DNA from: Bryobacterales bacterium
GTDB taxonomy: Bacteria > Acidobacteriota > Terriglobia > Bryobacterales > UBA6623
Assembly (NCBI GenBank): GCA_963667885.2
Contig: OY764148.2
Location: 988,221 to 1,012,220, forward strand
Direction of reading: 5' to 3'
Length of the DNA stretch: 24,000 nucleotides
How positions within the stretch are numbered: the stretch's first letter is position 1; each line of letters starts with the position of its first letter. Under the pieces are notes generated by a model. It had not been told where the DNA came from and did not search any database. It saw nothing but the letters and a program-made list of their open reading frames with translations. Position numbers and translations under genes: made by a program. Positions 1 through 24,000 of this stretch are shown piece after piece.

Positions 1-584
1 CGATCTTGCTGCACCGTATCGCTCACAAGCTCTATAACGCCAGACTGAAGCTCATCGCCCGGTTCATCTCCAATTTCTCTCGTTGGCTAACCGGCATCGA
101 GATCCACCCGGGCGCTCAGATCGGGAAACGGTTCTTCATCGACCACGGCATGGGCGTGGTCATCGGAGAGACGACCGTGATCGGCGACGACGTGTTGCTC
201 TACCAGGGCGTCACGCTGGGTGGCACCGGCCACGAGCAGGGGAAGCGGCACCCGACGCTGGGCAACCATGTTGCAGTCGGCTCCAGTGCCACAGTGTTGG
301 GCGATATCCGCATGGGTGACTGGGTCAAGGTCGGCGCCGGCTCAGTCGTTGTCCGCTCCGCTCCAGACCACTCGACAGTCGTCGGTGTGCCAGGCCGCAT
401 CGTGGCGCTGAATGGCATGAAGGTAGAGAACGAGGAGTGGGAGATGCTCGAACACGGTCATCTGCCCGATCCGGTCCAACAAGCGCTCGATACGCTGACC
501 GATCGCATCACTCACCTGGAGCAAGAACTAGAGGCTTCAAAAGAAAAACCGGACGACTTCATCCGGACCATGCCGGGCGGTTAA
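1..584 (+). CDS. cysE: Serine O-acetyltransferase, C-terminal part (5' end lies upstream of the window)
   Basis: Frame 3 is open from the window edge. Hexapeptide-repeat beta-helix with the SAT signature GIEIHPGAQIGKRFFIDHGMGVVIGETTVIGDDVLLYQGVTLGG..GKRHPTLGNHVAVGSSATVLG. Stop TAA at 582-584. Confidence 0.9.
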   Translation, partial: ILLHRIAHKLYNARLKLIARFISNFSRWLTGIEIHPGAQIGKRFFIDHGMGVVIGETTVIGDDVLLYQGVTLGGTGHEQGKRHPTLGNHVAVGSSATVLGDIRMGDWVKVGAGSVVVRSAPDHSTVVGVPGRIVALNGMKVENEEWEMLEHGHLPDPVQQALDTLTDRITHLEQELEASKEKPDDFIRTMPGG

Positions 585-588
585 CACC

Positions 589-1008
589 CTATCCCGGTGT
601 CTCGTGAATGATCTTCGGCGATCCGGTTAGCGTCCGATGCACCGGGCACTTGTGCGCGATCTCGCGGATGCGGGCCCGCTGAGTTTCGTCCAAGTCGCCC
701 TCGATCTTGAAACGCACGATGATGCGCTCGATCTTGCCTTCCGTCTCTTCGCACTCCTTGCAGTCAACCGCATAAACCCGATCGTGCGTGAGATCGACTT
801 CAACCCGCTGCAGATCCCACCCCTTGCGCTTGGCATAAAGCTTGAGAGTGATCGTGATGCAAGCCGCCAAAGCGGAGAGCAGTAGCTCGTAGGGGTCCGG
901 GCCGAGACCGTCGCCGATCCCTTCGGGTTCATCGGCCAATAGCTCGTGCGAAGACGCGCGAACGAGTACCTGGTAATTGTCGAGACTTTCTGAACTGACA
1001 TGTGCCAT
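589..1008 (-). CDS. OsmC/Ohr-family peroxiredoxin-like protein
   Basis: 139-aa ORF with ATG at 1008. OsmC-fold pattern (LLLSALAACITITLKLYAKRKGWDL ... IAHKCPVHRTL) with two conserved Cys. Converges on cysE with 4 nt between the stop codons. Confidence 0.8.
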   Translation of the reverse strand: MAHVSSESLDNYQVLVRASSHELLADEPEGIGDGLGPDPYELLLSALAACITITLKLYAKRKGWDLQRVEVDLTHDRVYAVDCKECEETEGKIERIIVRFKIEGDLDETQRARIREIAHKCPVHRTLTGSPKIIHETPG

Positions 1009-1066
1009 GCGCTTATTGTGGCGGACAGAGCAAAGCTATACTGAGCGTTCTCTGGGGAGGCCTCAA

Positions 1067-3196
1067 TTGACCCGCCGCACTCTATCGTTTTTCGTTGCCA
1101 TAGCCATGAACGCTCTACCTCTCAGCGCCCAGGAGACCGCTATCTCCTACCCCGACACCAAGCGCATCGATCACGTTGACGACTACCACGGCACGGAGGT
1201 CGCCGACCCCTACCGTTGGCTGGAAGACGATGTCCGCGAATCGGAAGACGTAGCCTCCTGGGTTGAGCAGGAGAACGAAGCAACGTTCGCCTATCTGCAC
1301 GCGATCCCCGAGCGCGACCAGATCGAGAAACGCATCACCGAGCTTTGGAACTACGAACGCTACTCGACGTTCTTCAAGGAAGGCGGCCGCTACTACTTCT
1401 TCAAAAACGATGGGCTGCAGAACCAGAGCGTGCTCTACATGCAGGACTCGCTTGAGGATGAGCCCGAGATGCTGCTCAACCCAAACGTGTGGTCCGAAGA
1501 CGGGACGACCGCACTCTCAAGCATCGAGTTCAGCGAAGACGGCCGCTACGCAGCCTACTCACGCAGTGAAGGCGGATCCGACTGGCAGACCGTGCACGTC
1601 ATGGAGATCGAGTCGAAGAAGCTGCTCGACGACCAACTCGACTGGGTCAAGTTCAGTGCCTTGGTTTGGACCAAAGACGGCGAGGGTTTCTTCTACACTC
1701 GCTTCCCTCAACCGGAAGAGGGTGCGGAGTTCCAGTCCACCAATCTGCATAACAAGCTCTACTACCACCGCGTCGGCACGCCGCAGTCAGATGACGTTCT
1801 CGTCTACGAACGGCCTGAGGAACCCGAGTGGGGATTTTCACCCGACCTTTCTTCCGATGGACGGCACTTGGTGATCCACGTTTGGAAAGGCACCGACGCT
1901 CGCTACCGCGTCCTTCACAAGGACCTGGAAGAGCCTTACGGCGCTCCGGTCGAGCTGATCTCCAACTTCGACCAGGAGTACACCTTCATCGATGCCGAGG
2001 GCTCGAAGCTATACTTCCTCAGCGACTTGGATGCACCGCGTCGACGAGTGATCACATTCGACCTCGACCACCCCGATACGGCCCCGGTCGAGATCATCGC
2101 CGAGTCGGCAGACACACTCGTTGGCGTCACCTTGGTGGGTGACCTTCTCGTCGCGGACTACCTCAAAGACGCCCGCTCGTCGGTCCGCATCCATCGCCTC
2201 AACGGCGACTTCGTTCGCGAAGTCGAGTTACCCGGCATCGGTACCGCTGGCGGATTCTCAGGATCCCGTAGCGATCTCGAGACCTTCTACTCGTTCTCGG
2301 GATACGCAACACCTCCGACGATCTATCGCTACGACATGTTGACCGGCGAGAGCACACTGCTGAGGCAGGCCGCCGTCAACTTCGATTCCACTCAGTACGT
2401 CACCGAGCAGGTCTTCTACACGAGCAAAGACGGCACCCGAATTCCGATGTTTCTGACCCACCAGAAGGGGCTAGAGAAGAACGGCGCCAACCCAACGCTA
2501 CTCTACGGCTACGGCGGGTTCAACATCTCGATCACTCCCGCCTTCTCGGTCCGCTGGATGACTTGGCTGGACCTGGGCGGCCTGCTGGCAGTGCCCAACC
2601 TGCGCGGCGGTGGCGAGTACGGCGAAGATTGGCACCAGGCAGGAATCAAGCAAAGGAAGCAAAATGTCTTCGATGACTTTATCGCCGCCGCCGAGTGGCT
2701 GATCGAGAACGACTACACACGCACGGACAAGCTAGCCGTCCATGGACGCTCGAACGGTGGACTCCTCGTCGGTGCGGTAATGACCCAGCGACCGGAGCTA
2801 TTTGGCGCTGCCCTCCCCGGCGTGGGCGTCATGGACATGCTGCGCTTCCACCAGTTCACCGCGGGCCGCTATTGGGTCGACGACTACGGCTCAGCGGACA
2901 ATGCGGACGAGTTCCCGGCACTACTCGCCTACTCGCCCTATCACAACCTCGACAACCACTCCGACTACCCGCCGACCCTCATCACCACCGCCGACACCGA
3001 CGATCGTGTCGTACCGGGCCACAGCTTCAAGTTCGCCGCCGAACTGCAGCACAACCAGCAAGGCGCCGCACCGGTTTTGATCCGCATCGAGACCTCTGCA
3101 GGACATGGCGCAGGGCTCCCCACCTCGAAGCGCATCGAAGAGTTGGCCGATACCTGGGCGTTCTTGGTGAAGAGTCTGGGCATGGCGCTTGACTAG
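1067..3196 (+). CDS. Prolyl oligopeptidase (S9A family serine peptidase), secreted
   Basis: ORF is open from 977. TTG at 1067 follows GGGGAGG (1054-1060) and yields a signal-like N-terminus, LTRRTLSFFVAIAMNALPLSAQE. S9A hallmarks: DPYRWLEDD, nucleophile elbow GRSNGGLL, DDRV, SAGHGAG. The start codon is uncertain; ATG 1007 is the alternative. Confidence 0.9.
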   Translation: MTRRTLSFFVAIAMNALPLSAQETAISYPDTKRIDHVDDYHGTEVADPYRWLEDDVRESEDVASWVEQENEATFAYLHAIPERDQIEKRITELWNYERYSTFFKEGGRYYFFKNDGLQNQSVLYMQDSLEDEPEMLLNPNVWSEDGTTALSSIEFSEDGRYAAYSRSEGGSDWQTVHVMEIESKKLLDDQLDWVKFSALVWTKDGEGFFYTRFPQPEEGAEFQSTNLHNKLYYHRVGTPQSDDVLVYERPEEPEWGFSPDLSSDGRHLVIHVWKGTDARYRVLHKDLEEPYGAPVELISNFDQEYTFIDAEGSKLYFLSDLDAPRRRVITFDLDHPDTAPVEIIAESADTLVGVTLVGDLLVADYLKDARSSVRIHRLNGDFVREVELPGIGTAGGFSGSRSDLETFYSFSGYATPPTIYRYDMLTGESTLLRQAAVNFDSTQYVTEQVFYTSKDGTRIPMFLTHQKGLEKNGANPTLLYGYGGFNISITPAFSVRWMTWLDLGGLLAVPNLRGGGEYGEDWHQAGIKQRKQNVFDDFIAAAEWLIENDYTRTDKLAVHGRSNGGLLVGAVMTQRPELFGAALPGVGVMDMLRFHQFTAGRYWVDDYGSADNADEFPALLAYSPYHNLDNHSDYPPTLITTADTDDRVVPGHSFKFAAELQHNQQGAAPVLIRIETSAGHGAGLPTSKRIEELADTWAFLVKSLGMALD

Positions 3197-3257
3197 AGCC
3201 CCTCAGACAGCGCAGCTCAATTGAATTGAGTATCATACGGGCAAACCCAAATGGCGA

Positions 3258-4178
3258 ATGAAAGGCGAATCCATAATGCCCGATAGACCTAATGAACGAT
3301 CAGTGAGTCACGAGTTTGGTGGCGAATGGACCGAGCGGAAGCTGAACATCATTGAGAAGTACCTTAGCGCCTACACCACTGCTCTGAAGAACCAACCCTT
3401 CCGAAAAAGCTACATCGATGCATTCGCCGGAACAGGTTATCGATCAGAACCCAATAATACGCCTGAGGGGAAGGCGGATCGCCTCCTGCTGCCTGAGCTT
3501 GCCGAAGAGGAACCGCAGAAGGTGCTGGAAGGCTCCGTACGACGTGCGCGCCAGTTGAATCCGCCGTTTGACGACTACACGTTTATCGAGAAAAGCAAGA
3601 TCAAACACCGAGCGCTTCTAGGCATCAAGGAGGAGTTCCCCCATCTGGCGGCCAACATTGAGATCATCCAGGACGATGCCAACTCGGCTATCAAAAACCT
3701 GTGTTCGGAGGACTGGTCGGCAAGACGTGCTGTACTGTTCCTGGATCCCTACGGAATGCAGGTGGAGTGGAGCACTATAGAGGCCATTGCAAAGACAGCA
3801 GCGATAGACATGTGGCTGCTCTTTCCTCAGGGCATGGCGGTGAACAGGATGCTAGGGGCAGCGGACAGGTTTCCATCTTGGCGAGCCAGCGTAGACAGAT
3901 CGTTCGGTCCCGACGATTGGCGGGACGAATTGATGCCAGTGAGCGCCCAGCAGTCGCTGTTCGGAGGGGAGGAACTAAGGTCCAAGGTGGCCATCGAGCA
4001 GATTGGACAGTACTTCGTACGCAGGCTCAAGTCCGTGTTCCCGGCGGTCGCCCCTAATCCCGCCATCTTGGGCAACTCCACCTGTCCGCTTTATCTGCTC
4101 TGTTTTGCAGCAGGAAACGAGAGGGGTGGCAAGCTCGCCCTCCGGATCGCGAACTATATTCTGAGAGCAGAAGGCTAG
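3258..4178 (+). CDS. tcmP: Three-Cys-motif partner protein (TcmP-like); Rossmann amino-methyltransferase-like motifs
   Basis: 306-aa ORF with the N-terminal HEFGGEWTERKL typical of the TcmP family as I recall it. Ordered motifs: IDAFAGTG (res 53-60), FIEKS, IQDDAN, LFLDPYG (res 160-166). ATG 3276 is an alternative start. Stop TAG at 4176-4178 lies 3 nt before the next ATG. Confidence 0.75.
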   Translation: MKGESIMPDRPNERSVSHEFGGEWTERKLNIIEKYLSAYTTALKNQPFRKSYIDAFAGTGYRSEPNNTPEGKADRLLLPELAEEEPQKVLEGSVRRARQLNPPFDDYTFIEKSKIKHRALLGIKEEFPHLAANIEIIQDDANSAIKNLCSEDWSARRAVLFLDPYGMQVEWSTIEAIAKTAAIDMWLLFPQGMAVNRMLGAADRFPSWRASVDRSFGPDDWRDELMPVSAQQSLFGGEELRSKVAIEQIGQYFVRRLKSVFPAVAPNPAILGNSTCPLYLLCFAAGNERGGKLALRIANYILRAEG

Positions 4179-4181
4179 GAC

Positions 4182-4898
4182 ATGGCACAGAAGTCAGAGA
4201 TCGAATGGACTCAATCCACCTGGAACCCGGTTACAGGCTGTACCAAGGTGAGTGCAGGCTGCAAGAACTGCTATGCGGAGCGCATGGCTGAACGGCTCAA
4301 ATTGATGGGGCAACGCAACTATCGACGAGGCTTTCAGCTTACTCTACAGCCCCACATGCTCGAACTTCCACTTACGTGGAAGACTCCACAAACGATTTTC
4401 GTTAACTCCATGAGCGACCTCTTCCATGAAGACGTGCCTCTCAGTTACATCAACTCCGTCTTCGACGTGATGAGACGAGCTTCTTGGCACCACTTTCAGA
4501 TTTTGACCAAGAGATCGAAACGACTACGGCGCGTAGCTCCAAGCATCGATTGGCCAAGCAATGTTTGGATGGGAGTCAGCGTCGAGTCCGGGGACCACGT
4601 GAACCGGATTGACGATCTTCGCCGAACGGGAGCAGCCGTGAAGTTCCTCTCACTGGAGCCATTGCTGGGCCCCTTGCATGACTTGAATTTACGTGACATC
4701 GACTGGATTATTGTCGGCGGTGAGTCAGGCCCAAGAGCACGGCCGATTGATCCGGACTGGGTTATCGACCTCCGAGATCAGTGTCAGCAAGCGGAAGTGC
4801 CATTCTTCTTCAAGCAGTGGGGCGGCGTAAATAAGAAAAAGACTGGGAGACTCTTGGGGGGGCGGACCTGGGACGTGAACGACCGGTCTGATAGGTAA
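4182..4898 (+). CDS. Phage Gp37/Gp68-family protein (DUF5131), three-Cys motif
   Basis: 238 aa. WNPVTGC-x6-C-x2-CYA (Cys20/27/30, nt 4239-4271), then [55 protein letters not shown] sits 7 nt upstream of the ATG. The last five codons and the stop (GAC CGG TCT GAT AGG TAA) lie in the IS terminal repeat. Confidence 0.85.
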
Positions 4899-4926
4899 CA
4901 CTCTAAACCGGACGGATGGGTAACAG
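4881..4926. repeat. IS left terminal inverted repeat (two sub-repeats)
   Basis: GACCGGTCTGATAGGTAACAC (4881-4901), then TCTA, then AACCGGACGGATGGGTAACAG (4906-4926). Confidence 0.8.
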
Positions 4927-4937
4927 TATAGGCGGTG

Positions 4938-4965
4938 GTCAGTGGCCCCCGCGGGGGCCACTGAC
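4938..4965. repeat. Perfect 28-bp palindrome GTCAGTGGCCCCCGCGGGGGCCACTGAC
   Basis: Read directly from the sequence. It overlaps the transposase stop codon (4939-4941) inside the IS left end. No U-tract follows on either strand. Confidence 0.95.
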
Positions 4966-6132
4966 TGCCGAGCCGAGCGGCCACAGTACGCGGTTGGCGG
5001 CGTCGAACAAGGCGAGTTCCACCGGACCGAACCAGATCTGCCAAATGGCTTCGTCCACTTCGACTAGCCCGACCAACTCGCGAGCCAACGCTTCACTCAG
5101 GAAGTACTTCTCGCCGAGGAACTTGATGCGTCCGTCGTGGCGCACTCGTCGGCGCTCCCAGTGCCCCGGGTAATCCAGATCAGCAAGCTCGCTGGGATAG
5201 GCGCGTGTTGCTGGTGCATAGAACGCCGCCGGGGGCCGCTGTCTCAACGCTTCATGCGGACGTTCTTGGTTGTATTCATGACGAAAGAGGTCGAAGCGGC
5301 GCTGCTGTCGGCGACGATCGCCAGCCGGAGGTCTCACTGTCTCGGCTTTGAGCGTGCGGTGTAGCCGCTCGTGGCGACCGTTCTGCTGCGGCTTGCCCGG
5401 CTCGATGCGCTCCACCGCAATGCCCAGCTTCAGCCACCAGACGTTCAACCGGCTCAAGCGTCCGGTGCCGATGGAGGCGAACGGCGAACCGTTGTCTGAG
5501 CGTATCCTTCGTGGCAGCCCGCGCTCCAGAAACAACCGCTCCAAGCCTCGGCGGGCCTCGGCGTAGGATGTGCCCACGTGTGCGGTGCAGTTGAGCAGGA
5601 AACGACTATATCCGTCGACGACCGTTAGCGGATAACACAGCACGCCGTCGCCGGTGCGAAACTGCCCCTTGTAGTCGATCGTCCAGAGGTCGTTGGGCGC
5701 TTCGGGTTCGCGCAACGGACTGGGTGCCGCTTCGGCCAGTCGCCGCATCCGCTTGCGCCCGCGAACGAGTCCGGCTCGCTTCAGCGCGTCGCCGATCGTC
5801 GACGCCGCTGGCCAGCTTGTCTGTGACTCTTTCGACTCCAGCCAGGCCCTGAGCTTCTTCGGCCCCCAACTCGGATGCTGCCGACGCGCTTCTATCACTC
5901 GTCGCTCGACCGACTCGGGTATCCGACCGGGCTGACGGTGTGCCGCGTGCGAGCGGTCTTCCAGCTCTGGCCAACCGCCTTGACGGAAGCGTTCTAACCA
6001 CTTGTATCCGGTCCTGCGGCTGATCCCGTAGAGTCGACACAGCGCCGCCACGTTCGTCGCCGCCCCCGCTCGCAGCCAGTCTTCAATGAATCTCTTGCGT
6101 TCTTCCATCGGATAGGTCTCCTTCCATGGCAT
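4939..6132 (-). CDS. IS481-family transposase (HTH + DDE/rve integrase core)
   Basis: 397 aa. The N-terminal HTH region (MPWKETYPMEERKRFIEDW..LCRLYGISRRTGYKWLERF) and integrase core (WTIDYKGQF...SDNGSPF...ERLHRTLK) are typical of IS481-like transposases. Confidence 0.9.
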   Translation of the reverse strand: MPWKETYPMEERKRFIEDWLRAGAATNVAALCRLYGISRRTGYKWLERFRQGGWPELEDRSHAAHRQPGRIPESVERRVIEARRQHPSWGPKKLRAWLESKESQTSWPAASTIGDALKRAGLVRGRKRMRRLAEAAPSPLREPEAPNDLWTIDYKGQFRTGDGVLCYPLTVVDGYSRFLLNCTAHVGTSYAEARRGLERLFLERGLPRRIRSDNGSPFASIGTGRLSRLNVWWLKLGIAVERIEPGKPQQNGRHERLHRTLKAETVRPPAGDRRRQQRRFDLFRHEYNQERPHEALRQRPPAAFYAPATRAYPSELADLDYPGHWERRRVRHDGRIKFLGEKYFLSEALARELVGLVEVDEAIWQIWFGPVELALFDAANRVLWPLGSAVSGPRGGH

Positions 6133-6141
6133 CTCGCCATG

Positions 6142-6187
6142 GTGTTACCTATCCGCCCGGTCTAACCTGTTACCCTTCCGCCCGGTC
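6142..6187. repeat. IS right terminal inverted repeat (two sub-repeats)
   Basis: Plus strand reads GTGTTACCTATCCGCCCGGTC (6142-6162), TAAC, CTGTTACCCTTCCGCCCGGTC (6167-6187). Reverse complements are GACCGGGCGGATAGGTAACAC and GACCGGGCGGAAGGGTAACAG. The first matches 18/21 to the left outer unit by my recount of the printed strings (my working tally was 19/21), so confirm by alignment. Confidence 0.8.
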
Positions 6188-6255
6188 TGTACACAGACGA
6201 ATTGCCCACTTCTGAATTAGTTAGCGCGGGTCGATGACGCTCGACTGAGCCTACG

Positions 6256-6684
6256 TCAGGATTTCCGTTTTGCCGCTTTCTTCGCCGCCTTCTTGCGAGG
6301 CTTGATCGGGACCGGCATACGCACATTGACGGGCACCAGCGAGGTCGTCAAATGGTCTGCAGCCTCTGGTGAAACCGAGCCCAAGTTGTCGTTGATGTAG
6401 GCGACAAACTCCTGCATCTGGCCCTGCATCTCTTCCATCCTCAGCCGCATGTTGAGGATGATTTCGACGCCAGCCAGATTGACGCCAAGCTCACGCGTCA
6501 GCGACAGGATCACCTCCAGCCGCTCCATGTCGGCCTCGGTAAACATCCTCGTGTTGCCTTCGGTTCTTGAGGGCTTGAGAAGACCTTCGCGCTCGTACAT
6601 ACGCAATGTCTGAGGGTGAATATCAAACTGCTCGGCGACAACCGAGATCGTGTAGGCCCCTTTAATGCGCGTACGTCTTGCCAT
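6256..6684 (-). CDS. hspR: MerR-family heat-shock repressor HspR
   Basis: 142 aa. YTISVVAEQFDIHPQTLRMYEREGLLKPSRTEGNTRMF...GVNLAGVEIILNM matches the HspR pattern. It is the last gene of the dnaK operon, and its ATG 6684 lies 2 nt after the dnaJ stop. Confidence 0.8.
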   Translation of the reverse strand: MARRTRIKGAYTISVVAEQFDIHPQTLRMYEREGLLKPSRTEGNTRMFTEADMERLEVILSLTRELGVNLAGVEIILNMRLRMEEMQGQMQEFVAYINDNLGSVSPEAADHLTTSLVPVNVRMPVPIKPRKKAAKKAAKRKS

Positions 6685-6686
6685 GA

Positions 6687-7847
6687 TTAAACCGACTCGA
6701 ACAGGTCCTTACGCGGGTCATCGGGGTTGAGGTTAGCAAAGTCCCTCATCAGCTCTTTTGTGTTCTCGTCCGCAATTTCGGGAACGACGATCTGAACCTC
6801 GATGAACTGATCGCCTTTCTGCTTCGTCCGCGGATTGAGAACGCCGCGCTCGCGCAGTCGAAAGACCTTGCCCGAACTCGTGCTCGGCGGAACCTTCAGG
6901 AGCGTACGCCCGTCAATCGTCGGGACTTCGACCTTCGCACCCAAGATCGCCTCGTCGAGCCGAATCGGCATCTTGATGCGAATGTCATCGCCCTTGCGCT
7001 TGAAGACCGGGTGCTCACCAACGTTCGTAATGATATAGAGGTCGCCCGCTGGTGCACCCATCGAACCGGCGTTGCCTTTGCGAGCCACGCGCAATCGCGA
7101 GCCGCTTTGCGCGCCCGGAGGAATGCGAACTTCTACCGAATCAGTCCGACTGAGCCGTCCCTCTCCCGAGCACGTGAGGCACGCATTGCGGAGGCTGCCC
7201 GAGCCCTTGCATCGTGGACAGGTCAGGTTAAAGCGCATCGCGCCGACCGCCTGGTCGACCTGTCCGGCACCGCTACACTCAGGACATACGGTGTTGCCCG
7301 TGCCCGCCTGCCCAAGTCCCTTGCAGGCTGAACACTGCTCATAGCGGTTCACGTTGATCTTAAGACTCGTACCGCGGATCGCATCCCAAAAATCGATGTC
7401 GACGGTGTACTCCAGGTCTTCGCCTTTCTTCGGTTGAGCCTGAGGCTGAGCGCCGTGACCCGCACCGCCACCGCCTCGAAAGAACTGTGAAAACAGGTCG
7501 TTGAACCCGCCGCCCGCCTGTCCAGCTCCTGCACCAGCGCTACCGAAATCGAATCCCTCGAAGTTGAAATCGTTGGGGCGTCCGCCGCCTCGCCCTCCGC
7601 CACCAGGGAATCCACCCGGAGAGGCCGTGCCGAACTGGTCGTACATCTCCCGCTTCTGTTTGTCGCCGAGGACGTCATGCGCCTCTTGCAAGTCTTTGAA
7701 GCGATCTTCGGCCGCCTTGTCGCCTGGGTTAACGTCTGGGTGATACTTGCGCGCAAGACGACGGTAGGCCTTGCGAACCTCGTCCGCGGAAGCCGTTCGC
7801 TTCACCCCTAGCGTCTTGTAATAGTCGTTCTTCCCAGCCGCAGCCAT
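6687..7847 (-). CDS. dnaJ: Co-chaperone DnaJ
   Basis: J-domain (DYYKTLGV...YHPDVNPGD), G/F-rich linker, four CxxCxGxG zinc-finger repeats and a C-terminal substrate-binding domain. Confidence 0.95.
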   Translation of the reverse strand: MAAAGKNDYYKTLGVKRTASADEVRKAYRRLARKYHPDVNPGDKAAEDRFKDLQEAHDVLGDKQKREMYDQFGTASPGGFPGGGGRGGGRPNDFNFEGFDFGSAGAGAGQAGGGFNDLFSQFFRGGGGAGHGAQPQAQPKKGEDLEYTVDIDFWDAIRGTSLKINVNRYEQCSACKGLGQAGTGNTVCPECSGAGQVDQAVGAMRFNLTCPRCKGSGSLRNACLTCSGEGRLSRTDSVEVRIPPGAQSGSRLRVARKGNAGSMGAPAGDLYIITNVGEHPVFKRKGDDIRIKMPIRLDEAILGAKVEVPTIDGRTLLKVPPSTSSGKVFRLRERGVLNPRTKQKGDQFIEVQIVVPEIADENTKELMRDFANLNPDDPRKDLFESV

Positions 7848-7896
7848 TTCTTACCCATCATTCACCCGACCAGCGACCGGTCAGGCTCCTAAGCTA

Positions 7897-7935
7897 AACA
7901 GCGGGAGTGCCGCATCGAGCGACTCTCCCGCTGTT
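7897..7935 (-). other. Intercistronic stem-loop between dnaK and dnaJ
   Basis: 11-bp arms AACAGCGGGAG (7897-7907) and CTCCCGCTGTT (7925-7935) with a 17-nt loop. There is no clean U-tract, so this is more likely an attenuator or mRNA-processing/stability element than a full terminator. Confidence 0.35.
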
Positions 7936-7961
7936 GGTGTCGCTCATGGGCTGAACTTCGC

Positions 7962-9884
7962 TCAGCCCTTCTTGTCTTCGTCAACGTCGACGAACTCGGC
8001 GTCAACGACGTCTTCTTCTGGTTTGTCTCCGTTGCCCGCTTCGCCCTCTGCACCCGCTGCACCGTTGCCCTGGGCAGCGTCTGGCTGATCGCCAGATTTG
8101 TACATCGCCTCGGCGAGCTTGTGGCTCACCGTTTGCAGGTGACCGACGGCCTTGTTGATCGCCTCGACATCGTCTTCGGCCATCGCGGTCTTCGTCGCCG
8201 CGATCGCTTCTTCGATCTTCTTGGCGTCATCCTCGGAGACCTTGTCGCGGTTCTCGGCCAAAGTCTTCTCGGTGGAGTAAACCATCGAGTCGGCTTGGTT
8301 GCGCGCCTCGACAGCCTCCTTGCGTTTGTTGTCTTCGGCAGAGTGCGATTCGGCCTCTCGAGCCAACTTCTCGACCTCCTCGGAGGAGAGACCCGAGGAG
8401 CTCGTGATCGTAATCTTCTGCTCCTTATTGGTCGCCTTATCCTTCGCGGAAACATTGAGAATGCCGTTGGCGTCGATGTCGAAAGTCACATCGACTTGCG
8501 GCAGGCCACGTGGCGCTGGCGGTATACCAACGAGCTGGAAGACACCCAGCACGCGGTTATCAGCCGCCATCGACCGCTCGCCCTGGTTGACCTTGATCTC
8601 AACCGACGTCTGGTTGTCAGAAGCAGTGGAGAACGTCTCGGTCTTGCGCGTCGGAATGGTTGTGTTCCGCTCGATGAGCTTGGTAAACACGCCACCGAGA
8701 GTCTCGATGCCGAGTGAGAGCGGCGTTACGTCGAGCAACAGGACGTCCTTAACGTCACCGCCCAACACACCACCCTGGATGGCAGCACCCACCGCAACGA
8801 CTTCGTCCGGGTTCACGCCTTGATGAGGCTCCTTACCGAAGAACTCGGTGACCATCTTCTGGACCAAGGGAATACGCGTCGAACCACCAACAAGAACCAC
8901 CTCGTCGATCTCTTTCGGGCTGAGCCCGGCGTCTTCCAGTGCCTTCTTGCAGGGCTCCATCGTACGCTGGATCAGCGGCTTCATCATCTCTTCGAGACGC
9001 GCCCGGGTGAGTTTCATCTGGAGATGCTTCGGACCCTCCGCCGTCGCGGTGACGAAGGGCAAGTTGATTTCATGCTCCATCAGCGACGAGAGATCCATCT
9101 TGGCCTTTTCGGCCGCTTCGCGCAGGCGTTGCAGGGCCATCTTGTCCGCTGACAGGTCCACACCCTCGGCATTCTTGAACTCGGCGACCAGCCACTCGAT
9201 AATGACGTGGTCGATATTATCGCCGCCCAGGTGCGTGTCGCCGTTAGTGGACTTCACCTCCACCACGCCCTCACCGACCTCAAGAACAGAGACATCCAAC
9301 GTGCCACCGCCGAAATCGTAGACGACAATCGTCTCGTTGGACTTCTTGTCGAGGCCATAAGCAAGTGCGGCAGCCGTCGGCTCGTTGATGATCCGCTGGA
9401 CGTTCAGTCCGGCGATCTTGCCCGCGTCCGTGGTCGCCTGGCGCTGTGCGTCGTTGAAGTAAGCCGGGACCGTAATGACCGCGTCGTCGACCGTCTCGCC
9501 GAGAAAGGCCTCAGCGGCCTCCTTCAGCTTGCCCAGCACCATGGCTGAGATCTCTTGCGGTGTGTAGGTCTTACCGTTAGCATCAACCGTCACCATGCCG
9601 CCCTTCTCGGAGATCGAGTAAGAGACCAACCTGGTCTCCTCGCCTACCTCTTCGGAACGCCGCCCCATGAAGCGCTTGATCGAAGAAATCGTGTTCTCCG
9701 GGTTGGTCACCGCCTGCCGCTTGGCAGCCTGGCCGACGAGTCTTTCTCCGCCCTTCGCGAATGCCACGACGGATGGCGTCGTTCTTGCGCCTTCTTGGTT
9801 AGGGATGACCGTAGCTTGGCCCGCCTGCATAACGGCAACGACGGAGTTCGTCGTACCAAGGTCAATACCGATAATCTTACCCAC
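7962..9884 (-). CDS. dnaK: Hsp70 chaperone DnaK
   Basis: 640 aa. [17 protein letters not shown]-type and the other Hsp70 signatures are present. GTG start at 9884, with GAGGAGG (9890-9896) 5 nt upstream. Confidence 0.97.
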
Positions 9885-9952
9885 TGCTTCCTCCTCGCGA
9901 GCTGCAGACGCGATACGCGCCCGGCTCAGGCTTACTACTTTAGCCTACACCA

Positions 9953-9981
9953 ATTATCAAATCTTAGTGCCTTACTGTCAA
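9953..9981 (-). promoter_or_regulatory. Sigma70-type promoter of dnaK-dnaJ-hspR
   Basis: Minus strand reads TTGACA (9981-9976), a 17-nt spacer, then GATAAT (9958-9953), about 65 nt upstream of the dnaK GTG. A weak HAIR-like CTTGACA-N7-ACTAAG overlaps the -35 and spacer. Confidence 0.6.
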
Positions 9982-10067
9982 GTGTTTGATGCTTGGAGTC
10001 CGCTAAAAGTTGCAAGATTACGTCCGATCGTGGCATGAGCCATCGCTCACTGAGCAGCCAAAGGCCT

Positions 10068-10073
10068 TATAAT
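10068..10073 (+). promoter_or_regulatory. Possible -10 box for modB (very short leader)
   Basis: Perfect TATAAT ending 11 nt before ATG 10085. The -35 at 17-nt spacing is poor (GCTCAC). If this box is used, the modB mRNA would be nearly leaderless. Confidence 0.3.
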
Positions 10074-10084
10074 CAGACTCTTAG

Positions 10085-10765
10085 ATGTTTCCCGACCTCC
10101 CTAGCATCGACTGGAGTCCGCTTTGGCTGAGCCTCCGCGTGGCCTCGATTGCTACGGTACTATCACTCGCGATTGGCCTGACTGCTGGCTGGGCCCTTAC
10201 CAGGTGGCAATTCCGAGGCAAGAATCTCGCCGAGGCGCTGATTACGGCGCCAATCGTGCTGCCGCCGACCGTGCTGGGCTACTACCTGCTCGTGGTACTG
10301 GGCCGTTCCAGCCCTCTCGGAGAGGCGTACGAGACTATCTTTGGTGGACCGTTGGTGTTTACCTGGCAAGCAGCCGTGGTGGCAGCTTCCCTGCATGCCA
10401 TCCCGCTGCTGATTCGCTCCGCGCGCGCCGCGTTTGAAGGGGTCAACCGCAACCTAGAGAACGCCGCTCGCAGCCTGGGCGCCAGCGAGTGGCGCGTCTT
10501 TTGGCGGGTGACGCTACCCTTGTCGAAAGGACCCGTCGTCGCTGCTGCCGTCTTCGCCTTTGCCCGTGCGCTGGGCGATTTTGGCGTCACGATCATGATC
10601 GCTGGCAATATTCCCGGAAAGACGCAGACGATGTCGGTCGCGATTTACGATGCCGTCCAATCAGGACAATCGCAACTCGCCACAGCGCTCGTTCTCGTCA
10701 TGTCCGCTCTCGCGATCACCGTGCTCTACGCCATCGGTCGAGCTGGAGGAGGCCGCATCCTGTGA
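10085..10765 (+). CDS. modB: Molybdate-type ABC transporter permease
   Basis: 226 aa. Multi-pass membrane protein with the ModB/CysT-type EAA loop region (NLENAARSLGASEWRVFWRVTLPL) and GDFGVTIMIAGNIPGKTQT. Confidence 0.85.
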   Translation: MFPDLPSIDWSPLWLSLRVASIATVLSLAIGLTAGWALTRWQFRGKNLAEALITAPIVLPPTVLGYYLLVVLGRSSPLGEAYETIFGGPLVFTWQAAVVAASLHAIPLLIRSARAAFEGVNRNLENAARSLGASEWRVFWRVTLPLSKGPVVAAAVFAFARALGDFGVTIMIAGNIPGKTQTMSVAIYDAVQSGQSQLATALVLVMSALAITVLYAIGRAGGGRIL

Positions 10766-11505
10766 CGAAATCACTCCATGCGAAGATCGAGAAGCGCTTC
10801 GCTGGCAGTCCGGGGTCGAAGCCGTTCGAACTCGACATTGAGTTCGTCGCCGCGGACGGCATCACCGTGCTGTTTGGCCCCAGCGGATCTGGCAAGACGC
10901 TCACGCTCGAGGCGTTGGCTGGTTTCTCTAAGCCCGACGCTGGTCAGATTCGATTCGGCGACCGCACACTCTTCGATTCCCAGACACGAGCCGATGTCCC
11001 CGCCCGCGACAGACGCTGCGGCTACCTCTTCCAACAAGACGCACTCTTCCCCCACATGACAGTACGCGAGAATGTCGCCTTCGGCGCGAACGCGGATGAA
11101 CGTCGCGTCGACGAGTTGCTTGCTGAGTTTCGCATCGAAGGGCTGGCCGCCCGGCGGCCGAGTGAGATTTCGGGCGGCGAGCGTCAACGTTGTGCCATCG
11201 CACGCACGCTTGCTGGCAATCCCGAGTTCCTGCTCATGGACGAACCCGCGCAAGGTCTCGACATCGTTCTACGGCGGGAGTTGCATGATGTCTTTAGGCG
11301 TATCCGCGATCAATTTGGTCTGCCGATGTTGCTCGTCACGCACGACATCTCCGAGGCTCTATCACTTGGCGATTCGCTGATGTTGTACTCGCACGGCAAG
11401 ATCGTGCAACACGGTCCAGCGCGGCAGACGTTTGAAAACCCGAATTCCACCGCGGCCGCAAGGTTGATGGGCGTCGAAAGCGTGTCGGCTGGCGACGACG
11501 ACTGA
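10762..11505 (+). CDS. modC: Molybdate-type ABC transporter ATP-binding protein (no C-terminal TOBE/Mop domain)
   Basis: GTG 10762 overlaps the modB stop (GTGA). Walker A GPSGSGKT, Q-loop LFQQDALFPH, signature ISGGERQR, Walker B FLLMDEP, H-loop LVTHD. The track ORF start at 10489 is a spurious upstream extension. Confidence 0.8.
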   Translation: MTKSLHAKIEKRFAGSPGSKPFELDIEFVAADGITVLFGPSGSGKTLTLEALAGFSKPDAGQIRFGDRTLFDSQTRADVPARDRRCGYLFQQDALFPHMTVRENVAFGANADERRVDELLAEFRIEGLAARRPSEISGGERQRCAIARTLAGNPEFLLMDEPAQGLDIVLRRELHDVFRRIRDQFGLPMLLVTHDISEALSLGDSLMLYSHGKIVQHGPARQTFENPNSTAAARLMGVESVSAGDDD

Positions 11506-11508
11506 CCC

Positions 11509-12123
11509 GTGCTGCTCTACTACATCACCGACCGCCACTCTCTCAATCGCGACCTGCTCGATGCGGTCGCCGAGGCGCTGATGGCCGGAGTGGATTTGAT
11601 CCAGATCCGCGAGAAGGACCTTTCACCTCGTGAGTTGTTTGTGCTCTCCCGGCGAGTAAAGGAACTCCCGAACCCCGTTGGCTCGCGCATCCTCCTCAAC
11701 GAGCGCTTAGACATCGCCTTGGCCGCGGGGTTAGACGGCGTCCATCTTCCCGCCTCCCACCTGCCGATTCGTGAGCTGCGCATCGCCGCCGGTCGGTCGA
11801 TCACCGTCGGCGTCTCGTGCCACTCCGAAGCAGAGGTTCGAGCCGCAAACGACGAGGAGGTGGATCTGATCGCCTTCTCACCCGTATTCGCCCCCCTCTC
11901 CAAGAGCAGCCAATTCCAACCCCACGGGCTAGTAGTTTTAGAGTCGATCTGCGCCACGTCTTCGACGCCGGTCTTCGCTCTGGGAGGAGTAACTGCAAAT
12001 CGCATCCACGACTGTCTTGAAGCAGGCGCCGCTGGCGTGGCTGGAATCTCCCTATTCCAGTCTTCGCGCGAGCTGACAACACTCGTCTCCAACCTAAGAG
12101 ACAAGCCCTTATCCTCCCCATAA
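11509..12123 (+). CDS. thiE: Thiamine-phosphate synthase (ThiE/TenI family)
   Basis: 204 aa with a GTG start 3 nt after the modC stop. LYYITDR...DLIQIREKDL...LNERLDIALAAGLDGVHL...FALGGV...GVAGISLF follows the ThiE TIM-barrel pattern. Confidence 0.75.
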   Translation: MLLYYITDRHSLNRDLLDAVAEALMAGVDLIQIREKDLSPRELFVLSRRVKELPNPVGSRILLNERLDIALAAGLDGVHLPASHLPIRELRIAAGRSITVGVSCHSEAEVRAANDEEVDLIAFSPVFAPLSKSSQFQPHGLVVLESICATSSTPVFALGGVTANRIHDCLEAGAAGVAGISLFQSSRELTTLVSNLRDKPLSSP

Positions 12124-12469
12124 AAATTATCTTCTTGCTGGCATCGAGAGGGTTTCGTAGAGTGGGTGCAAGAGGTCGCTGTGATCGACCTGGGGCCTGT
12201 TAAATAATCAGTTGGCGGTTGCGAGGGCAGCGCCAATAACAGTCTCGCTGTTCACATCATGATCGCCACTGGAGATCGCTCTCCAGGTGGCAAAAACGAT
12301 GCGTGACCTTCGTACAGGATAGCTGTGTTCGGAACCAAGAACGTGAATAGCGGAGCAATAGGCGGGCCTACAGCGAGCGGTCACAGGAAGCGGAATAGTC
12401 GGGGCGGGCTGTTCCATCTATCGACACGATATTTCAGTTAGAAGGCACTGTTTAGGAGATTGAAGAAAG

Positions 12470-13186
12470 ATGAAATCATTGCGAAAACTAATTCTGGGAA
12501 TCGTCGCCCTGGCCGCTTTCAGCTCGGCTAACGTCTTCGCCCAAGACGAAGTCAGCGTGTCGTTTGACTCCGGATTCGTCAACCAATACGTTTGGCGTGG
12601 GTTCGAGCTCAACGGCTCGGCCTCCTGGGAGCCCGGTGTGACCGTGGGTTACGGCGGCCTTTCCTTCTCTTCCTGGAACAACTTCTCTACCGTTGCCGGG
12701 AACAGCGGATCCTGGACCGAGCATGACTTCGCTGTGGACTACACCACTGACATCAGCGACAGCGGCTTCTCGGTTTCCGTTGGTTGGATCAACTACGCAT
12801 TCCCCAACCTCCCGAGGGGCGAAGATCGGTACACGAACGAACTCTACGTGGGTATAGGACACGACGACATCTTGGCACCGTCCTTCACGGTCTACGGCGA
12901 TGTCCACGCAGGAAAAGGGCTTTACTATCTGTTCGGAATCGCCCCATCAGTCGAGATCGCCAACGGAATTACTTTTGATCCCATCCTTAATGTTGGTATC
13001 AACCAGAACTTGTTTCGGGAAGGCACCGGTGTCAGCGACATCAATGTCGGCGCTGGCCTCACTTTCCCCTACAAGAATTTGACCTTCGCACCGTTCGGCA
13101 TGATGGTGATGTCACCGGGTGCCTTCGGCGACGAGTTCGGAAAATACAAGCCCGTCTACGGTGCCGTCGCTTCCTTCTCGTACTAA
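12470..13186 (+). CDS. Outer-membrane beta-barrel protein, Gcw_chp (TIGR02001)-like
   Basis: Signal peptide MKSLRKLILGIVALAAFSSANVFAQ. Alternating amphipathic beta-strand pattern (FVNQYVWRGFEL...GVTVGY...FAVDYT...VSVGWINYAF). Aromatic C-terminus ...SFSY. Confidence 0.7.
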   Translation: MKSLRKLILGIVALAAFSSANVFAQDEVSVSFDSGFVNQYVWRGFELNGSASWEPGVTVGYGGLSFSSWNNFSTVAGNSGSWTEHDFAVDYTTDISDSGFSVSVGWINYAFPNLPRGEDRYTNELYVGIGHDDILAPSFTVYGDVHAGKGLYYLFGIAPSVEIANGITFDPILNVGINQNLFREGTGVSDINVGAGLTFPYKNLTFAPFGMMVMSPGAFGDEFGKYKPVYGAVASFSY

Positions 13187-13223
13187 CCAACAACGTAGCC
13201 GTCGCAAATATTGCGACCAACCG

Positions 13224-13262
13224 AAGCGCCGCGACCCACGAAGTCGCGGCGCTTTTCTCTTG
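13224..13262 (+). terminator. Rho-independent terminator after the OMP gene
   Basis: 12-bp GC-rich stem AAGCGCCGCGAC (13224-13235) / GTCGCGGCGCTT (13243-13254) with loop CCACGAA, running into TTTTCTCTT. It is preceded by a second palindrome, GTCGCAAATATTGCGAC (13201-13217). Confidence 0.8.
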
Positions 13263-13409
13263 CCCCGCTAAACCCTTCCCGCTCCCCCACAAACAATCGA
13301 CCCGCCGCGTCCCACCTCAACACTCGCACCCTGCGACGGCATAACAAGCTCCACGCAAGCGGACCGCCAAGCACACAAGCCCGCGTTAGCGCGCTACAAT
13401 CCCACCATC

Positions 13410-16139
13410 GTGGTCATTGGCTCCTCCATCAGCCATTACCTCATCGTCGAGAAGCTCGGCGAGGGTGGCATGGGTGTCGTCTACAAAGCCGAAGACACCC
13501 AGCTCCGCCGAACCGTTGCGTTGAAGTTCCTCCCTCGCGAAACACTCGACGAGGAAGAGGTCAAAGCCCGTCTGATTCGTGAGGCGCAAGCCGCTGCCGC
13601 CCTCGATCACCCCAACATCTGTCACGTCTACGGCATCCACGAAGAAGACGGCGAAACCTTCATCGCCATGGCCTACATCGCTGGGCCGTCGCTGGCGGAC
13701 AAGATCAAGGAGCGCCCGCTGCCGCTGGAGGAAGCCCTCTCGATCGCCGCCCAGATCGGCGAGGGACTGCACGAAGCCCATGAGCACGGAGTCGTTCATC
13801 GGGACATCAAGCCACAGAACATCCTGCTGACCGCCAAAGGTCAGGTGAAGATTCTGGACTTCGGGCTGGCGGCGCTAACGGGGCGCTCGAAGCTGACCAA
13901 GACCGGCACCACGATGGGCACGCCCGCCTACATGGCGCCGGAGCAACTCGAAGGGAGAAACGTCGATCGTAGGGCGGATGTCTGGGCACTGGGCTGCGTG
14001 TTGTACGAGATGCTCACGCAACGCACGCCGTTTGAGGCGGATTATGAACAGGCAATTGGCTACGGCATTCTCAACGAGGATCCCGAGCCGGTAACGGCGC
14101 AACGCGCCGGTCTATCGCCGGAGATCGATCGGCTATTGAGCAAGGCCCTAGCGAAGGATCGAGACGAGCGCTACCAACACGCCGACGAACTGTTGGCGGA
14201 CCTGGGAGTGCTTCAGAAACAGACTGGGGCTCGGAAGGCGTCGTCGGGCCGCTCGACGATCTTGCGGACGACGCAGATGACCAGTGCGGTCCCGGCGACG
14301 ATGACGGCAGGTCAGACGGTGACCCATGCGGAAGCGCTGCCGCCTGACGCCGTGATCGTGCAACGAAGCAGCCAGCGAGCGCTACAAGCTTTGGCTGCAG
14401 TGCTCGGCATCGCCTTCCTCGGCCTACTGGTGTTCAACTTCACCCAGGCCCCGCCCGAGATACCGCTGCGGCGCTTCTCATTCGCGCCAGACGGATTCAC
14501 CCAAGACACTTCGCGCATCTCTCCAGACGGCAAGTTCATTCTCTTCCGGGCCAGGACCGGTGACCAAAATAGCCTCTGGCTGCGATCGCTTGAGAACGAG
14601 TCCGCCCGCGAATTGGCAGGCACGGCAGGAGTGCTCCGTGGGGGCTTCTGGTCTCCAGACAGCCTGTCGATCGGATTTGGAACTGGCGCCGAATTGAAGA
14701 GAGTCTCGATCAATGGCGGAGACCCGATCACGCTCTGTGAGTTGCCGGCTGGCGGCCAGCGCGCTTTTGTGGGGGGAACCTGGAGCCCCGACGGCGAGCG
14801 CATCGTGTTTTCCTCTGGTCTGCGCCTGTATGAGATCCCTTCCCGCGGCGGTGAGCCCGAGCTGCTGTTTGATGTCAGCGACGGCCCTCGGCCCTACTCT
14901 CTCCGCCCCCATTTCTTGCCCACCGACGGCGGGTCTCACGGCCTTGCGTATGTAGCGGCAGTGAGCGGGGCTGATCAAATGCTCGCGGTCATGGATCTCG
15001 AGACCGGCGAGCGCCGCGAGTTGGGACCAGGCAGTGCGCCCTTCTACTCGTCTGACGGTTACTTGACCCATGGGCTCGCGAACGCCCAGGACGAAGGATT
15101 GCGGGCCTTGCCCTTTTCTCTCGATACGTTGGTGGCGACCGGCCAGTCGTTTCCCATTGATGAAACTGGCAGGGTTGCCAGTGTCTCAGGAGACGGAACG
15201 CTGGTGTACACCGATCGTCCAGCAGCCAGCAGCAGCCAGACTGTCTGGCGAGCCCGTACCGGCGTGGTGTTAGAGGCCGTCGGCCAACCGCAGCCGAACA
15301 TCGGGGCTCCCTCGCTCTCGCCCGACGGCCAACGGGTCGCCGTGAGGTCGGACGAGAGCGGGAACGCTGACATCTGGGTCCACGATTTGACCCGCTCCAC
15401 CAAGACGCGGTTGACGTTTGAAGACCAAAACGAGGTCCGTCCGGCATGGTCGCCCTCGGGCCGGGAGATCGTCTACCAATACATAGGGCCGCCGCACCGC
15501 CTGATGCGCCGAGCCGCCGACGGCACGGGCGAGGCCGTTGTGCTATTGGAGGCCGGCTTTACCCTGGTCAGACCCGAATGGTCGCGCGACGGGCGCTATC
15601 TGGTCTATGACGAATTCAATCCGGCGGCGGGGTCACGGAACGATATCCGTTATATCGAGTTGGGGACCGATGGCGAAGCCGGCGAACCCGTCATGTTTCT
15701 CGGCTCGCCCGCCGACGAGCAGATGGCGAAGCTCTCGCCCGACGGTCGGTTTCTGGCTTATGAGTCCAACGAGTCGGATCGCTATGAGATCTATGTGCGT
15801 TCGTTCCCCGGCGGCGACGGCAAGAGGCAAGTGTCAGCAAACGGCGGACAGCAGGCGCGCTGGCGCAGCGACGGCAGAGAGTTGTACTACGTCGAGGGCG
15901 ACACGCTGATGGCGGTCTCGGTCTCGACCGAATCGGCTTTCACTCTGGGGCAGCCGCAACAGTTGTTTGAGGCTCCTGGCTTAGCCTTAACGGCAACCGG
16001 CGCCAGTGGGGGCTACGACGTCTCGGCCGACGGTGAACGATTTCTGACGGTGGCGCCCGCCGAGGGTGCCGAAGCCGCGTCCACCACGATCCGCATCGTC
16101 CAGAACTGGCACGAAGAGTTCCGCGACCGCAACCAGTAG
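13410..16139 (+). CDS. Membrane Ser/Thr protein kinase with periplasmic TolB-like (PD40/WD40) beta-propeller
   Basis: 909 aa. Hanks kinase motifs GEGGMGVVYKA, VALK, HRDIKPQNILL, DFGLA, YMAPE. One TM segment (ALAAVLGIAFLGLLVFNF). Repeated SPDG-type PD40 blades in the C-terminal 550 aa. GTG start at 13410. Confidence 0.9.
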   Translation: MVIGSSISHYLIVEKLGEGGMGVVYKAEDTQLRRTVALKFLPRETLDEEEVKARLIREAQAAAALDHPNICHVYGIHEEDGETFIAMAYIAGPSLADKIKERPLPLEEALSIAAQIGEGLHEAHEHGVVHRDIKPQNILLTAKGQVKILDFGLAALTGRSKLTKTGTTMGTPAYMAPEQLEGRNVDRRADVWALGCVLYEMLTQRTPFEADYEQAIGYGILNEDPEPVTAQRAGLSPEIDRLLSKALAKDRDERYQHADELLADLGVLQKQTGARKASSGRSTILRTTQMTSAVPATMTAGQTVTHAEALPPDAVIVQRSSQRALQALAAVLGIAFLGLLVFNFTQAPPEIPLRRFSFAPDGFTQDTSRISPDGKFILFRARTGDQNSLWLRSLENESARELAGTAGVLRGGFWSPDSLSIGFGTGAELKRVSINGGDPITLCELPAGGQRAFVGGTWSPDGERIVFSSGLRLYEIPSRGGEPELLFDVSDGPRPYSLRPHFLPTDGGSHGLAYVAAVSGADQMLAVMDLETGERRELGPGSAPFYSSDGYLTHGLANAQDEGLRALPFSLDTLVATGQSFPIDETGRVASVSGDGTLVYTDRPAASSSQTVWRARTGVVLEAVGQPQPNIGAPSLSPDGQRVAVRSDESGNADIWVHDLTRSTKTRLTFEDQNEVRPAWSPSGREIVYQYIGPPHRLMRRAADGTGEAVVLLEAGFTLVRPEWSRDGRYLVYDEFNPAAGSRNDIRYIELGTDGEAGEPVMFLGSPADEQMAKLSPDGRFLAYESNESDRYEIYVRSFPGGDGKRQVSANGGQQARWRSDGRELYYVEGDTLMAVSVSTESAFTLGQPQQLFEAPGLALTATGASGGYDVSADGERFLTVAPAEGAEAASTTIRIVQNWHEEFRDRNQ

Positions 16140-16661
16140 CGCCAGGCAACGGTCACCCTTGACCGTCCACGAGCCACTCACAACCGTCCGCCAATCCGAG
16201 CCGCGAACGCAAGAGAGCGGCCTCTTCCCGCAGTGTGACGGTCGAAAAAATAAACTTGCACAAACAAAACAAAGGACTTCCGTCCACATGCCCTCCAAAA
16301 CACCCCAAAAAAGCTTGCACCCATATGCCACCCTCAAATCAGAAGCACGCTAGATTTTTGTGAGGTTAGCTAGCGTCTCCAGTCGACTGGAAACAAACCT
16401 TCGGTGAGTTGGCCTACCAAAATGCCAACACCGTAACGAGGGAGCAGTTCCTCAGGGCCGGCCCAATACTTCGGTGCTTCCCCGCTTAGTTGGGATTCAC
16501 AATCCGTTCGTTCGGCGTCGTCTGTTGCAACAGATGGTGTCGGGCGGCGGTCTTACTTCCAAACTTGCTCCACACGTGGGAGCAGTGCGTCTTACCCCCG
16601 AAAGGGAACAAGCCCGCGCTAGCGGCCGCGAAGCGGCCAAGCCCCCACGCTAGTGGGCGCG

Positions 16662-17258
16662 CTAGCGGCGTGCTTGGCGTGCAGCGTCCATGAAGCTGCC
16701 CACGTCCATCGCTCGCTGGACAGTGATGTCACCGGCAGCCACGCCGACGGCGTCAGGCTCAACGGTACGAGACGCACGCATCAAACGCGACTCCCGGACA
16801 CCGACCACAAGATGGCGTTCGTGGTCGCTAATCGTCGTCGAACCATCTGTTGAACTTGTCTCGACATGAAACACGCCCTGCCATAGCCCCACGGTCGGAC
16901 CGAGAAGGCTGTCTGGTGTTTCGGTCAAGAAAAGCACGAGCCCGTCGCCCACGGAAAACCGCGGCATACCCTGAATGTAGGTGCTTTCATCGTCAAGTTA
17001 GCCACCGACCATACGGAACGCGTAGTCGGTCCCAATCAACTCCTGCGGCACCGCCTCCGAGGCACGAATGGTGACGGTTGAGTAGATATATCCGTTAGGA
17101 TCGCGGTCAGCGAGGGTGCTGACGACTTCGCCGGATATCGCTGTATCGGACGCACGGCTAAGTTGATCAAAGCTGACCTCAATAACGCTTGAAGCGTCCA
17201 ACCGCCCTGCAGCGGAAAAGAGGACAAGAGCAACCAGAAGATTCTTGATGAGTTTCAT
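16662..17258 (-). pseudogene. Exported hypothetical protein interrupted by an in-frame TAA
   Basis: ATG 17258 opens the signal peptide MKLIKNLLVALVLFSAAG. The frame reads ...YAFRMVGG, TAA (16998-17000), then continues in the same frame as LDDESTYIQGMPRFSVGDGLVLFL...GPTVGLWQGVFHV to the stop at 16662-16664. The second half is also reported as track ORF 16662-16967. Confidence 0.5.
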
Positions 17259-17278
17259 GTCGACTATCTCTTTCTCGC

Positions 17279-18569
17279 CTACTGCACGGTGACGTTGGAA
17301 GTACTCGAGTCGACGCCAATGCCCACCGTGATCGGAACACGGCCGCTGACGCCCTCCGGAACGATGATGTTCGCCTGACCTACGCCGGCGAGGCCCGGAG
17401 CCATCGCCCGCAAGGGTCGTTGGCAAAGGAAATGAGGTCGCTTGAGCCGTTTCGGTGGAGAACTTGTCGCCGTACAGCGTAATCAACGAGCCCGGAGCCA
17501 GATCACCTGAGCTTGAGTTCGCGCCATTGACCGCACCCTCGCTAGTTAGCTGGGGAAAGTCCTCTTCGGTGATCTCGGGAACAACCGTGAGGTCCACCGC
17601 GATCACCGCAGGAGGTTCCGGCATGCCGTCGGATGAAATAGAGACCGTTGCCGTGTAATCGCCGAGGCCCAATCCTGCGTGATCGATCAAGACCTCAATG
17701 TGCTGTTGGGAATCGAATAGGCCGGTTCGGGGTTCGGTCCTCACCCACGGTTCTGACGCCGCAGCCGTCCAGCGCTGGCCCTCCTGCCCGAATATGTGAG
17801 CCTCTTGCCCGAAGGGCGCCAAGCCGCCTTCGGCCGCATCGAAATGCATCGTCTGCTCGCGCTCCCAAATCCGGATGGACGGCTCGCTGCCGGTCGGATA
17901 GAGGAAGCGAACGCCCTCCATCTCGGAACTCGATAGATCTTGACGAACCTCTTGCAAGTCGACGACCGACTCCATGACAGTTCGACCGACTACGCAGTTA
18001 TCGTTGTGGTCGAGGCCGAGCGAATGACCCAGTTCATGCATCAATACCGTTTCGAAGTCGATCTCACCCGAGGTCAGATCGACGCCGTAAGGAATCGCGG
18101 GGTTAAAGAAAATATCGGAATCCTTGATGCCCCTGATCAGCGAGGCGTCTTTCGAGATCAGCGTCACGGCAAGAGTGGTTGCCCAGAAATCGATGACTCC
18201 GCCGCCCGGTCCCAATCGAGTGTGGGGGGGGAGGTGAGGAAGGGCATCCAAACGTGTCCAGATCGGTCTTATAGGTAACACCATGGCGAGATGCCATGGA
18301 AGGAGACGTGTCGGTTGGAAGAACGCAAGAGATTCATTGAAGACTGGCTGCGAGCGATTCGCGGTCACGAAGTTCCCTTGGAATCTCTGGTCGATCAATA
18401 CGTCGAAGCTCGGGATCGCCTTCGGCCCAATTTCGTTTGGATAGCCAATCACCGCGAAGTTTCCCGGCTTTCAAGCTTCTACCGGTGGCTGATCGAGGAT
18501 CTGCGCCTCAACCAACGATGGGGATAGAAGAATTATTGTCAGTAGGATCCAGCTGGTCCGATTCATCAT
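17279..18569 (-). pseudogene. Secreted metzincin (matrixin-like) zinc protease, degraded
   Basis: ATGATG at 18569 opens the signal peptide MMNRTSWILLTIILLSPSLVEA, followed by an in-frame TGA at 18471-18473. The same frame continues through an IS scar (18261-18356) into HELGHSLGLDH. Near 17395-17405 the recognisable sequence shifts to the +1 frame (APGLAGVGQANIIVPEGVSGRVPITVGIGVDSSTSNVTVQ, stop 17279-17281). The 484-aa track ORF 16998-18452 is a read-through chimera. Confidence 0.7.
18261..18356 (+). mobile_element. Solo end fragment of the IS481-family element (right end plus first 22 transposase codons)
   Basis: Reverse-complement match to 6067-6162. It comprises the terminal unit GATCGGTCTTATAGGTAACAC, 37 bp identical (18271-18307), an 8-nt divergent patch (GTGTCGGT vs CTATCCGA) and 41 bp identical (18316-18356). 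Homology ends abruptly at 18357. Confidence 0.9.
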
Positions 18570-18615
18570 GACGCCGCTCAGGAAACTGTCGTACCACGCG
18601 ATCCGCTAGGGAGCG

Positions 18616-18650
18616 CAAAACTATAGGAGCCCGCAAAAGCGCGGTCCTCC
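18616..18650 (-). terminator. Possible terminator downstream of the LOG-like gene
   Basis: Minus strand reads GGAG-GA-CCGC GCTTTT GCGG-G-CTCC followed by TATAGTTTTG. The stem is interrupted and lies 113 nt after the stop codon. Confidence 0.3.
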
Positions 18651-18762
18651 ACGCGTATTCAACGATAGTGACCCCGAGAAACACCCTCCGCTATTTCTAG
18701 GATTCTCCCCCTCCCAATTCGCCTTAGCCAGAACCTGAGACCGCTGGACTTCGCCTAAGCCC

Positions 18763-19326
18763 TTATAAATGAATTAGTTTCCGGCGAAGCACGGACTCGA
18801 CTTCCGCCAGGTCGCGTGCTACAGGACACTCCACCGGTAGCCCCGGCAGTTCCGTGCCCTGTTCGAGCCAAGCCAGCACCGGCTTGCGGTAGCGAAGAGC
18901 CAACTGGACCTCGCTCAGGGTCCCCTCACCACCGGGAAGCACGACCAAGATGTCAGAGCTCAAGACGTTGATGTGGTTGCGAGAGCCAGGGTCGCGGCCA
19001 GCTGCGCCGCTCAAGGGCAAGTGGGTCGCAATCGGAATCTCCACCCACAGATTGGGGTAGCCGTCGCGGCCCGAAGGAAGAATGCCGATCGGGCTCCCAC
19101 GGCGCTCCTCGCACCCAACGAACGCGCGCGTCACTGATGCCATTACGCCGCCACCGCCACCGGTCAACAAATGAACGTCCAGTCCTGCGAGCAGCCGCCC
19201 TAACGGCTCGGCTCGGTCAGGCCACTCATCGGACCCCGATCCCATGACCCCGACAATTGGATGTCTTTGTAACAGCAACTGATCGATCACCCGCGGAGCT
19301 GCCAGCACAGTGTAAGTTATAGGCAT
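18763..19326 (-). CDS. LOG / TIGR00725-family (SLOG-type Rossmann) protein
   Basis: IVGVMGSGS...LLTGGGGGVMASV...GILP...VVLPGGEGTLSEV (the PGGxGTxxE motif). ATG 19326 is chosen as the start, with GTG 19290 as the alternative. The 228-aa track ORF extends spuriously upstream. Confidence 0.75.
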   Translation of the reverse strand: MPITYTVLAAPRVIDQLLLQRHPIVGVMGSGSDEWPDRAEPLGRLLAGLDVHLLTGGGGGVMASVTRAFVGCEERRGSPIGILPSGRDGYPNLWVEIPIATHLPLSGAAGRDPGSRNHINVLSSDILVVLPGGEGTLSEVQLALRYRKPVLAWLEQGTELPGLPVECPVARDLAEVESVLRRKLIHL

Positions 19327-20722
19327 GACCCCGGAAGAAGTAGCCGAGGCGGTTGAAGAGATCCGCCGCCGGGTCCGGCGACGACACAAGAAAGCTGCCG
19401 ATGCAGAGATCGAGCCTCCAGTGCAGCTGTCGGTGACACCGCTCACCATCGCCCGAGACGTCGTGGAGGCGCGTTCGAGCTACATCGGCCGCGTCAATCC
19501 CCGTAGCGGCGGTTGGGTCAACGGCGTTATTCAAAAAGGTAAGCGCGGAATCGCCCACGGACTCGGTTGGATGGTCCGAGGCCAGATCGAATTCAACCAG
19601 GCCGTCGTCAACTATATGGACCAGAACGATCGCGTCATGGTCGAGCAGAACGCGACGGCATACGAGACGATGCAAGACATCGCCGACGTTCGCAAAGCCC
19701 AAATCTGGATGGAAGAGCTGAGGGAAGCGCATACCAAGATGGAGATGCGTACACTCCAGATTCTTCGTACCGTCGAGGCGTCTGGTCGGCGACGCGACGA
19801 GCTATTTCAGGAAGAACGCGTCCAATTTCAGCAAGAACGCGTCGCAATGCACAAGGACTACAAGCAGGCCCTAAGTGCTGCCAGCAAGCAGATTCAAGAG
19901 CGACTGTGGGGCGACTTGGATCAACTCAAAGTCGAGCACGAGAGGCAGATCCACACCGAACTTCGCACCATCCGTAGAAAGCTTGCCGCGGCTGGTGGCG
20001 ATTCGATCGCGCGGTCTGTCGGAACCGCCGTGGCCTCCGCACCACCTCCGCCAGCTCCACCAGCCGAGTCCTTCGACTACGCCTCATTTGAAGAGCGGTT
20101 TCGCGGCGATGAACAGTACGTTTCAGGCAGCCAAGAGTTCTACCTTCCCTACTTTGCAAATCTGTCGAAGGTTGTCGACCTCGGATGCGGCAGAGGTGAG
20201 TTCCTCGCCGAACTTGCCTCCCGCGGAGTCGAGGTCCTAGGGGTCGACCTCGACACGACGGCCCTAGCGGCATGCCGCGAGAAGAACCTGCCAGTCGAGC
20301 AGGCCGATATCTTTGAGTTCCTAGGCCGTCAGGCAGATGGGTCTTGGGCCGGGATCATGTGCGCTCACGTGATTGAGCATCTACCGCCCCTGCAGCTCCA
20401 GGAGTTGACGGACCTCTGCTACAGCAAGCTACGTCCGGGCGGAATCCTCGCCTGCGAGACGCCGAATCCGGGCTGCCTCGCGATCTTCGCGGGCGATTTC
20501 TACCTCGATCCGACGCACCGCTCACCCATACCGGCCGGTCGCATGAACTTCCACCTCAAAGAGTCTGGCTTCTCGTCGATCGAGACGGTCGAGCGACACC
20601 CCGCCCCGGAAGTCTTCTCAGAACTACGTGCTCTGGACGACATGCCACAGACCGCCGCCTTCCGGCAGAGGTTCTTTGGCGGCCTAGACTATGCGATCAT
20701 CGCCCGTAAGCCAGCGGAGTGA
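19325..20722 (+). CDS. Class I SAM-dependent methyltransferase with a ~270-aa N-terminal coiled-coil region
   Basis: C-terminal half: FEERFRG...YLPYF...VVDLGCGRGEFLAEL...GVDLD...AHVIEHLP...LRPGGILACETPNP...DPTHRSPI. The N-terminal half is heptad-rich and charged (EELREAHTKMEMRTLQILR...). Confidence 0.85.
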   Translation: MTPEEVAEAVEEIRRRVRRRHKKAADAEIEPPVQLSVTPLTIARDVVEARSSYIGRVNPRSGGWVNGVIQKGKRGIAHGLGWMVRGQIEFNQAVVNYMDQNDRVMVEQNATAYETMQDIADVRKAQIWMEELREAHTKMEMRTLQILRTVEASGRRRDELFQEERVQFQQERVAMHKDYKQALSAASKQIQERLWGDLDQLKVEHERQIHTELRTIRRKLAAAGGDSIARSVGTAVASAPPPPAPPAESFDYASFEERFRGDEQYVSGSQEFYLPYFANLSKVVDLGCGRGEFLAELASRGVEVLGVDLDTTALAACREKNLPVEQADIFEFLGRQADGSWAGIMCAHVIEHLPPLQLQELTDLCYSKLRPGGILACETPNPGCLAIFAGDFYLDPTHRSPIPAGRMNFHLKESGFSSIETVERHPAPEVFSELRALDDMPQTAAFRQRFFGGLDYAIIARKPAE

Positions 20723-21660
20723 TGGAATTTACAGGCGAGCGAGTCATACCGGGGAAAACCGATCCCGATCTCTTCAACGAGCATCTGGCCCGTTACCGAT
20801 TTGCGGAGACCCTCGCCAGCGGGCGTAGAGTGCTCGACGCAGGTTGTGGTGCAGGTTATGGTACCGCCCTGCTCGCCGAACGAGCCGAATCCGCCTGCGG
20901 CATTGACCAATCGCAAGAGACAGTGCGATGGGCCAAAAATGAGTACGGTGAAGACAAGGCTTCCTTCACTCAAGCCGACTGCTCCGCATTCCCCTTCCGA
21001 GACGGCTCGTTTGATCTCGTTACCGCCTTTGAAATTATCGAGCACCTACCCGACTGGAAAGGACTGCTTCTCGAATCACGCCGCGTACTGACCGACAACG
21101 GTCAACTCTTGGTCTCTACTCCCAACCGGCTCTACTCGGAAGAGTCTCGTGCAGAACCGAACGAATTCCACGTGCACGAATTCGACCACGCCGAGTTCAA
21201 GCAGGAGCTAGAAAGCGTCTTCCCTCACGTCACGATGTTCTTTGAGAATCATACGCAAGCCATCGCGTTTCAAACGCCCGACCTGCAAGGTGTTCGTACT
21301 GTGATGGGAGGGGGGCCGCCAGAACCGGCGGATGCGCACTTCTTCTTCGCGGTTTGCTCCGGGCAACCCCAATTCGGAGCCCCAGCGTTCCTTTACGTGC
21401 CGACCACCGGCAACGTCCTGAAGGACCGCGAGCAGCACGTCGCCCTGCTAGAACAAGAAGTGAAGACCAAGTCCGCATGGCTCGACAAGGCCACCAGGGA
21501 GCTTGAGGCTTTCAGCAAGATAAACCTAGAAATGGAGGCCGAGTTAGCGGACAAGATCGCCTGGGCACGTTCTCGCGACGAAGAGATCACGCAAGCCGCA
21601 GCGAAGATCGATGAACTTGAGGCTCGTGTCGAAGAGATCGCGAGCGCACGTCGCTGCTAG
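20722..21660 (+). CDS. Class I SAM-dependent methyltransferase with C-terminal coiled coil, prematurely terminated at a duplication junction
   Basis: ATG 20722 overlaps the upstream TGA (TGATG). VLDAGCGAGYGTALLA...FDLVTAFEIIEHLPD...LTDNGQLLVSTPN. The coiled coil starts near 21420. The TAG at 21658-21660 is created by the out-of-frame second repeat copy. Confidence 0.75.
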   Translation: MEFTGERVIPGKTDPDLFNEHLARYRFAETLASGRRVLDAGCGAGYGTALLAERAESACGIDQSQETVRWAKNEYGEDKASFTQADCSAFPFRDGSFDLVTAFEIIEHLPDWKGLLLESRRVLTDNGQLLVSTPNRLYSEESRAEPNEFHVHEFDHAEFKQELESVFPHVTMFFENHTQAIAFQTPDLQGVRTVMGGGPPEPADAHFFFAVCSGQPQFGAPAFLYVPTTGNVLKDREQHVALLEQEVKTKSAWLDKATRELEAFSKINLEMEAELADKIAWARSRDEEITQAAAKIDELEARVEEIASARRC

Positions 21661-21839
21661 AACAAGAAGTGAAGACCAAGTCCGCATGGCTCGACAAGGC
21701 CACCAGGGAGCTTGAGGCTTTCAGCAAGATAAACCTAGAAATGGAGGCCGAGTTAGCGGACAAGATCGCCTGGGCACGTTCTCGCGACGAAGAGATCACG
21801 CAAGCCGCAGCGAAGATCGATGAACTTGAGGCTCGTGTC
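21445..21839. repeat. Tandem duplication: two identical 186-bp copies (21445-21630 and 21654-21839), period 209 bp
   Basis: Base-by-base comparison of the two stretches (CTGCTAGAACAAGAAGTGAAGACC...GAGGCTCGTGTC) shows identity. The 23-bp junction GAAGAGATCGCGAGCGCACGTCG is a chimera of sequence found after copy 2 and before copy 1. Confidence 0.95.
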
Positions 21840-21962
21840 ATCGAGCGCACGGCGTGGGCCAAACGCGCACAAGAGCAACTCGATAAGACCTGGGGATGGA
21901 GGGCATATCGGCTCGCCCGCAAGTTGGGCATCGCGCCGGTGCCGCCCGACCCCAAGAGCTAG
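21669..21962 (+). pseudogene. Displaced 3' part of the preceding methyltransferase gene (repeat copy 2 plus the original C-terminus, now out of frame)
   Basis: The 97-aa ORF repeats KTKSAWLDKATRELEAFSKINLEMEAELADKIAWARSRDEEITQAAAKIDELEARV and continues IERTAWAKRAQEQLDKTWGWRAYRLARKLGIAPVPPDPKS. It might still be translated from ATG 21669. Confidence 0.5.
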
Positions 21963-22008
21963 CCGAACATCCTTTGCTTGGCGCCCTCAGTAAGATAGGG
22001 GTAGCCCT

Positions 22009-22383
22009 GTGACCTGCTACTCCAACCTGAAGGACGCCGTTCTCGACCTCGATCCGCTGCTGATCCGAACCCTCGGGGCGTTCTCCATTGACGACCACGA
22101 CGACGACTATCTCGTCACGTTTCGGTTCATGATCTATGGCCAGCACTTGGAGCGTCCGTCAGACGTCGATCAGTGCCCTGACACCCGTGTCTTGCTGGAT
22201 GGCAAGCTCGATCTCGAACGCGAAATCGCCGACCTCGACGAATGTGAAATTCTAGGCTCACTCAACGCAGCCCTAGTAACCGCTGGCTTTGAGGAGAGCA
22301 CATCCCAAGCTCCACGATGGGTCGTCAAGACTCACGCCGGATCCCAAGGCGAACGCATCGAGTGGCGCAACTCGATCGTTTAA
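22009..22383 (+). CDS. Hypothetical small acidic protein
   Basis: 124-aa ORF with a GTG start and AGGGG about 7 nt upstream. I recognise no family. Support comes only from ORF length and the lack of competing ORFs. Confidence 0.4.
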   Translation: MTCYSNLKDAVLDLDPLLIRTLGAFSIDDHDDDYLVTFRFMIYGQHLERPSDVDQCPDTRVLLDGKLDLEREIADLDECEILGSLNAALVTAGFEESTSQAPRWVVKTHAGSQGERIEWRNSIV

Positions 22384-22407
22384 CTTTAAATCCCTTAGAA
22401 TGGTGCG

Positions 22408-23940
22408 ATGCCGAACTTCGTCGTGGAGTTCTTCGAAGGGCTGGGCCTTCCCCGCGCCCTTGTCGACGTGCTGGTCTTGCCCCTGTTGGCCGCCCTGGTC
22501 ATCTGGGTCCTTCGTCTAGTCTTCCTACGTGCGATCAAGAAACGCTTTCGTCGGCCTCAAGATCTCAGACGCTGGCGTCGCATATCCGTCTACGTTGCGC
22601 TGGTCGCGGCGGGTCTCATTTTCTGGCAGATTTGGCTCACCAGTCTAGAGCAGCTCGCTCTCCTCGTCGCAGCACTCACTGAGCTTGAGTCCAGCACGAC
22701 GCTGGATTGGCTGAACGCTACACTCGCCGTCTTCTTCTCGACCGTCGCACTGATTCTAGTCATCTCGATTCTGCGTGCCATCCGTAGGGCCCTGATGGTT
22801 CGCCTCCGAGCCTGGTCGATATTTGCGAAGTCCGTTCGATTTCAGCGCCTGGACGTACTGACTCCAGCGCGAGTACGTGATGGTGTCAGCGGGGTCATTC
22901 GAGCGCTGTACTTCCTGTTACTGTGGGCATCCGTCGGCCTCTACGTATTGACTGTTCTTGAGGCATACCCCGGCACAGCGCAATTCAGCGGCGGGCTTCT
23001 CCGTTACTTCGCAGCAGCCGCACTGGATATTGGGACTGCGTTCGTCGACTATCTACCCAACCTCGCCTACCTGGTAGTTATCTTTTTCGTGGCACGGTAC
23101 TCCCTCAAGCTGATGCGTTTCCTTTTGGAGGCTACCGGTAGAGGAGACTTATCCTTCCCGGGGTTTGACCGGGAGTGGGCCGAGCCAACTTACAAGTTGG
23201 GCCGGGTTGTTTTGATTCTCTTCACCGTCATGGTGAGCTACCCCTACCTGCCTGCCGCGCAGTCGGACTTATTTCAAGGGTTCTCCATATTCCTTGGAGC
23301 GCTGGTCACCCTCGGTTCGACGGCTATCGTCGGCAACGTCATCTCCGGGATCGTCCTCACTTACACAGGCTCGTTTCGTATTGGCGATCGCGTCCGAATC
23401 GGCAGTATCACGGGCAACGTTCTTGAGAAAACGCTCTTCGTCACTCGCATGCGAACCGTAGAAAACGAAATCGTTTCCATCCCCAACGGCATCGTGCTGA
23501 CTGGCTCGGTAACCAACTACGCACGGTTGGCCAAAGATAAGAGCCTCATTCTGACCGTGCGAGTCGGCATCGGCTACGACGTACCCAGAAGCAAAGTCCA
23601 TGAGCTCCTGCTTGCCGCAGCCGCGAAGACGGAAGGAATCGTTCCCAATCCCCCCACCGCTGTATGGCAGATCAGCCTCGACGACTACGCCGTTACCTAC
23701 GAACTACGCGCCGCAACTAGTCGTCCTGTAAGAATGGCCGTGGTGCGGTCTGATCTCAACGGTCATGTCCTCGACGCCTTCAACGAGGCGGGCATTGAGA
23801 TCATGACTCCAGACGTTCAGAATTTGCGCGACGGCTCGTCGCCCGCTATTCCAGCTGAGTACGACCCTCCGCCGGGACCGGTCGCCAAACTACGCGTCGA
23901 CCTCAAGAACGCAGCCGATGCGCTACGTACGTCGCGATAA
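22408..23940 (+). CDS. Mechanosensitive ion channel, MscS family (multi-TM N-terminal extension)
   Basis: 510 aa with several N-terminal TM helices. MscS core: FLGALVTLGSTAIVGNVISGIVLTYTGSFRIGDRVRIGSITGNVLEKTLFVTRMRTVENEIVSIPNG...NY. Confidence 0.9.
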   Translation: MPNFVVEFFEGLGLPRALVDVLVLPLLAALVIWVLRLVFLRAIKKRFRRPQDLRRWRRISVYVALVAAGLIFWQIWLTSLEQLALLVAALTELESSTTLDWLNATLAVFFSTVALILVISILRAIRRALMVRLRAWSIFAKSVRFQRLDVLTPARVRDGVSGVIRALYFLLLWASVGLYVLTVLEAYPGTAQFSGGLLRYFAAAALDIGTAFVDYLPNLAYLVVIFFVARYSLKLMRFLLEATGRGDLSFPGFDREWAEPTYKLGRVVLILFTVMVSYPYLPAAQSDLFQGFSIFLGALVTLGSTAIVGNVISGIVLTYTGSFRIGDRVRIGSITGNVLEKTLFVTRMRTVENEIVSIPNGIVLTGSVTNYARLAKDKSLILTVRVGIGYDVPRSKVHELLLAAAAKTEGIVPNPPTAVWQISLDDYAVTYELRAATSRPVRMAVVRSDLNGHVLDAFNEAGIEIMTPDVQNLRDGSSPAIPAEYDPPPGPVAKLRVDLKNAADALRTSR

Positions 23941-24000
23941 GCAGCCGTAGGAGTCTGTCTCTTCGGCGACCATTCTTGTCCGCGGGAAGGCCGAATTTGT

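Follow-up and report, generated by a model that had tools for sequence, protein, structure and literature searches.

A coupled TcmP–DUF5131 gene pair in a variable accessory slot of a Bryobacterales genome as a candidate nucleic-acid-modifying cassette

What do a tcmP gene and a DUF5131 gene do when they lie side by side in the genome of a Bryobacterales bacterium, and is this copy of the pair anything out of the ordinary? Among conserved gene pairs without known chemistry, the two families make up one of the larger. The locus lies within a stretch of 24,000 nucleotides, hereafter the window, whose initial annotation had described an uncharacterised two-gene cassette in an IS-flanked accessory slot and had proposed an Fe-S enzyme with a methyltransferase-like partner, acting on nucleic acid either in base modification or in defence against phages and mobile elements. 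Taken as a whole this interpretation is supported, and nothing that we found overturns it.

The two genes form a tight cassette, with the DUF5131 start codon 3 nt past the TcmP stop codon on the same strand. The positions given for both codons and for the GAAGG motif proved right to the base (Table 1), and the placement of this motif inside the end of tcmP, 7 nt ahead of the second ATG, suggests translational coupling. For the first gene, the open frame stands as annotated, whereas translation likely starts at the internal ATG: the database protein P0001 begins there, and this start aligns with the homologue at a related locus (L087). An AT-rich palindrome in the pop–tcmP intergenic region is partly kept 5' of the L087 homologue and, judged by its sequence, could be an operator or a piece of the pop terminator. 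The leader from 3197 to 3280 folds as RNA no better than its shuffles (z -1.0), no sigma-70 consensus promoter was found, and neither an Rfam family nor a tRNA was found within the window. Profile searches of the flanking genes confirmed the placement of the pair between pop and the dnaK operon, with a prolyl oligopeptidase of family S9 upstream and an IS481 transposase, then MerR(HspR)-DnaJ-DnaK, downstream. The pair is also more AT-rich than its flanks, as had been judged by eye, albeit modestly: its GC content is 0.549 versus 0.593 across the remaining window (sd 0.017), none of 356 segments of equal size has a GC content as low, and GC3 is lower as well (0.63-0.66 versus 0.64-0.78 in other genes).

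Table 1. Features of the tcmP–DUF5131 locus and of the adjoining insertion sequence (positions in the window).
Feature	Position	Strand	Basis or remark
AT-rich palindrome CTCAATT-G-AATTGAG	3216..3230	+	pop-tcmP intergenic; read from sequence
ORF1 (longest ORF)	3258-4178	+	306 aa; stop TAG at 4176-4178
tcmP (three-Cys-motif partner protein, predicted class I SAM-methyltransferase fold)	3276..4178	+	300 aa from ATG 3276; TIGR04474, PDC-M41A
GAAGG, Shine-Dalgarno-like	4170..4174	+	read from sequence; 7 nt 5' of ORF2 ATG, within tcmP end
ORF2, DUF5131 (Gp37/Gp68) three-Cys protein	4182..4898	+	238 aa; PF07505, PDC-M41B
Target-site duplication GACG, left copy	4872..4875	.	junctions aligned to uninterrupted contigs L092/L093
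IS481-family insertion sequence, 1320 bp	4876..6195	-	NF033577, inverted repeats, empty site
Imperfect terminal inverted repeats of IS481, ~45 nt, 78% complementary	4881-4925 and 6143-6187		
IS481 transposase ORF	4939-6132	-	rve, HTH, LZ_Tnp_IS481 domains
Target-site duplication GACG, right copy	6196..6199	.	same alignment to uninterrupted contigs L092/L093
Displaced native DUF5131 3' end (..LPTSELVSAGR + stop TGA)	6200..6237	+	identical to L092 homologue; 18 nt from hspR stop

Both of the family matches that had been predicted were obtained. The first product belongs to TIGR04474, the TcmP family (E 1.5e-54; 185.7 bits, cutoff 53; model positions 1-260 of 263), and the three-Cys protein that the naming of this family presupposes is encoded alongside; the profile search returned no Pfam family for it. 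The second product is a DUF5131 protein of PF07505 (3.5e-102, 341.5 bits against a gathering threshold of 28.9, model positions 1-240 of 243) that also matches phrog_2045. In addition, it scores 87.1 bits (1.2e-24) against TIGR04471, radical SAM mobile pair protein A, which lies below the equivalog cutoff of 355, so that the profile comparison marks it as a homologue of that family but not as a member. The PADLOC profiles PDC-M41A (5.9e-109) and PDC-M41B (5.7e-119) cover the first and second products, respectively, nearly end to end, adjacent to one another on the + strand; PADLOC's PDC systems are computational candidates. The second product matches PDC-M30B too (5.8e-114), while the first scores weakly against PDC-M30A (1.2e-06), and thus the pair is of the M41 rather than the M30 type. 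The description of the cassette as uncharacterised therefore stands insofar as our literature search found no functional study for TcmP, DUF5131, PDC-M41/M30 or Gp37Gp68, and the literature on SplB/COG1533 and on radical SAM proteins in defence yielded no functional study of the pair either; it does not stand insofar as the pair had already been catalogued. The locus is an unremarkable case of the TcmP and DUF5131 family, previously listed as PDC-M41.

The coupling of the two genes is kept far beyond this genome. A DUF5131 gene adjoins tcmP in all 80 related loci (GTDB species from many phyla), which bears out the expected co-occurrence, and in about 75 of them it lies downstream on the same strand with a gap of 0-27 nt. 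Over these loci, mean identity amounts to 52% for TcmP versus 71% for DUF5131, and among relatives at the same slot to 61-77% versus 85-93%. TcmP spans ~4,700 clusters at 50% identity, and the DUF5131 search returned at least 8,000 proteins. Fusions of the two proteins were considered as evidence of interaction, but none was present among the best 150 representatives, where one match of 552 aa looks like a tandem TcmP.

The accessory context that had been proposed is borne out by the exchange of cargo in close relatives: the slot between pop and hspR is a variable accessory hotspot, in which near relatives carry differing genes including other defence-like ones. Elsewhere, the pair is nested in Type III restriction-modification operons of the order mod-tcmP-DUF5131-res, which were found in seven loci with Res proteins 76-83% identical across phyla. 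By raw neighbour counts, a Type III Mod occurs in 11 of the 80 loci and Type IIG/ISP systems in 8, and roughly three quarters of the loci have no restriction-modification gene within 10 kb. An assignment of the pair to DISARM, suggested by neighbours matching DrmD/DrmA, was rejected, as the recurrent neighbours resolve to Type III Mod, Res and a generic SNF2 helicase. On a Nostoc plasmid, BREX-1 lies beside a pair of TcmP and an SplB-like radical SAM protein, and S. meliloti pSymA carries hna-tcmP followed by a convergent tcmP-DUF5131 pair. Besides, DUF5131 and a true TcmP are encoded by Gordonia phage Jablanski between integrase/RelBE genes and the repressor, in the prophage immunity region, and solo phage DUF5131 genes lie next to DNA methyltransferases in replication modules.

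The motifs that had been read in TcmP are all found at the residues given (IDAFAGTG 53-60, FIEKS 109-113, IQDDAN 137-142 and LFLDPYG 160-166). Among 62 sequences, D54-A-F-A-G-T-G60 is invariant or nearly so, E111 is nearly invariant and D163-P-Y-G166 is invariant; conservation is highest in motif I (0.92) and motif IV (0.98), and the loop 61-80 is the most variable region. An AF2 model (pLDDT 79.5, pTM 0.80) led in Foldseek to DUF519 (2oo3), Trm1, TYW4 and RlmJ (E about 5e-6 to 4e-5), with TM-scores of 0.35-0.48 against RlmJ/DUF519 and Trm1. The PDB fold matches at E <=1e-3 numbered 56, the best 50 of which are nearly all SAM methyltransferase-fold enzymes, and a viral structure library gave the same picture. 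These matches, together with the invariant motifs I and IV, support the methyltransferase Rossmann fold that had been predicted for TcmP. At the level of sequence, searches of PDB chains with the TcmP sequence and profile gave no significant match, and a relaxed Pfam scan of the 62 TcmPs gave nothing better than E 0.017, with faint matches to RsmD-like families and, as the best methyltransferase family, to TRM (E 0.059, in two family members). A weak hhalign alignment with E. coli RlmJ (E 0.019) places YIDAFAGTGYR on YLDTHAGAGRY and VLFLDPYGM on LILIDPPYEM, so that DPYG sits on the D-P-P-Y of RlmJ with one proline fewer.

In DUF5131, Cys20, Cys27 and Cys30, the long conserved block and FKQWGG are likewise present as described. 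The three cysteines (C-x6-C-x2-C) are invariant among 46 homologues, and their spacing differs from the canonical C-x3-C-x2-C of radical SAM proteins. The AF2 model consists of alternating beta/alpha elements with a pLDDT of 75.6, which falls below 50 in the Cys loop 23-33, and Foldseek retrieved weak TIM-barrel and spore photoproduct lyase (SPL) matches for it (E 1e-3 to 0.09, TM 0.3-0.4); sequence and profile searches of PDB chains with DUF5131 found nothing useful. Among the radical SAM subgroups, DUF5131 appears as Megacluster-5-2, sharing its megacluster with SPL (PMC9477430). By this classification, the TIGR04471 homology and the invariant cysteines, DUF5131 is probably a radical SAM protein of the SPL branch, a placement to which the fold matches lend weak structural support.

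We tentatively favour the reading, to which we give somewhat less than an even chance, that the pair is a two-subunit SAM-using enzyme modifying a nucleic-acid base, most likely in DNA, in the conflict with phages and mobile elements. TcmP, the RlmJ/Trm1-like and fast-evolving subunit, in which the SAM site (DAFAGTG) is intact and DPYG would bind the base, would recognise the target and flip the base, and might be a methyl donor as well. The very conserved DUF5131 would hold a [4Fe-4S] cluster at its C-x6-C-x2-C motif and perform radical chemistry on the base presented by TcmP. The resulting mark would play the part of the 'M' in a restriction-modification-like system, with the pair sometimes placed within a Type III mod/res operon and, in the window, forming an orphan module at a variable hotspot. 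In this reading we infer a physical complex, an Fe-S cluster with radical chemistry, a DNA substrate and a defence role, the defence and nucleic-acid roles being drawn from genomic context. A more specific form of the proposal is doubtful, namely that the pair installs a new radical-SAM-dependent DNA base modification as a self-mark, that it would constitute the second modification arm in mod-tcmP-DUF5131-res, a new Type III-like system, and that the orphan pair would protect DNA or exclude invaders alone. Points against the favoured reading are the presence of DPYG instead of DPPY, the non-canonical cysteine spacing, the poorly modelled Cys loop and weak fold matches of DUF5131, the lack of a significant sequence link from TcmP to a Pfam family or PDB chain, the large share of loci without a restriction-modification gene within 10 kb, and the lack of an obvious effector.

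The choice of DNA in particular appears weakened by the model of TcmP, as its nearest structural relatives are RNA and not DNA methyltransferases: RlmJ (23S m6A2030), Trm1 (tRNA m2,2G) and TYW4. Many characterised radical SAM nucleic-acid enzymes work on RNA, and the faint TRM matches point the same way. TcmP might then methylate, and DUF5131 radically modify, a tRNA or rRNA base, so that host or phage translation instead of DNA would be affected. We regard such an RNA-modifying pair as unlikely, since the pair is sporadic and accessory, is nested between mod and res of DNA-directed Type III systems and occurs beside phage DNA methyltransferases. Moreover, the radical SAM families that partner TcmP are of the SPL/SplB branch, the sole characterised member of which has DNA as its substrate, with relatives under SOS control.

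The product could also be a small molecule. Radical SAM antiviral enzymes have precedent, and two genes without a nuclease or other effector, associated with defence islands, would fit a mechanism in which DUF5131 radically converts a free nucleotide, TcmP tailors it and the product blocks phage replication in the manner of viperin. This seems quite improbable to us, however. The N-terminal H-x-F-G-G...K element of TcmP and its DPYG are typical of polynucleotide amino-methyltransferases, DUF5131 is encoded by phages (180 records), which would be odd for a chain-terminator synthase, and similarity to viperin was absent in all searches run.

An equally slim chance is given to DNA repair, in which TcmP would recognise, and DUF5131 undo, a lesion or hostile modification, without serving immunity as such. 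Among the fold matches to DUF5131, all of which are weak, SPL ranks first of the natural proteins and is the sole natural radical SAM enzyme, and SPL and DUF5131 have a RadicalSAM.org megacluster in common. The SplB-like COG1533 genes are SOS-regulated (PMC8565304), and in phage recombination/replication modules solo DUF5131 genes adjoin RecE/RecT and RuvC-like genes. On the other hand, the hotspot, the restriction-modification contexts and the rapid divergence of TcmP look like those of conflict systems, and the invariant SAM-binding motif I argues that TcmP contributes catalysis with SAM at a second site and does not just read lesions passively.

Least of all do we expect the cysteines of DUF5131 to be zinc-binding or structural, with the pair performing ordinary SAM methyl transfer or only binding nucleic acid: their unusual spacing, the NCBI name 'three-Cys-motif' in place of radical SAM, the low confidence of the model at this site and the presence, among the weak fold matches, of methionine synthase TIM barrels with Zn(Cys)3 would fit this, but SFLD/RadicalSAM.org place DUF5131 in the radical SAM superfamily, its homology to TIGR04471, which has radical SAM in its name, is significant, and TcmP alternatively partners canonical PA0069/Rv2578c-like radical SAM proteins.

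The favoured reading concerns the family; the copy in the window carries an alteration of its own. The element downstream belongs to the IS481 family, with a DDE transposase (NF033577 transpos_IS481; 225.7 bits, cutoff 224), inverted repeats at its ends and a target duplication. It adjoins the cassette on the downstream side as described, but on that side only, and the slot is therefore not IS-flanked. That the IS end supplies the last codons of ORF2 is exact, as established by the empty site on contig L092 and the GACG duplication: codons 1-231 (4182-4874) are native, the IS contributes the stop and the 7 codons before it, and the protein departs from its homologues past W230-D231. The native tail ...WDELPTSELVSAGR (12 codons) was thereby swapped for VNDRSDR, giving 238 aa in place of the native 243, and this copy of DUF5131 may be impaired by its altered C-terminus. 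The perfect 4-bp duplication and the displaced 3' end, identical to that of L092, suggest a recent insertion, and the IS, lying downstream, should leave expression of the pair untouched. That the cassette is a decaying, non-functional relic in this genome is just as improbable as a zinc site: the 12 replaced codons include, past WD, an E-[ML]-P that is nearly invariant, and decayed copies occur elsewhere (truncated DUF5131 in L054 and L064, Mod/SNF2 remnants in L018), but both ORFs are otherwise intact with every invariant residue kept, and the tail past P234 differs between homologues both in length and in sequence.

Should the product of the pair be a new nucleic-acid modification, this would be new enzymology, joining a methyltransferase-fold subunit to an SPL-like radical SAM subunit, and possibly a new epigenetic mark that matters for defence against phages, for counter-defence by phages and for the detection of modifications by sequencing. 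Experimental handles are offered by the genomic contexts, namely the nesting within Type III mod/res operons, the hotspot with its exchangeable cargo, and the paired and solo versions in phages.

Compared with known systems, the locus is a plain instance of PDC-M41 with no structural difference. Among the three-Cys partners of TIGR04474, which comprise PF07505 and the 'radical SAM mobile pair' proteins A and B (TIGR04471/TIGR04470), the partner here is DUF5131 and not TIGR04471, while other TcmPs, for example on the Nostoc plasmid, have PA0069/Rv2578c-like radical SAM proteins as partners. RlmJ/DUF519 and Trm1 are among the best structural matches to TcmP, with motifs I and IV in register in a statistically weak alignment, and the N-terminal H..F..G...K element of TcmP resembles that of RlmJ; however, there is no significant sequence relationship, TcmP has DPYG instead of DPPY and, following motif I, a variable loop of 30 residues, and RlmJ is a housekeeping enzyme that works on RNA alone, in contrast to the accessory TcmP, which always has a partner. 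SPL and the SplB-like (COG1533) proteins share the megacluster of DUF5131, but SPL, of ~340 aa and with C-x3-C-x2-C, acts alone on a UV lesion in DNA, whereas DUF5131 has ~240 aa and C-x6-C-x2-C and resembles SPL weakly (E 0.013 or worse). Dnd/Ssp phosphorothioation, Dpd 7-deazaguanine and Type III restriction-modification systems consist of proteins unrelated to TcmP and DUF5131, so that any likeness would be functional only; like the pair, these DNA-modification defence modules are distributed sporadically, move horizontally and occur either as orphans or coupled to restriction.

The open reading frames, stop and start codons and GAAGG element were all present as the initial annotation had described them, each of its quoted motifs was found at its stated residue, and both families that it expected were recovered: ORF1 matches the NCBIfam three-Cys-motif partner family TIGR04474 (TcmP; 185.7 bits, cutoff 53), no Pfam family being found for it, and ORF2 matches PF07505 (DUF5131, Gp37/Gp68) over its full length (3.5e-102). 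The start of tcmP is to be revised: the plus-strand ORF exists as proposed, but translation likely begins at ATG 3276, since the database copy P0001 (300 aa) and the homologues begin there. ORF2 also shows homology to the TIGR04471 family ('radical SAM mobile pair protein A'; 87 bits), but far under its cutoff of 355. Both proteins match the PADLOC candidate defence system PDC-M41 nearly end to end (component A, ORF1, 5.9e-109; component B, ORF2, 5.7e-119), and ORF2 matches PDC-M30B as well. The claim of an uncharacterised cassette stands in one part, as full-text literature searches returned no functional study of DUF5131, TcmP, PDC-M41 or PDC-M30 (TcmP being mentioned in annotation tables, PDC-M30 in prevalence counts), but the pair is already catalogued, and the window cassette is a further instance of PDC-M41 rather than a new kind of system.

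Coordinates of the TcmP-DUF5131 cassette and its slot (window positions unless a locus is named)
Feature	Position	Strand	Remarks
ORF1 (tcmP)	3258-4178	+	TAG stop 4176-4178
GAAGG	4170-4174		5' of the ORF2 ATG
ORF2 (DUF5131)	4182-4898	+	ATG 4182
GACG target duplication (4 bp)	4872-4875 and 6196-6199		L092 empty site
IS481-family element	4876-6195		alignment with L092 empty site
Displaced native DUF5131 3' end	6200-6237		far side of the IS; L092
pop-hspR slot	3197-6255; L084, L085 and L086, ~10190-12900; L087, 4783-6460

That an IS end encodes the last codons of ORF2 was borne out by L092, a related contig without the IS, which offers a precise empty site (window 4872-6237 versus L092 1015-1428). 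By this comparison the native gene encoded 243 aa with the C-terminal end WDELPTSELVSAGR; the tail VNDRSDR and stop codon of ORF2 come from the IS. A nearly invariant E-[ML]-P falls within the segment lost from ORF2, and beyond it the tail of the homologues is variable. Decay of the window's own copy is the rival explanation to be set beside this loss; the supported view is that the copy looks intact, if slightly truncated at its C-terminus. The terminal inverted repeats of the IS (4881-4925 and 6143-6187) each hold two sub-repeat copies (GGTAACA ... CCGG-N-CGG), because of which the repeat finder returned several overlapping arm pairings.

TcmP relatives were sought in one genome per GTDB species, which gave 523 close relatives, and 80 loci were retrieved. 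A DUF5131 gene adjoins tcmP in all 80, in agreement with the predicted co-occurrence of the two families, across Myxococcota, Nitrospirota, Acidobacteriota, Planctomycetota, Gemmatimonadota, Binatia, Gammaproteobacteria and others. Some 75 loci have tcmP first and DUF5131 behind it on one strand, the aligned segments being 0-27 nt apart; the order is reversed in three, and DUF5131 is degraded in two. A TcmP profile searched against 1.84 billion representatives matched 4,704 clusters at E <=1e-3, whose typical members are stand-alone proteins of 285-310 aa. The best representative match, P0361, has 552 aa with four matched stretches and resembles two TcmP units joined by tandem duplication or fusion. 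Over the same loci, mean identity is 71% for DUF5131 versus 52% for TcmP, and the contrast sharpens (85-93% versus 61-77%; window 3276-4875) in close relatives that carry the pair in the same chromosomal slot (L092, 93% and 61%; L093, 85% and 77%; L087, 85% and 64%). Judged from these identities, the pattern fits a conserved catalytic subunit joined to a diversifying specificity or target subunit, and the fast divergence of TcmP at one slot suggests diversifying selection or swapping of TcmP alleles.

The slot between the prolyl oligopeptidase gene pop and hspR-dnaJ-dnaK is a cargo-exchange hotspot, because the same flanks hold different cargo in relatives, as an accessory context between pop and the dnaK operon would lead one to expect. 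Relatives with 95-96% identical prolyl oligopeptidase retain both flanks (polA, OsmC and pop; hspR-dnaJ-dnaK), and carry in the slot either a protein (617 or 473 aa) whose N-terminus is a PtuA-like ATPase (L084, L085) or an ankyrin/PDC-M72A-like protein (L086); the TcmP-DUF5131 pair occupies it in an 80%-identical relative (L087) and in contigs L092 and L093. No integrase or tRNA was found at the slot. The pair is indeed more AT-rich than the rest of the window (GC 0.549 versus 0.593), being the lowest 1.6-kb stretch in the window with 0 of 356 equal-sized windows as low, and its GC3 is low too. The leader upstream of tcmP contains a perfect 7+7 palindrome, CTCAATT-G-AATTGAG (3216-3230), conserved in part upstream of the L087 homologue, which might be an operator. 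Elsewhere in the window, a further accessory gene may be represented by a plus-strand ORF of 238 aa (12470-13186) in a second low-GC patch (GC 0.52-0.55 around 12000-12750). The source contig gives this ORF no Pfam annotation, it matches no PDB sequence, and downstream of it lies a Ser/Thr kinase of 909 aa bearing PD40/Tricorn repeats.

Neighbours of the 80 loci were clustered and annotated, and the commonest were Type III Mod (PADLOC MTase_III, 1.7e-191) and Res (REase_III, 8.6e-301). In seven loci (L009, L014, L019, L027, L044, L059 and L069; pair at ~10001-11600 in most) the order is mod-[tcmP-DUF5131]-res, all on the same strand, in Binatia, Gemmatimonadales, Nitrospirales/Nitrospira, Planctomycetaceae and Phycisphaera. 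An SNF2 (DrmD-like) helicase is frequently upstream in such nested loci, and L069 carries a Schlafen/AlbA_2-domain gene as an insertion ahead of res. Res is 76-83% identical across phyla, and therefore the whole mod-pair-res block moves horizontally as a unit. Two more loci (L002, L037) have mod and res adjacent or nearby, one (L018) retains only Mod/SNF2 remnants, and Type IIG/ISP systems accompany the pair in eight of the 80; a BLAST-based census found no R-M gene within 10 kb in about three quarters. On plasmid pC052_C of Nostoc sp. C052 (L091, 1-11575), a TcmP with 49% identity to that of the window has as its partner, in place of DUF5131, a divergently encoded PA0069/Rv2578c-like (SplB-type) radical SAM protein, and this pair directly adjoins BREX-1 genes (pglZ, brxL, brxA) and a CHAT-TPR protein. 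On S. meliloti pSymA (L090, 4343-10004), the TcmP gene SMa2243 comes 79 nt behind hna and converges on a second TcmP gene (414 aa) and a DUF5131 gene, so that two TcmP paralogues and one DUF5131 lie beside Hna; SMa2243 is up together with hna, a validated defence (helicase) gene, in a nolR+ strain (PMC12445080).

DUF5131 is also encoded in 180 phage records. The copy in Gordonia phage Jablanski has integrase/RelBE genes to one side and the immunity repressor to the other, and is convergent with gp43, which is annotated 'methyltransferase' and is a true TcmP (TIGR04474 1.2e-33). A genuine PDC-M41 pair is present in a Synechococcus phage. In many mycobacteriophages DUF5131 occurs alone, with no detectable TcmP, within early replication/recombination modules and near large DNA methyltransferase genes (e.g., prophiT36-2a, L094, 1805-4406; phage TChen, L095, 3501-7088). 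One mycobacteriophage DUF5131 gene is annotated 'RNA methyltransferase'. Association of the family with R-M, other defence genes and phage DNA-metabolism genes is supported.

The initial observation is confirmed, and its interpretation, a putative Fe-S enzyme with a methyltransferase-like partner proposed to act on nucleic acid, is supported. We tentatively favour, as plausible rather than probable, a SAM-dependent enzyme of two subunits whose modification of a DNA base would provide a mark for self/non-self discrimination. Binding and flipping of the target, and perhaps its methylation, would fall to TcmP and the radical chemistry to DUF5131, and the resulting mark would serve discrimination alone or with restriction partners. 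RNA modification is a rival to DNA base modification, to be read beside the RNA methyltransferases among the fold matches described below, and viperin-like small-molecule synthesis is another, to be read beside the R-M and phage neighbourhoods. The window instance is ordinary and the question of interest is the chemistry of TcmP-DUF5131, while its nesting in Type III operons, together with the hotspot, renders the pair directly testable.

The TcmP model (pLDDT 79.5, pTM 0.80; variable loop 57-89 disordered) accords with the methyltransferase-type Rossmann fold proposed for ORF1: its Foldseek matches are class I SAM methyltransferases, the best being DUF519 (2oo3), Trm1, TYW4 and E. coli RlmJ (E ~5e-6 to 4e-5, TM 0.35-0.48), and a viral structure library gave the same picture. 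Conservation peaks at motif I, YIDAFAGTG (0.92), and FLDPYGMQVE (0.98), and a weak hhalign alignment with RlmJ (E 0.019) places motif I on YLDTHAGAGRY and LFLDPYGM on LILIDPPYEM. Because of this likeness in fold and motifs, with no significant sequence link to Pfam or PDB families, TcmP is predicted to work like RlmJ/Trm1-type amino-methyltransferases, yet to stand outside those families. No solved structure for the DUF5131 family was found by sequence search. C20, C27 and C30 are invariant across 46 homologues; the model (pLDDT 75.6), with beta and alpha elements in alternation, falls below 50 around these cysteines, where a non-radical zinc site is the rival to radical chemistry. DUF5131 is listed as radical SAM subgroup Megacluster-5-2, beside MJ0683-like proteins (5-1) and spore photoproduct lyase (5-3) (PMC9477430). 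The latter, which makes SPL-like repair a further rival, is also the only natural radical SAM enzyme (E 0.013-0.09) among the weak Foldseek matches of DUF5131, which include designed TIM barrels.
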